DNA from: Prevotellaceae bacterium | GTDB lineage: Bacteria; Bacteroidota; Bacteroidia; Bacteroidales; UBA932 | Direction of reading: 5' to 3' | Assembly (NCBI GenBank): GCA_031278545.1 | Contig: JAITKF010000062.1 | Coordinates: forward strand, 4,994 to 68,993 | DNA: 64,000 nucleotides | Shown here: positions 1-64,000 of the stretch, in pieces | How positions within the stretch are numbered: position 1 is the first letter of the stretch | Layout: every line of letters begins with the position of its first letter | Made by a program: the position numbers and the translations under genes | The notes under the pieces: model-generated | The model's database searches: none | What the model was told of the DNA's origin: nothing | Seen by the model: the letters and a program-made list of their open reading frames with translations, nothing else

Positions 1-75
1 CGCGCCAGCGTGGAGGTTTCCGAAAAATTGAGCTTGCAGCCGAGCGTAATGAAAGCGATAGAAGGCATGTTATAC

Positions 76-810
76 TTATATCTGAGCGTTTGTGCCGGTT
101 ACGGATTCGACCTTGTCGAGCAATGCCTGTCCGCGATAGCGCAGCAACAGTTGCGCTACGGCCAGCACATCCTTTTCGCAGTAGCGAATGATGCGGGGCA
201 AATCACCGTCAATATAATACACTGATGCCACCTGACTCCCGTCGATGTCGTCCTTCGGCGTATCGATATTCAGGACGGTGGTCAACAGTTCCAGCGAACA
301 GAAATGCTTGTAGTCGCCGAATTTCCATAGTTCCATCGTATCGAGAAACAGTGTTTCCCATGGTTTACGTCCGGCCACATCGAGCGCCTCCGGCAGGGGT
401 AAGCTGTTTATCAGCAAGCGTCGCGCGATGTAGGGAAAGTCAAATTCCTTGCCGTTGTGGGCACACAGTCGGACGTTTTTCTTTTTGGCAATGAACGCCG
501 CGAGCATTCTGCAGAAACCTTGCAGTAAGGCCTTCTCGTTGTGTCCGGCAAACGATTTCAAACGTAACGTTGGCTGTCCGTTATGCCGGTAGATAAACCC
601 GGCCGAGAGGCAAATGATGCGCCCAAACTCAGCCCAAATACCGGCGCGTTCATATACGTCCTCCGGCCGTTGCTCCTCCGTACGAAAATACGCCGACTTC
701 TTTTCCCACAATTTTTTCATCGCCTCCGGCACATCCGCATAGGAAGCGTATTGCGGAACGGTTTCCACATCAATAAATAGAATATGTTCAAAATTCAAAT
801 CCATATACAT
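76..810 (-). CDS. Predicted 3'-5' exonuclease, RNase H-like fold (PolB-exonuclease-like family)
   Basis: 244-aa ORF with ATG start. It has an N-terminal ILFIDVETV acidic motif, then HNGKEFDFPY and a C-terminal YCEKDV motif, which is the pattern of DEDD-type exonuclease domains. Assigned by eye only. Confidence 0.65.
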   Translation of the reverse strand: MYMDLNFEHILFIDVETVPQYASYADVPEAMKKLWEKKSAYFRTEEQRPEDVYERAGIWAEFGRIICLSAGFIYRHNGQPTLRLKSFAGHNEKALLQGFCRMLAAFIAKKKNVRLCAHNGKEFDFPYIARRLLINSLPLPEALDVAGRKPWETLFLDTMELWKFGDYKHFCSLELLTTVLNIDTPKDDIDGSQVASVYYIDGDLPRIIRYCEKDVLAVAQLLLRYRGQALLDKVESVTGTNAQI

Positions 811-869
811 TTATGTTAAGCGTTTGCTTTACATCTAAAGTTCGAAATCAGTTATCCAATATCCAAAAT

Positions 870-2126
870 CTAATGGCCAATGGCTACTACGGGGCTTAAT
901 CGTGAGGCCATCCATGCGGGAATAATGCCCGACAGGATGCCGACGACCGCCGAAATTAGGATACCACGTAAAATATTAATCAGGGTCAGGGCGATGGCAA
1001 AATCGAAGGCGTGAGTAACCAGCGTAGTGGCGGCAAACACCAGCAGTAACCCCAGCAGTCCGCCTGCCACCGTCAGCAGCATCGCCTCGAAAAGAAATTG
1101 CGTAAGGATAAAATAGTTTTTTGCTCCCAGCGATTTTTGAATACCGATAATGGGCGTACGTTCCTTGACCGACACAAACATGATGTTGGCCACGCCGAAC
1201 CCGCCAATCAGAATGGAAAGGCCGCCGATAATCCATCCGGCGAGGTTCAGGGTGTTTAATATCGGGTTAAGTTCACGGGAGATGACGCTCATTTCATTCA
1301 GTGCGAAATTGTCTTTTTGCGACGGGCCAAGACGTCGCAATGCACGCATCATCACGCGGAGTTCATCGTGCAGGTCGTCCATGCCTACGCCCGGTTTGGC
1401 TTTGACCAGAATGTCCTGATTACCGCGGCGCATATCGGCAAATTTGCCCGCATAGTTGAGAGGTATTACCACGGTATTATCGTAATTCATGGCAAACATG
1501 TTGCCCTGTTTTTTGAACAGTCCGATGACTCGTGTTTTACGTCCGGCGACGCTAAATACACGTCCGACCGGATAATCGTCGCCAAACAGTTCGTCGGCCA
1601 GCGTCCGTCCGATAATCGCTACATTGACGCCACCGTTGATTTCCATCGGCGAAAAGTAACGTCCCTCCTCAATCTCGACGGTTGCCATTTTTTTCCAATC
1701 GTAAGTAATGCCATATATGATGACCCGCGAGGTGGTGTTGGTTTTATATTTCAACTGCCGCTGGAACGGATGGATAAAAGCCACCTCTTCGGCATTCCGG
1801 AGATTGTTTTGCAGATAGGTAAATTCTTCGTACTTTGCGCGCGGTCGTTGGCGGTATTCCCACCATTGTTCTTCGCTGATTTTTCCCCACGGCCATTTCT
1901 GGATATATATCACATTGCTACCAAGCGATTCGATGCCCTCGCGGATATTATCTTCTAGGGCATTGACCATCGTAAAGACCGAAATAATGGAAAAAATCCC
2001 AATCGTTACGCCCAGTAATGAGAGGAATGTCCGCAGTTTATTGGCCTTCACCGAGCCATAGGCAAACGAAAAACTTTCACCCAGAAGCTTGATTAATACA
2101 TACGTATTTCGTAATTTTCGTCTCAT
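870..2126 (-). CDS. ABC transporter permease, FtsX/MacB type
   Basis: 418-aa ORF with an N-terminal TM helix after KANKLRTFLSLLGV, a large periplasmic domain and a C-terminal FtsX-like 3-TM bundle. The ATG overlaps the rpe stop (ATGA). Confidence 0.85.
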   Translation of the reverse strand: MRRKLRNTYVLIKLLGESFSFAYGSVKANKLRTFLSLLGVTIGIFSIISVFTMVNALEDNIREGIESLGSNVIYIQKWPWGKISEEQWWEYRQRPRAKYEEFTYLQNNLRNAEEVAFIHPFQRQLKYKTNTTSRVIIYGITYDWKKMATVEIEEGRYFSPMEINGGVNVAIIGRTLADELFGDDYPVGRVFSVAGRKTRVIGLFKKQGNMFAMNYDNTVVIPLNYAGKFADMRRGNQDILVKAKPGVGMDDLHDELRVMMRALRRLGPSQKDNFALNEMSVISRELNPILNTLNLAGWIIGGLSILIGGFGVANIMFVSVKERTPIIGIQKSLGAKNYFILTQFLFEAMLLTVAGGLLGLLLVFAATTLVTHAFDFAIALTLINILRGILISAVVGILSGIIPAWMASRLSPVVAIGH

Positions 2127-2809
2127 CGGATTGTAGATTTTAGATTTTGGATATTGCTACTGCCTGCTGCCACTAATTCTGCCATAGTCTGCATGGGGTC
2201 GGTTGCGTTGAAGACGGCATTGCCGGCAACCAGAATATCTGCGCCGGCGGCGTAGAGTTGCGCGGCGTTGCGGGGGCTTATTCCTCCGTCGACTTCAATC
2301 AGTGTAGCTGCTTTTTCGCGGGTGATTAGCGTCTTCAATTCGGCGATTCTGTGCAGCGAATGCTCGATAAACGCCTGTCCGCCGAATCCCGGGTTGACGG
2401 ACATGATCAGTATAAAATCGGCGGTATGGAGACTGTCGACCAGCAACGATACCGGTGTATGCGGATTGAGGGCTACGCCGGCTTTCATGCCTGCCGAACG
2501 GATTTGTTGCAACGTCCGGTTCAAATGTACACAGGCCTCGTAGTGTACCGACAGCCAAGCTATGCCGACGGCGCGAAATGACTCAATATAACGGTCGGGT
2601 TCGACAATCATCAGATGTGCATCAAGAGGTTTCAGGGCTTTGGCGGCAATTGCCTTAATCACTGGGAAACCATACGAAATATTGGGAACAAACCGTCCGT
2701 CCATCACATCTAAATGGAACAGGTCGGCCGCTCCGGCATTCACCATTTCAACTTCTTCGTTCAGCCGGCCGAAATCCGCCGACAACATAGATATCGATAG
2801 CATTTTCAT
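2123..2809 (-). CDS. rpe: Ribulose-phosphate 3-epimerase
   Basis: 228 aa. It carries the HLDVMDGRFVPN, MSVNPGFGGQ and VDGG motifs typical of Rpe. Confidence 0.93.
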   Translation of the reverse strand: MKMLSISMLSADFGRLNEEVEMVNAGAADLFHLDVMDGRFVPNISYGFPVIKAIAAKALKPLDAHLMIVEPDRYIESFRAVGIAWLSVHYEACVHLNRTLQQIRSAGMKAGVALNPHTPVSLLVDSLHTADFILIMSVNPGFGGQAFIEHSLHRIAELKTLITREKAATLIEVDGGISPRNAAQLYAAGADILVAGNAVFNATDPMQTMAELVAAGSSNIQNLKSTIR

Positions 2810-2833
2810 TGCAATATAGATGTATTGTTTTTA

Positions 2834-2841
2834 CAAAGATA
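2834..2841 (-). promoter_or_regulatory. Bacteroidetes -7 promoter box (TATCTTTG on minus strand) for the rpe-ftsX operon
   Basis: The plus strand reads CAAAGATA, 25 nt upstream of the rpe ATG at 2809. Confidence 0.6.
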
Positions 2842-2869
2842 CATTTTTTTCAGGATGAGTGATGAAATC

Positions 2870-3280
2870 CTATTCTAAAAAGAAACGATATGCATTCCGG
2901 CCTATCCAGTACAGGATAATCACTGCCAGCATGCCCCATATAAAAGCGCTCCCCGACAGTATCCGGTGTATTGTCGGAAAACGTTTTTTTCCGTCGAATG
3001 AATTTAGGTACAGGAGCAACGCAATCAGCGCTAAGGCGGGAATAAGAATCGGATTGTAGAGGAATGCTTCTTCCCATTCTCCGTGCAGTAAACTATGCAG
3101 GGCGCGCTGTGTACCGCATCCGGGGCATTGGAAACCGGTCAGTTTATAAAAAGGGCACGGTGGAAAAGGTATCTCTGCCGGATTGAATACATAAAACAAT
3201 CCGGCCCCGACGACCACGCCGATCGCTATCGCCAAGACTTTCCACCTATTTGGTTTGCTTGTCAAAAGCCCCGGTCGCAA
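2870..3280 (-). CDS. DUF2752-type small membrane protein
   Basis: 136 aa with a CPFYKLTGFQCPGCGTQRA cysteine motif followed by TM helices. The track start at 3280 is TTG, not ATG, so the true start is uncertain. Confidence 0.65.
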   Translation of the reverse strand: MRPGLLTSKPNRWKVLAIAIGVVVGAGLFYVFNPAEIPFPPCPFYKLTGFQCPGCGTQRALHSLLHGEWEEAFLYNPILIPALALIALLLYLNSFDGKKRFPTIHRILSGSAFIWGMLAVIILYWIGRNAYRFFLE

Positions 3281-3313
3281 CCGCCTTTTATCATTTGGTG
3301 GTACAACAGGCCA

Positions 3314-3730
3314 CTATTCAAAAAGCGGTAGCAGCGGTGAGCTGCTGGTGGCTGCCCCTATGATATAAATGAGATAGATAGTATAGGGAATATAAATGAT
3401 CAACGCTGTAACGAGCGACGCAATCGTAAAGTTTTTGGCATTGCGCGACGCTCTATATGCGGCGTCGATATTGCCGTTCATAAAGTATTTCTCTACCTGT
3501 GCGGCATATACAATCGCCGGGATGCCCAGCGGCAGGCAGCATAAGATAGTAACTACTATCGACTGCCACAGGTAGGTTGCCGGCATTTGGTCGTACGGCG
3601 GCGAGGGTTTCTTCGGTGTCGTGGCTGGCGCCGGCTGCGGCGCCGGCTCGGATGTCATTTCATATCCGCATTTCGTACAGAAACGCGCATTGTCGGGATT
3701 TGCTTCTCCACAAGTTGAGCAATATTTCAT
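3314..3730 (-). CDS. Zinc-ribbon plus CD225/dispanin (IFITM-like) membrane protein
   Basis: 138 aa. It has an N-terminal CSTCG..x..CTKCG zinc ribbon, a Pro-rich linker, and then the two-TM CD225-like segment WQSIVVTILCCLPLGIPAIVYAAQV. Confidence 0.7.
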   Translation of the reverse strand: MKYCSTCGEANPDNARFCTKCGYEMTSEPAPQPAPATTPKKPSPPYDQMPATYLWQSIVVTILCCLPLGIPAIVYAAQVEKYFMNGNIDAAYRASRNAKNFTIASLVTALIIYIPYTIYLIYIIGAATSSSPLLPLFE

Positions 3731-3756
3731 AATGATAAAAAATTAATATTAGTCTG

Positions 3757-3764
3757 CAAAGATA
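3757..3764 (-). promoter_or_regulatory. -7 promoter box (TATCTTTG on minus strand)
   Basis: The plus strand reads CAAAGATA, 27 nt upstream of the ATG at 3730. Confidence 0.55.
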
Positions 3765-3937
3765 GCAAAAAATATTTGAGATATTGGATTCGGGAAAACT
3801 TTTACTACACGTTGGAAAACCACTATTTCCTGTAACTTCCACAGGCAAGTCCCGCTGGGACGATACTCTATTAACCGTATGCTTTAGCTTACGGATACCA
3901 GCCTCCCCCGGCTTTGTCCGCAAGGGCAGGATTTTGA

Positions 3938-4192
3938 CATTCCCCTCTTCCTGGCTTTGCCTTTCAGGCGGACGTAGACGCCGGCGTGCGCACCTACATC
4001 GGCTGCATTACCTCCCTCGCTTTCCTCACCGGCTGTCCGGGAATCGTTCCCGAACAGCCGGCCATCAGCGGCACAAAAACAATTTACATTTTCGGCAACC
4101 CGCGAGGAGAGTACCCGGGCACATCCGGCTGCAACCAAAGCATCGCTACAGACAAGGGCTGGACGGTGGATACGTCATTTTGTCCTCCTTAA
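3938..4192 (+). pseudogene. Relic of a FISUMP-family surface-protein gene
   Basis: The frame translation PGFAFQADVDAGVRTYIGCITSLAFLTGCPGIVPEQPAI aligns by eye with PPFVVNGVRLAAGVATYSGCITSLTDTTGCPGLIPPSPEI of the 15186-17507 protein. IYIFGNPRGEY also resembles FYLYGNPAGSF. There is no credible start or signal peptide, and a stop lies immediately upstream. Confidence 0.35.
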
Positions 4193-4223
4193 GAATGAAG
4201 AAACACCTCAATCGAAAAAGTGG

Positions 4224-4289
4224 CACTTTCCAATGGTGTAGGAAAGTGTCATTGCCCCCCCGGTCAGACTTTCCAATGGGGTTGGGAAA
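4224..4289 (+). repeat. Twin hairpins sharing the 12-mer ACTTTCCAATGG
   Basis: CACTTTCC (4224-4231) pairs with GGAAAGTG (4241-4248). The second copy, TTTCC (4270-4274), pairs with GGAAA (4285-4289). The 12-mer repeats at 4225 and 4268. Confidence 0.5.
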
Positions 4290-4430
4290 CCCGTAAAAGC
4301 GCTAAAAAATAATATGGTTAATTTAAATGGTCTCCACACGGGCGGATGAAGGGGGCTCATACGTTCGGATAATCGGCATGGCCGAATTGACTGTCCACGG
4401 CAACGCTGCACGGCAATCCGCAACTTTTCG

Positions 4431-4438
4431 TATCTTTG
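4431..4438 (+). promoter_or_regulatory. -7 promoter box TATCTTTG for ileS
   Basis: Perfect TAnnTTTG match, 30 nt upstream of the ATG at 4468. Confidence 0.65.
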
Positions 4439-4467
4439 CACTCATTTTTTCACAAAAAGACAATCAC

Positions 4468-7400
4468 ATGAGTAAAAAATTTAAAGAATACAAACAATTA
4501 GATCTCGTGACCGTCAATCGGGACGTGCTGGCGCAATGGGATGCGGCCAAGACCTTTGAGCAATCGCTGGTAAAACGGCGCGGATGCCCGCCGTTTGTAT
4601 TTTTTGAGGGGCCGCCGTCGGCCAATGGCATGCCCGGCATCCACCATGTTATTTCACGCGCCATTAAGGATGTCTTCTGCCGCTACAAAACGCAAAAAGG
4701 CTTTCTGGTCGAACGCAAGGCCGGATGGGATACGCACGGCCTGCCGGTCGAACTGGCGGTGGAGAAAATGCTGCAAATTACAAAGGAAGACATCGGCTCG
4801 AAAATTTCGGTTGAAGACTATAACGCCGCCTGCCGTAAGGAAGTGATGAAATATACGAAGGAATGGGAAGCGCTGACACGGCAAATGGGTTATTGGGTCG
4901 ATATGCGGAACCCCTACGTTACCTGCGACAACCGTTATATCGAAACGCTCTGGTTCCTACTGAAACAAATCTACGAACAGGGATTGCTCTATAAGGGCTA
5001 CTCCATCCAGCCCTACTCGCCCGCAGCTGGCACCGGATTGAGTTCGCACGAATTGAACCAGCCCGGCTGCTATCGCAATGTGAAAGATACAACGTGCGTC
5101 GCACAGTTTAAAGTGATACACAACGAACCGTCGGCATTCCTCTTCGGAAATACTGCTACGGACGCCCTGTTTTTCCTTGCATGGACGACAACCCCGTGGA
5201 CGCTGCCTTCAAATACCGCGCTGGCCGTTGGAAAACAAATCCGCTATGTAGCGGTTGAAACCTTTAACCCCTACACCGCTGAACCGATTACAGTGCTGCT
5301 AGCGAAAGAACGCGCTGCCGCATTCTTTCCCGAAAAGAACGCCGGCGCGCCGATGAACTATCAGGTCGGCGACAAAACGCTGCCCTACCGCTTCGGCCAC
5401 GAGTACCTCGGCAGCGCGCTAGAAGGCCTCCGCTACGAACAGTTGCTGCCATACGCCCAGCCCGAAACCGGCGACGCCTTCCGTGTCGTATGCGGCGATT
5501 TTGTCAGCACCGAAGACGGCACAGGCATCGTACACGTAGCGCCTTCGTTTGGCGTCGACGACTTCCGCGTAGCGCGGGAAAACGGTATCGGAGCCCTCAC
5601 GCTGGTCAACAAACAGGGGCGCTTCATCGACGGCCTCGGTGACCTCAGCGGACGGTTCGTAAAAAACGACTACGACCCCGCCGCCAAACCCGACGACGAA
5701 CCGGTAGACGTCTATATCGCCATGAAATTGAAGAAAGCAGGACGCGCATTCAAAATCGAACGCTACGAACACAGCTATCCACACTGCTGGCGGACAGACA
5801 AACCGGTGCTATACTATCCGCTTGACGCATGGTTTATCCGAACCACCGCCGTCAAAGACTCGCTGATTTCCCTGAACAATACGATCCGTTGGAAGCCCGA
5901 AAGCGCCGGCGCAGGACGCTTCGGCAAATGGCTGGAAAACCTTCAGGACTGGAACCTCTCGCGCAGCCGTTACTGGGGAACGCCGCTACCCATCTGGCAT
6001 ACCGACGACGGAAACGAAGAACGATGCATCGGATCGGTCGGTGAACTGTTCGATGAAATCGAAAAAGCCGTAGCCGTAGGATTCATGCCCAAAAATCCAT
6101 GGAAGGAAAAGGGCTTTACACCGGAGGTATATACCAAAGACAATTACGACTGCATCGACCTGCACCGTCCATACGTAGACGACCTCATACTGGTCTCGCC
6201 GTCGGGTAAACCCATGCACCGCGAAGCGGATTTAATCGACGTATGGTTTGATTCGGGTGCCATGCCGTTTGCGCAAAACCACTACCCCTTTGAAACGGAC
6301 GTATTCAAAAGCGCCGACTTCATTGCCGAAGGCGTCGACCAGACACGCGGCTGGTTCTTCACCCTGCATACCATCGCAGCCATCGTCAAAGGCGAGGTCG
6401 CCTACCGTAGCGTGGTGGCCAACGGGCTGGTGCTCGACAGGGAAGGTAACAAAATGAGTAAACGCCTGGGCAATGCCGTAGACCCCTTCAAAATAATGAA
6501 CGCCTACGGCGCCGACGCCCTGCGCTGGTACCTGCTCACCAACGCGCAACCATGGGATAACCTGAAATTCGACGCCGCCGGCATAGACGAGGTACGCCGT
6601 AAATTCTTCGGCACGTTGTACAACACCTATTCGTTTTTTGCCCTCTATGCCAATGTCGACGGCTTCACGGGGCAGGACGAAGAAGTACCCGTAGCGCAAC
6701 GCCCCGAAATCGACCGCTGGATAATTTCCCTGCTGCATACCCTAATAAAAGAAACAGGCGACGCCTACGAAAATTATGACGTAACCCTGGCAGGACGCAT
6801 GATTCAGGACTTCGTGTGCGATCATCTAAGCAACTGGTACGTGCGCCTGAACCGCAAACGTTTTTGGGGCGGGCAGATGACCGACGACAAGCGGGCGGCC
6901 TACCAAACCCTATGCACCTGTCTGGAAACCGTCGCGCAATTAGCCGCGCCCATCGCCCCGTTTTTCATGGAACGGCTTTATACCGATCTCAACAACGTAA
7001 CGGCGCGCCATGCCGAACCGTCGGTTCACTGCACGGAATGGCCGCCCTTCAACCCCGCTTTAATCAACCCGAAACTGGAGCGGCAAATGGCGCTGGCGCA
7101 ACGCGCCTCATCAATGACGCTGGCCCTGCGACGGAAGGTCAATATCAAAGTGCGGCAACCGCTGACGAAAATGATGATACCCGTGCTTGACACCGCTATG
7201 CAGGAACAGTTGGAAGCTGTGCAGCAGCTGGTACTCAATGAAGTTAATGTAAAAGAAATGCACTTCCTGACCGACACAACCGGCGTTATCGTAAAGAAAA
7301 TAAAACCGAAATTCAACTCGCTAGGCAAGAAATATGGCAACCGGATGAAGGACATTGCCGCGGCCATCAATGATTTCAACCAACAGCAGATAGGCGAGCT

Positions 7401-7815
7401 GGAAAAGACCGGCTATTACATGCTGGCGCTAGCGTCGGGTAAAATCGAACTGCAACGGGACGACGTGGAAATTACGTCGGAAGACTTACCGGGCTGGCTG
7501 GTGGCTACAGAAGGCGCGCTCACGGTCGCGCTCGACGTTACCGTCACCGACATGCTCCGCCGTGAAGGACTAGCGCGCGAACTAATCAACCGCATACAGA
7601 ACATCCGCAAAGAAAGCGGCTTCGACATCGTCGATAAAATCCGCATCCGCCTCAACAGGCAACCCGAAATAGCCGCTACCGTAGCCGCCTTTGGCGACCT
7701 GATACGCTCGCAGACATTGGCCGTCGCCATCGACTTGTGCGACTCCCTCCCTTCCTCCGCCACCGTCGTGGAAATAGATGAAATGAAGGTGGAGATAGAG
7801 GTGGAGAAGCAGTAA
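4468..7815 (+). CDS. ileS: Isoleucine--tRNA ligase
   Basis: Class I aaRS with a PSANGMPGIHHV (HIGH-like) motif and a KMSKRLGN (KMSKS) motif, about 1115 aa. I trimmed the start to MSKKFKEYK, downstream of the -7 box; the track ORF begins at 4327. Confidence 0.95.
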   Translation: MSKKFKEYKQLDLVTVNRDVLAQWDAAKTFEQSLVKRRGCPPFVFFEGPPSANGMPGIHHVISRAIKDVFCRYKTQKGFLVERKAGWDTHGLPVELAVEKMLQITKEDIGSKISVEDYNAACRKEVMKYTKEWEALTRQMGYWVDMRNPYVTCDNRYIETLWFLLKQIYEQGLLYKGYSIQPYSPAAGTGLSSHELNQPGCYRNVKDTTCVAQFKVIHNEPSAFLFGNTATDALFFLAWTTTPWTLPSNTALAVGKQIRYVAVETFNPYTAEPITVLLAKERAAAFFPEKNAGAPMNYQVGDKTLPYRFGHEYLGSALEGLRYEQLLPYAQPETGDAFRVVCGDFVSTEDGTGIVHVAPSFGVDDFRVARENGIGALTLVNKQGRFIDGLGDLSGRFVKNDYDPAAKPDDEPVDVYIAMKLKKAGRAFKIERYEHSYPHCWRTDKPVLYYPLDAWFIRTTAVKDSLISLNNTIRWKPESAGAGRFGKWLENLQDWNLSRSRYWGTPLPIWHTDDGNEERCIGSVGELFDEIEKAVAVGFMPKNPWKEKGFTPEVYTKDNYDCIDLHRPYVDDLILVSPSGKPMHREADLIDVWFDSGAMPFAQNHYPFETDVFKSADFIAEGVDQTRGWFFTLHTIAAIVKGEVAYRSVVANGLVLDREGNKMSKRLGNAVDPFKIMNAYGADALRWYLLTNAQPWDNLKFDAAGIDEVRRKFFGTLYNTYSFFALYANVDGFTGQDEEVPVAQRPEIDRWIISLLHTLIKETGDAYENYDVTLAGRMIQDFVCDHLSNWYVRLNRKRFWGGQMTDDKRAAYQTLCTCLETVAQLAAPIAPFFMERLYTDLNNVTARHAEPSVHCTEWPPFNPALINPKLERQMALAQRASSMTLALRRKVNIKVRQPLTKMMIPVLDTAMQEQLEAVQQLVLNEVNVKEMHFLTDTTGVIVKKIKPKFNSLGKKYGNRMKDIAAAINDFNQQQIGELEKTGYYMLALASGKIELQRDDVEITSEDLPGWLVATEGALTVALDVTVTDMLRREGLARELINRIQNIRKESGFDIVDKIRIRLNRQPEIAATVAAFGDLIRSQTLAVAIDLCDSLPSSATVVEIDEMKVEIEVEKQ

Positions 7816-7864
7816 AGCCTGCTTGCGGCCTGGTTTCATTCGCTGCCGCTTCAATGTTCCATTG

Positions 7865-9004
7865 TTATATGTAGCTATGTATCCCGCCCAGAAGGAAACT
7901 TACGCCGAAGAAGGTTATGGCTACGGCGGCAAAGGCGATGGCGCAGTAGAGATGAAATCGGCAGGGCGAGCGGAAATAAGCGAGACTTTGCCGGTGGAAC
8001 GGCACGGCATAGACGAGCAGGGTGATGAGCGCCCATGTCTCCTTTGCATCCCATCCCCAGTAGCGTCCCCATGAAATATTTGCCCACACTGCGCCGATAA
8101 AGATGCCTGCCGCCAGCAAGAATACTGCCGGATAGAGCAAGCGCATGTTCCATCGGTAAAACTGCAGTCGTCGTTTGCGAGAGCATAATCCGGCGATAGC
8201 CGTAACGGTTATAAAAAGAAACAGGGCATACGATGCCATAATGACCGACACGTGGGCAGCCAGCATGGGAGAACGCAATACGGGCGTCATAGGATTGAGC
8301 TGCGAAATATATATCCACAGGCCGGCGACCGGAAGGACTGTCCACAGCATACCCCGCCACCCTATGCGCCGCCACAGCAGCCATAGCATAGCCGCCGCCA
8401 GCATCCCGTAACCGGCATAGGTCAGGCCGATACCCCACGGGTCGTGGTTGACGAGCAGCGTACTACCCATTTCGTCGGGGTCGTAGTCCATTTGGTACAG
8501 GCGGTAACCGTGCCGGGTATATATTTTGTTCATCGACACGCGGACGATTTCGTCGTCTATTTTCAAGAAACTGATAAAGTCGGCGGGAGCGTCGGTGTCC
8601 GGGTGGTATTCGATGTCGAAAAGCACGAGTTTGACGTTGAATGGCAGGGAGCGTGTGGTGGCGTCCTTGTCCGGGGTGTAAGCGCGGACGGTTTCGCCTT
8701 GCCGCAGGTGAATATAGCCGCGTTTGGCTGTCGCAAAGGTAACCAAGGCGCCGCAGAGAATGACCGCCAGCGCCGCGTGCAGCAGAAACGCCGGTTTATT
8801 ACGGTAGAGCGCCATGCCTATAATATAGGAGCATGCCACCGCCGCCAGCGTTCCCCACAATGCCACAAACCACCATGCACTGTATATACTTGCCAATGCC
8901 ACCTCGCGTCCGGCTATCTTTTCCACTGCAGTAGCTGCTGCCAGCGTAAGCAGGATAACGGCCAGCATACTGAAAACGCCATATTTATTATATTTTACAA
9001 ACAT
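7865..9004 (-). CDS. Cytochrome c biogenesis (system II) CcsA/ResC-family protein with a ResB-like N-terminal extension
   Basis: It has the WWD heme-handling motif WGRYWGWDAKETWAL and a C-terminal GGIHSY histidine. The N-terminal half has TM helices plus a short segment (VNHDPW, YRLYQMDYD) reminiscent of ResB/CcsB. I chose the ATG at 9004; the track ORF extends to 9064. Confidence 0.7.
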   Translation of the reverse strand: MFVKYNKYGVFSMLAVILLTLAAATAVEKIAGREVALASIYSAWWFVALWGTLAAVACSYIIGMALYRNKPAFLLHAALAVILCGALVTFATAKRGYIHLRQGETVRAYTPDKDATTRSLPFNVKLVLFDIEYHPDTDAPADFISFLKIDDEIVRVSMNKIYTRHGYRLYQMDYDPDEMGSTLLVNHDPWGIGLTYAGYGMLAAAMLWLLWRRIGWRGMLWTVLPVAGLWIYISQLNPMTPVLRSPMLAAHVSVIMASYALFLFITVTAIAGLCSRKRRLQFYRWNMRLLYPAVFLLAAGIFIGAVWANISWGRYWGWDAKETWALITLLVYAVPFHRQSLAYFRSPCRFHLYCAIAFAAVAITFFGVSFLLGGIHSYI

Positions 9005-9109
9005 ATCCAATCCTGTTTGCCGCACGCGCGGGAACTGTCCCCCACAAGGCGGCAGCCTGTCCATGCTTGATTATATACAGCTATATTGCCTCCTGTCTTC
9101 CTGTATCCG

Positions 9110-10657
9110 TTAGATGGCTTCGAGAAACTTAATTAGCGCCTCGCGGTCTTCCTTCGACATGCGTCGAAATTTTTCCTTGCTTTGCTGCGCTTCGCCGCCG
9201 TGCCAAAGGATGGCTTCTTCGTAGTTGCGGGCGCGCAGGTCGTGCAGTTTGTCGGTGTGTCCCGACACGATTTTTGTCAGGCCGCGTCCCCACAGCGGGG
9301 TAGTGCGGCACATTTGCACGCGACCGGGTTCGACCATGTCAAGGTTGTGTCGTAGCAGGTCGGTGTAGGGGTAAATCTTCTGGTTCGATAGCGCCGGCAG
9401 CGGTTTGTAGTCGCTGCGCGTGGTCCATGAGGGACGATGGCAGGCAGTGCATCCAGCGTCGTAGAACAGGTTTTTGCCGCGCTGCACGGTCGGATTGTCA
9501 AGGTTACGGGCAGCGGGCACGGCCAGTCCGCGATGCCACACCATAAAGGCTTCGTAGTCATCCGTCGTCATTTCGGGACGTTGTTTTTTCGACATCAGCG
9601 AATCTTCGATTTCCTGTGGCTGTAGTCCCGGATAGATGGTCTGCACGTCGGGGTCGAGCGACATGCGGCGGGCGTATTCACGGGTGATATAGAGTTCGCT
9701 ACGGCCTGTGCGGTCGGGTAAATCGGTAACGACGTTGGTGATATTCCAGATGGCGTTAGCGCCAGGCCCGTTGTCGAGCGTGGCGCGGGTGCAGAGGTAG
9801 GTAAAACGACCGGGATGCAGTCCGGGGTAATACGGGTTGCGTCCGGTTTCGTCGATGTTGGCGCCGATTACGCCGGCACAGTAGTCGCGTGTTTGCTGCT
9901 GCTGGTATTCGGCGCGCAGGTCATCGTCGGAGATAGCGTCGAGCAGGCCTGTACCGTAGATGCCGATGGTCGCTTCGATAGACGCCTTATGCTGGCTCAT
10001 GTCGAAGTCGGGGAACAGAATCGCACCCTGCGCCACGCTTACGCGGGGATAAATCAGCGTACCTTCGTATGACGTGCCGGCGCTGTAGGGCGTGCCGTCG
10101 TCGTAGCGGTTGCCGTGCTCGTCGACGTACGGCAGCCATTCGATGGTGATGCCGTCTTCGTTGACCGGCGCTTTGAACGGGGGCACAGCGCGGGTTTGTG
10201 TCATACCGGTAAAGTAGTTTGTGGCCAGCGGAAGCGTCGGGTCGTTGGGATTGTATATCATCAGCAGGTAGCTGTTGCGGCTGTCGTTGGAGTCGTATTT
10301 ATCGACCCGCTGGCCACGTCCGCCGTAGCTCGGGTGGCAGGCGATGCACGATTTCCGAATATACGTCGGCCCCAGACCTGAATAGCCCATGCCTTCGGAG
10401 GCGACGAAGCTCTTATCCGCGATGCGCTCGCCGCGCATAAACTGCCGGTAGAGCGTGGCGTCGGCGTCGATGACCGGCATGGGCTGCTTGTAGGCAAACG
10501 ACGAGGCTACGAAGACTGTTCCATTGACACCGCCGGCGTAGTATTCTTCGCCATATTCCTGAGGGATTGCCGGCGTAACGGGTTCTTCGGAGCCGGCGCA
10601 CGCCGTCAGCCATGCCGCACAATAAAAGAGTAGGATTATTCTGATACCTTGTTTCAT
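9110..10657 (-). CDS. Di-heme cytochrome c lipoprotein, DUF1111 / peroxidase-like family
   Basis: 515 aa with a lipobox (LTAC) and two CxxCH heme c sites (CIACH and CTACH). This is a typical partner of imelysin genes. Confidence 0.8.
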   Translation of the reverse strand: MKQGIRIILLFYCAAWLTACAGSEEPVTPAIPQEYGEEYYAGGVNGTVFVASSFAYKQPMPVIDADATLYRQFMRGERIADKSFVASEGMGYSGLGPTYIRKSCIACHPSYGGRGQRVDKYDSNDSRNSYLLMIYNPNDPTLPLATNYFTGMTQTRAVPPFKAPVNEDGITIEWLPYVDEHGNRYDDGTPYSAGTSYEGTLIYPRVSVAQGAILFPDFDMSQHKASIEATIGIYGTGLLDAISDDDLRAEYQQQQTRDYCAGVIGANIDETGRNPYYPGLHPGRFTYLCTRATLDNGPGANAIWNITNVVTDLPDRTGRSELYITREYARRMSLDPDVQTIYPGLQPQEIEDSLMSKKQRPEMTTDDYEAFMVWHRGLAVPAARNLDNPTVQRGKNLFYDAGCTACHRPSWTTRSDYKPLPALSNQKIYPYTDLLRHNLDMVEPGRVQMCRTTPLWGRGLTKIVSGHTDKLHDLRARNYEEAILWHGGEAQQSKEKFRRMSKEDREALIKFLEAI

Positions 10658-10703
10658 TCTATATTATTTAATACTGTTGCTTGTGGATTTATTCATCATT
10701 TCC

Positions 10704-10829
10704 CAAAAATTCCCTTAGTATCCGTCATGCACCCCTTTCCAGAGTTCCCTGTTCCCTTATTTTAAAAGAATAAATAAGAGAATAGAAGAAAAAGGAGAAT
10801 AGGTTGTCCGGCTACTAAGGGAATTTTTG
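10704..10829. repeat. 17-bp perfect inverted repeat flanking a 92-bp AT-rich spacer, intercistronic
   Basis: CAAAAATTCCCTTAGTA (10704-10720) is the exact reverse complement of TACTAAGGGAATTTTTG (10813-10829). Confidence 0.85.
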
Positions 10830-10863
10830 AATGGACTATCGTCGATTATTTGATATTCAATAT

Positions 10864-12063
10864 TTATTCAATAAGGTCGCTGATTTGGCCGAACAATGCT
10901 TCGAGGTCGGCGCAAGCTTCTACGGCGGCGTCGACTTGTTCGCTGCGAATGCCGTCGCGTACTACTTCATAGAATGAATAGGTGTAGGAGCCTGTGGCAG
11001 CGTTGTAGATGCCGATGGCGCGGATCTTTGTAATGCTGTCTTCTATCTTGGCTTTGATACGGCTGTCGAGGTCGCTGTTTTTGCCCGCTACAAAAGCGCT
11101 TAGCGAGTTGGTTTTTGGCGCGGCGAGGTCGAGTCCGCCATAGTAGGCGTTACGGATACTGATGATATTATTTGCATAATCGTCGAGGGAATGCCAACTG
11201 TACCACGATTCCACTTCTTCTGTTTTGTGGGTATCGTAGGGCGAGGCGATTTTGGTTTCGCCTACTTCGCCGGCAATATCGGCGCATCCGGCGGGTATTT
11301 CACCCAGCGCTGCGGCAAGGTTTCCGCTGTAATTACCTGTGCCGTTTTTCAGCTTGTCGGCAAACTGCTGGAAGGCCGGATTAGCTTCATAGAAGGCTAC
11401 GATTTCGCTGTTTTCACGGAATACGCTTTTGATTTCGTCCGACACGTTCGCTTCACCGGCCCATGCTACGTATGCCAGCACGCAGTCCCATATCAGGGCG
11501 TCGGTAGCGGCGATGAGGTATTTCAGCTCGGCGTCGGTCAGGCTTGTGCGGGGATGACCGTCGCGGAACAACAGGTATTCGGTTACGTGGAATCCGATCT
11601 CTTCGGCGTCCATTCTCCAGCAACTTTCACTGGTGAGTCCGGCGGCTTCGTTGGCCAGCACTTCGTCGATGGCATTTTTTTCTAACGGCCACGAGTCGAT
11701 GTGTCCGTCGATGTCAAATGCATCTTCGCCTACAGGCCCGAAGAGGAAGGCTTCGCTCTTTTCCCAAAAGATCCGCGCCGTCATCCATGCGTCGGCGGCC
11801 GCTGTAATTGCTGCCGACGACTGTCCTTGTTTCAGCGCCTGATTAGCGATGCGCATCCCAAGCGCGGCTTCGGCCAGCGACCGGTATGTAGGGACTACTG
11901 TAGCGTCTACATATTCCCGAAGGATGGCTTTGTACACTTCGTCCACATTATCGTCGGGCGTCGGGCTATCCTTTTCGCATGCAGCGAAGGTCAATGATAG
12001 CATGCCGGCTGTTATCCCAAACAGCCAATTTCTAGCTTGTCTTTTCATGTTTGTTTGTTTCAT
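10864..12063 (-). CDS. Imelysin-family (peptidase M75-like) lipoprotein
   Basis: 399 aa with the lipobox TFAAC and a GFHVTE match to the imelysin GxHxxE motif. It sits next to the DUF1111 gene. An alternative start is at 12048. Confidence 0.8.
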   Translation of the reverse strand: MKQTNMKRQARNWLFGITAGMLSLTFAACEKDSPTPDDNVDEVYKAILREYVDATVVPTYRSLAEAALGMRIANQALKQGQSSAAITAAADAWMTARIFWEKSEAFLFGPVGEDAFDIDGHIDSWPLEKNAIDEVLANEAAGLTSESCWRMDAEEIGFHVTEYLLFRDGHPRTSLTDAELKYLIAATDALIWDCVLAYVAWAGEANVSDEIKSVFRENSEIVAFYEANPAFQQFADKLKNGTGNYSGNLAAALGEIPAGCADIAGEVGETKIASPYDTHKTEEVESWYSWHSLDDYANNIISIRNAYYGGLDLAAPKTNSLSAFVAGKNSDLDSRIKAKIEDSITKIRAIGIYNAATGSYTYSFYEVVRDGIRSEQVDAAVEACADLEALFGQISDLIE

Positions 12064-12131
12064 TATTCAGTTATTTCATTATTGATTTTTTTAGTTGTTT
12101 ACTTATTTCTGCATGCTGCATTCTGCACGTT

Positions 12132-13454
12132 TCAAAGGAAAAATCCCGAGTACCCGACACCTATCGAGACCGTCGGTTCGTCGTTGTAGCCGTCGGCAAG
12201 TTTGCGTAGCAAGTATTCGGCTTTTATCACCAGTCCTTTCATCGGAAAATAGTTGACGCCTGCGCTGACGATAGTTCGTTCGCACCATGCTTTGTCGGCG
12301 ATTCCTTCGGCGGTGCGGTACATGGAATCGTAGTAGCCGTAGTGTGCGTAGACGTATAGCCGGTTATCTTTGTAGCGGCGGTTGCCGAAGAACGACAGCA
12401 CGTCGTAGCCGGCTTCCACGTAGTAGCTTAATGCGTCGGACGCCACATCGGTGCGCGGCGACGGACTGGCCGACGGGAACCGTTTATTGACCGCCGAAAT
12501 ATCTTTTGAGCCGCCCAGATTACCGTACACCACATTCGCGCGAGCCAGTATGTGATGGTCATCATATACGGCGTCGAACGTGCCAATTGTAACGATTCCC
12601 CTGACATTATAGCGCTCGTAACGCTTTGGCTTAAGCGAATTGTCGACGCTGTAGCCGTAGTAGCCGCTGGCTCCGAGACGCAGTCCTTTGATGGAATGAT
12701 TGTCAATGCGCATCGCGCCGGCATACTGGTTGGCGATTTTAAATTCGTAGGGCGAGGTGGCGCCGTCGGCAATCCAGCCGGCGTCGCTAAAACGTTCGGC
12801 GTCGAGGCCGGCAACAAACAGCGCTTCGTAGCGCCACGCGCCGGCGCGTCCCCAGAAACTGAGGCCTGTCTCGTGCCACGTGCAGGGCAGAATAGCCGAT
12901 TCCTCTTCGGGACGCAGCACCGAGAAGAACTCGGTCGGCATGTGATGCTGGTTGGTCAATCCGACCGGCACGATAATATGCCCCATGCGCAGGTTGGCAT
13001 ACGGGGCGAATGTTTTCTCAATCCAAAATTGTTCGATGGCTACTTCGCCGCCTTTCTCTATTTCGGTTTCGTATTCTTCGGCTTCCGTCCGTTCTATTTC
13101 GTAGGTAGTACCCGTACCGCCGTGTTCAAATTCGATTTCGCTACCCAGCTTCCACCCGCGCCCGAAATCGTACCCGATATACACGATGACATGCGGCAAA
13201 TCCACCCGTCCGTGCGATTCGTTGGTATAACGGTCGGCGTATGAGTAGCGCGACGGGCTGTCGCTATAGAACATCCGTTGCATCACCGCCTCGCCGTAGC
13301 CGCCGACTTGCAGGCGCCGCGCCTTAGACCACACGCTACTGCTGTCGGACGCGCCGAACGTTTGCATACGCATCGTGCCGGTGTCCTGCGCCGCTGCTGG
13401 CCACGACAAACATACGCCGAAAAGGAAAAGGAGGAGAAAAATTCGTTGTATCAT
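12132..13454 (-). CDS. Outer-membrane beta-barrel protein (porin-like)
   Basis: It has the signal peptide MIQRIFLLLFLFGVCLSWPAAAQ and alternating aromatic/Gly-rich beta-strand pattern, and ends in GYSGFFL. The track start at 13472 is TTG, so I prefer the ATG at 13454. Confidence 0.6.
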   Translation of the reverse strand: MIQRIFLLLFLFGVCLSWPAAAQDTGTMRMQTFGASDSSSVWSKARRLQVGGYGEAVMQRMFYSDSPSRYSYADRYTNESHGRVDLPHVIVYIGYDFGRGWKLGSEIEFEHGGTGTTYEIERTEAEEYETEIEKGGEVAIEQFWIEKTFAPYANLRMGHIIVPVGLTNQHHMPTEFFSVLRPEEESAILPCTWHETGLSFWGRAGAWRYEALFVAGLDAERFSDAGWIADGATSPYEFKIANQYAGAMRIDNHSIKGLRLGASGYYGYSVDNSLKPKRYERYNVRGIVTIGTFDAVYDDHHILARANVVYGNLGGSKDISAVNKRFPSASPSPRTDVASDALSYYVEAGYDVLSFFGNRRYKDNRLYVYAHYGYYDSMYRTAEGIADKAWCERTIVSAGVNYFPMKGLVIKAEYLLRKLADGYNDEPTVSIGVGYSGFFL

Positions 13455-13495
13455 ACTGTTTATATTGTTCAATACGGTTCATTCATTTTGGTGTA

Positions 13496-13503
13496 CAAAG
13501 ATA
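13496..13503 (-). promoter_or_regulatory. -7 promoter box (TATCTTTG on minus strand) for the porin-imelysin operon
   Basis: The plus strand reads CAAAGATA, just upstream of the start at 13454/13472. Confidence 0.6.
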
Positions 13504-13589
13504 TGGCGTATTCCGTGCTGCCGCAATCCCTAATGATAGGGAAATTGAATGAAAAAACTAATTATATTAGGGGACTGGCGCGTCGCACC

Positions 13590-14510
13590 TCATGCTTCGC
13601 AAGTCAGTAAACCGACTGTTTTTTCCACCTTCTCCTCCATTGGCAGCGCGGCATCTATCCAGTGAATCGGAATGCCTTTGCGCTCCATACCGCGAAACCA
13701 TGTCATTTGCCTTTTGGCGAATTGATGAATAGCCGTCTCGAGGCGTTCGGTCATTTCGCTACGGGTCAATTGCCGCTGCAGGTAGAGGGTCACAAATTTG
13801 TATTCTAAGCCGTAATACATCAGGTCGGCAGCGGCGACGCCCTGCCCGAGCAGCCGCTCGACCTCTTCGACCAGCCCGTTTTGCAGCCGGTCGTGCAGCC
13901 GTTGCGAGATACGTTCGCGGCGCTGTTCGCGTGGCAGCGTCAGGCCTACATAGAGCGTACGGATAGCCGGGAAAGCGTTGTCGGGCGACGGATGGTTCTG
14001 CGCGTACAGGGCTATTTCGATAGCCCGGATGGCGCGCCTGCGCGAACGGGTATCGGTTGTGTTATGCAGTGTCTTTAGCGATTGCAGCAGCGCCGCCAGT
14101 TCCGCATCGCTTTTTTGTTCCAGCGACCGGCGCAGGGATGCGTTGGGCGGCGCATCGGGCAACGAATATCCCTGTGTAACGGCGGCGATATACAATCCCG
14201 AACCGCCGCACAGCACCGGCATTTTCTGCCGTTGGCGAATGGCGGCATACGCCGTCCGGAAATCCTGCTGATACTGGTGGACGTTATATTTTTCGCCGGC
14301 ATCGACGATATCGATTAAATGATACGGCACGGACATGCCGTCGACCGTATATTCGGCCAAATCCTTTCCTGTGCCGACGTCCATGCCGCGGTATACCTGC
14401 CGCGAATCGCCCGACAACACCTCGCCGCCGAGCCGCAGGGCTGCGCGGACGGCGACGGACGTCTTCCCGACAGCCGTCGGGCCTAGAACCGTAAGTAAAT
14501 CATATTTCAT
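13590..14510 (-). CDS. miaA: tRNA dimethylallyltransferase
   Basis: 306 aa with the P-loop GPTAVGKT, a DSRQVYRGMDVGTGK motif and the usual MiaA length. Confidence 0.93.
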   Translation of the reverse strand: MKYDLLTVLGPTAVGKTSVAVRAALRLGGEVLSGDSRQVYRGMDVGTGKDLAEYTVDGMSVPYHLIDIVDAGEKYNVHQYQQDFRTAYAAIRQRQKMPVLCGGSGLYIAAVTQGYSLPDAPPNASLRRSLEQKSDAELAALLQSLKTLHNTTDTRSRRRAIRAIEIALYAQNHPSPDNAFPAIRTLYVGLTLPREQRRERISQRLHDRLQNGLVEEVERLLGQGVAAADLMYYGLEYKFVTLYLQRQLTRSEMTERLETAIHQFAKRQMTWFRGMERKGIPIHWIDAALPMEEKVEKTVGLLTCEA

Positions 14511-14528
14511 TATGAAGCAAATTTACGC

Positions 14529-14536
14529 TAAATTTG
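14529..14536 (+). promoter_or_regulatory. -7 promoter box TAAATTTG for smpB
   Basis: TAnnTTTG match, 22 nt upstream of the ATG at 14558. Confidence 0.55.
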
Positions 14537-14557
14537 TAAATTATTCAAAGACTCATT

Positions 14558-15007
14558 ATGCGACCGAAAGCAACCATCGAAATAAAGAACAAACGCGCGT
14601 CGTTTGAATACGAGCTGGTGGAAACATTCACCGCCGGCATTGTGCTTGTCGGGACGGAGATTAAATCCATCCGGGCAGGCAAGGCCTCGCTGGCCGACGC
14701 CTACGGTTATTTCGTCGGACGAGAACTGTTTATTAAAAACCTGCATATCGCCGAATACTGGTGGGGCAATCTGCAAAACCACGACCCCCGCCGCGACCGC
14801 AAACTCCTCCTCAACCGTCGCGAACTTTCCAAACTGCAACGCCGCACCAAAGAGAAGGGATTTGCCATCGTCGCCACCCGTCTCTACATCGCCAGCAACG
14901 GCTACGCCAAATTAGAAATCGCCCTGGCGCGCGGCAAGAAGGCTTACGACAAGCGCGAAAGCATCAAACAAAAAGACCTGCGCCGGGAGTTAATGCTTCA
15001 TGAGTAG
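14558..15007 (+). CDS. smpB: SsrA-binding protein
   Basis: 149 aa. It has [16 protein letters not shown] and a basic C-terminal tail, typical of SmpB. Confidence 0.95.
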
Positions 15008-15114
15008 TGCTTAGCAGGGCGCTGCCGCAGGCATGTCGCCCGTAGGGAGCGACTATTCATAGAGAGATGTTTATGCGTCCCTTAGGGGAGATTCCCCTTC
15101 TCCCACTACCCACT

Positions 15115-15147
15115 AAAAAAAGCCCCTATCCGCAGGGGGATAGAGGC
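15115..15147 (-). terminator. Rho-independent terminator for the 15186-17507 gene
   Basis: On the minus strand, GCCTCTATC..GATAGGGGC forms a stem with one mismatch and is followed by TTTTTTT. Confidence 0.6.
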
Positions 15148-15185
15148 TCCTTCCAATTATATTTAAAACAACAATGAAATATTCT

Positions 15186-17507
15186 TTACATACTCCGTAC
15201 ACAACGCACATAGCCGGAGCTTTTCCCATCTTCTGATGAGATACTAATACAATCACCATGTGAGTCGTACATGTATAAGACCGGAGAGATACTCACTACT
15301 CGCTGCCCGGCCTTACGTGTTCCCAAGCAGTCGCTCACCACATACGCTGTGTGTTCAGCACTACCAACAAACAAACAGTTGGAGTTTGAGTCATGAAACT
15401 CTGTTTCTCCTGTGGGGACAAACGCTTTCGTCAGGTACTGCGCCCAGGCGTCGATTGTGGATTCAAACTCGGATTGATCAGGCAGCCGCCAGCCTGCCGG
15501 GCACAGCGAGTTGGAAGAGGTAGCCAGCACATCTTTCCAATACTCTTTCCCTGTGGCGTCGTGATCATCGCACTTTGAAACGGCTATGACGGCCGAATGC
15601 GAGGCGTAGGCTAAGTAATCATCCATCGTCCAGAAATTGTTCGTCGACAGCATCGCGATACGGTATATTGTATTGTCGCGCGAGTCCTTTATCCACGCTT
15701 CCCAGTTCTGTGCCCCGCTGCTTCGTTTCTGGCAGGGGTGCGTAGCATTTTGGTATAAATCGGCGCCGGTGTAGGGGCACGACTCGACGGTGAGGGAATA
15801 CTCTCCTGCCGCGCGCTTCCATGTGTCGGTATCGCAGGCGTTGTCGCGCACTTCGCGGTAGTAGGTATAGGTGCCGGAGGTTGCCAGTTCGCTTGCTGTA
15901 AATATATAGCTGGCGGTGTTTGTGGTGAACGTCGCCGCCGGGTTCTCGCGTACCCACCGGTAGGTGTAGGCGCCCGATGCGCCGGACGCGGGCGTTCCTG
16001 CCGCGATGGTTGCGGTGGTTGCGGTATTGCCTGCGGTGGCTGTGTCGCTGCCGCTGATGGCGCCGGCGTCGAGTGCGGTATAAAGTGTCACTTCTTGCTG
16101 GTTGCTTTCGGACGTGCAGTGCGAGGTTTCGTCGAGAACGAATATGTAGTACTTGCCTGCTGCCGTTACGTTGAAGTATAATGTGCCTCCTGTGCCGTCC
16201 TGCATGCCGCCGACGGGGGAGTGCCCGCCGTCCAGCAGTTGATAGGTGTAGCCGCCGAGCCCTGTACAGCTTATCGCGGTGTTTGGGTGGCAGTAGGTGG
16301 CCGCTGCCGGCAGCGCCGGAACCGGCGGCAGCGGCCAGCCTACGCAGACGACCGACAGGCTGTCGGTGCATCCCGAGGCGTTGATGGCTTTTACGTATAT
16401 TGTAACGCTGCCGCTGTCGGGCATGGTAAACGTGTAGTTGTTGGAGGCCGTGTAGTTGCAGGAGAGGTTTTCAAACTCGCATTCGGCTTCGGAGGGGTCG
16501 CCATTCCCGTTGTGATAGGGATTATGGATGCATTCGGAGCAGGAGTGCGTAAAGCAGTATGATTCCCCGCCGGCGACTATGACCGTGACTTCGCTGCCGG
16601 CGCATACATTCGTTGGCGCGGAGGTAACCGACAGGGTGGGGGAGGGGAGTACGGTTACCGTGGTGTTGGCTGTTTTGATGCAGCCGCCGGCATTGCGTAC
16701 CGATACGTTGCAGGAGGTATCCTGCTGGGGCGCTATGCGTGTGGTGGCCGAGGTGGTGGCGGTTATCCACGATGCGCCGCCGTCGAAGCTATACGATGAT
16801 GCGCCGGTGGCTGTGGCGGTGAGCGTAAGGCTGTCGCCGGCGCAGATGGTCGATATCGAGGCGGTGAAGGAGGTGATTTCCGGCGACGGGGGGATGAGTC
16901 CCGGGCAGCCTGTCGTGTCGGTCAGGGAGGTGATGCAGCCGCTGTAGGTGGCGACGCCGGCGGCGAGCCGCACGCCGTTGACTACGAATGGCGGCGAGCC
17001 GTGCAGGTCATAATAGCCGTTGTTGTCCGTCGCGTTGGGCGGGTAGTCGGAGGCGTAGGTGCACCAGTTGAAGCGTGTGTTGGAGGGTACTCCGGTGAGG
17101 CCGACGGTAATGGTTGCACTGAATGAGCCTGCCGGATTCCCGTAGAGGTAGAATCCGCGTGTGTTCGACGGTACGGTGGCGATGGTTCCTTCACTGCCCG
17201 ACGCGAGGGCGGGGGCGTTGAGTGTGGCGGCTGTCCACGCGCCGTAGGCGCCATTGGCGTGTATTGGTTGGTAGTCGATGAAGAGCCATACGCTGTCTAA
17301 GTGTTGGCCGGAGGGCGCGGTGTCCCAGTAGACCCGGAAGGTTACTTTGGGGGGTGTTGCGATGTAGTCGGCGCCTATTTGCGCGACGCGTACGACGGAC
17401 TCCTGTCCGCGGCTCACGTGGCTGAGGGCACAGGCGAGGAGGAGGAGGACGAGGGATAGGAGGTGTTTATGGTATGTGGCAGGAGTTGGCACGGTTGTAA
17501 TCAACAT
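15186..17507 (-). CDS. Secreted surface protein with Cys-containing Ig-like repeats and a C-terminal FISUMP (Fibrobacter succinogenes major paralogous) domain
   Basis: 773 aa with a signal peptide and repeated CAGD/CAGSE beta-sandwich-like modules. The C-terminal segment DSRDNTIYRIAML..FWTMDDYL..CPAGWRLPDQSEFE matches the FISUMP pattern. Confidence 0.75.
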   Translation of the reverse strand: MLITTVPTPATYHKHLLSLVLLLLACALSHVSRGQESVVRVAQIGADYIATPPKVTFRVYWDTAPSGQHLDSVWLFIDYQPIHANGAYGAWTAATLNAPALASGSEGTIATVPSNTRGFYLYGNPAGSFSATITVGLTGVPSNTRFNWCTYASDYPPNATDNNGYYDLHGSPPFVVNGVRLAAGVATYSGCITSLTDTTGCPGLIPPSPEITSFTASISTICAGDSLTLTATATGASSYSFDGGASWITATTSATTRIAPQQDTSCNVSVRNAGGCIKTANTTVTVLPSPTLSVTSAPTNVCAGSEVTVIVAGGESYCFTHSCSECIHNPYHNGNGDPSEAECEFENLSCNYTASNNYTFTMPDSGSVTIYVKAINASGCTDSLSVVCVGWPLPPVPALPAAATYCHPNTAISCTGLGGYTYQLLDGGHSPVGGMQDGTGGTLYFNVTAAGKYYIFVLDETSHCTSESNQQEVTLYTALDAGAISGSDTATAGNTATTATIAAGTPASGASGAYTYRWVRENPAATFTTNTASYIFTASELATSGTYTYYREVRDNACDTDTWKRAAGEYSLTVESCPYTGADLYQNATHPCQKRSSGAQNWEAWIKDSRDNTIYRIAMLSTNNFWTMDDYLAYASHSAVIAVSKCDDHDATGKEYWKDVLATSSNSLCPAGWRLPDQSEFESTIDAWAQYLTKAFVPTGETEFHDSNSNCLFVGSAEHTAYVVSDCLGTRKAGQRVVSISPVLYMYDSHGDCISISSEDGKSSGYVRCVRSM

Positions 17508-17514
17508 ATGGGGT

Positions 17515-18459
17515 CTATCGGGCGATGTTAAACGTCGCGGTTTTTTGTCCTTTGTAGGCGCCTTTGCCGTGGAGGGTAACTTCTGCGGTGCCTACTTCGA
17601 CGTTATTTTTGTAGGTTACCGAGAAATCTTTACCCAGCGTCAGTTCTACGGTCGGGCTGTTGTCTTCGCGGTAGTATGCTTTGGGCACTACGGTGATGGG
17701 TTTGCCTGAGTAGGGTTGTGTTTCGATGGGTTCGATGACGGTGTGGTCGCTTTGGCCGAGGTCTTTTTTGGCGGGGCGGTGGGCGTGGTCGTTATAGTAG
17801 GTAACGTTTTGGTTGAATTTTTCTACGAACGCGTCGGCGGCGCCATTGTTCAGGATGTTGTAGGCGTCGATTTTATCGGTGATTATCCGGTATTTGGTTT
17901 CTACTTCGCGGCGTATGTCGGGCACGTGTCCATGCGGGCGTTGGCTCCATTCTTCGTTTCGGGCGAGGTAGAGTTGTTCAAAACGTGTTTGCACGTTGGC
18001 CATTTCTGTGACCCATTCGGTGATGCCGATGGTGGCGACGTCGGCGGCGTATGCGTCTTGCAGGTCGGCGATGAGTATTCCTACGGCGGCGGATTCTTCT
18101 TCGTAGCTTTTTCTTTCGATCTCGCCGTTGAATGCTTTCATGCGTACTTCGAGGCGGTGGCCGGCTTGCTGGACGGCGCTATTGAAGTGGTGCAGGGCGA
18201 CGTTGATAGCGCTGTTGATGCCCACGATGCAGCGGTCGCGCCGCAGGTCGGTGTCGGCGATTTCTTCGGTATAGGCGCTGCCCCGCACGGCGTCTATCAG
18301 CGTCTTTTCGGTATCTATCAGTTGGTAGAATACCGGCAGGTCGTCGGCCAGCAGGGTGGCGATTACGGTGTCGCCGTTAATTAATACGCGTACTGTTACT
18401 AAGTACTGGTAATGCGCTTCGTTGCGCAGGTAGCTAAAACGGATTTTTAGAATCTTCAT
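17515..18459 (-). CDS. Uncharacterised protein: helical N-terminal domain plus C-terminal Ig-like (MBG-like) domain, no signal peptide (paralog A)
   Basis: 314 aa with ATG start, 8 nt upstream of the FISUMP gene. It is clearly homologous to 32504-33484 (LRNEAHYQY/LRANEHSQY, ALHHF, KAF, QRPHG/QKPHG, KDLG..IEPI, GKP[IV]TVVPK.YYR, [TS][VI]TY[KR]NN..G.AE[VL]T[LI].GKG.Y.G.K..TF.I). Confidence 0.75.
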   Translation of the reverse strand: MKILKIRFSYLRNEAHYQYLVTVRVLINGDTVIATLLADDLPVFYQLIDTEKTLIDAVRGSAYTEEIADTDLRRDRCIVGINSAINVALHHFNSAVQQAGHRLEVRMKAFNGEIERKSYEEESAAVGILIADLQDAYAADVATIGITEWVTEMANVQTRFEQLYLARNEEWSQRPHGHVPDIRREVETKYRIITDKIDAYNILNNGAADAFVEKFNQNVTYYNDHAHRPAKKDLGQSDHTVIEPIETQPYSGKPITVVPKAYYREDNSPTVELTLGKDFSVTYKNNVEVGTAEVTLHGKGAYKGQKTATFNIAR

Positions 18460-18554
18460 GTTTTTTTATATTTTGGTTAATTGTTTATACAGGCCATGAG
18501 TGCGGAGGGGCGTTGTGATAATATCGATGGTAGCCGCCCGAACAGTTTTTTGGG

Positions 18555-18759
18555 GGAATCCGACGCGTCGGGAAACGTCCTGCGCGTTTCGGGAAGGAAT
18601 CCGACGTGTCGGATTTTGTCCTGCGTGTTTCGGGAAGGAATCCGACGCGTCGGATTTTGTCCTGCGCTGTTCGGGAAGGAATCCGACGTGTCGGGAAGCG
18701 TCCTGCGCTGTTCGGGAAGGAATCCGACGCGTCGGGAGACGTCCTGCGCTGTTCGGGAC
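18555..18759. repeat. Tandem array, 5 x 41 bp, each unit bearing the palindrome TCCGACG(C/T)GTCGG
   Basis: Unit starts fall at 18555, 18596, 18637, 18678 and 18719, an exact 41-bp period. The array is GC-rich within AT-rich intergenic DNA. Confidence 0.95.
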
Positions 18760-18858
18760 GACGTCCCCACGTAGTGGGATAGCTGCCGGAGCGGGAATTT
18801 TCGTCATATTTTATGGTAAATAGAGGTATCATGTATTCGTCGTTTAAAAAACCAGCTG

Positions 18859-18866
18859 CAAAGATA
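18859..18866 (-). promoter_or_regulatory. -7 promoter box (TATCTTTG on minus strand) upstream of the 41-bp array and paralog A
   Basis: The plus strand reads CAAAGATA. I see no other CAAAnnTA between here and the ATG at 18459. Confidence 0.5.
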
Positions 18867-18988
18867 ATATAAAATATTTAAATATGTACACGTGTGTGCA
18901 TAATAAATGATGAAAAATAAACAAATGATAAAAAAAAAGTAGGTTAGAGGGGGAGGAGTGGGGTGTGGGCGTATCCGAAAAAAAACGC

Positions 18989-18996
18989 TACATTTG
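18989..18996 (+). promoter_or_regulatory. -7 promoter box TACATTTG for the alpha-2-macroglobulin gene
   Basis: TAnnTTTG match, 22 nt upstream of the ATG at 19019. Confidence 0.6.
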
Positions 18997-19018
18997 TCGT
19001 TCAATTTTTATAATCAAC

Positions 19019-22000
19019 ATGAAACAGTTTATCCCTTTTGTGATGGCAGCCGTCGTAATGCTGCAATTAAGCGCATGTGGCGGGCCGGCGCCGTCGACCG
19101 GCGATTTTAATCCCTATATTACGGCTTGCACCGGCGGCCACGCCGTGTCGACGAACGACGTTGTTCAGGTGCGTCTGGCCGTCGACTATTATGAACGGAC
19201 GGACGACGACGAGCTCCTCCGCAATCTCTTCAAAATATCCCCCGCCGCCGCCGGCGAAGCCTTCTGGGTCGATGGTAATACTGTCGGCTTCCGGCCGGCC
19301 AAGCGCCTCCGGAGCGGAACGGAATATACCGTACGGTTTCACGTCGCCAAACTATTCCCCGAAGCCGGCGACGGATACGAAACCTTCACCTTCTCTTTCA
19401 CTACCGTCAAACCCTCGTTCACCTATAATATATATGGCCTGCAAATCTACGACGACGATAACCCCGACACCTATTACCTGAAAGGTAGCGTCCTCACGGC
19501 CGACGCCGCCGACGCCGCCGACGTCGAGAAATTGCTGGCCGTCCGCGTCGACGGGCATAAGGCCAACGTGCAATGGCAGCATGAAGAATCGAACGTCAAT
19601 GAACATTCCTTTACCGTCGGAAACCTGCACGCCCGCGAAACGCCATACCACATCCTCCTCAACTGGTCGGGAAAACCTATCGGCTACGACTTCATGGCCG
19701 CCGACACCGTCGCCGTCCCCAAGAAGGGCGCCTTCACGGTGCTCGGCGTAAAAGTTAACGCCGATAATAATTCCATTGAATGCCATTTCTCGCAGCCGCT
19801 CGACGGCCGGCAAAAGTTCGCTTCCTTCATACAACTGGACTTCCCCGGCACGCCCCACTTCATGGCCTCCTCCAATAAACTGGAAATATTCCTGCCCCGT
19901 AAACCAACCCTGCCCGTCAAACTGACCATCAGCAAAGACCTGCGCGCCAAATCCGGCGAAACACTCGCCGGCGACTACGATACCTCGCTCCTCTTCGAGG
20001 AACTTAAACCGCTGGTGCGCGCCATCGGCAAAGGCGTCATCATGCCCAACTCGCCGGGGCTGACGTTGCCCTTTCAAGCCGTCAGCCTCCGCGCCGTCGA
20101 CGTCCTCGTATACCGTACCTACGAAAGTAATATCCTCCAGTTTTTACAAGTGAACAACCTCGACGGACGCCGCGAACTAAACCGCGTCGCAAAACCCATC
20201 GCCCGGAAAACCATCCGCCTCGACGAAAACAAATCCCTCGACCTCCGCCAGTGGAATACCTTCTCGATTGACCTCGCCTCCATCATATCCCCTGAACCCG
20301 GCGCCATCTACACCGTGAAAATCGCCTTCACCCGGAAATATTCCCTTTACAGCGCCTGCCCGGGTAGCGGCGTAAACGACGACGAGCTGCTCGAAAACAA
20401 ACCCAACAATGGTAACGCCTCCTACAACGACGACGACGACGACGGCGATGCTTACTACGAATACTACTATAGCGGTAGCAACCCCTGCTCCGAAAGCTAC
20501 TACTACGGCAGCAACCATTTTATTATACAAAATATACTGGCCACCGACATCGGGCTGGTCGCCAAACGCGGCAACGAAAACCATTATCTCGTATTCGTAA
20601 CCAGCCTGCTTACCGCGCAACCGATGAACGGCGTCAAAGTGGAACTTTACGACTACCAACAGCAGAAAATCGGTGAAGCGGTATCCGACGGCAATGGCGT
20701 CGCCCAACTCACCTTTACCGGCAAGCCCTACGTCATCGTCGCCCGGCAGGACGTCCAGAAAAGTTACCTGCGGATTGATAACGGACTGTCATTATCCCTA
20801 AGCACTTTCGACGTGTCGGGTACAAGAATGGAACGGGGACTGAAAGGCTACCTCTACGGCGAACGGGGAGTGTGGCGCCCGGGCGATACGCTCTTCCTTA
20901 CCTTCGTCCTCGAAGACCGCCTCCATACCCTGCCCGCCACGCACCCCGTAACCTTTGAACTCTACAACGTCAACAACCAGCTCGTAAGCCGGCAGGTACG
21001 TACCGAAGGCCAGAACGGGTTCTACACCTTCGCCTGCCCCACCGACCCCGACGCTCCTACCGGTAACTGGAATGCCTACGTGAAAGTCGGCGGCGCCAGC
21101 TTCAGCAAGACCCTGCGTATAGCGACCGTTAAACCCAACCGGATGAAGATAGAGGTAACGTTAGACCACGATCCCGTCGAAAGCGGCCAGCCCATCAGCG
21201 GCGCCATTGCCGCGCAATGGCTCCACGGCGCCAAGACCGCCGGCAACGAAGCCGACGTCGCCGTCGAGTTAACCCCCGTGCGAACCGTCTTCGACGCTTA
21301 CAAGGACTACAGCTTCGACGATATAACCAAACCATTCCCCGACCCCTGCGACGAGCGGCAGCGCGGCCGCCTTAACAGCGACGGCATCATGCGATTCAAC
21401 ATCCCCGTCAAAACAAACGAACAAACCTCCGGCAAACTGCGCGCCGACATCGCCGTCCGCGTCTTTGAAGACGGCGGCGAGTTCAGCGTCGACCGCTTCT
21501 CAGTCGAAGTGTCGCCCTACGACGCCTACGTGGGATTGAAAATGCCCAAGGGCGTCGGCTACTACGACCGCCTGCCAGCCAATATCGACCACACTTTTGA
21601 AGTCGTCGCCCTCAACGCTGCCGGTAAACCCCTGCGCCGGTCGCTCGACGTCGAAATCTTCCGCAACGAATGGAGCTGGTGGTGGTTCTCCGCCGACGGC
21701 AATCTTGCCGACTACTCCTACCGCCTCTTTAATAACCGCCTATTCTCCACGAAAATTCAAACCGGCGCTAACGGACGCGCCTCGTTCACCTATAAATTAG
21801 AGTACCCCGAATGGGGACTGCTGCTCGTCCGCGTAACCGATCCCGAAAGCGGCCACCGCGTCACGCGCAAAGCCTACATCGACTGGTGGGGCTACGGACG
21901 CGGCGAAGACAACGGCAATACCGGCGTCGCCATCCTCTCTTTCCAAACGGACAAAGACAAATATATGGCCGGCGAAAAAGCCGTCGTAACTATCCCCTCC

Positions 22001-24547
22001 AACGACGGCGCGAAGGCTATCGTATCCGTCGAAAAAGGCGGTCGCGTCATCTCCTCGTTCCGCGTCGATTGCAAAGGCCCCGAAACCGCCGTCACCATCC
22101 CCGCTACCGCTGAAATGACCCCCAACGCCTACATCGCCGTCACCCTGCTCCAACCCCACCGGCAAACACAAAACGACCTGCCTATGCGCCTCTACGGCGT
22201 CATCCCGCTCATGGTCGAAGACCCCGCTACGCGCATCCAGCCCGTCATTAAAATGCCCGACATCATCCGCCCCGAACAGCCCTTTACCGTCCACGTCTCC
22301 GAAACCGGCGGCAAAGAAATGACCTACACCCTGGCCATCGTCGATGAAGGATTGCTCGACCTGACCCGCTTCAAAACGCCCGACCTGTGGGAATTTTTCT
22401 TTCAACGCGAGGCGCTGGGCGTCCGTACATGGGACCTGTACAACTATGTCATGGGCGCCTACGGCGGCAAAATAGAACAACTGTTCGCCATCGGCGGCGG
22501 CGATTTCCTCGACGCTTCCAAAGGCGACGACAAGGCCAACCGCTTCAAGCCTGTCGTCAAATTCGCCGGCCCGTTCACGTTGAAAGCCGGCAAAACCGCC
22601 GAACACCGCTTCACCATCTCCAACTACGTCGGGTCGGTACGCACGATGGTCGTCGCCGGCAACCGCACCGCCTACGGCCACGCCGATAAAACCACGCCCG
22701 TCCGCAGCCCGCTGATGGTGCAGGCAACCCTGCCGCGCGTCGTCGGCCCGGGCGAAGAAGTAACCTTGCCCGCCGCCATCTTCGCGATGGAACCGCAAGT
22801 CAAAAACGTCAAGGTAGAATTACAGTCCGGCGACCTCTTTGAACCGCTCGACGGCGTCGCCCGCACGCTCGTATTCCCCAAAACCGGCGACGAACTGGTG
22901 AAATTCCACCTGCGCGTCAAAAACAAATTAGGCGTCGCCCGCGTCAAAGTCATCGCCACTTCGGGCGCTGAGCGCGCAGAGAACGAAATCGAAATCGCCG
23001 TCCGCGCTGCCAATCCCACTGTCGTCCTCCATGAAACCGCCATCGTCAATAGCGCGCAAACAGTCAAACTCAATGTGAAATTACCCGGCCTCGAAGGAAC
23101 TAACTCCGCCCAACTCGAAGTCTCCAGCATCCCTCCGCTCAATCTGGGAACGCGCCTCAACTACCTCATGCAATACCCCCATGGATGCCTCGAACAAACG
23201 ACCTCCGCCGCATTCCCGCAGCTGTTCCTCCCCTTTGTCGTCGATATGCCCGACAAAGAAAAAGAACGCGCCGCTACCAACGTCAAAGCCGCCATCCAGC
23301 GCCTTGCTTACTTTGTCAGGCAGGACGGCAGCTTCAGCTACTGGCCCGGCGGAACAGGATACTCCTGCGAATGGACGAACAACTACGCCGGCCATTTCCT
23401 CATCGAAGCCGAACGAAAAGGATACAGTATCCCCGGAAATATGAAGGAAAACTGGCTCGCCTGCCAGCAAAAAACCGCCCGCAACTGGACCCCCACCGTC
23501 CGCAACGACCGCTACGCCTGTTCGCAGAACGACCTCATCCAGGCCTACCGCCTGTATGTTTTAGCGCTGGCTAAAAAAGAAGAACTAAGCGCTATGAACC
23601 GCCTCAAAGAACGTAGCGACCTTTCCGTGCAAGCCGGATGGATGCTCGCCGGCGCCTATGCGCTGGCCGGACAAAAAGAAGCCGCCCTCAAAATCGTGCA
23701 GAACCTCCCCGTCGACGCCCGCAACGCCTGCAACGGCGCCTCCGATACCTACGGTTCTGCCGACCGCGACGACGCTATTACGCTCGACGTCCTTACGCTT
23801 GTTGGAAATAAAGAGAACGCATTCCGAATGGCCAAACAAATCTCCGACGCCATGAATACCGACCGCTGGATGAGTACCCAGACAACCGCCTATTGCCTCT
23901 TAGCTCTCTCCAAGTACGCCCTCGACGAAAAAGGCGGCCTGTATTTCACCTACGCCCTCGGCAACGGCAAGCAACAAACCGTCAAATCCGCCAAATCGAT
24001 ATGGAATATCGCCCTCAACGACCTGCCCGCCGCCGCTCGCCATGCCCAAATAGCCTTCGACAATAAAGGCGGTAACACCCTCTTCGTCCGCCTCAGCGTA
24101 CACGGCACACCGCCCGCCGGCAGCGAACAGGCAGCTGAACATGACCTCGGCCTTACCGTCCGCTACCTCCACTCCGACGGCTCCGAAATAGACGTTGCAC
24201 GACTGGCGCAGGGAACCGATTTTGTGGCGGAAGTGCGCGTCAAAAACCCCGGCCAGCGCGGAAACTACGCCAACCTTGCATTGACGCAGATAGTTCCCTC
24301 CGGCTGGGAAATTACCGATGACCGCCTCCACGATGATGCCATGCCCGAAGGCGTAACGTACCGCGACCTCCGCGACGACCGCGTATACGCCTACTTCGAC
24401 CTCCGCGAAAACAGAACGCTAACCATCCGCCTCCACCTTCGCGCCGCTTACGTCGGCAAGTATTACCTTCCGGCCATCGCCTGCGAAGCCATGTACGACG
24501 CCGCCATCAGCGCTAATACCACAGGCAAACGCGTCGAAGTTTATTAA
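19019..24547 (+). CDS. Bacterial alpha-2-macroglobulin family lipoprotein (thioester type)
   Basis: About 1842 aa with the lipobox LQLSAC and the thioester motif GCLEQ in YPHGCLEQTTS. It has a long MG-domain region and is followed by pbpC. The track ORF starts at a GTG at 18965. Confidence 0.9.
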   Translation: MKQFIPFVMAAVVMLQLSACGGPAPSTGDFNPYITACTGGHAVSTNDVVQVRLAVDYYERTDDDELLRNLFKISPAAAGEAFWVDGNTVGFRPAKRLRSGTEYTVRFHVAKLFPEAGDGYETFTFSFTTVKPSFTYNIYGLQIYDDDNPDTYYLKGSVLTADAADAADVEKLLAVRVDGHKANVQWQHEESNVNEHSFTVGNLHARETPYHILLNWSGKPIGYDFMAADTVAVPKKGAFTVLGVKVNADNNSIECHFSQPLDGRQKFASFIQLDFPGTPHFMASSNKLEIFLPRKPTLPVKLTISKDLRAKSGETLAGDYDTSLLFEELKPLVRAIGKGVIMPNSPGLTLPFQAVSLRAVDVLVYRTYESNILQFLQVNNLDGRRELNRVAKPIARKTIRLDENKSLDLRQWNTFSIDLASIISPEPGAIYTVKIAFTRKYSLYSACPGSGVNDDELLENKPNNGNASYNDDDDDGDAYYEYYYSGSNPCSESYYYGSNHFIIQNILATDIGLVAKRGNENHYLVFVTSLLTAQPMNGVKVELYDYQQQKIGEAVSDGNGVAQLTFTGKPYVIVARQDVQKSYLRIDNGLSLSLSTFDVSGTRMERGLKGYLYGERGVWRPGDTLFLTFVLEDRLHTLPATHPVTFELYNVNNQLVSRQVRTEGQNGFYTFACPTDPDAPTGNWNAYVKVGGASFSKTLRIATVKPNRMKIEVTLDHDPVESGQPISGAIAAQWLHGAKTAGNEADVAVELTPVRTVFDAYKDYSFDDITKPFPDPCDERQRGRLNSDGIMRFNIPVKTNEQTSGKLRADIAVRVFEDGGEFSVDRFSVEVSPYDAYVGLKMPKGVGYYDRLPANIDHTFEVVALNAAGKPLRRSLDVEIFRNEWSWWWFSADGNLADYSYRLFNNRLFSTKIQTGANGRASFTYKLEYPEWGLLLVRVTDPESGHRVTRKAYIDWWGYGRGEDNGNTGVAILSFQTDKDKYMAGEKAVVTIPSNDGAKAIVSVEKGGRVISSFRVDCKGPETAVTIPATAEMTPNAYIAVTLLQPHRQTQNDLPMRLYGVIPLMVEDPATRIQPVIKMPDIIRPEQPFTVHVSETGGKEMTYTLAIVDEGLLDLTRFKTPDLWEFFFQREALGVRTWDLYNYVMGAYGGKIEQLFAIGGGDFLDASKGDDKANRFKPVVKFAGPFTLKAGKTAEHRFTISNYVGSVRTMVVAGNRTAYGHADKTTPVRSPLMVQATLPRVVGPGEEVTLPAAIFAMEPQVKNVKVELQSGDLFEPLDGVARTLVFPKTGDELVKFHLRVKNKLGVARVKVIATSGAERAENEIEIAVRAANPTVVLHETAIVNSAQTVKLNVKLPGLEGTNSAQLEVSSIPPLNLGTRLNYLMQYPHGCLEQTTSAAFPQLFLPFVVDMPDKEKERAATNVKAAIQRLAYFVRQDGSFSYWPGGTGYSCEWTNNYAGHFLIEAERKGYSIPGNMKENWLACQQKTARNWTPTVRNDRYACSQNDLIQAYRLYVLALAKKEELSAMNRLKERSDLSVQAGWMLAGAYALAGQKEAALKIVQNLPVDARNACNGASDTYGSADRDDAITLDVLTLVGNKENAFRMAKQISDAMNTDRWMSTQTTAYCLLALSKYALDEKGGLYFTYALGNGKQQTVKSAKSIWNIALNDLPAAARHAQIAFDNKGGNTLFVRLSVHGTPPAGSEQAAEHDLGLTVRYLHSDGSEIDVARLAQGTDFVAEVRVKNPGQRGNYANLALTQIVPSGWEITDDRLHDDAMPEGVTYRDLRDDRVYAYFDLRENRTLTIRLHLRAAYVGKYYLPAIACEAMYDAAISANTTGKRVEVY

Positions 24548-24634
24548 AGAGGACAGAAGAAGGAAGGAACGACAAACGACGAAGGAGGAAAGGTGAAAGG
24601 AGAAAAGCGAAGGAGGAAAGGAGAAGGAAGAATG
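24546..24634 (+). repeat. Polypurine (GA-rich) tract with duplicated CGAAGGAGGAAAGG
   Basis: By my count there are about 7 pyrimidines in about 84 nt. The 14-mer repeats at 24580-24593 and 24608-24621. Confidence 0.85.
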
Positions 24635-27046
24635 AACCATGACTCCATTGCCCCCAAACTCTCCGCTGCCCCAAAAAACCCAAAGAAGTCGAAATCCCAA
24701 TATGCTCCTCTTCTCAGGGAGGGGTTAGGGAGTGGCTTGCTCCTCCTCGCGCTCTTCCTTCTCCTTCCCGTCTCGTTTCAGCCACAGCCGACTTCTACCC
24801 TCGTCGTCAGCGCCGACGGACGCCTGATTGGCGCTAAAATCGCTGCCGACGGGCAATGGCGTTTCCCGCCCTCCGGCAAACTGTCCGAGAAATATATCCG
24901 CTGCGTCGTCACCTGCGAGGATAAACGCTTCTACGCTCACCCGGGTATTGACGTCATGGCCGTCGCCCGCGCCGCATGGACGAATATCCGGCGTCGTCGC
25001 ATCGTCGAGGGCGGCAGCACAATTACCATGCAGACCGTCCGTCTCATGCGCGGCAACCCCCGCCGCACGTTCCTCGAAAAAACCATCGAAGCCCTCCTCT
25101 CCCTGCGGCTCGAATGGCGTTATTCCAAAGCGGAAATCCTGCAACTTTACGCTGCCCACGCCCCCTTTGGCGGCAACGTCGTCGGCATTGACGCCGCCGC
25201 ATGGCGCTATTTCGGACGCCCGCCTGCCGACCTCTCGTGGGCCGAAGCCGCTATGCTGGCCGTCCTTCCAAACGCCCCCGCCATGATACATCCGGGACGC
25301 AACCGCGACCAATTACGGCAAAAGCGAAATACCCTGCTGTCGCAAATGTGCAACGCCGGCCACATCTCCCCCGACGATTTACTCTTGGCGCAGGCCGAAC
25401 TGTTACCCGACAAACCTCTGCCGCTCCCCTCCGACGCTCCGCACCTGCTTGAACGGATAGCTAAAACGAATGAAGGCGAGAATAACCGAACCTCTGTACT
25501 TTATGCTCTCCAGCAGCGCGCCAATGAAGTCATTGTACGGCATGCACGGCAGCAGCGGGGAAATCAGGTGCACAACATCGCCGCCCTTGTCCTCGAGAAC
25601 GAAACCGGACACGTACTTGCCTATATCGGCAACGCCCCTGCCGAAACTATCGCCATGCAAGGAGAACAGGTTGACATCATAACCGCCCCGCGAAGCACCG
25701 GCAGCATCCTTAAACCCTTTTTATACGCCGCCATGCTCGACGAAGGCGAACTCCTGCCTGCTATGCTCCTTCCCGACGTACCCACTTACATCAACGGATT
25801 TGTACCTCAAAACTACCTCAAATCCTACGATGGAGCAGTTGAAGCGCACCGTGCGCTTGAGCGTTCGCTAAACATCCCCGCCGTTTTACTTCTGCAACAA
25901 TACGGTGTAGCCCACTTTCAGGCGCTCCTGCAGCGTATGGGCTTCACCACAGTCACCGCCTCCCCCGACCATTACGGTCTTTCTTTAATCTTAGGCGGTG
26001 CGGAAACAACCCTGTGGGAAACAACCAATGCCTACGCTTCCATAGCACGCGTTGTCAACCGCTTTGCCAACCGCAACGGCCTCTATAGTCCTGACGATTG
26101 GACGTCCCCTCGTCTACTCCTAGATTCCTCCGTCGCCTCCAATCTGTCCACCGACCCTAAGGCGGAGGCGCTCCTCCTCAGTGCCTCCGCCTGTTGGCAA
26201 ATCCTCACCTCTCTCTCCGAAGTCAACCGTCCCGAAGGCGAATCCGAATGGCGACGCTTCCCCTCATCCCGGCGGATAGCATGGAAAACCGGCACAAGCT
26301 TCGGCAACCGCGATGCGTGGGCAGTCGGTACAACCCCGCAATATACCATCGGCGTATGGGTCGGCAACGCCACCGGCGAAGGCCGTCCCATGCTCACCGG
26401 CGTACAGGCTGCCGCCCCCGTACTCTTCGACTTGTTCAACCTTCTTCCCCCGACCACATGGTTTGCCCAGCCCCTCGACGAGATGACCCGTGTAGCCGTC
26501 TGTCGTCAAAGCGGCCACCGCGCCACCGACCTCTGCGCTGCCGTTGATTCCGTCTGGATTGTCAATGCAGGCCTCGATTCACGCCCCTGCCCCTATCACC
26601 TCCTCATTCACCTCGACCGCACGGAACGTTACCGTGTAACAAGCGACTGCGAAGATCCACACCGCATCGTTTCTAAACCGTGGTTCGTACTCCCGCCCGC
26701 GCAGGAACTCTATTACAAAACCCGACACTATAATTATATCCCCTTGCCGCCATATCATCCTGGCTGCCGCCCCGACGCCAAACCGCCAATGGATTTGCTC
26801 TACCCGCAAAACAATTTTCACATTGTCCTTGCCAAACAAATGGACGGCAGCATTGGCCGACTCATCATGCAGGCCGCTCATCGCCGCCCCGAAGCCATCC
26901 TCTATTGGCATCTCGACAACCAATACTTGGGAGCTACCGTCCACCCCCACCAAATGGCCGCCCTCCCCGACACCGGTCGGCACGTCGTTACCATAGTCGA
27001 TAACGAAGGCATGAGCCTGTCGCGGGTATTCAGGGTTAAACAATAA
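24632..27046 (+). CDS. pbpC: Penicillin-binding protein 1C (bifunctional transglycosylase/transpeptidase)
   Basis: Glycosyltransferase motifs EDKRFYAHPGID and GGSTITMQ. Transpeptidase motifs SILK (SxxK), SLN and KTGTS, plus a C-terminal PBP1C domain. The start is ambiguous between the GTG at 24593 and the ATG at 24632. Confidence 0.9.
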   Translation: MNHDSIAPKLSAAPKNPKKSKSQYAPLLREGLGSGLLLLALFLLLPVSFQPQPTSTLVVSADGRLIGAKIAADGQWRFPPSGKLSEKYIRCVVTCEDKRFYAHPGIDVMAVARAAWTNIRRRRIVEGGSTITMQTVRLMRGNPRRTFLEKTIEALLSLRLEWRYSKAEILQLYAAHAPFGGNVVGIDAAAWRYFGRPPADLSWAEAAMLAVLPNAPAMIHPGRNRDQLRQKRNTLLSQMCNAGHISPDDLLLAQAELLPDKPLPLPSDAPHLLERIAKTNEGENNRTSVLYALQQRANEVIVRHARQQRGNQVHNIAALVLENETGHVLAYIGNAPAETIAMQGEQVDIITAPRSTGSILKPFLYAAMLDEGELLPAMLLPDVPTYINGFVPQNYLKSYDGAVEAHRALERSLNIPAVLLLQQYGVAHFQALLQRMGFTTVTASPDHYGLSLILGGAETTLWETTNAYASIARVVNRFANRNGLYSPDDWTSPRLLLDSSVASNLSTDPKAEALLLSASACWQILTSLSEVNRPEGESEWRRFPSSRRIAWKTGTSFGNRDAWAVGTTPQYTIGVWVGNATGEGRPMLTGVQAAAPVLFDLFNLLPPTTWFAQPLDEMTRVAVCRQSGHRATDLCAAVDSVWIVNAGLDSRPCPYHLLIHLDRTERYRVTSDCEDPHRIVSKPWFVLPPAQELYYKTRHYNYIPLPPYHPGCRPDAKPPMDLLYPQNNFHIVLAKQMDGSIGRLIMQAAHRRPEAILYWHLDNQYLGATVHPHQMAALPDTGRHVVTIVDNEGMSLSRVFRVKQ

Positions 27047-27089
27047 GGATGAAAAGAGGAAAGTCGTTCCGTATTCCCGAATTAATTAG

Positions 27090-27097
27090 TACCTTTG
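27090..27097 (+). promoter_or_regulatory. -7 promoter box TACCTTTG for mutAB
   Basis: TAnnTTTG match, 33 nt upstream of the ATG at 27130. Confidence 0.6.
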
Positions 27098-27129
27098 TGA
27101 ACCCAAATTAAGAATACATTAAATAAAAT

Positions 27130-28965
27130 ATGGCAGAAATATTATTCTCTGACTTTCCTCCCGTCTCCACGGAGCAATGGGAGACAGTGATTCAAAAAGA
27201 TTTAAAAGGCGCAGACTATGCAAAAAAATTAATCTGGAAGACCCCTGAAGGCATCAATGTGCGTCCCTACTACCGCGCCGAAGATTTACAAAATGTGAAA
27301 CAGATACGTTCCGGTAAATCCGACAATAACTGGCTTGTACGCCAAGATTTCGATGCACGTGAAGATATAGTGGAAGCGAACCGCAATGCGTTGGAAGCCC
27401 TCAACCGGGGCGTTGACTCCATCGGTTTTAAGATTAAAAAAGAGGGTTTGAACGAGGACGAGCTCAATACATTAACCAATGGTATTGTATGGGAAGCTAT
27501 CGAAATGAATTTCGCCGGTGGATGTCGCGCCATAGCCGATTTCGTACAACTGATTGCCCGCAAAAACGTCGCCATAGCTGCTAACCTGCGCGGCTCGGTC
27601 GATTTTGACCCCTTGCGCCGCTTATCCTGCCACGGCCGTTTTTGCGACGACGAAACCGCATCCTTCAACCAACTCAAAGCGGCATTGGATGCAGCGAAGA
27701 CACTGCCGCTCTTTCGTACCGTTGGCGTCGGCGCGCTGATATTCCATCAAGCCGGCTCAACGATTGTGCAGGAACTGGCCTTCGGGTTGGCCATGGGCAG
27801 CGACTACCTGAACCGATTAACCGACGCCGGACTAAACGCTGATGACGTCGCCCGAAAAATGAAATTCACCTTTGCCGTTGGAGCTGCCTATTTTATGGAA
27901 ATCGCCAAATTCCGCGCCGTACGACTGCTGTGGGCGAACATTGTCAAAGCATACGGCGCTACCGAACCCGCTTCGACCACAATGAATATCCATGCGGTAA
28001 CCTCAGCTTGGAACCAAACGGTATACGACCCGAACGTAAATATGCTACGCGCCACCACCGAGGCTATGAGCGCCACGCTTGCCGGGGTAGACAGCCTCGA
28101 AGTGCTCCCCTTCGACAAGCCGATACGCAAGTCCTCCACATTCTCGAACCGCATTGCCCGCAATACGCAAATTCTTTTAAAGGAAGAATCCTATTTCGAC
28201 CGCGTCATTGACCCCGCCGCCGGTTCGTACTACATCGAATCACTGACCGGCGCTATTGCCGAAGAAGCGTGGAAACTATTTAAGCAAGTCGAAGAAAGAG
28301 GCGGCTATCTGGCGGCCTTCAAAGCCGGTTTTATTCAGGAACAAGTGAAGGCGTCGGCACAAAAGCGCGATGCAAATATTGCCACGCGTCGACAGATTTT
28401 ATTAGGCACGAACCAATACCCGAACTTCATGGAAACAGCCTCTGACGACCTTACCGAAGCCACCGTTACCCGTGCGGCAAACACCGTAGCGGAAATTGGC
28501 CAAATAGCCGAACCACTCGAAGAATACCGCGGCGCGCAGGCGTTTGAAGCCCTGCGATACGCTACCGACAAGGGCGGTAAACAACCAACGGCATTTATGC
28601 TGACCTTCGGCAACCTTGCTATGTGTCGGGCGCGGGCGCAGTTTGCCTGCAATTTCTTTGCCTGTGCAGGATTCAAGGTTGTAGACAATAACCGTTTTGA
28701 GGCCATCGACGAAGGAGCGAAAGCCGCATTAACCGCCCACGCCCAAATAGTCGTAGCCTGCGCAGCCGACGACGACTACGCCGAAGCCGTACCGCAAATC
28801 GCCCAACTCATCGGCGATAAAGCCATCTTAGTCGTCGCCGGCGACCCCGCCAGCCGCCCGGAACTGGAAGCAAAAGGCATTAAAAAATTCATCAACGTTA
28901 AATGCAACGTACTTGAAACGCTGATAGAATACCAAAAGCTAATTTTAATTTCAGATAAATTTTAA
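27130..28965 (+). CDS. mutA: Methylmalonyl-CoA mutase small (beta) subunit
   Basis: 611 aa with a mutase fold (RIARNTQ motif) but no DxHxxG B12 ligand motif. Its stop lies 1 nt before mutB. Confidence 0.88.
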
Positions 28966-28966
28966 T

Positions 28967-31090
28967 ATGCGCCCCCAATTTACAGATTTAAACTATACCC
29001 TCGCCCAACGTAGCGAAATCCCACAAGCATCATGGAACACCCCGGAACAAATAACCGTAAAAAACCGATATGATGCAGCCGACCTCGAAAGCCTCGAACA
29101 TCTACATTATGCTGCTGGCCTGCCCCCATTCCTGCGAGGGCCGTACAGTACGATGTATGTAATGAGTCCCTGGACCATCCGCCAATACGCCGGCTTCTCG
29201 ACCGCCGAAGAATCCAACGCCTTCTACCGACGCAACCTCGCAGCCGGACAAAAAGGTCTATCGGTAGCCTTCGACCTGGCCACCCACCGCGGCTACGACG
29301 CCGACCACCCCCGTGTCGTCGGCGACGTAGGAAAAGCCGGCGTAAGCATTTGCAGCGTCGAAGACATGAAAGTACTCTTCGACCAAATCCCGTTAAACAA
29401 AATGTCCGTCTCGATGACTATGAACGGCGCCGTATTACCCGTACTGGCATTCTACATCGTCGCCGGACTCGAACAAGGCGCGTCGCTCGAAGAACTGAGC
29501 GGCACTATCCAGAACGACATCCTCAAAGAATTTATGGTGCGCAACACCTACATCTACCCCCCCGACTTCTCAATGCGCATCATCGGAGACATCTTTGCAT
29601 ACACGGCGAAAAATATGCCGAAATTCAACTCCATCTCCATCTCCGGCTACCACATGCAAGAAGCTGGCGCTACGTGCGACATCGAGATGGCCTACACACT
29701 GGCCGACGGGCTGGAGTACCTCCGCACCGGCATTAAAGCTGGCATGAGCATAGACCAATTTGCCCCGCGACTCTCGTTCTTCTGGGCTATAGGGATGAAC
29801 CACTTCATGGAAATTGCCAAAATGCGCGCGGCGCGTATGCTATGGGCGAAGCTTGTCAAAACCTTTGACCCCAAAAACCCAAAATCCCTCTCCTTACGTA
29901 CCCACTCGCAGACATCCGGATGGAGCCTGACCGAACAAGACCCCTTCAACAACGTAGCGCGCACCTGCATCGAAGCGATGGCCGCCGCCTTAGGACACAC
30001 GCAGTCGCTCCACACCAACGCCCTGGACGAAGCCATTGCTCTACCCACTGACTTCTCGGCGCGCATCGCCCGCAACACACAAATCTACATCCAGGAAGAA
30101 ACCTACATCACCAAATCCCTCGACCCATGGGCCGGCTCCTACTACGTAGAAAAACTAACCCACGACATAGCGCATCGGGCTTGGGAACACATTCAAGAAG
30201 TAGAAAAATTAGGCGGCATGGCCAAAGCCATCGAAACAGGCATCCCCAAACTACGCATCGAAGAAGCCGCTGCCCGAAAACAAGCGCGCATCGACTCGAA
30301 CGCCGACACCATTGTCGGACTCAACAAATATCGCCTCGAAAAAGAAGACCCCATTGACATCCTCGACGTAGACAACACAAAAGTGCGACAATCACAAATC
30401 GAACGACTGACTCAACTGCGCACCTCGCGAGACGAACCCCGCGTACAAGCCACCCTGGAAGCCATCACCGACGCCGCCCACCACCAATCGGGAAACCTCC
30501 TTGAACTGGCCATCGAAGCCGCCAAAGCACGCGCCTCCCTCGGCGAAATTTCCGATGCGTGCGAAAAAATAGCAGGACGTTATAAAGCCACCATACGCAT
30601 GAACACCGGTGTATACTCCGCAGAAGCGCAAAACAACAGCGTCTTCCAAAAAGCCAAACAACTCGTTGCCGAATTTGCCAAGAAAGAAGGACGGCAGCCA
30701 CGCATAATGATTGCCAAACTCGGCCAGGACGGCCACGACCGCGGTGCTAAAGTCGTCGCCACAGGCTACGCCGACGTCGGATTCGACGTCGACATGGGAC
30801 CCCTCTTCCAGACACCCGCAGAAGCCGCAAAACAAGCCGTCGAAAACGACGTCCACGTCGTCGGGGTTTCATCCCTCGCCGCAGGACACAAAACCCTCGT
30901 CCCACAAATCATCGACGAACTAAAAAAACGCCACCGCGAAGACATTCTAGTCGTCGTCGGCGGCGTGATACCCGCTCAAGACTACGAAGCCCTCTACAAC
31001 GCCGGCGCAGCCGCCATCTTCGGCCCCGGCACACCGGTATCCGTCGCCTCTGTTAAAATGATGGAACTGCTACTCATGCGCGAGGCCTAA
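28967..31090 (+). CDS. mutB: Methylmalonyl-CoA mutase large (alpha) subunit
   Basis: 707 aa with [23 protein letters not shown] and RIARNTQ motifs. The C-terminal B12 domain has DGHDRG (DxHxxG). Confidence 0.95.
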
Positions 31091-31091
31091 A

Positions 31092-31186
31092 AACCTCTGT
31101 GTACCTCTGCGCCTCCCGGTGTAACACCCCCCAACTCCACCCAACCCCCCAACGTTACACCCAGAGACGCAGAGAGACGCAGAGTG
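31092..31186 (+). repeat. Long imperfect hairpin with a C-rich apical loop
   Basis: GGTGTAAC (31118-31125) pairs with GTTACACC (31154-31161). The outer ACCTCTG x2 pairs with CGCAGAG x2. The loop is ACCCCCCAACTCCACCCAACCCCCCAAC. Confidence 0.6.
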
Positions 31187-31230
31187 GCGCCAAAAAACGC
31201 CAAGCGCCTCATACATCCCATTATTTTTTT

Positions 31231-31238
31231 TACCTTTG
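31231..31238 (+). promoter_or_regulatory. -7 promoter box TACCTTTG for manC
   Basis: TAnnTTTG match, 20 nt upstream of the ATG at 31258. Confidence 0.65.
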
Positions 31239-31257
31239 CCAAAAATTAACCCCCACG

Positions 31258-32352
31258 ATGACTTCCAACCAATACTGCATTATCATGGCCGGCGGCGCAG
31301 GAAGCCGTTTCTGGCCAATGAGCCGCGACTCGCGACCTAAACAATTCTTAGACATCTTAGGCGACGGGAAATCATTCCTGCAAGAAACATTTGCCCGCTT
31401 TGCACACATCGTACCCCCAGAAAATATCCTGATAGTAACGGGTAACGCCTACGTCGACATCGTCCGCCAACAACTGCCCGCCGTCGACCCCGCGCAAATA
31501 CTGGCCGAACCGTTGCGGCGCAACACCGCCCCTTGCATTGCCTACGCCGCCTACCGGATCCTCGCCAAAAACCCACATGCCACGATGGTCGTTACACCGG
31601 CCGACCACTACATCGCCAACGAACAAGCATTCCTGCAAGTGATACAGAACGCCCTCAACTTTGCGGCAAACAACGATTCACTCATCACACTCGGAATCCA
31701 ACCCACACGCCCCGAAATCAACTACGGATACATCCAGTTCAACAAATCCGAACAACACGATGTCAGCAAACAGAAAGTATACCGCGTCAAAACATTCACC
31801 GAAAAACCCAACGCCGAGCTGGCGCAAATATTCCTCAATAGCGGCGAGTTCCTCTGGAACTCGGGCATCTTCATCTGGCACATTAAAACCATCTGCCGCG
31901 CACTGAAGACATATCTCCCCGACATCGCCGCACTATTCGAGAAAGGAGCCCCGGTATACCATACCCCCGACGAGCCCGCCTTCGTGGCCGGCGCCTACGC
32001 CGAATGCCGCAATATCTCCATCGACTACGGCGTCATGGAAAAAGCCGACAATACATATTGCTTCATCGGGCGCTTCGGATGGTCGGACTTGGGCACGTGG
32101 TACTCCCTCTATTCACACAAACGGAAAGACCCCTGCGGTAACGTCGTCGACGCCCCGGAAACGATGCTCTACGACGTCGCCGACACCGTCGTTTTCTCCG
32201 GAAATAAACAAAAACTGATAGTCCTGCGCGGACTGGAAAACTTCCTGGTCATCGACACCGACGACGTCCTGCTCGTGTGCCCCAACAACGACAACGACGT
32301 AAAAGAAATCATCAAAGACATCCCGCTAAAAAAAGGGAAAAAATACATGTAA
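31258..32352 (+). CDS. manC: Mannose-1-phosphate guanylyltransferase
   Basis: 364 aa with IMAGGAGSRFWP nucleotidyltransferase motifs and DYGVMEK. The start was trimmed from the track ORF at 31099 to MTSNQYCIIMAGG. Confidence 0.82.
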   Translation: MTSNQYCIIMAGGAGSRFWPMSRDSRPKQFLDILGDGKSFLQETFARFAHIVPPENILIVTGNAYVDIVRQQLPAVDPAQILAEPLRRNTAPCIAYAAYRILAKNPHATMVVTPADHYIANEQAFLQVIQNALNFAANNDSLITLGIQPTRPEINYGYIQFNKSEQHDVSKQKVYRVKTFTEKPNAELAQIFLNSGEFLWNSGIFIWHIKTICRALKTYLPDIAALFEKGAPVYHTPDEPAFVAGAYAECRNISIDYGVMEKADNTYCFIGRFGWSDLGTWYSLYSHKRKDPCGNVVDAPETMLYDVADTVVFSGNKQKLIVLRGLENFLVIDTDDVLLVCPNNDNDVKEIIKDIPLKKGKKYM

Positions 32353-32503
32353 AACACAGCATGGCCGCTTCTGGCGCCCAGTAATAACACCCGGCGTAAA
32401 TTTCAAATCTCCTTTATCACGCCGGGAGGGCGCTATGGGCAACCGCCCCTCCCTCCCCCCGCCTCCACGCCGGCGGCTACAACCGCAGCCCCTGCCGCCT
32501 GCG

Positions 32504-33484
32504 CTATCCCTCGACGGCGATGCTCGCTTCGATACTAAACGTCATCCTCTTTTTCCCCGTATACCCGCCCTTGCCGCGGATGGTAAGCTCGGCCATACCC
32601 GGACGGATATTATTCCGGTAAGTTATCGAAAAATCATGCCCCAGCGACAGCTCAACGCCCGCATCGGCGCCGGTATCAGCGTCGCGGTAATACACCTTCG
32701 GCACGACCGTCACAGGCTTGCCCGTGGCCATTTGCGGCGGGATGGGTTCGATACACGTGCATCCCCCCTTACCCAAGTCTTTCCCAGCATGGCGGTGCAG
32801 CAACTCCCTGAATTTGTCGGCTACGACATTGAGGCGCACGATAAACTCGTCGAACGCGCCGGGCGTGTCGCCGACGATGGAGGCCGCCACAATGCGGTCG
32901 ATCATCCGGTCGTAGACGGTTTCGACGCTGCGCCGCGCCACACGTAGCCGGCCATGCGGTTTTTGCGCCGCTTCGGAAAGGCGCTGGTGGTACAACTCCA
33001 CGAACGCCGTTTTAGCAGCGGCCAGCTCGTCGACCCACGGCATTAGCCCGATAAGCGTCGCCTTCGCGGCGTACTCAGGGCTGCGGAGTGCATCCATCCA
33101 TATCTCGATAGCAGAGAGTTCCGCCATATAATCTTTCCGGCGTATGATGCCGAATGCTTTGAAGCGGTAATAAAGATCCTTCGCCGCGTCTTCCATGGCG
33201 GGGTCGAAATGGTGCAGCGCCGATGTCAACAACGCGCTCATGCCTGTCAGGCAACGCTCGATACGCCTCTCGGCCGTCATGATATACTTCGTATAGCTGC
33301 TTTTACGTATTTTACCCAGCAGGGCGAACTCCTCATCGAGCCGTTCGATGAAATCAGGATACAGGTCGGCCACAACCTCTTTTACCTGCGGCCATGCATC
33401 AAGCAGCTCTTGAAAATACGTGAAGTATTGACTGTGTTCATTAGCACGGAGCGAATGAAAATAGATCAGTTTAATTTTTTCCAT
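32504..33484 (-). CDS. Uncharacterised protein, paralog B of 17515-18459 (helical domain plus C-terminal Ig-like domain, no signal peptide)
   Basis: 326 aa with ATG start. The shared motif blocks are listed under paralog A. Confidence 0.75.
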   Translation of the reverse strand: MEKIKLIYFHSLRANEHSQYFTYFQELLDAWPQVKEVVADLYPDFIERLDEEFALLGKIRKSSYTKYIMTAERRIERCLTGMSALLTSALHHFDPAMEDAAKDLYYRFKAFGIIRRKDYMAELSAIEIWMDALRSPEYAAKATLIGLMPWVDELAAAKTAFVELYHQRLSEAAQKPHGRLRVARRSVETVYDRMIDRIVAASIVGDTPGAFDEFIVRLNVVADKFRELLHRHAGKDLGKGGCTCIEPIPPQMATGKPVTVVPKVYYRDADTGADAGVELSLGHDFSITYRNNIRPGMAELTIRGKGGYTGKKRMTFSIEASIAVEG

Positions 33485-33547
33485 CTTTTTTAAAATTATA
33501 TAATATTTTATTTCTATTTAAATCTTTCAATATGTCATCAAAATTTT

Positions 33548-33711
33548 GGGACGGCATGTCGCTGCGAGCGACGGTTCGTCCCAAAGTTGGGACGGCGTGT
33601 CGCTGTGAGCGACGGTTCGTCCCAAAGTTGGGACGGCGTGTCGCTGCGAGCGACGGTTCGTCCCAAAATTGGGACGGCGTGTCGCTGCGAGCGACGGCTC
33701 GTCCCAACTTT
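33548..33711. repeat. Tandem array, 4 x 41 bp, each unit a 35-nt two-stem hairpin GGGACG-GCGT-GTCGCT-GCG-AGCGAC-GGTT-CGTCCC
   Basis: Unit starts fall at 33548, 33589, 33630 and 33671, an exact 41-bp period. Only four single-base differences separate the units (33556, 33606, 33668, 33698), and none lies in a stem. Confidence 0.95.
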
Positions 33712-33786
33712 TTTATAACGTCATAGAATGTTTATTACATTGTCATAACGTTGTGACGATGTATTGAACGTTCTAGTATAGCGATG

Positions 33787-33794
33787 CAAAGGTA
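33787..33794 (-). promoter_or_regulatory. -7 promoter box (TACCTTTG on minus strand) upstream of the second 41-bp array and paralog B
   Basis: The plus strand reads CAAAGGTA. Only a weak AAATTTTG lies between the array and the ATG at 33484. Confidence 0.5.
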
Positions 33795-33854
33795 AGCATT
33801 ATTTCTTACCTGAAAAATAATTGAAATGATTTATTTGGTTTGGCGTCCTGCGCT

Positions 33855-34931
33855 TTACATTTTCTCGTAGAGGCGGCGCAGTTTGGGGGCTGTCATAATC
33901 TGGGGCCAGTTTTTGCCGAGCGCGTTTTCCCAGAGGGGGGTCATTCCGAGGGAGACTTTTATCATTGTATCGAACTGGTCGTCGGTACAGTTTGCGCAGA
34001 CGTTTTGTGGCAGGTCGATGCGCCATTTGTCGAGCATGTCGTGGAACCGGCGGACGCCGTCGGGGTAATATTCTTCGAGTTGATTAAAGACGATGGCGTT
34101 TCCTACGCCGTGGTGTGTGCCTAACACGAAGGCCATGCCGTAGCTTACGGCGTGGGCGACGCCAACCTGCGAGTAGGCGATGCTCATGCCGCCGTGCCAC
34201 GAGGCCATCATGAGCGCCTCGTCGCTGTCGTCGTCCCACGTGTTTTTGTGGAGGAATACGTCTTCGCACAGCGCCTGCGCTTTTTCGCCGTAGCTTTTGC
34301 TGAAGGCGTTCAGGTATGTTCCGTTCAACGATTCGATGCAGTGGATGTAGCAGTCCATACCGGTGAAGAATCGTTGGTTTTTCGGGGCGTCTTTCGTCAG
34401 CGACGGGTCGAGCAGTACTTGGTCGAAGGTCGTATAGTCGGAGTTGAGGCCGAGTTTCCGTTCGGGGCCTGTCAATACGGCCGTGCGGGATACTTCGGCG
34501 CCTGTGCCGCTCAGTGTCGGGATGCCGACGCGGTAGACGCCGGGGCGTTGCAGCAAGTCCCAGCCTTGATATTGCGCCGACGAGCCTTCGTGGGTCATCA
34601 TCAGCCCGACGGCTTTCGCCATGTCCATGATGCTGCCGCCGCCGACGCCGATGATGCCCGATACGGCGCCAAATTCTTTTTGCAGCCGGTCGCGTAGCGC
34701 GTCTACCTGTTGTGTTTTCGGTTCGTCGGTGGTGTTGATGAAGATGACCGTATCGCGTTCCGCCAGCGGGATGCGTCGGCGGAGGCTCTCGTGGCGGGCG
34801 AATACGTCGTCGACAAGGAAGATGAACGGGGCGCCGGCTTGTCGTTTCGGGGCGATGATTTCGTGGAGGTCGTCGAATGCGCCGCGTCCGTAAATTACGC
34901 GCGGCACCATGGGGAAGTTTCTATATTGCAT
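33855..34931 (-). CDS. Iron-containing (class III) alcohol dehydrogenase family protein, KdnB-like candidate
   Basis: 358 aa with GVGGGSIMDMAK and a His-rich metal-site region (DCYIHCIES, HGG..VGVAHAVSYG). It starts 11 nt after the kdsB stop. The track ORF extension to 35099 overlaps kdsB and was rejected. Confidence 0.8.
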   Translation of the reverse strand: MQYRNFPMVPRVIYGRGAFDDLHEIIAPKRQAGAPFIFLVDDVFARHESLRRRIPLAERDTVIFINTTDEPKTQQVDALRDRLQKEFGAVSGIIGVGGGSIMDMAKAVGLMMTHEGSSAQYQGWDLLQRPGVYRVGIPTLSGTGAEVSRTAVLTGPERKLGLNSDYTTFDQVLLDPSLTKDAPKNQRFFTGMDCYIHCIESLNGTYLNAFSKSYGEKAQALCEDVFLHKNTWDDDSDEALMMASWHGGMSIAYSQVGVAHAVSYGMAFVLGTHHGVGNAIVFNQLEEYYPDGVRRFHDMLDKWRIDLPQNVCANCTDDQFDTMIKVSLGMTPLWENALGKNWPQIMTAPKLRRLYEKM

Positions 34932-34942
34932 AGTTCGATTGT

Positions 34943-35713
34943 TTATTTTTTGATGGTTGGTATTTGAGGTGGGGTTGCGGGGGTGTTGGCGAGGTGTTTT
35001 TCGGCATTGAGCAGGTCTTCGGGGGTGTCGATTTCGATGCCCATGTAGTCGGTGAGTATCATTTTGATTTTTTTTCCTGTTTCGAGGTATCGCAGGCATT
35101 CGATTTTTTCGATGCGTTCGAGGGGGGTTGCGGGGGTGTTGGCGAAGTCGAGCAGCGCTTGCCGGCGGAATGCGTAGACGCCGATGTGTTCGTAGTATGG
35201 CGGCCGGATGTCTGTTGCGCGGGGGTAGGGGATGGGGGCGCGGGAGAAGAGCAGGGCATAGCCGTTCTGGTCGACGACGACTTTTACGAAGTTCGGGTCG
35301 TTGATTTGGTGCCGGTCGTGCATCGTTTGCATGAGTGAGGCGAGGTCGGTTTGTGCCGCGTCGGGGGCATCGAATACGGCCAGCAGTTTTTCTAACGGTT
35401 CGCGTGAGGTAAAGGGTTCGTCGCCTTGTACGTTTACGACGATGTCGGCGTCGAGTGTGGCGGCGGCTTCGGCGATGCGGTCGCTGCCGGTTTCATGGGG
35501 TCTTTGGCTCATGTAGGCGCGTCCGCCGTGGTGTGTGATTTCGGTGTATATCTCCGGGCTGTCGGTGACGACCATCACGTCGTCGAACAGGCCAGTGTTG
35601 GTTACGGCGGCGTATGTCCGCCGGACGACCGGTATGCCTCCTAACGGGGCCATCAGTTTGCCGGGGAAGCGGGAGGCTTCGTATCGTGCGGGGATGAGCG
35701 CTATTCGTTTCAT
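34943..35713 (-). CDS. kdsB: 3-deoxy-manno-octulosonate cytidylyltransferase (CMP-Kdo synthetase)
   Basis: 256 aa with the IPARYEASRFPGK and NVQGDEP motifs. Confidence 0.92.
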   Translation of the reverse strand: MKRIALIPARYEASRFPGKLMAPLGGIPVVRRTYAAVTNTGLFDDVMVVTDSPEIYTEITHHGGRAYMSQRPHETGSDRIAEAAATLDADIVVNVQGDEPFTSREPLEKLLAVFDAPDAAQTDLASLMQTMHDRHQINDPNFVKVVVDQNGYALLFSRAPIPYPRATDIRPPYYEHIGVYAFRRQALLDFANTPATPLERIEKIECLRYLETGKKIKMILTDYMGIEIDTPEDLLNAEKHLANTPATPPQIPTIKK

Positions 35714-35734
35714 TTTGTCGGGGGATGGTCGTTT

Positions 35735-36946
35735 CTACCGGGATGCGGGGGTGCGTAGGGTGTTTTGCAGGGAGTGTTTGATGGTTGTAGCCCGCCGGTG
35801 TACGTCGTCGTCGCTCCATCCCATTTTGATGGCTATTGAGAGGGTGCGTGCGATGATGTCGTCGGATTGTGGGAATGCGACGGTGGCGTAGTCGGGCAGG
35901 AGGTCGAGCAGGGGTTTGTAGAGGGGGTGTGCAAAGGCGCGTGCTTTGAGGTGTTCCCATTTGCGGATGTAGTGCCAGTTGTTGTCGTACCAGTGGAAGA
36001 CGCCGTCGATGCCGGCTTTTTTGAGGGCGTTAGAGGCGCGTCGGGCGAGGTCTTCGGAGGGCATGAAGAGGGAGAGGAATGTGGCGCTGTCACCGTCGGG
36101 GTCGGGCAGGCGGCGGAAGGCGATGTCGGGCAGGTCGGCGAGGGATTCTTTGAGGGTTTGTTTATGTTTGCGGTGGATGTCGACGAAGCGTGCGAGCTTG
36201 CTTATCTGTGCGCATCCGATGGCGGCGTGGAGTTCGGAGATGCGGTAGTTGTAGCCGATGAAGGGGTGTCCTTCGGCGCCGCGGTCGTCGTTCGTATGGT
36301 CGTGTCCGTGGTCGTGGTATTGGTCGGCGCGTTGGAGGAGCGTATGGTCGTTGGTAACGACGGCGCCGCCTTCGCCGCAGGTTATAATTTTATTAAAGTC
36401 GAACGAATAGCAGCCGGCGTCGCCGATGCTGCCGAGCATTTTTCCTTGGAACGAGGCGCCGAAGGCTTGGCAGGCGTCTTCGAGGAGGAAGAGTCCGTGT
36501 TGGCGGCAGATGTCGAGCAGTTCGTCTACTTGCGCCATAGCGCCGCACATGTGTACGGGCATGACGACCTTTGTGCGCGGCGTAATAGCCCGGCGTACGG
36601 CTTGCGGGTCGAGGCAGAGGGTGTCGTCGATGTCGGCCATCACCGGCACGGCGCCCGTAGCGAGGATGGATTCAAAGCTTGCGACAAATGTGAACGGCGG
36701 GAGGATGACTTCGTCGCCGGCGCCTACGCCCATCGCCGCCAGCGCCGTCGTCAACGCGGCGGTGCCGCTCGACAGCAACAGGGCGTGGCGTACGCCGGCT
36801 GTCCGGGCGATGGCCGCTTCCATTTCCTTCGCTTTCCAATGTCCTTTGCGGAGGCCGTTGAAGCCATACCGCATTAAAATTCCGGTATCCATTACATCCT
36901 GTAATTGTTCCCGCTCTGCATGATCGAATAATTCAAAACCTGGCAT
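35735..36946 (-). CDS. DegT/DnrJ/EryC1/StrS-family PLP aminotransferase, KdnA-like candidate
   Basis: 403 aa with SSGTAAL, a F.FNK..T.GEGG lysine region (FDFNKIITCGEGG) and YNYRISELHAA. Confidence 0.85.
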   Translation of the reverse strand: MPGFELFDHAEREQLQDVMDTGILMRYGFNGLRKGHWKAKEMEAAIARTAGVRHALLLSSGTAALTTALAAMGVGAGDEVILPPFTFVASFESILATGAVPVMADIDDTLCLDPQAVRRAITPRTKVVMPVHMCGAMAQVDELLDICRQHGLFLLEDACQAFGASFQGKMLGSIGDAGCYSFDFNKIITCGEGGAVVTNDHTLLQRADQYHDHGHDHTNDDRGAEGHPFIGYNYRISELHAAIGCAQISKLARFVDIHRKHKQTLKESLADLPDIAFRRLPDPDGDSATFLSLFMPSEDLARRASNALKKAGIDGVFHWYDNNWHYIRKWEHLKARAFAHPLYKPLLDLLPDYATVAFPQSDDIIARTLSIAIKMGWSDDDVHRRATTIKHSLQNTLRTPASR

Positions 36947-36950
36947 TTGT

Positions 36951-38138
36951 TTATTTATTTAATGGTTGATTTGTTTTGTTGTGGGCTTGTGGTGGTGGTT
37001 TGCGCCATTCTTCGAGCGTCCGCAGGACGGTTTCTGCGGCGGCGTCGGAGGGTGTTTGCGTCGGGGGGCTGAGGCGGTTCAGGCAGTCTTGCGCGGCGGC
37101 TATCTGCGCAGCGCGTCGTGTCGCGTCCTGCATCAGCGCCAGCGCGACGGGCGTAATCAGGTCGGCGCGGCAATATTGCAGGACAAATTCGGGAATCACC
37201 TGCCTGCCGGCTATAATGTTGATAAGATTGGCGTAGCGGGTGGTCGCTAGCCGCGCGATGAGGTGATTGGTAAGGCGGTTAAATTTGTATGCTATCAGGT
37301 GTGGCGTTCCGCAGGCCGTGAGCTCCAGCGATACCGTCCCCGATGCGGCTATCGCAAACTCCGCCGCGCCGAACGCTGCATACCGCTCTGCCAGCCCTAC
37401 CACTACGCGATGCGGCGTCGCTACCGACGCAAACGCGCGCGCGACCTCCTCCTGCATCGCCGCTACCGACGGGATCAATACGTATAAATTGGGCGCCGCC
37501 GCCTGCAATCGTTCGAGTACGGTAATAAATACCGGCGCGAGTTGCCGTATTTCGTGACGTCGGCTGCCAGGCAGTATGCATAGCACGCGCGCGCCGTCGG
37601 GCACAGGACATGTTGCCGGCGTCGCCTCCGCTATATTTTCTGCCGCCGGATGCCCGACGAAGGTACACGGAAGGCCGTATTTCTCAAAATAAGGCGGCTC
37701 GTAGGGGAGAAGCGTCATCAGGTGAGTGAGCCGTTTCGCAGCTTTTTTGGCGCGGCCTTTCTTCCACGCCCACACCTGCGGCGCTACGTAATGTACCATC
37801 GGAAACGACATTCCTTTCCGCTTTAGCCGCCCCAGAACGCGGCTGATAAATCCCCAGCTATCGACAGTTACCAGCACATCCGGCCGCTCCTGCCCGATGT
37901 GTGCGACGACCTGACGCATCCGGCGCAAAATGACCGGCAACTTCGGCAGTATTTCCCAGAAACCCATCACCGACAGGTCGCCAATATCGAACAGCGAACG
38001 GAACCCCAGTCCGGCCATCGTCTCGCCGCCCACGCCGCAAAAGCGCACGCCGGCGTCCCGTTCGCGCAACGCCCGCATCAGCCGCGACGCCAGAATATCG
38101 CCCGACGGCTCCCCTGCTATGATATAAATTGTCTTCAC
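36951..38138 (-). CDS. lpxB: Lipid-A-disaccharide synthase
   Basis: 395 aa with an IIAGEPSGD N-terminus and an LPGSR motif. The start codon at 38138 is GTG. Confidence 0.9.
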   Translation of the reverse strand: MKTIYIIAGEPSGDILASRLMRALRERDAGVRFCGVGGETMAGLGFRSLFDIGDLSVMGFWEILPKLPVILRRMRQVVAHIGQERPDVLVTVDSWGFISRVLGRLKRKGMSFPMVHYVAPQVWAWKKGRAKKAAKRLTHLMTLLPYEPPYFEKYGLPCTFVGHPAAENIAEATPATCPVPDGARVLCILPGSRRHEIRQLAPVFITVLERLQAAAPNLYVLIPSVAAMQEEVARAFASVATPHRVVVGLAERYAAFGAAEFAIAASGTVSLELTACGTPHLIAYKFNRLTNHLIARLATTRYANLINIIAGRQVIPEFVLQYCRADLITPVALALMQDATRRAAQIAAAQDCLNRLSPPTQTPSDAAAETVLRTLEEWRKPPPQAHNKTNQPLNK

Positions 38139-38161
38139 CTAAAAAAAATAGTAAGCCGGCA

Positions 38162-38169
38162 CAAAGATA
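38162..38169 (-). promoter_or_regulatory. -7 promoter box (TATCTTTG on minus strand) for the lpxB operon
   Basis: The plus strand reads CAAAGATA, 24 nt upstream of the start at 38138. Confidence 0.6.
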
Positions 38170-38216
38170 CAAAAAAATGCGTGAGACGCGCCCCGCGCCT
38201 TCACATAATAAATCAC

Positions 38217-38224
38217 TATCTTTG
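38217..38224 (+). promoter_or_regulatory. -7 promoter box TATCTTTG for metH
   Basis: TAnnTTTG match, 20 nt upstream of the ATG at 38244. Confidence 0.65.
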
Positions 38225-38243
38225 CACCCTCATTTTACAAGCT

Positions 38244-41200
38244 ATGGACATACGTACGGAATTAACTAAACGAATACTGATACTCGACGGCGCAACCGGT
38301 ACGGCTTTACAGAAATTCAACCTGAGCGAAGAGGCGTTCCGCGGACGCCGGTTTGCCTCGCATACGGCGCTACTGAAAGGAAATAACGATATACTTACGC
38401 TCACTTGCCCGGAGGTAATCCGGCAGGTACACGACGAATATATTGCCGCCGGCGCCGATATTATCGAGACCAATACGTTTAGCTCTAATGCTGTTTCGCA
38501 GGCCGAATACCAATGCGGCGAATGGGTCGCAGAGCTGAACCGCGAGAGCGTCCGCATTGCGAAGGACGCCGCCCACGCCTGCCCCGACCGCAAGGTGTTT
38601 GTGGCAGGCAGTATCGGCCCAACCTCCAAATCGCTCACCTTAGCGCCCGACGCCGCTCATCCGGAACGGCGTGCCATCGACTTTGATACGATGGCGGCAG
38701 CCTACGCCGAACAGGTCGATGCGTTAATCGCCGCCGGCGTAGATCTACTGTTAGTCGAAACGATTTTCGATACGTTGAATGCCAAAGCAGCCCTCTATGC
38801 CATCGCCCACGTGCAGGCGCAACGGGCGACTGCCGTACCGGTCATGGTGTCCGTAACGGTCAACGACCGGCAAGGACGCATCCTCACCGGACAGTCGCTC
38901 GAAGCCGTATATACCAGCCTGCGACATTACCCCCTGTTGAGCTTCGGGCTCAACTGCTCGTTTGGCGCTACCGATTTGGAACGGTTCATCAAAGAACTCT
39001 CCGCCACCATTCCCGAGTACGTCAGCATCTATCCGAATGCGGGACTGCCCAACGAAATGGGCGACTACGACGAAGACCCGCCCTATACCGCCGGCTGCCT
39101 CAAACGGATGGCTGACCAGGGATTGATTAATATTGCCGGCGGCTGCTGCGGCACAACGCCTGCGCACATCGCAGCCATCGCCCGAGCATTGCGCAACTGC
39201 CCGCCCCGCCGTTGCCCCGACATCCGCTTTCCGCTTGTCGTAAGCGGGCTGGAGACTGTTACGGTCGATGTCGAACGCCGTCATTTTATACACATCGGTG
39301 AACGTACCAACGTGGCAGGGTCGGCAAAATTCGCCCGCCTGATACGGGAAAAACAGTACGCCGACGCCGCTGAAATCGCCCGCCGGCAGGTGGACGACGG
39401 TGCATCAATAATCGACATCAACATGGACGATGCGATGCTCGACGGCACCGCCGAAATGGAAACCTTCGTCCGGCTTATCAGTAACGAGCCCGACATCGCC
39501 AAAGCCGCCCTGATGATCGATTCCTCGAGATGGGATACCATTATCGCTGGCCTGAAAAACGCGCCGGGCAAGTGCATCGTAAATTCCATCAGTTTGAAGG
39601 AGGGCGAGACGGAATTCCTGAAGAAGGCAAAAGAACTGCGGTCGCTAGGTGCGGCGGTGGTGGTGATGGCCTTCGACGAACAGGGACAGGCGGTCGATTA
39701 TGTGCGTAAAATCGACATCTCCCGACGCGCTTTTCAGCTCCTCACGACGCAGGCCGGCTTTGCGCCGGAAGATATTATTTTCGACGTAAATGTACTGACA
39801 GTAGCCACCGGCCTCGAAGAGCACAACCGCTACGGGGTGGATTTCATCGAGGCCGTGCGATGGATTAAGCAGAACCTTCCGGGATGCCGGACGTCGGCCG
39901 GCGTGTCGAACCTCTCGTTTGCTTTTCGCGGCAATAATTCGGTGCGCGAGGCCATGCACTCCGCATTCCTTTATCATGCCATCCGCGCGGGGCTGGATAT
40001 GGCCATTGTCAACCCGTCCCTGTTGCAGGTATACGACAGCATCGCGCCGGAACTGCTACAGGCAGTGGAAGACGTCATCCTCGACCGCCGCCCCGACGCT
40101 ACGGACATCCTTTTGGCGTTAGCCGAAAAATACCGCGCCGGTAAAACCGACGTTAAACATATCCCCACGGACCGGTGGCGGGAGGGAACGGTCGACGAAC
40201 GTCTGATTCACGCGCTGGTCAAAGGCATTACCGGTTTCTTGGCTGCCGACTTGCACGAAGCCCTTACCATCTACCCTGCGCCGGTAGATATTATCGAAAA
40301 GCCGCTGATGGCCGGCATGGAGCGGGTAGGGCAGTTTTTCAGCGAAGGCAAAATGTTTCTGCCGCAAATCGTCAAGTCGGCAAAGGTGATGAAAGAAGCC
40401 GTGCAGTTGCTCCAGCCCGAAATCGAACGCTATAACAGCCACCACCACAACCGGCAGGTGCGACGCCCGAAAATCGTAACGGCCACCGTCAAGGGTGATG
40501 TACACGACATCGGAAAAAACATCGTCAATATTGTACTCTCGTGCAATAACCTTGAGGTGATAGACCTCGGCGTGATGGTCGATAACCGTACCATCCTGCA
40601 GGCCGTCAAGGAGCATCAGTCCGATTTTGTAGCGGTAAGCGGCCTGATTACGCCTTCGCTGGCCGAAATGGAGGGGCTGTGCCGCTTGTTGCAGGAAGCG
40701 CAATGTGGCATCCCGCTACTGGTCGGCGGCGCTACGACCTCGTCGGTACATACGGCCGTCAAATTGGCACCGCTCTACGACTGCTGCGTCATCCATGGCG
40801 GCGACGCCTCGCACACCGCCGGCCTTGTCCAGCGTCTGCTGAAAGACCGCGATGGCACTATCGCTGACATTAAATCCAAACAGGAAGCCATTCGTCGCTT
40901 GTACAGCGGACGGAAACAGACGCTCGTGCCGCTTCCGGAAGCCCGTCGCCGCGCCCCGCGCCTGCCTGTGCCGCCCGACACCGGCTTCGGGCAAATCGAC
41001 CTGTTCGATCCGGATGTCGACCTGCGCCTGCTCACACCCTATATCGACTGGACGCCGTTCTTCCATTTCTGGAACTTCAAAGGAACGGTCGAAACCATCC
41101 GTCACAACGCCGAAGCGGGCAAACTGTTTCAAGAAGCCGGCATCCTGCTCGACAGCATCATCAGCCGGCGCGAGTTCCGGGCATCGGCCATCGTCCGCTT

Positions 41201-41750
41201 CTTCGACGCCTGTGCCGACCATGATACGATTCTTATCGACGGCGGTCGACCATTAGCCATGTTGCGCCAGCAAAGCGAAAACAGCGAGTACCTGTGTCTC
41301 TCCGATTTTCTGCCGCCCAAAGGCGCGGGTGCGGCACGCATCGGTCTGTTCACGCTCGTAGTACGCGATACCGTTACGCCCAACGTAAAGGACGATATGG
41401 AAAAACTGCTGCGCGAAAGCCTGTGCGCCCGTCTCACGGAAGCCTGTGCCGTATGGCTGCAGGAACAGATATTCGGCATCCGGCACGGCATCCGTCCGGC
41501 ATTCGGCTATCCCGCCTGTCCCGACCATGCGTTGAAGAAAGAGGTGTTCGACATGCTGCAAGCCGAAGATAAACTCGACATCGCCCTCACCGCCTCCTAC
41601 GCCATCATCCCGACCACCAGCATCTGCGGCCTGTTCATCGTACATCCCGACGCCCGTTACTTCAGTGTCGGCCACATCGACCGCGACCAGATAGAAGACT
41701 ACTGCAAGCGGCGGGGAATAAGAACGGAAGACTTACAAATTACGAATTAG
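38244..41750 (+). CDS. metH: Cobalamin-dependent methionine synthase
   Basis: 1168 aa. The Hcy domain has Zn Cys residues (GLNCSFG, GGCCGTTP), followed by a pterin domain, a B12 domain DVHDIGKN (DxHxxG) and an AdoMet activation domain (RPAFGYPACPDH). The track ORF extension from 37899 was rejected. Confidence 0.95.
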   Translation: MDIRTELTKRILILDGATGTALQKFNLSEEAFRGRRFASHTALLKGNNDILTLTCPEVIRQVHDEYIAAGADIIETNTFSSNAVSQAEYQCGEWVAELNRESVRIAKDAAHACPDRKVFVAGSIGPTSKSLTLAPDAAHPERRAIDFDTMAAAYAEQVDALIAAGVDLLLVETIFDTLNAKAALYAIAHVQAQRATAVPVMVSVTVNDRQGRILTGQSLEAVYTSLRHYPLLSFGLNCSFGATDLERFIKELSATIPEYVSIYPNAGLPNEMGDYDEDPPYTAGCLKRMADQGLINIAGGCCGTTPAHIAAIARALRNCPPRRCPDIRFPLVVSGLETVTVDVERRHFIHIGERTNVAGSAKFARLIREKQYADAAEIARRQVDDGASIIDINMDDAMLDGTAEMETFVRLISNEPDIAKAALMIDSSRWDTIIAGLKNAPGKCIVNSISLKEGETEFLKKAKELRSLGAAVVVMAFDEQGQAVDYVRKIDISRRAFQLLTTQAGFAPEDIIFDVNVLTVATGLEEHNRYGVDFIEAVRWIKQNLPGCRTSAGVSNLSFAFRGNNSVREAMHSAFLYHAIRAGLDMAIVNPSLLQVYDSIAPELLQAVEDVILDRRPDATDILLALAEKYRAGKTDVKHIPTDRWREGTVDERLIHALVKGITGFLAADLHEALTIYPAPVDIIEKPLMAGMERVGQFFSEGKMFLPQIVKSAKVMKEAVQLLQPEIERYNSHHHNRQVRRPKIVTATVKGDVHDIGKNIVNIVLSCNNLEVIDLGVMVDNRTILQAVKEHQSDFVAVSGLITPSLAEMEGLCRLLQEAQCGIPLLVGGATTSSVHTAVKLAPLYDCCVIHGGDASHTAGLVQRLLKDRDGTIADIKSKQEAIRRLYSGRKQTLVPLPEARRRAPRLPVPPDTGFGQIDLFDPDVDLRLLTPYIDWTPFFHFWNFKGTVETIRHNAEAGKLFQEAGILLDSIISRREFRASAIVRFFDACADHDTILIDGGRPLAMLRQQSENSEYLCLSDFLPPKGAGAARIGLFTLVVRDTVTPNVKDDMEKLLRESLCARLTEACAVWLQEQIFGIRHGIRPAFGYPACPDHALKKEVFDMLQAEDKLDIALTASYAIIPTTSICGLFIVHPDARYFSVGHIDRDQIEDYCKRRGIRTEDLQITN

Positions 41751-41805
41751 GAATTGCCCTGCGGGAGATTCCCCGTAGCGCTAAGGTCTCCTCAACAAAA
41801 AATCG

Positions 41806-41813
41806 TATCTTTG
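41806..41813 (+). promoter_or_regulatory. -7 promoter box TATCTTTG for the CDP-sugar cassette
   Basis: TAnnTTTG match, 35 nt upstream of the ATG at 41848. Confidence 0.6.
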
Positions 41814-41847
41814 ATTTTCAAATAAGCAACTCAACAACTCAATAAAC

Positions 41848-42630
41848 ATGAAAACAGTAATTCTTTGCGGCGGATACGGTACCCGTATTCGCGATGTGGC
41901 GGAAAATATTCCGAAACCAATGTCGCCTGTGGGCGGTTATCCTATCTTATGGCACATTATGAAATACTATGCCGTATTCGGCTACGACGAGTTTGTGCTC
42001 TGCCTTGGCTACAAAAGCGAGGCGATAAAGGATTTCTTCTTTAACTACGAAACGCACGCCAGCGATTTTACGCTAAAATTGGGCGTGAAGAACAGTCTTG
42101 TACGCCATAATTCGCACAGCGAAGAAGGCTGGACAATTACCATGGCCGAAACCGGCCTGAATGCCATGACCGGCGCACGAGTGAAACGTATCGAAAAATA
42201 CATTGGCGCCGACGACTGCTTCATGCTCACTTACGGTGACGGCGTGGGCGACGTGGATATACCCGGGCTGGTCGAGTTTCATCGCTCACACGGAAAAATA
42301 GCAACACTCACGGGCGTCTACCCGCCGGGACGGTTCGGCGAATTAGTTACGACCGATGCGCGGGAAGTCATCGGCTTCAACGAAAAACCGCAGGTGAGCG
42401 GCGGACGCATCAACGGCGGATTCTTCGTGTTTAACCGCGCTTTTTTCAGCTACCTGAACGACGACGAAAACCTCGTGTTGGAGCAAGAACCCATGCAGCA
42501 TCTCGTGGCCGACGGTCAACTGATGGTCTTCGAGCATGACGGCTTCTGGCAACCAATGGATACTTCGCGCGAATACAATCTTCTGAATCAATTATACGCA
42601 ACAAAGCAAGCGCCATGGATGAAATGGTAA
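41848..42630 (+). CDS. rfbF: Glucose-1-phosphate cytidylyltransferase
   Basis: 260 aa with a ILCGGYGTRI N-terminus, the usual RfbF/DdhA length, and a YGDGV motif. Confidence 0.88.
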   Translation: MKTVILCGGYGTRIRDVAENIPKPMSPVGGYPILWHIMKYYAVFGYDEFVLCLGYKSEAIKDFFFNYETHASDFTLKLGVKNSLVRHNSHSEEGWTITMAETGLNAMTGARVKRIEKYIGADDCFMLTYGDGVGDVDIPGLVEFHRSHGKIATLTGVYPPGRFGELVTTDAREVIGFNEKPQVSGGRINGGFFVFNRAFFSYLNDDENLVLEQEPMQHLVADGQLMVFEHDGFWQPMDTSREYNLLNQLYATKQAPWMKW

Positions 42631-43754
42631 AAAATACGGTATTCGGCAACGTGTATGCCGGAAAAAAAGTGCTGGTTACAGGCAACACCGGCTTTAAGGG
42701 AAGTTGGCTGACGGTATGGTTGCTGGAGTTGGGAGCGACGGTGCACGGTCTGTCGCGCGATATACCGACACAGCCTGCGCTGTTCGACGTCCTCGACTTG
42801 CGACAACGCATCACGCACCACGAGGCTGATGTGCGCGATACCGATGCGGTGCAACGCATCATCGCCGACGTACAGCCCGATTTTGTATTCCATTTGGCAG
42901 CACAGCCTATCGTATCGTACTCCTACGACCATCCGGTGGAAACGATTACTACCAACGTCGTCGGCACGACCAACGTGCTCGAAGCCCTGCGTGTACAGAA
43001 CCGGCCGTGTACGGCAGTCGTCATCACCAGCGACAAATGCTATGACAATGTCGAATGGCTGTGGGGTTATAGAGAAAACGATGCGCTGGGCGGAAAAGAC
43101 ATTTACAGCGGCTCAAAAGGAGCTGCCGAACTAATGTGCAAGTCCTATTATCATTCGTTCTTTGCAAAAGACATCTCGCGTGTACGCATAGCTACCGCCC
43201 GCGCCGGCAATGTCATCGGCGGCGGCGACTGGGCGCGCGACCGTATCGTGCCCGACTGTATGCGGGCATGGAGCGAAGGCCGGTCGGTTGTAATCCGCAA
43301 CCCGCAAGCCACACGTCCGTGGCAGCATGTACTCGAACCGCTTAGCGGATACCTGCTCTTAGGACAGGCACTATATCACGAGGCCGAACTGAACGGCGAA
43401 CGGTTTAACTTCGGGCCTAAAGCCGAACACAGCTACACTGTCCGTGAACTGCTCGAATCCCTTAGCCGGCACTGGCATTTTACCGACCCTGCCGCCGCCT
43501 ACCGAAGCGCTGGCAACATCCCGTTCCACGAAGCGGGACTATTAAAACTGAATTGCGACAAAGCCTTCGCATGCCTCCGCTGGACGCCCGTGCTCGACTA
43601 TGACACCTTGATTGCCTTCACCGGCGAATGGTATTATGCCTACTATCGTTCGCACGGCGCGGGCGGCATCGATTTCTATGCCTTTACTGTAGCGCAAATC
43701 AACCGCTATGAACAATCCGCTATTAAACAAAAACACGTATGGATACACGAATGA
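42615..43754 (+). CDS. rfbG: CDP-glucose 4,6-dehydratase
   Basis: 379 aa with the VTGNTGFKGSW Rossmann motif and YSGSK (YxxxK). It overlaps rfbF by 16 nt. Confidence 0.88.
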   Translation: MDEMVKNTVFGNVYAGKKVLVTGNTGFKGSWLTVWLLELGATVHGLSRDIPTQPALFDVLDLRQRITHHEADVRDTDAVQRIIADVQPDFVFHLAAQPIVSYSYDHPVETITTNVVGTTNVLEALRVQNRPCTAVVITSDKCYDNVEWLWGYRENDALGGKDIYSGSKGAAELMCKSYYHSFFAKDISRVRIATARAGNVIGGGDWARDRIVPDCMRAWSEGRSVVIRNPQATRPWQHVLEPLSGYLLLGQALYHEAELNGERFNFGPKAEHSYTVRELLESLSRHWHFTDPAAAYRSAGNIPFHEAGLLKLNCDKAFACLRWTPVLDYDTLIAFTGEWYYAYYRSHGAGGIDFYAFTVAQINRYEQSAIKQKHVWIHE

Positions 43755-44179
43755 TAGACGGGGTTATTCTTACCCCACTACGACAAATACAACACCCGCA
43801 GGGCGACGTATTTCACGGCATGAAAAAAAGCGATGCCGGTTTTGCAGGCTTCGGCGAAGCCTATTTTTCAACTGTCCGCAAGGGCGATATCAAAGCATGG
43901 AAAAAACACCTCTCTATGACGCTTAATATAATAGTGCCGACGGGTGAAATCCGCTTCGTCCTTTTCGACGACCGTCCCGTCAGCCCCACCAAAGGCGCGA
44001 CGAATGAATTTACGCTGTCGCCGGATAATTATTATCGTCTGACCGTACCACCGCAAGTATGGATGGCCTTTCAAGGATTAGGTGACGACAACCGGCTGTT
44101 GAATATCGCCAGTATGGAACACGTGCCCGACGAAATGGAACGGCTGCCGCTCACGGCTATTCCTTACTGCTGGTCATGA
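43739..44179 (+). CDS. Cupin-fold sugar nucleotide epimerase/isomerase (RmlC/WxcM-like)
   Basis: 146 aa, small beta-barrel-like, translationally coupled to rfbG and the next gene. An alternative ATG is at 43751. Confidence 0.65.
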   Translation: MDTRMIDGVILTPLRQIQHPQGDVFHGMKKSDAGFAGFGEAYFSTVRKGDIKAWKKHLSMTLNIIVPTGEIRFVLFDDRPVSPTKGATNEFTLSPDNYYRLTVPPQVWMAFQGLGDDNRLLNIASMEHVPDEMERLPLTAIPYCWS

Positions 44180-45108
44180 TGAAAGTACTCGTTACCGGCG
44201 CAAATGGCTATATCGGTGCGCAAATTTGCCGATACCTCTCGCAGCAGGGCTACCGAGTGAGCGGCCTCTGCTATCCCCGCATCCCCGACGACGAATGCTG
44301 GCGACGCGGGTTTGATGACCTTTTTGTGTGCGATGTGCGCGACGCCGACGCCTTAAAACGAATAGCCGAACGACCGTTCGACGCCATCGTACACCTCGTA
44401 TCGCTTGACCATCACCAGTCTAGCGGCGATCCGGCATTGGTAGCGTCTATCAACGTAACGCCGACATGGACGTTGCTGGATATGTTCGCCCCGCGGGGAT
44501 TAAAAAAATTTCTTTATTTCTCGACCATCCATGTGTACGGCGTAACGCTGCATGGCGCCGTAACCGAAACGCATCTGCCCCGCTGCGTTACCCCCTACGC
44601 CCTGACGCACTACATGAGCGAAACCGTGTGCCGTTACTTCGGCGACCGCAGCGACGTAACCTGTCTTGTAGCGCGGCTGTCGAACAGCTACGGCCCGCCG
44701 GTATTCCCCGACAATAATTGCTGGTGGCTGGTAGTAAACGATCTTTGCCGAAGCATGGCTGTTGACGGTACGATTACATTGAAATCCGACGGTTCGCCCC
44801 TGCGCGACTTTATCCACGGCTACGACGTATGCCGTGCCGTGCAAATACTGCTCGAAAAAGGGGAGAATAATCAGGTGTATCATGTCAGTTCAGGGATTAC
44901 GTATTCGATAGCGGAGTTGGCCGAGAAAATCAGGGTGACTGCTCCTCAAAGCAAAGTAACCGCCGCCCAAACTCCTCCTGCGTTAGCGTCTGCTGCCGCC
45001 CCTGCTGGCTATACTATTGATAACAGCAAACTGCGGGCATTAGGCTTCATGCCAGAATATACCCTTGAGCGGGGAATCGCGGAGTTGATGGAGTACCTTG
45101 CCAATTGA
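44176..45108 (+). CDS. NAD-dependent epimerase/dehydratase family (extended SDR), probable 4-reductase
   Basis: 310 aa with the VTGANGYIG Rossmann motif and STIHVYG. The expected YxxxK reads YALTH. Confidence 0.75.
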   Translation: MMKVLVTGANGYIGAQICRYLSQQGYRVSGLCYPRIPDDECWRRGFDDLFVCDVRDADALKRIAERPFDAIVHLVSLDHHQSSGDPALVASINVTPTWTLLDMFAPRGLKKFLYFSTIHVYGVTLHGAVTETHLPRCVTPYALTHYMSETVCRYFGDRSDVTCLVARLSNSYGPPVFPDNNCWWLVVNDLCRSMAVDGTITLKSDGSPLRDFIHGYDVCRAVQILLEKGENNQVYHVSSGITYSIAELAEKIRVTAPQSKVTAAQTPPALASAAAPAGYTIDNSKLRALGFMPEYTLERGIAELMEYLAN

Positions 45109-45186
45109 ATATTGACGTAAAGCGTAAGACGAACCTTATTTTTCAGGTAATACCATTTTCGTAGCTCGCGGCAAAAAATCGGCTCC

Positions 45187-46566
45187 CTATCTCAACAGCT
45201 CAACTACCCTTTCTGCTAACGCTTCCGCTTGCGCTTCGGTGGGCGCTTCGGCGTAGATGCGGATAATCGGTTCGGTATTGGATTTACGCAAGTGTATCCA
45301 TTGTCGTTCGTTATCAAAATCGATACGTACGCCGTCGACGTCGGTGATGCGCTGGGAGGCGTAGATGGTTTTCATGCGTTCCAGCAGTGCGTCGAGGTCG
45401 GTTTGCGGGGTGAGCGCTACTTTGTTTTTGGAGGTGAAATAGCGCGGGTAGCTGTCGCGCAGGTGCGTGCAGGTGGTTTGTTTATGTGCCAGATGTGAGA
45501 GGAATAGGGCGATACCTATCAACGCATCGCGGCCATAGTGGAAGTCGGGCACGATGACGCCGCCGTTGCCTTCGCCGCCGACGACCGCCTGCACCCTTTT
45601 CATTTCGTCAACGACGTTCACCTCGCCTACCGCCGAGGCGAAGTATTGTCCGCCGTACTGTTCCGTTATATCGCGGAGGGCGCGCGACGATGAGAGGTTG
45701 GATACGGTGTTGCCCGTGCGTTTCGAGAGGATATAATCGGCTACGGCCACCAGCGTATATTCTTCGCCGAACATCGTCCCATCTTCGCATACTAGCGCTA
45801 GCCGATCGACGTCGGGGTCAACGGCAATGCCGGCCTGTGCGTTTTCTTCGACGACTTTGGCCGACAGGTCGCACAAATGAGCGGGTAGCGGTTCGGGATT
45901 GTGGGCAAAACGTCCGGTAGGTTCGCAAAATAGCGGTACGACGTCGACTCCCAGCGCTACGAGCAACGATGGGATGGCCACGCCACCGACCGAATTGACC
46001 GCGTCGACTACCATTTTAAATCCCGCGCGGTAGATGGCTTCTACGTCGACCAGCGGGTAACGGAGGACAGCTTCGATGTGGCGTGTCGTATAATGGGTAT
46101 TCTCCGTCAGGACGCCCAGACGGTCGGCTGCTGCAAAATCGCAATCATTTCGATCGGCTAATTGTAATAGCGCCTGTCCATCGTCGGCATTTAAAAACTC
46201 GCCTCGACGGTTGAGCAGTTTCAGGGCGTTCCATTGCGCCGGATTGTGCGAGGCGGTGAGGATGATACCACCGTCGGCCAGCTCGAACACAACAGCTAAC
46301 TCGGTAGTCGGCGTTGTGGCCATCCCGATGTAGATGACGTCAACGCCGCAGGCCATGAGTGTGCCGCAGACGATACGTTGCACCATTTCGCCCGAAATGC
46401 GCGCATCGCGGCCAACGACTACTTTCAGCCGGCCTCCCGGCGTTTGTTGTGATAACCAGTTGGCGTATGCCGATGTGAATTTAACTAAATCGACCGGCGT
46501 GAGCGCATCGCCCGCCTGCCCGCCGATAGTACCTCGAATACCGGAAATGGATTTGATAAGTGCCAT
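45187..46566 (-). CDS. glmM: Phosphoglucosamine mutase (alpha-D-phosphohexomutase family)
   Basis: 459 aa with an SGIRG start typical of Bacteroidetes GlmM, the active-site TASHNP, and GEGNGG. Confidence 0.85.
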   Translation of the reverse strand: MALIKSISGIRGTIGGQAGDALTPVDLVKFTSAYANWLSQQTPGGRLKVVVGRDARISGEMVQRIVCGTLMACGVDVIYIGMATTPTTELAVVFELADGGIILTASHNPAQWNALKLLNRRGEFLNADDGQALLQLADRNDCDFAAADRLGVLTENTHYTTRHIEAVLRYPLVDVEAIYRAGFKMVVDAVNSVGGVAIPSLLVALGVDVVPLFCEPTGRFAHNPEPLPAHLCDLSAKVVEENAQAGIAVDPDVDRLALVCEDGTMFGEEYTLVAVADYILSKRTGNTVSNLSSSRALRDITEQYGGQYFASAVGEVNVVDEMKRVQAVVGGEGNGGVIVPDFHYGRDALIGIALFLSHLAHKQTTCTHLRDSYPRYFTSKNKVALTPQTDLDALLERMKTIYASQRITDVDGVRIDFDNERQWIHLRKSNTEPIIRIYAEAPTEAQAEALAERVVELLR

Positions 46567-46597
46567 GGTGGTGAAATGGATAGTTTGGTTTTTTTAA

Positions 46598-47941
46598 CTA
46601 TTTTCCTGTGTAGGTGTGCGGCGAGAGTTGTAGCAGTTCGTTTTTGATGTCGTCCGATACGTGTAGCGAGTGGATGAATTGTACAATGCTTTCTTTGGAT
46701 ACGGTTTCGTTGGTACGTGTCAGTGCTTTCAGTGCTTCATAGGGGTTGGGGTAGTTCTCGCGGCGGAGGATGGTTTGGATGCCTTCGGCGACTACCGCCC
46801 AGTTGCGGTCGAGGTCGGCGTCAATGGCGGCGCGGTTGATATATAGTTTGCTCAGCCCGCGGCACAGCGATTGTATGGCAAGCACGCTGTGCGCCAACGG
46901 TACGCCGATGTTGCGTAGTGTGGTACTATCGCTCAGGTCGCGTTGCAGGCGCGATACCGGCAATTTAGCCGACAGATGTTCGTACAGCGCGTTGGCTACG
47001 CCGATATTCCCTTCGGCATTTTCAAAGTCAATCGGATTCACTTTATGCGGCATGGCCGACGAGCCGACTTCCCCGTCGTTGATTCGTTGCTTGAAATAAT
47101 CCATCGAGATGTATAGCCACATATCGCGCGACAGGTCGAGCAGTACGGTGTTGATGCGTTTCAGGGCGTCGAATTGAGCGCTAAGGTAGTCGTAGTGTTC
47201 GATTTGCGTGGTATGTTGCGAGCGCGTCAGTCGTAGCGACCGGCTTACAAACGCGTCGGCCAGCGTCGGCCAGTCAATCGTCGGATACGCGGCATGGTGG
47301 GCATTGAAATTGCCTGTAGCGCCGCCGAATTTAGCGGCAAACGGGAGGGCTTTCAATAGCGCCTGCTGCTTTGTCAGGCGTTCTGTGAATACGTTGATTT
47401 CTTTTCCTACGCGGGTAGGCGACGCCGGCTGTCCGTGCGTGTGCGCCGGCATTGGGACGTCGTCCCATTCGGCAGCCAGTGCCTGCAATTGCGCCAGCAA
47501 CGTATCGAGCAACGGATAGTAGACGGCCTGCAAGGCATCGCGGAAGCTGCACGGGATGGCGGTATTGTTAATATCCTGCGATGTCAGACCGAAGTGAATA
47601 AATTCGCGGAACGGCTGTAGTCCCATTGCGTCAAAGCGCATCTTGAGGTAATATTCTACCGCTTTAACGTCGTGGTTCGTCGTGCGCTCGATGCGTTTGA
47701 TTTCTTCGGCGTCTGTCGGATGAAACGATTCGTATAGCATCCGCAAGGCTCCGTAGCAATCGCGGCTGACCGTTGTTAGTTGCGGTAGGGGGATTTCGCA
47801 CAGGGCAATAAAATATTCTACCTCGACCAACAGCCGGTAACGAATCAGTGCGTATTCCGAAAAATAAGCGGCCAGCGGTTCTGTTTGCGCCCGATAACGC
47901 CCATCGACAGGCGAAATAGCAGTGAGTGGATGTAGTTCCAT
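46598..47941 (-). CDS. purB: Adenylosuccinate lyase
   Basis: 447 aa with the fumarate-lyase signature SSAMPHKVNP. Confidence 0.94.
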   Translation of the reverse strand: MELHPLTAISPVDGRYRAQTEPLAAYFSEYALIRYRLLVEVEYFIALCEIPLPQLTTVSRDCYGALRMLYESFHPTDAEEIKRIERTTNHDVKAVEYYLKMRFDAMGLQPFREFIHFGLTSQDINNTAIPCSFRDALQAVYYPLLDTLLAQLQALAAEWDDVPMPAHTHGQPASPTRVGKEINVFTERLTKQQALLKALPFAAKFGGATGNFNAHHAAYPTIDWPTLADAFVSRSLRLTRSQHTTQIEHYDYLSAQFDALKRINTVLLDLSRDMWLYISMDYFKQRINDGEVGSSAMPHKVNPIDFENAEGNIGVANALYEHLSAKLPVSRLQRDLSDSTTLRNIGVPLAHSVLAIQSLCRGLSKLYINRAAIDADLDRNWAVVAEGIQTILRRENYPNPYEALKALTRTNETVSKESIVQFIHSLHVSDDIKNELLQLSPHTYTGK

Positions 47942-47976
47942 GACGTGTGAAGTATGAGGTGTTTTGAATCAGGGAG

Positions 47977-47984
47977 CAAATGTA
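47977..47984 (-). promoter_or_regulatory. -7 promoter box (TACATTTG on minus strand) for purB-glmM
   Basis: The plus strand reads CAAATGTA, 36 nt upstream of the ATG at 47941. Confidence 0.55.
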
Positions 47985-48074
47985 CGGGAAATATTTTGAA
48001 AATCCTATTGTCGGATGCGTGTTGCAGGGTAGAGGCAATATTGGTTACCATCAGGAATCCTTTATGCATTATAC

Positions 48075-48947
48075 TTACTTCTTCTGAGATAGCATCACCC
48101 CGAATATGACAACCCCTACGCCGATGATTTGTTGTAGGCTCATCGTTTCGCGCCCCATGAGGAAAGCGGCGATGGTAGTGATGATGGGAATGAGCGCCGA
48201 AAACATGTTCGCCTGTGTAATGCCGATGTGTTTGATAGAAGTTACAAATAGCACGAATGCGCCGCCCGATACAAACACCGACAACATCACCAGCGGGTAC
48301 ACTACTTGCCGGCTCCATACTACGGCTGATAGCGCATCACACTCGAAAGCCAGTACCAGAGGCACGAAGTAGAGCGCTCCGATAAGATTCTGGTACGCGA
48401 CGATAGTGATGGCCGAATAATGATGCAACTTGCGGATGATGACTGCATAGCCCGCTGTAGAGAGCGACGCCACGAACAGCAACAGGATGCCGCTCAACGG
48501 TACTTTCAACGTAAAATCGCCGGTGAGCATCACCAGCCCCACGCCGGGGATGGTGCACAGCACGCCTGCGATATTCGTCCACGTCGGTCGTTCACGGAAC
48601 ATATAGAAGCAGGCAAGCATCGTAAATACCGGTACGGTCGACAGGATGACCGCACCTATCGACGGCGACTGAGTGATGCGTAGCCCGTTATTTTCGCCGA
48701 GAAAATATATGAATGGCTCGAACAGCGCCAACAGGAGAAACCATTTCCAGTCGGTCTTTGCTATCCGCACCGACCGTCGCGTGGCTGCCAGAAACAGGAA
48801 CAACACCGCGCTCCCGATACACATCCGAAACATCGACAGACTCTGCGGCGGAAACGGCGGTGTCGACCCCACCAGATCGGTCGTCCACACAAACGACATC
48901 CCAAACAAGAGCATTGCCGTACAAACGGCTATATATCCTTTTTTCAT
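48075..48947 (-). CDS. EamA-family (DMT superfamily) transporter
   Basis: 290 aa with about 10 TM helices arranged as two EamA-like halves. Confidence 0.8.
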   Translation of the reverse strand: MKKGYIAVCTAMLLFGMSFVWTTDLVGSTPPFPPQSLSMFRMCIGSAVLFLFLAATRRSVRIAKTDWKWFLLLALFEPFIYFLGENNGLRITQSPSIGAVILSTVPVFTMLACFYMFRERPTWTNIAGVLCTIPGVGLVMLTGDFTLKVPLSGILLLFVASLSTAGYAVIIRKLHHYSAITIVAYQNLIGALYFVPLVLAFECDALSAVVWSRQVVYPLVMLSVFVSGGAFVLFVTSIKHIGITQANMFSALIPIITTIAAFLMGRETMSLQQIIGVGVVIFGVMLSQKK

Positions 48948-49274
48948 TTATTCGTCATCCGTTATTTGTGAAACGAGCAGCGTAAAGCGCGAAGTGCAAA
49001 GCGCGACGCACGCCTGTGAGGGGAAGCATACTTGCAGCGTAAAGTGTAAAACTCAAGACTTGCTTGTGGCGTGAGGCGTATAGCGTGCCTGCACGAGGAA
49101 GGATAAAGTGTGTTTGCAGGATGAAGCCTGAAGCGTAATTCCCGAAGTGTGTCTGCGGTATAAAAAAAAATTCATTGTTCATTATTATAAATTGTAAATT
49201 GTTCATTGCTCATTGCTGCAGGGGAGCGTAACGAAACCTGCGGTTGTGCAACCCCGTTCCTGCTGCCTAATCCG

Positions 49275-50006
49275 TCAATATTCCCTTGTACTGTACTTCT
49301 TCATCTCCTTTGCGTACTCTTTTGCGTGGCCATCGGTAAGGCTATTGAGGAGTTCCCAAAAACCGGGGCCGTGGTTCTTGTGTTGCGTATGACAAAGCTC
49401 ATGCAGGATGACATAATCTATCAGATGTATCGGCAAACGCATCAAGTGTATGTTAAGCGTAATAGCATTACTCGACGCGCAGACCCCCCAGTACGACACC
49501 GTGCGTTTGATCATCAGTTGCTGGAAGGGCAGGCCGTTCTTATCCGCCAGCTGAAAGGTGCGCGCCGGCAAAACCTCATGCGCTTCTACCAGCAACGCAT
49601 GTTCGATGGCCTGCCGGATGGTCGCCTGCAACCGTTCGTTTTCGGGCGGTATGGAGACGGGATAATAGATGAATACCGTATCATCGGTCATCTGCACGCG
49701 CAAGTTTTTGCGCTTTTCGGGCCGCAGGCACAATGTGCGTAAATGGGTACGGAAGACCGTTTCGGGCGTAAACAGCGTCCGGCGGGCCTCACTGACGGCT
49801 TGTATGCGCGCCCGGGAACGGACGACCCAGTCGATTTTTTCATTGAAAAAGAATTCTGCCTCCGCATACGACGTGTACAATGGCAACGTAACCAATATGC
49901 TCCGGTTGGGACGCAACCGTATCCTGACGATTCGCGTGTGCGGCGTTTTTCGAAAGTACACCTCGCCGACAACGGGATGATTGATTACGTGTCCTTGCAC
50001 TTTCAT
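49275..50006 (-). CDS. YgjP-like (DUF45 / M48-related) zinc metallohydrolase
   Basis: 243 aa with the C-terminal HELCHTQHKNH (HExxH) motif. Its ATG overlaps the tamB stop by 4 nt. Confidence 0.8.
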   Translation of the reverse strand: MKVQGHVINHPVVGEVYFRKTPHTRIVRIRLRPNRSILVTLPLYTSYAEAEFFFNEKIDWVVRSRARIQAVSEARRTLFTPETVFRTHLRTLCLRPEKRKNLRVQMTDDTVFIYYPVSIPPENERLQATIRQAIEHALLVEAHEVLPARTFQLADKNGLPFQQLMIKRTVSYWGVCASSNAITLNIHLMRLPIHLIDYVILHELCHTQHKNHGPGFWELLNSLTDGHAKEYAKEMKKYSTREY

Positions 50007-53000
50007 GGTGTCGTATTCTTTTTTTCGTTGGGATAATGCGCCGGGGCGATGGTGTCGCTGGCGGGCGCGGCGGTCTTTTTTCGTTGTCCGAAAATCCGGT
50101 GGTACAATTCCCCGAAGGTTGAAAATTCCTCTTGGTACATCAGTCCGATACCGTACCGCTGGCTATTGTCAATAATATCGGTATAGCGGTCGACCGAACG
50201 GGTAAAGAGTTTAAAATAGAATTTGCCGGTTTCACTTAAGCGGATGTCAGCGTTGAAATCATTGGCGAACGATTGCGCGCCACTGTTTCCCGATCCGAAG
50301 CTGCCGTTGATGGTCAGCCGGTCGTTCAACAACTGCGTCGAGAAATTCATATCGTATGCTTCGTTGCGTCCCTGCTGCGAGGGCATGTAGGTAAAGCCGA
50401 TGTCAAGCGGTACGTTCAGTTGGTTCAGCATATTGTTTACTTGATTTGATAATAATTCCGTAGCGCTTCCCAACGCGGCCACACCGGTATCGAACGTCAG
50501 TTCCTGATCGGGAATGAATGTGCCGAAGACCATCAGGGCAAGGAATTGCCGCGTCATTTTTTCTTCAGTCGACAGGGCGCTTTGTACTCGCGCGCGGGTT
50601 TCGACGTCAAGGCTTTGCACGTCGACATCGAATCGCAACGCGGGATTTAGCATATTGCCCGTGATATATATTTTACAATCGACCGGACGGCGTGTTACCA
50701 CCGACGACGAGTCGGACAGCAGGCTGTTCAGCGACGCTTTGGTTTTATAGAGCGCGGTCAGGTCGAGGTTGGTATTTCGGATGCCGCCATTAAACGAAAT
50801 CCGTCCGCCTTGGTTGATATAGAATTTTTTGGTAATAAGATTGAAATTTTGAATGCTGAACAGGTAATCGCCGCGCTCGACCACATAGTCGCCAAAGAGA
50901 TTGAATTTATCGGTAGCCGGATTGATTTCCATTTTAATAGAACCATTGCCGTAGCTATGGATGATGTCGCCGGTACGTTTATCCAGTTCGATTTGTATTT
51001 CGGTATCGGGTGTTATTCGTACATTCAGGGCGATGTCGAGGTTGGCCGGCGTCTGTTCCTGTTGTTTTTTAGGACGGACGAAGAGGTCGTCGGTACTGTC
51101 TTTTGGCGGTTCGGTGAAGGATAGCAGCCCGGCGTCATTGGTTTTTACTGGCGTCGATGCGGGTATGCGGATGTGTGAATGGCGCTCGGTTTGCAGGTCA
51201 ATATCGAATCGCGTTTCGCCCGGGTGACCTTTAATCGTCGCGCGGCCTGAGGCGAATGCTTGTCCGTAGAAGAACGCATTATCCTTTTCGGTTGTTCGCA
51301 GGATACACAGGTTGCGCGGAAGGGCGACGACCTCGTAGTGTATATCGCGGAAATGTTGATGTCTCAGTTGTACCGACAAGCTTGCCTGTCCGCCGAAGTC
51401 GTCGCTCACTTTGGCGTCGGTGAAGCCGAGGGCGGTCGCATTGACCCACACAGGCGCGCTAAACGAGTAGCGTGTTTTCAGGTAATCGACCGTAGCGGCC
51501 ACGTGGTCGGCGTGCAGGTTGTCGCTCGCGAGCGACGGATTATTCATGTTGCCGTACAGACGTGCACTCCCCGACAGGGAGCCTTCGACCTGCGTTAGCA
51601 CGCCAGCGAACAAGGGCTCAAGATGTACCAACGGAAAATGGTCGAATGTGCCCGTCAGGTTCACATAATGGCCTGCTGGCACATAATTCCCCGTCAGGCT
51701 GAACAGCGTATACGCATCGTTCTGTGCAAGCATTGACAAGTTGAATCGCTTGTTGGCGTCGTCCCACAGGCTACGTGCCGACAGGCGCCCCAGACGATGG
51801 TTGTTGACCAGTACCTCTTCGGCTTGCAGGTTGGCGAAGAATCGCGGCGAGCGGTATACGCTGGTCATCCGCGCCCGACCCGACAGTGAACCATTGAAGA
51901 GGTATCCTTCGCGTCCGGTTACATAGTTCACGTTGGCGATGTCGAAATTCGTCAATTGCAGCGTCAGCGTATCAGTAGCCTGCGACGACAGGTAGCCGTC
52001 GACTATGATTTCCTGCGTGTCGTTCGACACATGGAAGCGGCGGATATGCACCTTTTCATTAAATACCACATCGGACGAGTCAATGCGCCACAGATTATTC
52101 GTAATAACGATTTCCGACGGGCAAATTTGCAGCTCGGCCAGCAGGGACGAATCGTCGGCGCGGTAAAAGTGCATGGCGGCGACCAGCGTGCCGCGGTTCG
52201 TCACTTCTGTTTTATTATCGTATTGCAGTTGCATTGACAGGCGGTTGTCCGCGGCGACGGCCTGCACGGTGGCATTGCGCACCGACAGTCCCCATGCCAG
52301 CGCTTCGCTTGTTTTGAGCGTCGCGCGGCTTTGACGACGATTATTTTCTACCATCAATGACACATTCCGCCACTGATGCGCCTGCCACGCCAGCCCGCCG
52401 GACGCCAGTTGCAGCGAGAGCGAGTCGTCCGGTAGCAGCATCAGCGTTGCCTCTGTATTCGGAGCGATGTACAGCCCGGGAACGAGAATATCGGCCACCG
52501 CCTCGCTGTTTTTCGTTACGACTTTGAGGGTGCAGGCGGCAGGCAACGTGTCACGGATGAGCGACACAGCGCCGGCCAGCGCCGGCAAATGCTGTTTGAG
52601 CACGGCATCGGACACCTGCCGGAAAAAGTATGACAGGGGACGTTCGCCTTCGTAGTCGACCGTCAGGAAATCGGCGCGTAGCGTATTCCGGTAGACCGGC
52701 GCCTTGCGCGAGGCCGTAATCCGGATGTCGCCCACAGGCTGTGTCCCGTTCTGTCCGGTATACCGTATGCCGGTTACGGCGATATGCCCGACTCCGTCGA
52801 GCGCATGGTTCAGGGTCTCATAATCGGCGTGTATTGATGCTTGCAGGACGGACGTCGGATCGCGGGTATTCAGTTGCAGCGCGGTTAAGTCGGCGCGATG
52901 TATCTGCACATTGAAATCCAACATGTGCACCCACGTCGTATCATCGCCCGACGGATAACGAATACCGCCGGAAAAAACCAACTGCAAGTTTGGGTCATTC

Positions 53001-54547
53001 ACCGTGACCGTCCCCTCGAAGCCACGCTCGTCGACCATCCCTTTCAGGTTGATGGCGCTGTACGAATAGCCGGCCACGTCGAGTTGCGACAGCCGTCCTT
53101 CCGTCGTCAACTGCACGCCGCCGTAGCGCGCTGGACGCACCGTCCCGCGAGCGTTCACCTGCCCCGATACTTCGCCTATCGTCGGGTCGGCATTGAGCAA
53201 TTTTCCGACATGGAACCGTTCGGCCTGCACGTCGCCGTTTAACTGTATACCCTGCGCGGCATCGCTGGAAGTGAGAGCCATGTCGAACTGCGCACCTCCC
53301 AAGCCGGTATGAAGCTGCCCGTGTACGACAAAATCGTTGTACAGCCCCGTAAAATTGCCCCTCAACCGAACATGCTCCAGCGGCGTAATCAGCGACGAGA
53401 GGTCAAGCGTGTCGGGCAGGGCAAAACGTTGCAGGAGCGCGGCCAGATGCTGTGCATTGCTCCTCAAATCCTGCACATTAATATACATCATCGTTTCGTC
53501 GATATACGGCAAGCCGGTTAAGCGGAATTTGACGGTCAGCGAGGTATTCAGCGAGTCTGAACGGATTTCCAGACGGTCGCTACGCAGGTTATTCACTGTG
53601 CCGCCCACCGTGCCTGTCAGGTAAAAGCCCGGATTGATATGAAAATTCTTTGCCATGTGCCCCACCGTCCGGAACGAGAAATACGCCCGGTCAAAATCGG
53701 CTTCCATCCGCACCGCCTCTTCATAATCGCTGAACGACTGTACGCTTTCGTAGTCCATTTTATAATATTTCATATAAAGATGCGAATGGCTGTCGACCAA
53801 TTCCGCATTCCTCAGGAAAGCCTGTGTTCCGCATACATGGCCGCGCTCGGCTGTCAGATGCTGGAGCCGGTAGCCGCTTTGTTCGAGGAAACGCACATCG
53901 TGCAAAGCAAAAAACAGCGTATCGTGCTCCAGACGCAAATCGTGCGCATCAATATAAATATCCAGCAGGCGGAGATTCTTAAAATCGACCACGCGCGGGT
54001 CGGGGTCGACTGTCGGGTTTTGCCGGTTGCAGAATGTAAAACGAAAACCCTCCAGCGTCAAATGGCGGACGGCTACTTGCCACGCAGCATCCGCTGCCGT
54101 CGTCGGCGTATCGTGCCGGGCGTTGTTCTTTAAATGGTCGACAATCGCTTTGATATTCGTTGTGGTATCCTCCCCGTCTGGCGAGTAGGAATACAAGTTG
54201 AAGATGCCATCGGTCAGGTGCACATGCCCGACCGTCAATTTTTTCTTCCTCACGTTTACCGCCGACAAAGTAAACGACGCTTCTTTTACAGACAGCAATG
54301 TGTCGCCAAGCCTGTCGACAACCAGCACATCGTCGATCACCAGCCGCGTAAACAGCGCATAATGCACCGCCCCCACCGACACCGACGCCGGGGAGAGCCG
54401 CTCTGACAATATAGTCGTAATCCGATGCACCAACGCCTCCTGCACCACCGGCAACTTAACCAGCAAGTACACCGACAGCGGCAACGCCACCAAGGTCGCC
54501 AACACAATGATTACTATCTTCCGTATCTTCTCCTTCAATATCCTCAT
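50003..54547 (-). CDS. tamB: Translocation and assembly module protein TamB (DUF490 C-terminus)
   Basis: 1514 aa with a single N-terminal TM anchor, a long beta-rich repetitive body and a conserved C-terminal region. Confidence 0.85.
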   Translation of the reverse strand: MRILKEKIRKIVIIVLATLVALPLSVYLLVKLPVVQEALVHRITTILSERLSPASVSVGAVHYALFTRLVIDDVLVVDRLGDTLLSVKEASFTLSAVNVRKKKLTVGHVHLTDGIFNLYSYSPDGEDTTTNIKAIVDHLKNNARHDTPTTAADAAWQVAVRHLTLEGFRFTFCNRQNPTVDPDPRVVDFKNLRLLDIYIDAHDLRLEHDTLFFALHDVRFLEQSGYRLQHLTAERGHVCGTQAFLRNAELVDSHSHLYMKYYKMDYESVQSFSDYEEAVRMEADFDRAYFSFRTVGHMAKNFHINPGFYLTGTVGGTVNNLRSDRLEIRSDSLNTSLTVKFRLTGLPYIDETMMYINVQDLRSNAQHLAALLQRFALPDTLDLSSLITPLEHVRLRGNFTGLYNDFVVHGQLHTGLGGAQFDMALTSSDAAQGIQLNGDVQAERFHVGKLLNADPTIGEVSGQVNARGTVRPARYGGVQLTTEGRLSQLDVAGYSYSAINLKGMVDERGFEGTVTVNDPNLQLVFSGGIRYPSGDDTTWVHMLDFNVQIHRADLTALQLNTRDPTSVLQASIHADYETLNHALDGVGHIAVTGIRYTGQNGTQPVGDIRITASRKAPVYRNTLRADFLTVDYEGERPLSYFFRQVSDAVLKQHLPALAGAVSLIRDTLPAACTLKVVTKNSEAVADILVPGLYIAPNTEATLMLLPDDSLSLQLASGGLAWQAHQWRNVSLMVENNRRQSRATLKTSEALAWGLSVRNATVQAVAADNRLSMQLQYDNKTEVTNRGTLVAAMHFYRADDSSLLAELQICPSEIVITNNLWRIDSSDVVFNEKVHIRRFHVSNDTQEIIVDGYLSSQATDTLTLQLTNFDIANVNYVTGREGYLFNGSLSGRARMTSVYRSPRFFANLQAEEVLVNNHRLGRLSARSLWDDANKRFNLSMLAQNDAYTLFSLTGNYVPAGHYVNLTGTFDHFPLVHLEPLFAGVLTQVEGSLSGSARLYGNMNNPSLASDNLHADHVAATVDYLKTRYSFSAPVWVNATALGFTDAKVSDDFGGQASLSVQLRHQHFRDIHYEVVALPRNLCILRTTEKDNAFFYGQAFASGRATIKGHPGETRFDIDLQTERHSHIRIPASTPVKTNDAGLLSFTEPPKDSTDDLFVRPKKQQEQTPANLDIALNVRITPDTEIQIELDKRTGDIIHSYGNGSIKMEINPATDKFNLFGDYVVERGDYLFSIQNFNLITKKFYINQGGRISFNGGIRNTNLDLTALYKTKASLNSLLSDSSSVVTRRPVDCKIYITGNMLNPALRFDVDVQSLDVETRARVQSALSTEEKMTRQFLALMVFGTFIPDQELTFDTGVAALGSATELLSNQVNNMLNQLNVPLDIGFTYMPSQQGRNEAYDMNFSTQLLNDRLTINGSFGSGNSGAQSFANDFNADIRLSETGKFYFKLFTRSVDRYTDIIDNSQRYGIGLMYQEEFSTFGELYHRIFGQRKKTAAPASDTIAPAHYPNEKKNTTP

Positions 54548-54555
54548 TGGGGGTA

Positions 54556-54689
54556 CAAAGATAGTGATTTTAATTTCGTGAAGCGCACCCCTGTCGCTTT
54601 CTCTGTCTTCCCGATGTCCTCCTATGTAATATTGCTTTTAATTACACAAGGGGATGTGGCGCCTCACGAAATTAAAATCACTATCTTTG
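54556..54689. repeat. Mirrored divergent promoter: 26-bp perfect inverted arms, each ending in an outward-facing TATCTTTG
   Basis: CAAAGATAGTGATTTTAATTTCGTGA (54556-54581) is the exact reverse complement of TCACGAAATTAAAATCACTATCTTTG (54664-54689). Inner imperfect symmetry is also present (GCGCACCCCT vs AGGGGATGTGGCGC, TGTAAT/ATTACA). Confidence 0.9.
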
Positions 54690-54711
54690 ACCATTAAAAA
54701 ATACGTAAAAG

Positions 54712-55707
54712 ATGTTTTACTCTATTATTATACCGGTATACAATCGTCCCGATGAGATTGCAGAGTTGCTGGACAGCCTTGCGCAGCAGGAAGGCGGGGT
54801 AGCGTTTGAGGTACTGATTGTAGAAGACGCCGCCGCATCGCCCTGTGATAAAATAGCTGCTGCATACGGCGACCGGCTGGCCGTGCGTTATTTCAATGTA
54901 CCCGGCACGGACCGCAGTTACCGGCGCAACTATGGCATGCAGCAGGCGAGGGGCAGTTATTTTATTTTTTTCGATTCCGATTGTGTGATTCCGCCGCGTT
55001 ATTTTGCCAGTCTCGACCGCTACCTGCAAACGCACCACAGTGATTGTATCGGCGGCCCCGACGCCGCCCACGAGTCGTTTAGCAACATACAAAAAGCGAT
55101 TAATTATGCGATGACCGCGTTGTTGACCACCGGCGGTATCCGTGGCGGCAGCCGGCAAATGGAGACATTTAAACCGCGCACCTTTAACATGGGATTCTCG
55201 CGGGCGGTATTTGAAAAAGTGGGCGGCTTCCGCGATATGTTTGGTGAAGACATCGACCTCTCTATCCGCATTGCTGGCGCGGGGTTCCGCACGTCCCTAT
55301 GCCGCGATGCGTTTGTGTACCACAAGCGACGGGTCAGTTTTAAGAAATTCTTTAAGCAGGTATACCACTTCGGCATCGCCCGCGTCAATCTCGGGTTGGT
55401 ACACAAAGGTTCGCTGAAAGCGGTACACACACTGCCTGCGTGTTGCCTGTTGGGCGGCGTGGTAGTTATGGCGTTGGCCGTTAGCGTATCGTGGTGGTGG
55501 CTGGCCGCACCGTCGGCGTTTATACTGGCGCTGTTTACGGATGCCTATCATAAAACCAAAAATCCGGCGACCGCCATGCTGGCCGTATGGGCGTCGGGCA
55601 TCCAAATCATCGCCTACGGCAGCGGATTTCTACAATCATTCGTACAAAAGATCATCTTCCGACGGGGACTGGAAGATAGCGAAACTCTGAAACGGATATA
55701 CCAGTAG
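54712..55707 (+). CDS. Family 2 glycosyltransferase with C-terminal TM helices
   Basis: 331 aa with IIIPVYNRPDEI and the FFDSD (DxD) motif. Confidence 0.85.
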   Translation: MFYSIIIPVYNRPDEIAELLDSLAQQEGGVAFEVLIVEDAAASPCDKIAAAYGDRLAVRYFNVPGTDRSYRRNYGMQQARGSYFIFFDSDCVIPPRYFASLDRYLQTHHSDCIGGPDAAHESFSNIQKAINYAMTALLTTGGIRGGSRQMETFKPRTFNMGFSRAVFEKVGGFRDMFGEDIDLSIRIAGAGFRTSLCRDAFVYHKRRVSFKKFFKQVYHFGIARVNLGLVHKGSLKAVHTLPACCLLGGVVVMALAVSVSWWWLAAPSAFILALFTDAYHKTKNPATAMLAVWASGIQIIAYGSGFLQSFVQKIIFRRGLEDSETLKRIYQ

Positions 55708-55730
55708 GCGCTGTCCACATTCATCCATCT

Positions 55731-56087
55731 TCAACGGCATTTCTCTAATGTAACGGCCGAGAAGCCTGTTTTTCCGCCTAACGGCGGATTCCGTTTACGG
55801 ACGGTAACGGTGGCGCGGTCGATAGTTTCACACTGCTCAAACAGGGCGCGCAACAGACGGCCGGCCACGTGTTCCAACAGATTCGACGGTTGCTGCATCT
55901 CTTTTTGCACAATATCATAAACGGTTTGGTAGTTCAGCGTATCGTTCAGGTTATCGGTTACGGCGGCCTGTTGCAGGTTGAGATACAGATCGACATCGAC
56001 CTCGAAATACGTACCCGTCGTACGTTCTTCGTCGAAGCAACCGTGATGCGCAAAGAACTCCATCCGGTGTAGACGGATTATTCCCAT
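55731..56087 (-). CDS. folB: Dihydroneopterin aldolase
   Basis: 118 aa with FFAHHGCFDEERTTG and the LNYQTVYD pattern. Confidence 0.88.
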   Translation of the reverse strand: MGIIRLHRMEFFAHHGCFDEERTTGTYFEVDVDLYLNLQQAAVTDNLNDTLNYQTVYDIVQKEMQQPSNLLEHVAGRLLRALFEQCETIDRATVTVRKRNPPLGGKTGFSAVTLEKCR

Positions 56088-56101
56088 AAGCTATCCGGGG
56101 G

Positions 56102-57811
56102 TTAATGACCGGCGGCGCCTTCCGGTTGCATCAGAATATCGCCGGCATCAATGACAATCGTTTTATACCAGAAGGCCGGATATTCCGGCTGGGAAGGGAA
56201 TACGGGGATCCCTTCGGGCGTACGGGCAAACGACCCGTCGGAAGTTTGTTTTTTGATATTACCGTCCATATATTTTACGAGCAAATACGTATCCAATTCC
56301 TTCCATCGCTTCACCAGATTTTGCGCGGTATTGACCGAGAAATCAGTGAGTGTTTTGACGGCGCCCTTCACATCACGCCGGTCATACAGCGTCAACGCCT
56401 TCCGGTCGATTTCCTGCACCTGTGCCACAAAAGAATGTTCCAACTCCTGTTGCAACGCCACGATTTCGGGCGCGATGTCGTGGTAACGACTATATGCGAA
56501 TTGCGTAACGCGGGTGAATGTCCAGAACGCCGCCGTTTCGGAATAAGTAAGCAAATCGCCGTTACCCACCGCATATTCCGCCGGCACGCGGGTAGAACTA
56601 CAATAAACCGGCGTCAGGCACGACGTGGCGGCATCGTCGACGCCAAACCACAAAATACCTCCGATAGGATTGGGCAGCCAATGGCGCGCCTGCGCCACGT
56701 ACCACCAACCGGTTTGTTGCGTAGCCGTCGCACGTTCGTGCACATATGTTACGCCGTTGTATTTCCAGCCCATAGGACGCCAGCGGTAGGGCGCCTTAAA
56801 GGGCCCCGCGCCGATGTCGACCGTCATATCCATCTTCGTCCCTTCGTAATGGTCGCGCATGGCGCGGGCGACATCGTGGACGTCTAATTTCCGCTCGGGC
56901 TTAATGTATAACGGCATCCGGTTTTGCAGGTTATGACCCAGCGCATAATCTTCGTACTGCCACATAGATGAATTATAATCCTTAAAGAATGACCATACGC
57001 GCGCCTCGCAAGCGCGCGCGCCGCTAAACGTAACCGGATTATAAGCGTCCGAAAAACTAAATGCCGCATCGTCGCCCGAAAAATACCCCCGGCTACGCGC
57101 CACGCTAATCACATCGCCAGCATACACATATTCGATATCCGGCTGGAAAATCTTGCTCAGGTTGGCAGAACTGATAGACGTTTTGCCATTTTCCAACGGG
57201 AATGTACGGATACGCGCCTGATTGGCATGAGCCGAAATCGACCCGTCGGGGATACGGACGGCCACCCATACGGCCCCTTTATTTCCCGCGCCTTTTCCTA
57301 TCATTTCCATAATCCATACCTCGTTGGGATCGCCAATCGAGAGCGATTCGCCTTCGGAATGATAACCGTACTCGGCGACCAATTCCGCTATCGTTTTAAT
57401 CGCCTCACGCGCATTCCGCGAGCGCTGCAATGCAATATAAATAAGGCTACCGTAGTCCATCAGGCCGGCGCTGTCGACCAACTCCTCGCGACCGCCGTAA
57501 GTCGTCTCGCCAATCATCACCGAATGCTCATTCATATTGCCGACGACATTATACGTCTCCTTCGCTTCGGGAATCTGACCCAATATCTTTCCACTATCCC
57601 ACTCCTTAATCACACGGACGGCGCCCGGTTTATACTTAGCCGCCGCCCAAAAATATAACTCGCCGTACAGCACATGCGAGTCTGCCGAATACGAAATAAA
57701 CGTCGAACCATCCTTCGACGCCCCTTTAGTAACCAAAAGATTAGTACAGGCGTAGGCCTGCATGCCGGCCATCGTCAATAGCCCTGATACAAGTAAAATA
57801 ATTTTCCTCAT
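56102..57811 (-). CDS. Secreted C69-family dipeptidase
   Basis: 569 aa. The signal peptide is followed by the nucleophile Cys in YACTNLLVTKGAS. Confidence 0.85.
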   Translation of the reverse strand: MRKIILLVSGLLTMAGMQAYACTNLLVTKGASKDGSTFISYSADSHVLYGELYFWAAAKYKPGAVRVIKEWDSGKILGQIPEAKETYNVVGNMNEHSVMIGETTYGGREELVDSAGLMDYGSLIYIALQRSRNAREAIKTIAELVAEYGYHSEGESLSIGDPNEVWIMEMIGKGAGNKGAVWVAVRIPDGSISAHANQARIRTFPLENGKTSISSANLSKIFQPDIEYVYAGDVISVARSRGYFSGDDAAFSFSDAYNPVTFSGARACEARVWSFFKDYNSSMWQYEDYALGHNLQNRMPLYIKPERKLDVHDVARAMRDHYEGTKMDMTVDIGAGPFKAPYRWRPMGWKYNGVTYVHERATATQQTGWWYVAQARHWLPNPIGGILWFGVDDAATSCLTPVYCSSTRVPAEYAVGNGDLLTYSETAAFWTFTRVTQFAYSRYHDIAPEIVALQQELEHSFVAQVQEIDRKALTLYDRRDVKGAVKTLTDFSVNTAQNLVKRWKELDTYLLVKYMDGNIKKQTSDGSFARTPEGIPVFPSQPEYPAFWYKTIVIDAGDILMQPEGAAGH

Positions 57812-57841
57812 GATAAATAAATTTGTTTTTTAAATAGGAAA

Positions 57842-57849
57842 CAAAGGTA
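57842..57849 (-). promoter_or_regulatory. -7 promoter box (TACCTTTG on minus strand) for dipeptidase-folB
   Basis: The plus strand reads CAAAGGTA, 31 nt upstream of the ATG at 57811. Confidence 0.6.
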
Positions 57850-57966
57850 CAAAAAACAATGTACAATACTCCACGCCCAATTGACCATCTTCGGCGATTC
57901 CGGGGCATAAAGCGAACCCCGCACTATTTTTTCCTTGATTCCCGTTTGTTTTTATTAAACGTAACC

Positions 57967-58071
57967 GGAAAAAGAAGCATCTTAACAAGGGAAAAAAGTA
58001 CCTTAATAGGGAAAAGAACTACCTTAACCGGGAAGAGAGCGTTCTTAATTAAGAGAAGATATGTTACCCAT
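57967..58071. repeat. Direct-repeat array, 4 good copies plus 1 degenerate copy of a 21-bp unit GGGAAAArAnnnAyCTTAAyn
   Basis: CTTAA recurs at 57981, 58002, 58023 and 58044, an exact 21-bp period. Confidence 0.85.
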
Positions 58072-58142
58072 TAAAATTTGAAAAAAGATGTCCACAGGGA
58101 AAAAAGTGTCTCCCCCCGCCGGGCATTCCTGATTTAAATAAC

Positions 58143-58150
58143 TATCTTTG
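58143..58150 (+). promoter_or_regulatory. -7 promoter box TATCTTTG for gldFG (near-leaderless)
   Basis: TAnnTTTG match ending 4 nt before the ATG at 58155. Confidence 0.5.
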
Positions 58151-58154
58151 TCCC

Positions 58155-60617
58155 ATGTTTACGATTTTCAAAAAGGAATTACACACTTTCTTCTCGTCGA
58201 TTACCGGATATCTGGTCATTGTCGTATTCTTGTCGGTCAATGCCTGGTTTTTGTGGATTGGCAAAAGCGCTATGAATATACTCGACGGCGGCTTTGCGTC
58301 GCTCACGGGGCTGTTTGAAATCGCGCCGTGGTTATTCCTATTCCTGCTGCCGGCTATCGCGATGCGTACATTGGCCGACGAGAAAAAAACAGGGGCTATC
58401 GAACTGCTGTTGGCACAACCGCTCACCGAATGCCGCCTGATTCTCGGGAAATATCTTGCCGTCGTTGCCGTTGCATGGCTGGCGCTACTGCCGACGTTGG
58501 TCTATTTCGGCAGCGTCTACTGTCTGGGTCAACCGGTAGGCAACCTCGACGCCGGCGGTACGTGGGGCTCCTACATCGGACTGCTACTGCTGGCGGCCGG
58601 TTATGCGGCTATCGGACTGCTGGCCTCGTCGTTTACCGATAACCAGATTATCGCATTCCTGCTGGCCGCCGTCGGATGCTTCTGCTTCTACTTGGGCTTC
58701 GACGGGCTGGCGGCCTTGTTGCCGACGGCCGATAGGTTCCTCATGGCGTTGGGCATCAACGAACATTACCGTTCGATGAGCCGCGGCGTCATCGACCTGC
58801 GCGACATACTGTATTTCGCCAGCCTCATCACGCTTTTCCTCGAAGCGGCGCGGCTACGGCTGAAAGGCGGGCAAAGGGCACCCGCCGCCCGCCGCCATGC
58901 CCGTGCCGTGGCGCGTTTTACAGCGCTGGCGGCCGCCGTGCTGCTGCTCAACTACGTCGCCCGTACCGTCCTCCTCCGTATTGACCTCACTGCCGACCGC
59001 CGCTATACCCTCGCCAACGCTTCAAAACGTGTGATGCAGCGTATCGTAAATCCCCTGTTGATACGGGTCTACCTTGATGGCGAGATGCCAATCGAAATGA
59101 AAAAACTCCGCACCACGATTAAGGAAACTATCGACGAACTGAAAATATATGCCCCCGGAAAGGTGCATTATACATTCGTCAATCTTGCCGCCGACGTCGA
59201 TCCGCGCGCCATGGACGACGCTTATATGGAACTTTATGAGCGCGGCCTCATGCCGGTGGTTATCGAAGAGCGCGCCGCCGATGGCAGCCGTTCGGAGAGA
59301 ACGCTGTTTCCCGGCGCGGTCGTTTCTTATTCCCCCACAGGTGATACGGCCTCACGCCGCCGCGAAATGGCCGTCAATTTCCTGCAAAGTAATGCCGACG
59401 CCGATAGCGACGAGCGGCTGCTTATTGCGCAGCAGAATGTCGAAACGGCATTAGTAGCCGCCATTGCGCACAGCATCCGGCCGCAGACGCCCCGCATTGC
59501 TTTTGTCGAAGGCCATGGCGAATTGGATGAATACGAAACCGGCGATATTTGCAAAGAACTAGCCTCCTTCGCCCGCCTCGACCGCGTCGTGCTCAACGGC
59601 GATGTGGATGCGCTCCACGGCTACGCTGTGGCTATCATCGCCAAACCTACCCAACCGTGGGACGAGGCCGACAAGCTCGCCGTCGACCAGTACGTCATGA
59701 ACGGCGGACGGGTCGCATGGTTCATTGACGCCGTCAACGTGCACCACGACAGTCTCGCTGCCGGCCAACGTACCTTCGCCTTCGCCTGCGACCACCGTCT
59801 CGACGACCAGCTTTTTAAATATGGCGCACGCATCAACCCCTATATTATCCGCGACTTGCAATGCGCCCTGTTGCCCGTCAACATTGCCCCCGCCGGCCAA
59901 ACAGCCGACTTCCGCCCCGCGCCGTGGACTTATTATCCCCTGCTGACGCCGCCGCCGGAACATCCGATTACCAGTGGCCTAAATCTTATAGAATCGAAGT
60001 ACCCAAGCACGGTTGATACGGTCGGCCACGGGACGGCGGTCGCGAAGACCGTCCTCCTTGCCTCGTCGCCGTACAGCCGCACGCAGGCCGTCCCGGCGCT
60101 CATCAGCCTTGCCGAAAGTATGCAGCAACCCGATCCGGCACATTACAGGCAAGCGTCGTTGCCGGTAGCCGTGCTGATGGAAGGCCGTTTTTCCTCGGCG
60201 TTCCTCCACCGCCCGTTGCAGCAATACAACCACCGGCGTCCCTTCCCTTTCCGGTCGTTTAGCGATACCACCAAAATGATTGTCGTAGCCGACGGCGATA
60301 TTATCCGCAACGATGTCGTGCGCCGTCCTGACGGGGTACGTATTTTCCCGTTGGGTTTTGACAATTACATGAAGACGCAATTCGGCAACCGCGCTTTTGT
60401 TAAGAACGCCCTCTATTACCTGCTCGACGACGATAATGTGCTCCAGCTCCGCCGCCGCGAATGGACGCTACGTATGCTCGACAAGACCAAACTCTACCCG
60501 CAGCGCTATTTTTGGGTCGCCCTCAACAGCATTCTACCCGTCGCTCTCACCCTGCTATCCGGCTTGCTCTTTACCGGCATCCGGAGATACCGCTATGGCA
60601 TGAAACGTAAAGCATAA
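58155..60617 (+). CDS. gldF/gldG: Fused gliding-motility-associated ABC transporter permease GldF and accessory protein GldG
   Basis: 820 aa. Residues 1 to about 240 form an ABC-2 permease with a GldF-like start (FKKELHTFFSS). The rest is GldG-like (TM, RIDLTADRRYTL, large extracytoplasmic domain, C-terminal TM). Confidence 0.8.
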   Translation: MFTIFKKELHTFFSSITGYLVIVVFLSVNAWFLWIGKSAMNILDGGFASLTGLFEIAPWLFLFLLPAIAMRTLADEKKTGAIELLLAQPLTECRLILGKYLAVVAVAWLALLPTLVYFGSVYCLGQPVGNLDAGGTWGSYIGLLLLAAGYAAIGLLASSFTDNQIIAFLLAAVGCFCFYLGFDGLAALLPTADRFLMALGINEHYRSMSRGVIDLRDILYFASLITLFLEAARLRLKGGQRAPAARRHARAVARFTALAAAVLLLNYVARTVLLRIDLTADRRYTLANASKRVMQRIVNPLLIRVYLDGEMPIEMKKLRTTIKETIDELKIYAPGKVHYTFVNLAADVDPRAMDDAYMELYERGLMPVVIEERAADGSRSERTLFPGAVVSYSPTGDTASRRREMAVNFLQSNADADSDERLLIAQQNVETALVAAIAHSIRPQTPRIAFVEGHGELDEYETGDICKELASFARLDRVVLNGDVDALHGYAVAIIAKPTQPWDEADKLAVDQYVMNGGRVAWFIDAVNVHHDSLAAGQRTFAFACDHRLDDQLFKYGARINPYIIRDLQCALLPVNIAPAGQTADFRPAPWTYYPLLTPPPEHPITSGLNLIESKYPSTVDTVGHGTAVAKTVLLASSPYSRTQAVPALISLAESMQQPDPAHYRQASLPVAVLMEGRFSSAFLHRPLQQYNHRRPFPFRSFSDTTKMIVVADGDIIRNDVVRRPDGVRIFPLGFDNYMKTQFGNRAFVKNALYYLLDDDNVLQLRRREWTLRMLDKTKLYPQRYFWVALNSILPVALTLLSGLLFTGIRRYRYGMKRKA

Positions 60618-60620
60618 AAA

Positions 60621-60644
60621 AACTGCCCGAAAATTCGGACAGTT
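60621..60644 (+). terminator. Hairpin just downstream of the gldFG stop
   Basis: AACTGCCCGAAAATTCGGACAGTT is an imperfect palindrome followed by a T-rich stretch. Confidence 0.4.
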
Positions 60645-60671
60645 CTCTTGTTTAGGTTAGCAGTAGATGCT

Positions 60672-60693
60672 AAAATACCCGCGGGGTATTTTT
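60672..60693. terminator. Bidirectional rho-independent terminator
   Basis: AAAATACCC-GCG-GGGTATTTTT forms a 6-bp GC-containing stem flanked by A and T runs, between convergent genes. Confidence 0.55.
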
Positions 60694-60743
60694 ATACATA
60701 AGGTAATCGGCGCAGGGGCCGTTTTACATTACTTTCAACTGCA

Positions 60744-61001
60744 TTAATAGGAACGCTCTGGCCGTTCATTCGCTTCAGCCACATTGAGCGTACGCCCCAT
60801 GTGTTCCGTACCGTTAAGCGCCGCGATAGCGGTAGCCGCTTCGCTGTCGTTGAGCATTTCCACAAACCCATAGCCTCTTGAGCGCCGAGACCCGCGTTCG
60901 GTGATTATTTTGGCTGATGATACTTCGCCATAAACCGAAAAGATGTGTTTCAAATCGTCATTGGACGCTTTAAAACTGAGCCCAGAAACAAAAATGTTCA
61001 T
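60744..61001 (-). CDS. RNA-binding protein with a single RRM domain
   Basis: 85 aa with RNP2 NIFVSGL and RNP1 RGYGFVEM. The start was trimmed from the track ORF at 61079. Confidence 0.88.
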   Translation of the reverse strand: MNIFVSGLSFKASNDDLKHIFSVYGEVSSAKIITERGSRRSRGYGFVEMLNDSEAATAIAALNGTEHMGRTLNVAEANERPERSY

Positions 61002-61066
61002 AGAACAAAAAATAAAATTAATTAAAAAATAGGTTGCTATTTCGGATATTTCCATAAATAGTTCTG

Positions 61067-61074
61067 CAAAGGTA
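61067..61074 (-). promoter_or_regulatory. -7 promoter box (TACCTTTG on minus strand) for the RRM gene
   Basis: The plus strand reads CAAAGGTA. It implies a leader of about 60 nt. Confidence 0.55.
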
Positions 61075-61234
61075 GGCAAATAAATAAATGTAGCAAATTT
61101 ATTTTACGTCTTTTTCGGTAAATGACGAAAATATGTTCGTAGAAGAGGCCAATTTAATAGATGTACACCGATTTTTGCAGCATCGGCATTAAACCGCGCC
61201 GGTGGCGGCGGTACAAGAACTCAATAAAAATCCC

Positions 61235-61242
61235 TACCTTTG
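61235..61242 (+). promoter_or_regulatory. -7 promoter box TACCTTTG for the two-component operon
   Basis: TAnnTTTG match, 36 nt upstream of the ATG at 61278. Confidence 0.6.
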
Positions 61243-61277
61243 CACGCTAACTATCAATCGTCAATATTCAACTGCCA

Positions 61278-62627
61278 ATGCCTCTCCGCGACGCTCATAT
61301 TCTTGTGATGGACGACGACAAGGACGTCCTGACCGCTGTCCGCCTTTTGTTAAAGCCGGAAGTCGGCCACATCGTAACCGATACCAATCCCGAAAACCTG
61401 AAATGCCTGCTGGCCGGCGCGTCTTTCGATATCCTGCTGCTCGACATGAATTTTGCTGCCGGTCTCCATACCGGCAACGAGGGGCTTTACTGGCTACGGA
61501 GAATCAAAGAATGGAATGCGCATGTGGCGGTGGTGATGATTACGGCTTATGCCGATATTGATTTGGCTGTTAACTGCCTGAAGGAAGGCGCAAGCGATTT
61601 TATCGTGAAACCATGGCACAACGAAAATTTGTTGAAAACACTGGGCGCCGTGCTGGAAAAACAGCATACGCCACGACAAAAAGCGGCGACCGACGACACG
61701 CAAGAAACCTTCATCATCGGCGAGTCGGACGTGATGCGGGAGCTGTTCCGGAAAGTGGAAAAGATGGCCCCTACCGACGCCAATGTGTTAATCTTAGGGG
61801 AAAACGGTACGGGGAAAGAGTTGGTTGCGCAGGCCATTGCCCGTGCGTCGCTACGGAGCGACAAGCCGTTTGTAAAGGTCGATGTAGGCGCGTTGACCAG
61901 CACATTGTTCGAAAGCGAACTGTTCGGCCACAAAAAAGGCGCCTTCACCGACGCCCGCGAAGACCGCACCGGGCTGATAGAAACAGCCAGCGGCGGCACG
62001 TTGTTTTTAGATGAAATAGGCAACATCTCCTTGCCGCAACAAGCAAAATTATTGACCGTCTTGCAAAACCGCCAGGTTACTCCGCTGGGCGCTAACAAAC
62101 CGGTACTGGTCGACATCCGCATCATTACCGCGACCAACGTGCCGCTGGCTGAACTGGCCAATGAGCAACGTTTCCGGAAAGATTTGATGTACCGCATCAA
62201 TACTATCGAAATCACCGTGCCTCCCCTGCGAGAACGTAGCCACGACATCCTGCTGCTGTCCGATTATTTCCTGTGCCGCTATGCCAAAAAATACCGAAAA
62301 CCCGGGATAACCCTCTCGGCGGCAGCCCGCAGCAAGTTGTTACATTATGCCTATCCGGGCAATGTGCGCGAGCTGCAATATGCGATTGAGCGGGCGGTTA
62401 TCATGGCCAACGGCGCAGTATTGCAGACGGACGACATCGTGTTTTCGCCTATCGAACACCGAACACCAAACACCGACCGCCTGCAAACACACAACCTTGA
62501 AGCCTTAGAACGCACGGCCATCATGCAGGCCATGGAACAGCACGCCGGCAATATCTCCAAAGCAGCCCATGTCTTGGGACTGACCCGCGCAGCCCTCTAC
62601 CGGCGGCTGGAAAAATACGGAATATAA
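61278..62627 (+). CDS. Sigma-54-dependent response regulator (NtrC family)
   Basis: 449 aa. It has a receiver domain (LLLDMNF), AAA+ Walker A GENGTGKE, ESELFGH.KGAFTDA and a C-terminal Fis-type HTH. Confidence 0.9.
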   Translation: MPLRDAHILVMDDDKDVLTAVRLLLKPEVGHIVTDTNPENLKCLLAGASFDILLLDMNFAAGLHTGNEGLYWLRRIKEWNAHVAVVMITAYADIDLAVNCLKEGASDFIVKPWHNENLLKTLGAVLEKQHTPRQKAATDDTQETFIIGESDVMRELFRKVEKMAPTDANVLILGENGTGKELVAQAIARASLRSDKPFVKVDVGALTSTLFESELFGHKKGAFTDAREDRTGLIETASGGTLFLDEIGNISLPQQAKLLTVLQNRQVTPLGANKPVLVDIRIITATNVPLAELANEQRFRKDLMYRINTIEITVPPLRERSHDILLLSDYFLCRYAKKYRKPGITLSAAARSKLLHYAYPGNVRELQYAIERAVIMANGAVLQTDDIVFSPIEHRTPNTDRLQTHNLEALERTAIMQAMEQHAGNISKAAHVLGLTRAALYRRLEKYGI

Positions 62628-62628
62628 C

Positions 62629-63984
62629 ATGAATCACAAACGATATATAGCCGTATTGTTTACCCTGACCATCGTCGCGGGCGCAGCGGCGGGCTACGGG
62701 TACGCGGGCGGCTATACGACCGCCGGCCTGCTGCTGACGGCGGCGACCTTATCCTTATCCGTATACGTCGCCGGCATAGTAAACAAATTTTATCGCGATG
62801 TGGAAAACTTTGCAGAAGCGGCGCGCTACCGCGATTTCTCCAAACAATACGCCGAACGCACCGGCTGGCAGAGCAACAAACTGTACCGGTATTTCAACGA
62901 TATCAGCCGCGTATTCAGCTCGTTAAGCCGCGAAAAGGAAATACAACAACAATACCTCCGGACGATGATGGAAGAGATCGATACCGGCATCCTCGCCTAC
63001 GACAAAGATACCGGCGATATTCTATGGATGAACGACGCATTTAAAACCATGTTCGGTATTCCCGAAATCAACCATATCGCATGGTTGCAAACACGGCGGG
63101 AGCTACTCTACCGCGAACTGGCCGGCATTCCTGCAGGACAAAACCGACTGATTACGGTTACTATCAAAAACCATGCGGTACGGACGCTCGTCAACGTGCG
63201 CCTCTTCCGTACCTCCGACAAAACCTGCCGGATGATTGCCTTCCATAACATCAGCGCTACGATGGAAGAAATTGAAGCCAACGCATGGAAAGGCTTACTC
63301 AGTGTGATGACCCACGAAATTATGAACTCCATCGCGCCGGTTGCTTCCCTGGCTGATACGTTGAAAAAACGCATGAACGACCTGCGACGGCGAGAACAGA
63401 CCGAAACCCCAACCCACGAAATGGAAGACATCGCATTAGCCATGGACACCATTCACCGCCGGAGCGAAGGCCTGCTACGTTTCGCCGACAATTACCGCAA
63501 CCTGAGTCAAACGGTCGTCCCCGACTTCCGACCGACCAATATCCCGGAAATGCTGTACGCCATCTACCGCCTCATGCAGCCTTCATTGCAACAGAAAAAA
63601 ATTATCCTCGAAATACGTGCCGACCACCCGCGACTCACTGCCCCATTCGACCGCAACCTCATTGAACAGGTACTAATTAATTTTATTACCAACGCCGCCA
63701 CCGCCGTCCGCGAAAAAGACGCGCCGTGCATCGTACTCTCCGCTGGTATGGCCGGCGACACGCATACATATATCACCGTCGCCGACAACGGCTGCGGTAT
63801 CTCGCCCGACGTACGCGACAAAATGTTTATCCCCTTTTTCAGCACCAAAAAAAACGGCACAGGCATCGGCCTAAGCCTCTCCCGCGAAATTGTCAAACTC
63901 CATAACGGCAAACTCTATGTACAAAGCAAAGAAAACGCCGGCAGTGCATTTACGATCCTAATACCTGCGGCAAGAGAAGCGTAG
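62629..63984 (+). CDS. Sensor histidine kinase
   Basis: 451 aa with two N-terminal TM helices, a PAS-like region, the H-box HEIMNSIAP and the ATPase motifs DNGCGI and GTGIGLS. It starts 1 nt after the regulator stop. Confidence 0.9.
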   Translation: MNHKRYIAVLFTLTIVAGAAAGYGYAGGYTTAGLLLTAATLSLSVYVAGIVNKFYRDVENFAEAARYRDFSKQYAERTGWQSNKLYRYFNDISRVFSSLSREKEIQQQYLRTMMEEIDTGILAYDKDTGDILWMNDAFKTMFGIPEINHIAWLQTRRELLYRELAGIPAGQNRLITVTIKNHAVRTLVNVRLFRTSDKTCRMIAFHNISATMEEIEANAWKGLLSVMTHEIMNSIAPVASLADTLKKRMNDLRRREQTETPTHEMEDIALAMDTIHRRSEGLLRFADNYRNLSQTVVPDFRPTNIPEMLYAIYRLMQPSLQQKKIILEIRADHPRLTAPFDRNLIEQVLINFITNAATAVREKDAPCIVLSAGMAGDTHTYITVADNGCGISPDVRDKMFIPFFSTKKNGTGIGLSLSREIVKLHNGKLYVQSKENAGSAFTILIPAAREA

Positions 63985-64000
63985 CCGGTTTTCTATTAAT

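Follow-up and report, generated by a model that had tools for sequence, protein, structure and literature searches.

The window, that is, the whole 64-kb stretch of DNA analyzed here, contains two genes of the DUF6261 family, referred to as paralogs A and B. Upstream of paralog A lies array A, which the original prediction described as five head-to-tail 41-bp units. The array is real: Tandem Repeats Finder (TRF) reports a 41-bp period with 5.0 copies, 86% matches, and a score of 280, and a direct-repeat finder places it in the identical 41-bp register. In gene orientation, the unit consists of (AA)TCCGACG(C/T)GTCGGATT, then CCTTCCCGAA(C)AGCGCAGGAC, and a short variable block. A palindrome was claimed for every unit, with an AATCC...GGATT extension in two of them, and both are present in the sequence. 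The exact word TCCGACG(C/T)GTCGG occurs once per unit and is absent from the remaining 64 kb. When one mismatch is allowed, the 64 kb holds 10 strand-matches (9 in array A and one chance match at position 20807), while shuffled controls give a mean of 0.40, with 0/100 shuffles reaching 10. The conserved GTCCTGCG..TTCGGGAA block with its interposed variable blocks, the terminal GGGACGACGTCCC palindrome, the TATCTTTG box, and the ATG of paralog A likewise read as described earlier (Table 1). The spacer between the array and the ATG contains no further -7 box matching TAnnTTTG, in line with the original prediction, and no terminator was found in it. The array was also considered as a coding repeat, which was rejected, as a period of 41 cannot be divided by 3 and the array is not spanned by any genuine ORF. 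The exact copy number of 5.0 could be an assembly estimate because the source is a short-read metagenome-assembled genome (MAG); a Logan assembly of the paralog A gene breaks within the array.

Array B precedes the second gene, whose start lies 62 bp from it. TRF gives it a period of 41 and 95% matches, and its unit is nearly wholly palindromic (GGGACG..GTCGCT..AGCGAC..CGTCCC), with dyad centers every 20.5 bp. This nested palindrome is confined to array B within the 64 kb, where 0 copies are expected. Paralog B is 41% identical to paralog A (tblastn) and appears monocistronic because the next gene is convergent (ORF map; NCBIfam of 31099-32352). Paralog A is followed by a co-directional gene for a 773-aa protein, whose match to the FISUMP model TIGR02145 (40.2 bits) is below the NCBIfam cut-off of 41.65 bits. 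The remaining window neighbors are ordinary housekeeping genes, among them those for alpha-2-macroglobulin, PBP1C, MiaA, Fe-ADH, mannose-1-phosphate guanylyltransferase, and methylmalonyl-CoA mutase. Arrays A and B are the sole arrays with this period that TRF finds in the window, and both adjoin DUF6261 starts; therefore, the two paralogs are preceded by arrays of unrelated sequence and identical period.

Table 1. Features of the two DUF6261 loci in the window.
Feature	Position	Strand	Basis
Protein of 773 aa downstream of paralog A, sub-threshold FISUMP (TIGR02145) match	15186..17507	-	NCBIfam 40.2 bits
DUF6261 paralog A, 314 aa, ATG at 18459	17515..18459	-	Pfam PF19775 E=2.4e-34
Array A-to-ATG spacer, 95 nt, AT-rich toward the start	18460..18554	-	sequence, TAnnTTTG scan
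Array A	18555..18758	-	Tandem Repeats Finder, direct-repeat finder, sequence, palindrome enrichment
GGGACGACGTCCC palindrome, degenerate extra half-unit at the promoter-proximal edge of array A	18760..18772	-	sequence, hairpin map
Candidate Bacteroidetes -7 box TATCTTTG, 94 bp upstream of array A	18859..18866	-	sequence, TAnnTTTG scan across loci
DUF6261 paralog B, 326 aa	32504..33484	-	Pfam E=1.2e-28; tblastn; ORF map
Array B, 4.0 units of 41 bp	33546..33707	-	TRF, sequence, pattern search, hairpin map
Candidate -7 box TACCTTTG, 83 bp upstream of array B	33787..33794	-	sequence, TAnnTTTG scan

Arrays Upstream of DUF6261 Genes in Other Genomes

The original prediction proposed a search of homologous loci for comparable arrays, and this search revealed that arrays precede almost all homologues. 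A DUF6261 profile search of contigs representing one genome per species yielded 62 loci, and TRF was run on all of them. In about 50 of the 62, TRF detects an array with a period of 41-43 whose end is separated from the ATG by 33-322 bp (mostly 33-130 bp), and most of the loci without an array are cut by contig ends. Three loci (L015, L028, and L035) have no upstream DNA, and two others (L023 and L027) have only about 155 bp of it, with lag-41/42 periodicity, weaker or truncated, at the contig edge. A degenerate two-unit array with a weaker lag-41/42 signal is found at L018; at L016 and L051, the array has been pushed 0.8-1.6 kb upstream by other repeats, and the distant homologue at L055 has only two 21-bp units. 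No array was found upstream of the DUF6261 gene at L036 or of a partial homologue (27% identity) from a contig labelled as phage.

Additional loci with an array before DUF6261 are L063 (41 x 7.2), L178, L186, and L187. In Streptococcus mutans, L186 has an array of 41 x 2.6, and the 41 x 2.1 array of L187 is built from an unrelated unit. True DUF6261 genes (E=1.3e-36) are also located between parE and parC in Streptococcus caballi and S. orisratti, with 41-bp arrays in front of them. No other gene in the flanking DNA, about 370 kb altogether, has an array with this period beside it. DUF6261 genes of gut Bacteroidales and Streptococcus are nearly all preceded by a 41-42-bp palindrome-unit array. 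The array, which had been tied to one operon, is instead a family-wide DUF6261 feature that includes paralog B in the same window, and it is one copy of an apparently undescribed DNA element.

The exact DUF6261 protein is on record from a Prevotellaceae MAG. Its relatives come mostly from termite-gut MAGs, and in termite-gut Bacteroidales the family has expanded to several copies per genome. Many contigs stop just upstream of a DUF6261 gene, as expected if the repeats break assemblies. Such breaks of short-read assemblies right before DUF6261 genes are relevant to annotators and MAG builders.

Unit Architecture and Constraint

Among 66 arrays, the period is 42 in 38, 41 in 27, and 43 in one; the mean of 41.6 equals 4 x 10.4 bp, which corresponds to four turns of B-DNA. 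The median copy number is 4.8 (range 2.1-12.8). Each unit carries a palindrome with arms of 5-12 bp or more. Many arrays, among them array B and those at L007, L010, L013, L019, L020, and L038, have two different palindromes in alternation, with centers 20.5-21 bp apart. This alternation of centers at about 21 bp occurs in 19/30 arrays with two perfect palindromes, compared with 17% of shuffles, and the 20.5-21-bp dyad spacing is mathematically the same as the whole unit being near-palindromic, so it is not independent proof of helical phasing.

The sequence of the unit differs between clades. In the Prevotellaceae/Tannerella clade, TTTCC-N8-10-GGAAA is followed by C(C/G)TTCCCG and a variable stretch ending in GAC. 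The Paludibacter clade has GGATGAA twice in direct and once in inverted orientation, plus AACGAG, and the Streptococcus units differ from both. Short words occur in both orientations inside the unit, in the manner of half-sites (GGATGAA in the Paludibacter clade, TTCC/GGAA in the main clade). At L105, TTCCCGA-N4-CGGGAA is present in both half-units, which suggests that the basic building block is a palindrome of about 21 bp. The strand-specific motif of the main clade lies on the gene strand in 7 of the 9 arrays with a dominant strand (11 scored, 2 tied), and the word AACGA(G/A) does so in 8/10 arrays, with both exceptions outside the Paludibacter clade; this orientation bias may reflect shared ancestry only. 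Even paralogs within one genome have different palindromes.

Comparison of related loci points to constraint on the arrays. The array units of L048 and L052 are unrelated, though the proteins are about 78-80% identical. Between L046 and L052, at 80% protein identity, the array sequence has been kept: the arrays are 84% identical, compared with 79.5% for the coding sequence, 59% for third codon positions, and 62% for the upstream flank. The arrays are therefore constrained; at times a whole array is exchanged, and in every case the length and symmetry are regained. Confinement of the period to 41-42 bp despite randomized sequence argues for stabilizing selection on length, and the target of selection is geometry (unit length and dyad symmetry) rather than primary sequence.

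Position Relative to the Promoter

Promoter calls in this work are exact matches to the -7 consensus TAnnTTTG. The 52 spacers between array and ATG, 4.8 kb altogether, contain no match. At 19/52 loci, a match is found in the 200 bp preceding the array, with a concentration at 62-115 bp from the first unit that comprises both window loci (-94 and -83) and about a dozen others. The box is found in most Paludibacter-clade loci, where it survives in an otherwise diverged flank. Sigma-70 scans of the Streptococcus loci indicated no clear promoter position. Because the -7 boxes lie upstream of the arrays and none lies in the spacers, the array is probably part of the 5' leader, and most likely it is contained in a transcribed leader. 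A terminator after the array was rejected, as the spacers are short, plain AT-rich sequences without one.

RNA or DNA Level

On the sense strand, both window arrays fold far beyond shuffled sequences, with z scores of -3.9 (array A) and -11 (array B). The antisense strand of array A likewise folds much better than its shuffles, and array B was folded on the sense strand only. Folding better than shuffles is inevitable for any array of palindromes. Pairs inside the palindromes comprise 1832 Watson-Crick, 20 G:T, and 34 A:C pairs and 62 transversion mismatches; the excess of G-U wobble expected of a selected RNA helix is absent within the palindromes, and transversions are the commonest mismatch. 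In 50/96 palindromes, the unpaired center is 2 nt or less, so that the symmetry continues through the would-be RNA loop. Antisense RNA is more stable than sense RNA in 50/65 arrays (p=3e-6). Thus, the usual marks of a generic RNA hairpin, namely, G-U intermediates on the transcribed strand and an unconstrained loop, are not seen. At L055, two palindromes 21 bp apart are located just upstream of a -7 box, where only DNA can act. Taken together, the G-U, center, antisense, and period tests favor a DNA-level reading of these sequences, and young, recently homogenized arrays could look the same under an RNA or a DNA model. For the leader RNA that had been predicted, the leader position is supported by the upstream -7 boxes and their absence from 52 spacers, while action as RNA is disfavored by the lack of a G-U excess, the central symmetry, and the more stable antisense strand.

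A Rho-loading (rut) site, for which C-rich, G-poor RNA with little structure is expected, was also considered, an idea that arose from the sense/antisense folding asymmetry and from an array located upstream of rho (L140). It was rejected: the C/G ratio of the linkers is only 1.14, C exceeds G in 39/65 arrays, and the arrays are strongly structured.

Solo Arrays Without DUF6261

Metagenomes were scanned with the pattern TTTCC-N8-10-GGAAACCTTCCCG, which is too loose and returns mostly chance matches, along with at least 10 true arrays. Since the sample of solo arrays is biased by this pattern, their share cannot be estimated from it. Among the matches listed, only L178 has DUF6261 downstream of the array. 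Arrays of the same architecture with no DUF6261 gene or remnant within 2.5 kb are present at L088, L095, L097, L130, L140, and L171, and L123 is apparently the same array as L171, reverse-complemented. Solo arrays are situated after genes, between convergent genes, or, at L140, 271 bp upstream of rho. All four with a known upstream gene are co-directional with that gene and resemble 3' UTR elements. L146 has its array and 3' flank in common with L178, to within about 20 bp of the ATG, and lacks the gene. The link between the array and DUF6261 is almost obligatory as seen from the gene and not exclusive as seen from the array.

The DUF6261 Protein and Its Gene Neighborhood

The AlphaFold2 model of paralog A (pLDDT 90) comprises a 225-residue helical bundle followed by a C-terminal Ig-like beta domain. 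DUF6261 has no match at E<0.06 among PDB sequences, a Foldseek search of the model against PDB and BFVD returned nothing at E<0.001, and no recognizable HTH or RHH fold was found in the model. The family is acidic, with a median pI of 5.9. Its C-terminal Ig-like domain is a common surface-protein repeat, present in up to 67 copies in giant proteins, and is missing from the Paludibacter and Streptococcus members; an exhaustive profile search was dominated by this repeat and is uninformative on the N-terminal domain. Proteins with unrelated arrays (about 80% identical) differ by about 20 scattered conservative substitutions with no specificity-changing cluster, and DUF6261 is therefore unlikely to read its own array. 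A role as a recognizable DNA or RNA binder was rejected on the lack of PDB and Foldseek matches, the acidic character, and the lack of co-variation with the array.

Searches against PHROG, PADLOC, and NCBIfam gave no matches for DUF6261, none was found among 72,556 plasmids (PLSDB), and among phage-labelled contigs there were only weak partial matches in three unverified contigs. A phage or defense origin was rejected in view of the missing PHROG, PADLOC, and plasmid matches.

DUF6261 is a stand-alone gene found in numerous genomic contexts, and a single genome can have several copies of it. The genes downstream of it encode LRR proteins, an adhesin, DnaG, SusC, a histidine kinase, or Fic, or there are none; given this heterogeneity, a conserved operon partner was rejected. 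The earlier pairing of paralog A with the FISUMP gene does not hold across loci, as the FISUMP-like gene is not a conserved partner of the module. No gene for a DNA-binding protein or regulator was found to travel with the module, and the neighbors are not conserved. As read from the sequence, the conserved module appears self-contained and would consist of a promoter, a tandem dyad array, a short AT-rich spacer, and the DUF6261 gene.

Possible Explanations

The mechanism that we tentatively favor over an RNA hairpin leader acts mainly at the DNA level: a phased array of dyads would gate transcription that starts at the upstream promoter. Because the array lies downstream of the candidate -7 box, RNA polymerase would have to cross it to express DUF6261. 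Each unit provides one palindrome or two with centers about 21 bp apart, and the array would place dyad-symmetric sites in phase, at four helical turns for each unit, along the first stretch to be transcribed. A host factor, dimeric or oligomeric, may bind these sites, or they may adopt a structure of their own, and the occupied or structured array would gate transcription into DUF6261 as a roadblock or a silencing switch. Hairpins inevitably form in the leader RNA and would then arise as a by-product or contribute a secondary layer, as is the case for CIRCE. The putative binding factor is probably not DUF6261 itself. As paralogs carry different palindromes, a factor per array would be needed, unless recognition relies on shape or on short shared half-sites. 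Several observations count against DNA-level gating: no regulator travels with the module, DUF6261 is acidic and has no recognizable HTH or RHH fold, the palindromes of paralogs differ, and an exact -7 box is found in only 19/52 loci. Recent homogenization of young arrays could also account for the perfect palindromes and the missing G-U pairs.

A somewhat unlikely alternative is that the array acts as RNA. The 5' UTR would then contain a series of hairpins, with one or two in each 41-42 nt, which would control mRNA stability, processing (e.g., by RNase III), or premature termination, or would be recognized by a structure-specific RNA-binding protein. Its location between the -7 box and the ATG fits this role, as do the maintenance of structure while the sequence changes, the strong sense-strand folding of both window arrays, and the co-directional, 3' UTR-like placement of the four solo arrays; it also requires no locus-specific trans factor, which agrees with wholesale array replacement. 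Against it stand the missing excess of G-U over A-C, palindromy that reaches into the would-be loop, the systematically lower stability of the sense RNA, and the lack of an Rfam match, and a hairpin has no obvious need for a fixed length of 41-42 nt across two phyla. The solo arrays also bear on a rather unlikely reading in which the array is a BIME/REP-like extragenic repeat of Bacteroidota, self-propagating or structurally useful, and DUF6261 merely travels with or inserts beside one, without specific regulation. The six arrays of the same architecture without the gene, the L146 array with its gene-less flank, and the stand-alone, multi-copy nature of DUF6261 in varied contexts would be accounted for. 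However, the units are head-to-tail, locus-specific, and limited to their own array within the 64 kb, whereas REP/BIME are high-copy, identical, and alternating (PMC3733652); moreover, the gene-side association is near-complete across phyla, the position relative to promoter and ATG is constant, and no transposase is associated.

Autoregulation, in which DUF6261 would bind its own array (as DNA or RNA) as an operator or assembly platform, is improbable. It would explain why DUF6261, alone among the genes, is constantly linked to the array and why each paralog has an array sequence of its own, but the protein is acidic with no nucleic-acid-binding fold found (PDB, Foldseek), no cluster of specificity residues separates the ~80%-identical proteins with unrelated arrays, and solo arrays exist. 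A centromere-like partition site of the kind represented by sopC of plasmid F is very unlikely: the architecture is nearly the same (PMC3177203), but the loci are chromosomal, several per genome, with no ParA/ParB nearby, and the plasmid search returned no DUF6261. Finally, a neutral minisatellite or assembly artefact is effectively refuted. Slippage easily makes tandem repeats, and short-read assemblies often break at the arrays; however, the same period is found in 66 independent arrays despite complete sequence turnover, arrays are found in genomes of Streptococcus isolates as well as in MAG contigs of megabase size (about 1.5 Mb, with an 'ont' tag in one record name), and one array (L046/L052) is more conserved than synonymous sites. 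Period and dyad symmetry are kept while unit sequences turn over, and therefore the array is not a neutral minisatellite. The lack of a comparable array at orthologous loci was among the conditions under which the original prediction would have accepted a neutral minisatellite, and clearly such loci do carry one.

Going beyond the gating mechanism, a rather unlikely proposal is that the array and DUF6261 together constitute an unrecognized two-part module, conserved from Bacteroidales to Streptococcus, with a nucleic-acid element measured by length (41-42 nt or bp per unit) and not by sequence. If so, a molecular ruler would be implied, such as an oligomeric factor or a machine able to read or build four-turn dyad repeats, or, alternatively, a ribonucleoprotein assembly templated by the leader of the gene itself. 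Solo arrays would then be relics or extra targets. A cis element whose length and symmetry, but not sequence, are conserved across two phyla is unusual, and no Rfam model or described repeat family captures it. The arrays offer the first functional handle on PF19775 (DUF6261), for which a literature search returned one table entry only. The element is directly testable because S. mutans strains, which are genetically tractable, carry the module.

Comparison with Known Elements

At the gathering score, Rfam 15 gave no matches in the window and six further loci apart from one tRNA, and at E<=10 only sub-threshold hairpin noise with nothing relevant appeared; a known structured-RNA family was rejected on this result. 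A literature search found no paper on 41/42-bp arrays or on DUF6261 function. Both searches agree with the earlier claim that no described cis-element matches this architecture. A CRISPR array was rejected, as the units abut, whole units repeat, and no cas genes are present among the scanned window neighbors. Replication iterons (17-22-bp direct repeats by a rep gene or origin) were rejected as well, given the 41-42-bp period, the dyad symmetry, and the absence of a rep gene among the scanned neighbors.

Two operator systems share the use of palindromes near a promoter. The CIRCE operator of HrcA is a single conserved perfect inverted repeat (9-N9-9) located between the promoter and the start codon, and it can function as an operator in the DNA and also as an element of the mRNA. 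CIRCE is one site with a known repressor, while the DUF6261 arrays consist of 2-13 tandem units, contain at most two palindromes per unit, vary in sequence, and have no known binder. Tandem ARG boxes, bound by ArgR, are 18-bp palindromes whose centers are 21 bp apart on one helix face. They form one pair of conserved sequence at the promoter; in contrast, the DUF6261 arrays are long, lie downstream of the promoter, and are not conserved in sequence.

Among repeat families, BrickBuilt of Porphyromonas gingivalis has a 23-nt unit within a MITE flanked by leader and tail inverted repeats, with 19 copies in one genome (PMC4596501). It is likewise a spacer-less intergenic tandem repeat of Bacteroidales with proposed effects on transcription (PMC4596501). 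Unlike the DUF6261 arrays, which have a 41-42-bp unit and no common leader or tail seen, it is not linked to a gene family. REPs consist of high-copy, near-identical units arranged in head-to-head or tail-to-tail pairs, with head-to-tail pairs being rare (PMC3733652). The GTAG- and CGTC-tagged REP/BIME elements are similar to our arrays in being short, GC-rich, intergenic, transcribed palindromes that are sometimes clustered, and their placement recalls the solo copies found after genes or between convergent genes (PMC3733652). The DUF6261 arrays differ in their strictly head-to-tail arrangement, fixed 41-42-bp period, locus-specific units, and association with one gene family. In the 64-kb window, each unit type occurs only within its own array, and no RAYT (IS200/IS605-type) transposase was found among the flanking genes examined.

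The closest architectural parallel is sopC of plasmid F, in which a 43-bp unit is directly repeated 12 times and SopB binds the 16-bp inverted repeat within each unit (PMC3177203). The two have in common head-to-tail repeats of about four helical turns (43 and 41-42 bp), no spacers, an inverted repeat of about 16-20 bp per unit, and variable copy number (PMC3177203). Tandem palindromic repeats are present in both, but adjacent parA/parB genes and a plasmid or prophage location are features that the DUF6261 arrays do not have; no ParA/ParB genes were found among their neighbors (A2M, PBP1C, MiaA, Fe-ADH, GMP, and others). Whereas sopC is plasmid-borne, lies beside sopAB, and is bound by a ParB-family protein, the DUF6261 arrays are chromosomal, multi-copy elements located in probable gene leaders, each with a sequence specific to its locus.

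Repeats and Assembly Breaks at DUF6261 Loci

Many short-read contigs end within or shortly before the 41-42-bp palindrome-bearing array that precedes the genes of the uncharacterised family DUF6261 (PF19775), as seen in the comparison loci L005, L023, L027, L029, L032, L042, L062, and L185, which is why these genes are often found at contig edges. Array copy numbers taken from such assemblies may be too low.

Several arrays are immediately preceded by simple-sequence runs (L001, L024, L026, and L063; see the table). In locus L016 (2094-3914), two long tandem-repeat blocks, 207 bp x 2.0 and 165 bp x 3.0, separate the 41-bp x 7.4 array from the DUF6261 gene, and they look like an insertion into the leader. 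Termite-gut Bacteroidales carry further REP-like hairpin repeats close to their DUF6261 loci, with periods of 45-58 bp (for example, GTAGGGGCAA..TTGCCC and GAGACGCGAnGCATCGCGTCTC); these are unrelated to the 41-42-bp arrays.

A solo array, that is, one of like architecture with no DUF6261 gene within 2.5 kb, was found in the metagenome locus L140, where the rho gene begins 271 bp downstream. The identification of the arrays as rut sites was considered and rejected, as their sense strands are only slightly C- and A-rich, too little for such a call.

Features of the window and of comparison loci (L-numbers; coordinates locus-internal)
Location	Coordinates	Feature
Window, paralog A	17515-18459 (-), residues 232-314	C-terminal Ig-like domain; also in proteins P0124-P0269
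Window	24580-24632	14-bp x 3.8 purine-rich repeat, CGAAGGAGGAAAGG
Window	57962-58038	21-bp x 3.7 direct repeat, TAACAGGGAAAAGAAGTACCT
Window	58143-58150	TATCTTTG box
Window	58155	ATG of ABC-transporter auxiliary/ABC-2 membrane protein gene
L002	4965-5054	REP-like hairpin repeats (periods across the five loci, 45-58 bp)
L012	7167-7352	as L002
L020	2449-2591	as L002
L021	3375-3504	as L002
L030	4972-5068	as L002
L001	3672-3793	GCAGCACC/GCAGCGAA octamers, abutting array upstream
L024, L026		(GA)n and (GACA)n, upstream array flanks
L063	7536-7593	(CA)29, abutting array upstream
L140 (Bacteroidota metagenome contig)	7-140	solo 41-bp array
L140	412-2115	rho gene

Other Repeats in the Window

The TAACAGGGAAAAGAAGTACCT repeat lies ~105-190 bp upstream of the TATCTTTG box and the ABC-2 gene start, and it could serve as a regulator-binding array. 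The CGAAGGAGGAAAGG repeat marks the junction between the alpha-2-macroglobulin and PBP1C genes.

Domain Architecture and the Streptococcal Island

Bacteroidales DUF6261 proteins end in an Ig-like domain that is very widespread as a repeat: it has 28,947 representatives at E<=0.001, and giant proteins, the longest of 7646 aa, contain as many as 67 copies. This domain is missing from the DUF6261 proteins of Paludibacter and Streptococcus. In streptococci, the parE-parC interval is a variable island containing DUF6261 (L186 414-8750; also L059, L060, and L187). The S. mutans island (L186, from GCA_046035255.1) encodes, in order, a 446-aa unknown protein, DUF6261, Fic, a RelA_SpoT-domain protein, and a 188-aa unknown protein; in L187, Fic again follows DUF6261. 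This island looks like an accessory or toxin-type one.

What the first reader, a model, noticed from the sequence alone, without database searches (positions are those of the whole stretch)
33485..33794. A second 41-bp tandem hairpin array (4 copies, different sequence) occupies the same position upstream of paralog B
The layout matches the 18460-18866 locus: a minus-strand TACCTTTG -7 box (33794-33787), then four 41-bp units (33548-33711), then the ATG at 33484. Each unit folds on paper as GGGACG-GCGT-GTCGCT-GCG-AGCGAC-GGTT-CGTCCC, two 6-bp stems joined by an internal loop, followed by an A/T spacer. The only four differences between units (33556, 33606, 33668, 33698) fall in the internal loops, the apical loop or the spacer, and never in the 24 stem positions. 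That is suggestive of selection on the structure but not conclusive. The two arrays share the exact 41-bp period and the GGGACG/CGTCCC motif, yet are otherwise dissimilar. This argues for a functional class rather than a recent duplication. The array also lies just downstream of the lpxB-kdsB operon, so it could additionally act as a multi-hairpin terminator.
Basis: partly seen in the sequence, partly recalled or inferred. Interest (0 to 1): 0.7.

Follow-up and report, generated by a model that had tools for sequence, protein, structure and literature searches.

The report
Repeat-hairpin leader tied to DUF6261 genes
The four 41-base hairpin repeats are real and belong to an undescribed class: almost every gene of one uncharacterised Bacteroidales family (DUF6261) has its own array of 41-43-base repeats just upstream, different in sequence at each gene but fixed in length, which points to a paired repeat-plus-protein module of unknown function.

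Summary
There are four 41-bp units at 33546-33707, and all four differences between them lie outside the stems. A Bacteroidetes -7 box (TACCTTTG) lies upstream, and the ATG of a DUF6261 gene lies 61 nt downstream.

The class claim holds. I catalogued 47 arrays upstream of DUF6261 homologues, in the window, in 44 of the 48 genome-scan loci with upstream sequence, and in one more locus. Further copies and relatives (L002, L004, L048, L088, L089) carry one too. Periods are only 41, 42 or 43 bp, with 2-12 copies and unrelated unit sequences. In 515 kb examined, no such array occurs anywhere else.

- **Length:** unit length changed at least 10 times on the protein tree but never left 41-43.
- **Structure:** 46 of 47 units are more self-complementary than shuffles. 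Stems vary less than loops, and related arrays show compensatory stem changes.
- **Strand:** promoter boxes sit upstream of arrays (55% of loci, background 7%), and unpaired bases are A-rich on the sense strand. The array is therefore most likely a transcribed leader.

The layout resembles type III toxin-antitoxin loci, but membership fails. There is no terminator, the protein is an acidic helical bundle plus an Ig-like domain rather than ToxN-like, and intact genes without arrays exist. Nothing matches in Rfam, and the held papers say nothing on this protein family. The terminator idea is not supported. The mechanism is unresolved; my best guess is repeat RNA recognised by its own gene product.

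The parts
33787..33794 (-). Bacteroidetes-type -7 promoter box TACCTTTG, 87 nt (box start to array start) upstream of the array
   Evidence: Read directly. A strict TAnnTTTG lies within 200 nt upstream of the array in 22 of 40 loci, against 7.1% of background windows.
33724..33775 (-). A/T-rich imperfect inverted repeat in the leader, between the promoter box and the array
   Evidence: Folds. It is followed by an A-run on the sense strand, so it does not look like a terminator. It is specific to this locus and absent from the orthologue L007.
33546..33707 (-). Array B: four 41-nt units. Each is a stem-loop, UUGGGACG-(AACC)-GUCGCU-CGC-AGCGAC-(ACGC)-CGUCCCAA on the sense strand, with hairpin cores at 33548-33582, 33589-33623, 33630-33664 and 33671-33705.
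33485..33545 (-). 61-nt A/T-rich unstructured spacer between the last unit and the start codon
   Evidence: Across the class the spacer is 41% A and 29% T, with a median length of 62 nt.
32504..33484 (-). DUF6261 gene B (326 aa): N-terminal long-helix bundle plus C-terminal Ig-like domain
   Evidence: Pfam PF19775, E 1.2e-28. AF2 models.
18859..18866 (-). -7 box TATCTTTG of the sister module
18555..18758 (-). Array A: five 41-nt units of unrelated sequence, with core palindrome TCCGACRCGTCGGA
17515..18459 (-). DUF6261 gene A (314 aa), 41% identical to B

Best explanation
The array is the repeat half of a conserved two-part cassette: promoter, then a tandem array of 41-43-nt self-complementary units, then a short A/T-rich spacer, then a DUF6261 gene. 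The array is transcribed with the gene from the upstream TAnnTTTG promoter and folds into a row of stem-loops. Each unit has a slowly evolving basal stem and linker and a fast-evolving apical part that keeps pairing through compensatory changes. Each unit serves as one binding unit for a partner of fixed size. That partner is most plausibly the product of the adjacent gene, or an oligomer of it, so the leader would titrate or sense its own protein (feedback control, sequestration or RNP formation). The layout resembles type III toxin-antitoxin loci. Shown: the cassette architecture, the length constraint, the self-complementarity and covariation, and the strand asymmetry. Inferred: transcription of the array, function at the RNA level, and above all the identity of the partner.
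For: 1. The association is exclusive. 44 of 48 genome-scan homologues with upstream sequence carry an array, 47 arrays were catalogued, and L088 and L089 add two more. In 515 kb every tandem repeat of period 38-46 lies upstream of a DUF6261 gene. The window holds two genes and two arrays.
2. There is no conserved neighbouring gene, so the module is the array plus this gene.
3. Unit length is under stabilising selection. Periods are 41 (15 arrays), 42 (31) and 43 (1). There were at least 10 period changes on the protein tree, none leaving 41-43, although unit sequences are unalignable between subfamilies.
4. Structure is selected. 46 of 47 units fold better than shuffled-unit tandems, and 25 have z below -2. 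Within arrays, 14.6% of stem columns vary against 23.4% of non-stem columns (p = 5e-5). Compensatory pairs appear in related arrays.
5. The array is transcribed in the sense direction. The promoter box is upstream of the array in 55% of loci against a 7% background, and lies between array and ATG in only 2 of 40. Antisense boxes are at background level. Unpaired positions are 38% A and 20% T on the sense strand, with A>T in 34 arrays and A<T in 10 (p = 3e-5). A-runs outnumber T-runs.
6. Sequences are locus-specific, with conserved basal parts and rewritten, homogenised apical parts, even between proteins that are 90% identical and between syntenic orthologues. This fits co-evolving specificity.
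7. There is precedent. Repeat RNAs upstream of a gene bind and neutralise its product in ToxIN (PMC3401426) and in AbiF/RCd22, whose protein is not ToxN-like (PMC12373285).
Against: There is no direct evidence that DUF6261 binds nucleic acid. Its N domain is acidic (median pI 5.7), and neither domain resembles a known RNA- or DNA-binding or nuclease fold.

G.U wobble does not support a sense-strand RNA helix. In Watson-Crick helices of each array (counted once per distinct context), 1x1 mismatches are G.T 8, A.C 20 and other 44. Within-array stem variants are G.T 45 and A.C 46. Whole-array folding energy does not favour the sense strand.

The period stays at 41-43 whether the hairpin spans 16 or 40 nt, and one array (L027) has almost no hairpin. 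That is easier to explain with rigid duplex DNA than with flexible RNA.

Intact genes without arrays exist (L051; L037 and L049 have other structures). In L022 and L038 the only strict promoter box lies between the array and the gene.

Copy numbers come from short-read assemblies that often break inside the arrays.
Confidence: 0.35

Rival explanations
1. The array works as duplex DNA. It would be a helically phased row of dyad-symmetric sites, one unit per four helical turns, bound cooperatively by a dimeric or oligomeric protein (DUF6261 itself or another). Sitting downstream of the promoter, it would act as a roadblock or autoregulatory operator, analogous to iteron or centromere-like repeat arrays next to their binding-protein gene.
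For: The mean period is 41.7 bp, or 4 x 10.43 bp, with a tolerance of +/-1 bp. It holds through at least 10 indel events and whatever the hairpin span. This is tighter than the 31-62, 40-48 and 39-57 nt ranges of RNA repeats in type III TA families (PMC3401426). Units are palindromic. G.T and A.C mismatches are equally frequent among copies, as expected without RNA-level selection. L022 and L038 have the promoter box downstream of the array.
Against: Arrays lie 24-180 bp downstream of the promoter box and contain almost none themselves, unlike autoregulatory iterons or operators that overlap promoters. Unpaired positions and homopolymer runs are strand-asymmetric in the transcribed sense. The protein has no recognisable DNA-binding fold and is acidic. 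There is no clear 10.5-bp A/T periodicity (W harmonic 4 z = 1.3). The core palindromes occur nowhere else in the 64 kb. Only four-turn spacing is seen, never two, three or five turns.
Confidence: 0.22
2. The array is a cis-acting leader that works through housekeeping machinery only (RNases, Rho, ribosome) and is not recognised by DUF6261. A stack of stem-loops would set mRNA stability, read-through or translation of an abundantly made structural protein. The sequences drift freely under concerted evolution.
For: The array sits in the 5' leader. Hairpin content and compensatory changes are present. The protein looks structural rather than enzymatic. Array-less intact genes show the array is dispensable for keeping the gene. 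No partner-specific signature was found.
Against: This does not explain why unit length is held to 41-43 nt, why units stay in tandem and homogenised, or why such arrays are seen only at this gene family in 515 kb. It also does not explain why basal stems and linkers are conserved while apical parts are rewritten. L027 has almost no structure.
Confidence: 0.2
3. It is a canonical type III toxin-antitoxin system. DUF6261 would be a toxin, and the array a precursor cleaved into 41-42-nt antitoxin RNAs that assemble with it.
For: The promoter, tandem short repeats and gene are laid out as in toxIN, cptIN and tenpIN, and the unit length falls within their range. The modules are autonomous, multi-copy and locus-specific.
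Against: There is no terminator between array and gene. The protein is twice the size of known toxins, acidic, and not ToxN/Kid-like or HEPN-like. PADLOC and PHROGs give no hit. Intact genes without arrays exist. The family is absent from the phage and plasmid collections.
Confidence: 0.06
4. It is a multi-hairpin intrinsic terminator for the upstream lpxB...Fe-ADH operon, as the first reader suggested as an additional role.
For: G+C-rich hairpins lie downstream of a co-oriented operon. The last unit is followed by AAAAUUUU.
Against: No unit passes the terminator scan, because none has a U-tract directly after the stem. A promoter box lies between the operon and the array. The same arrays occur behind unrelated or divergent upstream genes. 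The linkers are A-rich rather than U-rich.
Confidence: 0.03
5. It is a functionless minisatellite that hitch-hikes with the gene family by descent.
For: Arrays are homogenised by concerted evolution. The pseudogene L048 still carries an intact array. A few genes lack one.
Against: The arrays are retained across proteins down to about 20% identity. The period stays within 41-43 despite repeated indels. Stems are depleted in variation, and compensatory changes occur.
Confidence: 0.05

Closest known systems
Type III toxin-antitoxin loci (toxIN, cptIN, tenpIN; Blower et al. 2012, PMC3401426)
   Same: A promoter is followed by a tandem array of short (31-62 nt) direct repeats, followed by a protein gene on the same strand. 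Repeat sequences are locus-specific. The modules are autonomous and sometimes multi-copy.
   Different: There is no terminator between array and gene. The protein is a 308-329-aa acidic helical bundle plus Ig-like domain, not a roughly 170-aa ToxN/Kid-like endoRNase. Copy number reaches 12, against 1.9-5.6. Unit length is held much more tightly (41-43). Units are mostly simple long stem-loops. Intact array-less genes exist.
AbiF / RCd22 with tandem abiF RNA motifs (Rfam RF03085; PMC12373285)
   Same: Repeated stem-loop motifs in a leader or ncRNA directly upstream of, and co-transcribed with, a helical protein that they bind and neutralise. Stem structure matters and stem sequence does not.
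   Different: AbiF is an Abi_2/HEPN protein with a conserved RNA motif, two copies and a terminator. Here there is no Abi_2 domain, no Rfam match, 2-12 copies and no conserved motif across the family.
Plasmid iterons and partition-site repeat arrays next to their binding-protein gene (established knowledge; not tested against specific families here)
   Same: Direct repeats with a period that is an integral number of helical turns. Sequences are replicon- or locus-specific. They lie adjacent to the gene of the protein that binds them, which autoregulates.
   Different: Those have periods of one or two turns and usually overlap the promoter or origin. They lie on plasmids, with Rep, ParB or ParR-type proteins. 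Here the period is four turns, the array is downstream of the promoter in a chromosomal housekeeping context, and the protein has no DNA-binding fold.
REP/BIME palindromic elements and CRISPR repeats
   Same: Imperfect palindromes about 35-40 nt long that can occur in clusters.
   Different: REP elements are dispersed genome-wide with one sequence class per genome and a RAYT transposase. CRISPR repeats are separated by unique spacers and accompanied by cas genes. Here the units are head-to-tail, private to one locus, and tied to one non-enzymatic gene family.

Membership tests
Type III toxin-antitoxin (toxIN/cptIN/tenpIN) | Tandem array of short direct repeats immediately upstream of the protein gene, on the same strand | tested here: met
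   arrays of 2-12 units ending a median of 62 nt before the ATG.
Type III toxin-antitoxin (toxIN/cptIN/tenpIN) | Promoter upstream of the repeat array | tested here: met
   TAnnTTTG lies within 200 nt upstream in 22 of 40 loci, against a 7.1% background. This is a consensus match only, with no transcript data.
Type III toxin-antitoxin (toxIN/cptIN/tenpIN) | Short palindromic Rho-independent terminator between the repeats and the gene | tested here: not met
   None found in the window. The spacers are A/T-rich and unstructured, and only 11 of 47 arrays have a T-run within 25 nt of the array end.
Type III toxin-antitoxin (toxIN/cptIN/tenpIN) | Protein of the ToxN/AbiQ, CptN or TenpN families (Kid/MazF-like endoribonuclease, about 150-200 aa) | tested here: not met
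   Pfam gives only DUF6261. PDB sequence and profile searches find nothing. Foldseek on two AF2 models has a best E of 0.02 to coiled-coil or BAR-like bundles. Protein length is 308-329 aa.
Type III toxin-antitoxin (toxIN/cptIN/tenpIN) | Repeat length and copy number within the family ranges (31-62 nt; 1.9-5.6 copies) | tested here: inconclusive
   Length of 41-43 nt is within range. Copy number of 2.1-11.7 (median 5) exceeds it.
Type III toxin-antitoxin (toxIN/cptIN/tenpIN) | The protein is toxic, the repeat RNA neutralises it, and the protein cleaves the precursor into units | not testable with these tools
   This needs expression and RNA-end experiments. Intact array-less genes (L051) argue weakly against toxicity.
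AbiF / abiF RNA motif | Abi_2 (HEPN) protein and the RF03085 motif upstream | tested here: not met
   No Abi_2 hit. No Rfam match in the window or in 20 loci.
Any Rfam 15 RNA family | Score at or above the family gathering threshold | tested here: not met
   Searches found only tRNAs elsewhere in the loci. The E-value mode on 33400-33900 gave only sub-threshold chance hits.
Pfam DUF6261 (PF19775), the downstream protein | Score above the curated cut-off (27 bits) | tested here: met
   100.5 bits for B and 118.9 bits for A.
CRISPR array | Repeats separated by unique spacers, with cas genes nearby | tested here: not met
   The units are head-to-tail with 2-6-nt linkers and no spacers. No conserved neighbouring genes.
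REP/BIME-RAYT elements | The same palindromic unit dispersed in many intergenic regions, with an associated Y1 transposase | tested here: not met
   The units of arrays A and B occur only at their own locus in the 64 kb. No arrays occur away from DUF6261 genes in 515 kb.
Iteron or centromere-like DNA repeat arrays | Direct repeats phased in whole helical turns | tested here: met
   The mean period is 41.7 bp, or 4 x 10.43.
Iteron or centromere-like DNA repeat arrays | The adjacent gene encodes a Rep, ParB or ParR-type DNA-binding protein, on a plasmid or mobile replicon | tested here: not met
   No such domains or folds. The context is chromosomal housekeeping genes. No match in PLSDB.
Intrinsic terminator | G+C-rich hairpin directly followed by a U-tract | tested here: not met
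   The linkers are A-rich on the sense strand.

The most novel reading that the evidence does not exclude
DUF6261 genes and their private 41-43-nt repeat arrays form a new family of two-component repeat-RNA/protein systems in Bacteroidales. A non-nuclease helical-bundle plus Ig-like protein would assemble with, or be held in check by, unit-length stem-loop RNAs made from its own leader. Each paralogue would be kept orthogonal by rapid co-evolution of the apical stem-loop. That would make it a type III-TA-like or RNP-forming system with a new protein fold and a strict molecular ruler.
Probability: 0.25. Interest if true: 0.85.

Novelty: new variant of a known kind. Interest (0 to 1): 0.65.

Why it matters
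If the arrays are recognised by their own gene product, this would be a new repeat-RNA (or repeat-DNA) plus protein module outside the ToxN, AbiF and CRISPR families. It would have an unusually strict length ruler and many natural orthogonal pairs per genome, which is useful both as biology and as parts for RNA-protein tethering. It would also give the first functional handle on Pfam DUF6261. Even on the most conservative reading, it is an undescribed, gene-family-specific structured leader. It shows clear covariation in uncultured Bacteroidales, apparently from termite guts (inferred from MAG names, not verified). It also systematically breaks short-read assemblies just upstream of these genes.

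Tried and rejected
- **Strand tests for RNA wobble.** I compared whole-array MFE on the sense and antisense strands, classified 1x1 mismatches in Watson-Crick helices, and classified within-array stem variants. None supports sense-strand G.U tolerance. All are confounded by the A/C-rich sense composition, so they leave RNA versus DNA open.
- **DNA-bending test.** A Fourier analysis of W, AA/TT and A content per unit gave no clear 10.5-bp W signal. The A-only fourth harmonic is equally explained by four A-rich unpaired segments per hairpin.
- **Palindromic loop centres.** I checked these as a sign of duplex operators. Three of 13 four-nt loops were palindromic against 0.8 expected, which is too weak to use.
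- **Protein function.** PADLOC, PHROGs and NCBIfam gave no hits. PDB sequence and profile searches found nothing. Foldseek of the full-length and N-domain models against PDB and BFVD found nothing below E = 1e-3. An Rx(n)H HEPN-like motif near the N terminus is not conserved across subfamilies, so I rejected it.
- **Reaching cultured relatives.** The search of 1.84 billion representatives was swamped by giant proteins that repeat the C-terminal Ig-like module. The word-indexed searches returned only about 35 metagenomic clusters. The metagenome, viral, phage and plasmid scans hit only the Ig-like module. I could therefore not test whether DUF6261 members outside this clade carry arrays, and no organism with transcriptome data was found.
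- **Conserved partner gene.** None was found.
- **Antisense promoter.** Frequencies were at background.
- **Literature.** 'DUF6261' appears in one unrelated paper.

Full report
**1. The observation**

Tandem Repeats Finder gives 33546-33707 as period 41, 4.0 copies, 95% matches, score 296. It also reports a second 41-bp array at 18555-18758 with 5 copies. The 35-nt hairpin core occurs four times with at most one mismatch, and never in 100 shuffles. The four differences between units are at 33556, 33606, 33668 and 33698. They lie in an internal loop, the apical loop, the linker and the other internal loop, and none touches a stem position.

On the minus strand the order is:
- TACCTTTG at 33794-33787;
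- an A/T-rich inverted repeat at about 33775-33724;
- the array;
- a 61-nt A/T-rich spacer;
- the ATG at 33484.

The leader folds far better than shuffles, with z = -11.7 on the sense strand.

**2. The genes**

The downstream ORFs are 32504-33484 (B, 326 aa) and 17515-18459 (A, 314 aa). Both are Pfam DUF6261 proteins and are 41% identical to each other. They are the only two in the window. The co-oriented genes upstream of B are LpxB, a DegT aminotransferase, a CTP_transf_3 (KdsB-like) enzyme and an Fe-ADH-like protein. The wider context is ordinary chromosomal housekeeping: alpha-2-macroglobulin, PBP1C and methylmalonyl-CoA mutase. The exact protein is annotated in NCBI as coming from a Prevotellaceae MAG.

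**3. A class, not a pair**

Contigs carrying homologues repeatedly stop 20-240 nt before the start codon, inside a tandem repeat.

A scan of one genome per GTDB species with a family alignment returned about 50 full-length relatives. Nearly all are from Bacteroidales MAGs (Prevotellaceae, Tannerella, Dysgonamonadaceae, Odoribacteraceae, Candidatus Symbiothrix), with several paralogues per MAG. The isolate names and the Symbiothrix genus suggest termite guts, but I did not verify this.

TRF on the upstream regions found an array in 44 of 48 loci with upstream sequence. The 47 catalogued arrays (these 44, the two window arrays and L006) have these properties:
- period 41 (15 arrays), 42 (31) or 43 (1);
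- 2.1-11.7 copies, median 5;
- a median of 62 nt between the array and the ATG;
- G+C from 15% to 72%;
- unit sequences that cannot be aligned between subfamilies.

Periods 41 and 42 dominate the whole histogram of repeats with period 25 or more. No neighbouring gene is conserved, so the module is promoter plus array plus gene. Orthologues B and L007 share downstream genes but have different upstream genes.

**4. Selection on length**

On a neighbour-joining tree of the proteins, the period changes at least 10 times. One change is between proteins that are 90% identical (L039 with 42, L040 with 41). The period never leaves 41-43. Indels are therefore fixed and homogenised, but only within a +/-1 band. 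This is much tighter than the repeat-length ranges of the known type III TA families, which are 31-62, 40-48 and 39-57 nt (PMC3401426).

**5. Selection on self-complementarity**

46 of 47 consensus units fold better than shuffled-unit tandems, with median z = -2.2 and 25 below -2. In about 30 arrays one imperfect hairpin spans 35-40 of the 41-42 nt. In the others a 16-27-nt hairpin is followed by an A-rich linker. L027 is an exception, with almost no pairing.

Within arrays, 14.6% of stem columns vary against 23.4% of other columns (odds ratio 0.56, p = 5e-5).

Related arrays keep the flanks and basal stem and replace the apical stem with compensation:
- L059/L066: CTTTG-GGCA-CT-TGCC-CAAAG versus CTTTG-CGCT-CA-AGCG-CAAAG.
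- L012/L019: TTCCAAAAC/GTTTTGGAA versus TTTCCCCC/GGGGGAAA.
- RNAalifold counts 3 of 10 and 7 of 14 pairs with double changes in two subfamilies.

The syntenic orthologue of B (62% protein identity) aligns in register and shares only TCCCAA-NN-TTGGGAC(G)AA.CG. In L039/L040 the flanks and basal stem are conserved, while about 15 apical nucleotides are rewritten in every copy.

**6. Which strand, and RNA or DNA?**

A strict Bacteroidetes -7 box lies within 200 nt upstream of the array in 22 of 40 loci, against 7.1% of background windows. It lies between the array and the ATG in only 2, and is almost never inside arrays. Antisense boxes downstream are at background, 4 of 47.

On the sense strand, unpaired positions are 38% A and 20% T. 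A exceeds T in 34 arrays and T exceeds A in 10 (p = 3e-5). A-runs outnumber T-runs. This is the composition expected of a transcribed, read-through leader with A-rich loops, so I infer sense transcription of the array with the gene.

Against an RNA helix, G.U is not favoured. Fixed 1x1 mismatches are G.T 8, A.C 20 and other 44. Among copies, G.T is 45 and A.C is 46. The sense strand does not fold better than the antisense strand.

The mean period of 41.7 bp equals four turns of 10.43 bp, and it holds whatever the hairpin span. That keeps a duplex-DNA reading alive. A Fourier test gave no clear A/T bending signal.

**7. The protein**

AF2 gives a confident N-terminal bundle of long helices (pLDDT 92, pTM 0.70 for the domain) and a C-terminal Ig-like sandwich. 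Foldseek against PDB and BFVD finds nothing below E = 1e-3; the hits are generic coiled-coil, BAR or sensor bundles. PDB sequence and profile searches, PADLOC, PHROGs and NCBIfam are all empty.

The N domain is acidic (median pI 5.7) and variable (26% pairwise identity). The C domain is conserved (48%). Its module is the same one repeated up to 66 times in giant proteins. Nothing marks the protein as a nuclease, a toxin, or a known RNA- or DNA-binding protein.

**8. Comparison with known systems**

[quoted passage not shown] Membership fails on tested features:
- no terminator;
- no ToxN-like or Abi_2 protein;
- intact genes without arrays (L051; L037 and L049 carry other structures).

No Rfam family matches in the window or in 20 loci. 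DUF6261 appears in one unrelated paper. The family is absent from the phage, plasmid and IMG/VR collections except for its Ig-like module.

The terminator idea fails for the class and is not supported in the window.

**9. Verdict**

The best-supported reading is a transcribed tandem stem-loop leader that forms a two-part module with its DUF6261 gene and is measured by a fixed-size partner. That partner is most plausibly the gene's own product (confidence 0.35). The rivals are a phased duplex-DNA operator array (0.22) and a leader acting through housekeeping factors only (0.20). A canonical toxin-antitoxin, a terminator and a neutral minisatellite are all unlikely. The mechanism needs transcript mapping and binding assays.

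Noticed in passing
window 33724-33775 (minus strand): An A/T-rich imperfect inverted repeat lies in the leader between the -7 box and array B. It is followed by an A-run rather than a U-run, and is absent from the orthologous leader L007.
   Followed up: partly
window 57962-58038: A 21-bp tandem repeat (TAACAGGGAAAAGAAGTACCT, 3.7 copies) lies upstream of an ABC-transporter auxiliary gene (58155-60617). A TATCTTTG box sits only a few nt before that gene's ATG. It is unrelated to the 41-bp arrays.
   Followed up: no
window 32504-32770 (C-terminal about 80 aa of gene B), and gene A likewise: The conserved C-terminal Ig-like module (...DFxVTYKNN..G.A..TIHGKG.Y.G....F.I) is the same module that giant proteins repeat up to 66 times. 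It swamped the search of 1.84 billion representatives (15,626 proteins at E <= 1e-10).
   Followed up: partly
L048 2410-3330: This is a decayed copy. The promoter box and a homogeneous 5.2-copy 41-bp array are intact. The gene has lost its N domain: a short ORF is followed, in another frame, by the C-terminal 105 aa.
   Followed up: partly
L037 about 2880-2960; L049 about 2500-2830; L051: These are intact DUF6261 genes without a tandem array. L037 has one roughly 57-nt long hairpin with unit-like sequence (CCGAGGCGTCGGATTTT...). L049 has dispersed direct and inverted copies of ACGTCATTGCGA. L051 has a plain leader of about 110 nt behind TACCTTTG.
   Followed up: partly
L038 about 2390-2475, and L022/L038 spacers: L038 carries a second, unrelated 2.1-copy repeat (TRF period 42, consensus unit 40 nt) directly upstream of its main array. 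In L022 and L038 the only strict TAnnTTTG box lies between the array and the gene, so those arrays may not be transcribed with the gene.
   Followed up: no
L001, L003-L006, L008, L011, L021, L026, L043, L062, L088-L090 (contig ends): Short-read assemblies from four independent sources end inside or just beside the arrays. DUF6261 genes therefore often sit at contig starts, and the reported copy numbers are probably underestimates.
   Followed up: partly
window 15186-17507 (minus strand): The 773-aa ORF downstream of gene A has no Pfam hit. It has a FISUMP (Fib_succ_major) domain just under the cut-off and a weak PHROG tail-protein match. It is not conserved next to other DUF6261 genes.
   Followed up: partly
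window 33855-38138 versus L002/L007: The B module sits at a synteny break. The downstream genes (nucleotidyl transferase, methylmalonyl-CoA mutase) are shared with the orthologous locus. The upstream genes differ: LpxB...Fe-ADH here, and NYN, CN_hydrolase and DXP synthase there.
   Followed up: partly
L013, L009, L042 arrays: Variant units alternate in higher-order periods of 84 and 126 bp, which suggests that blocks of two or three units are duplicated together.
   Followed up: no
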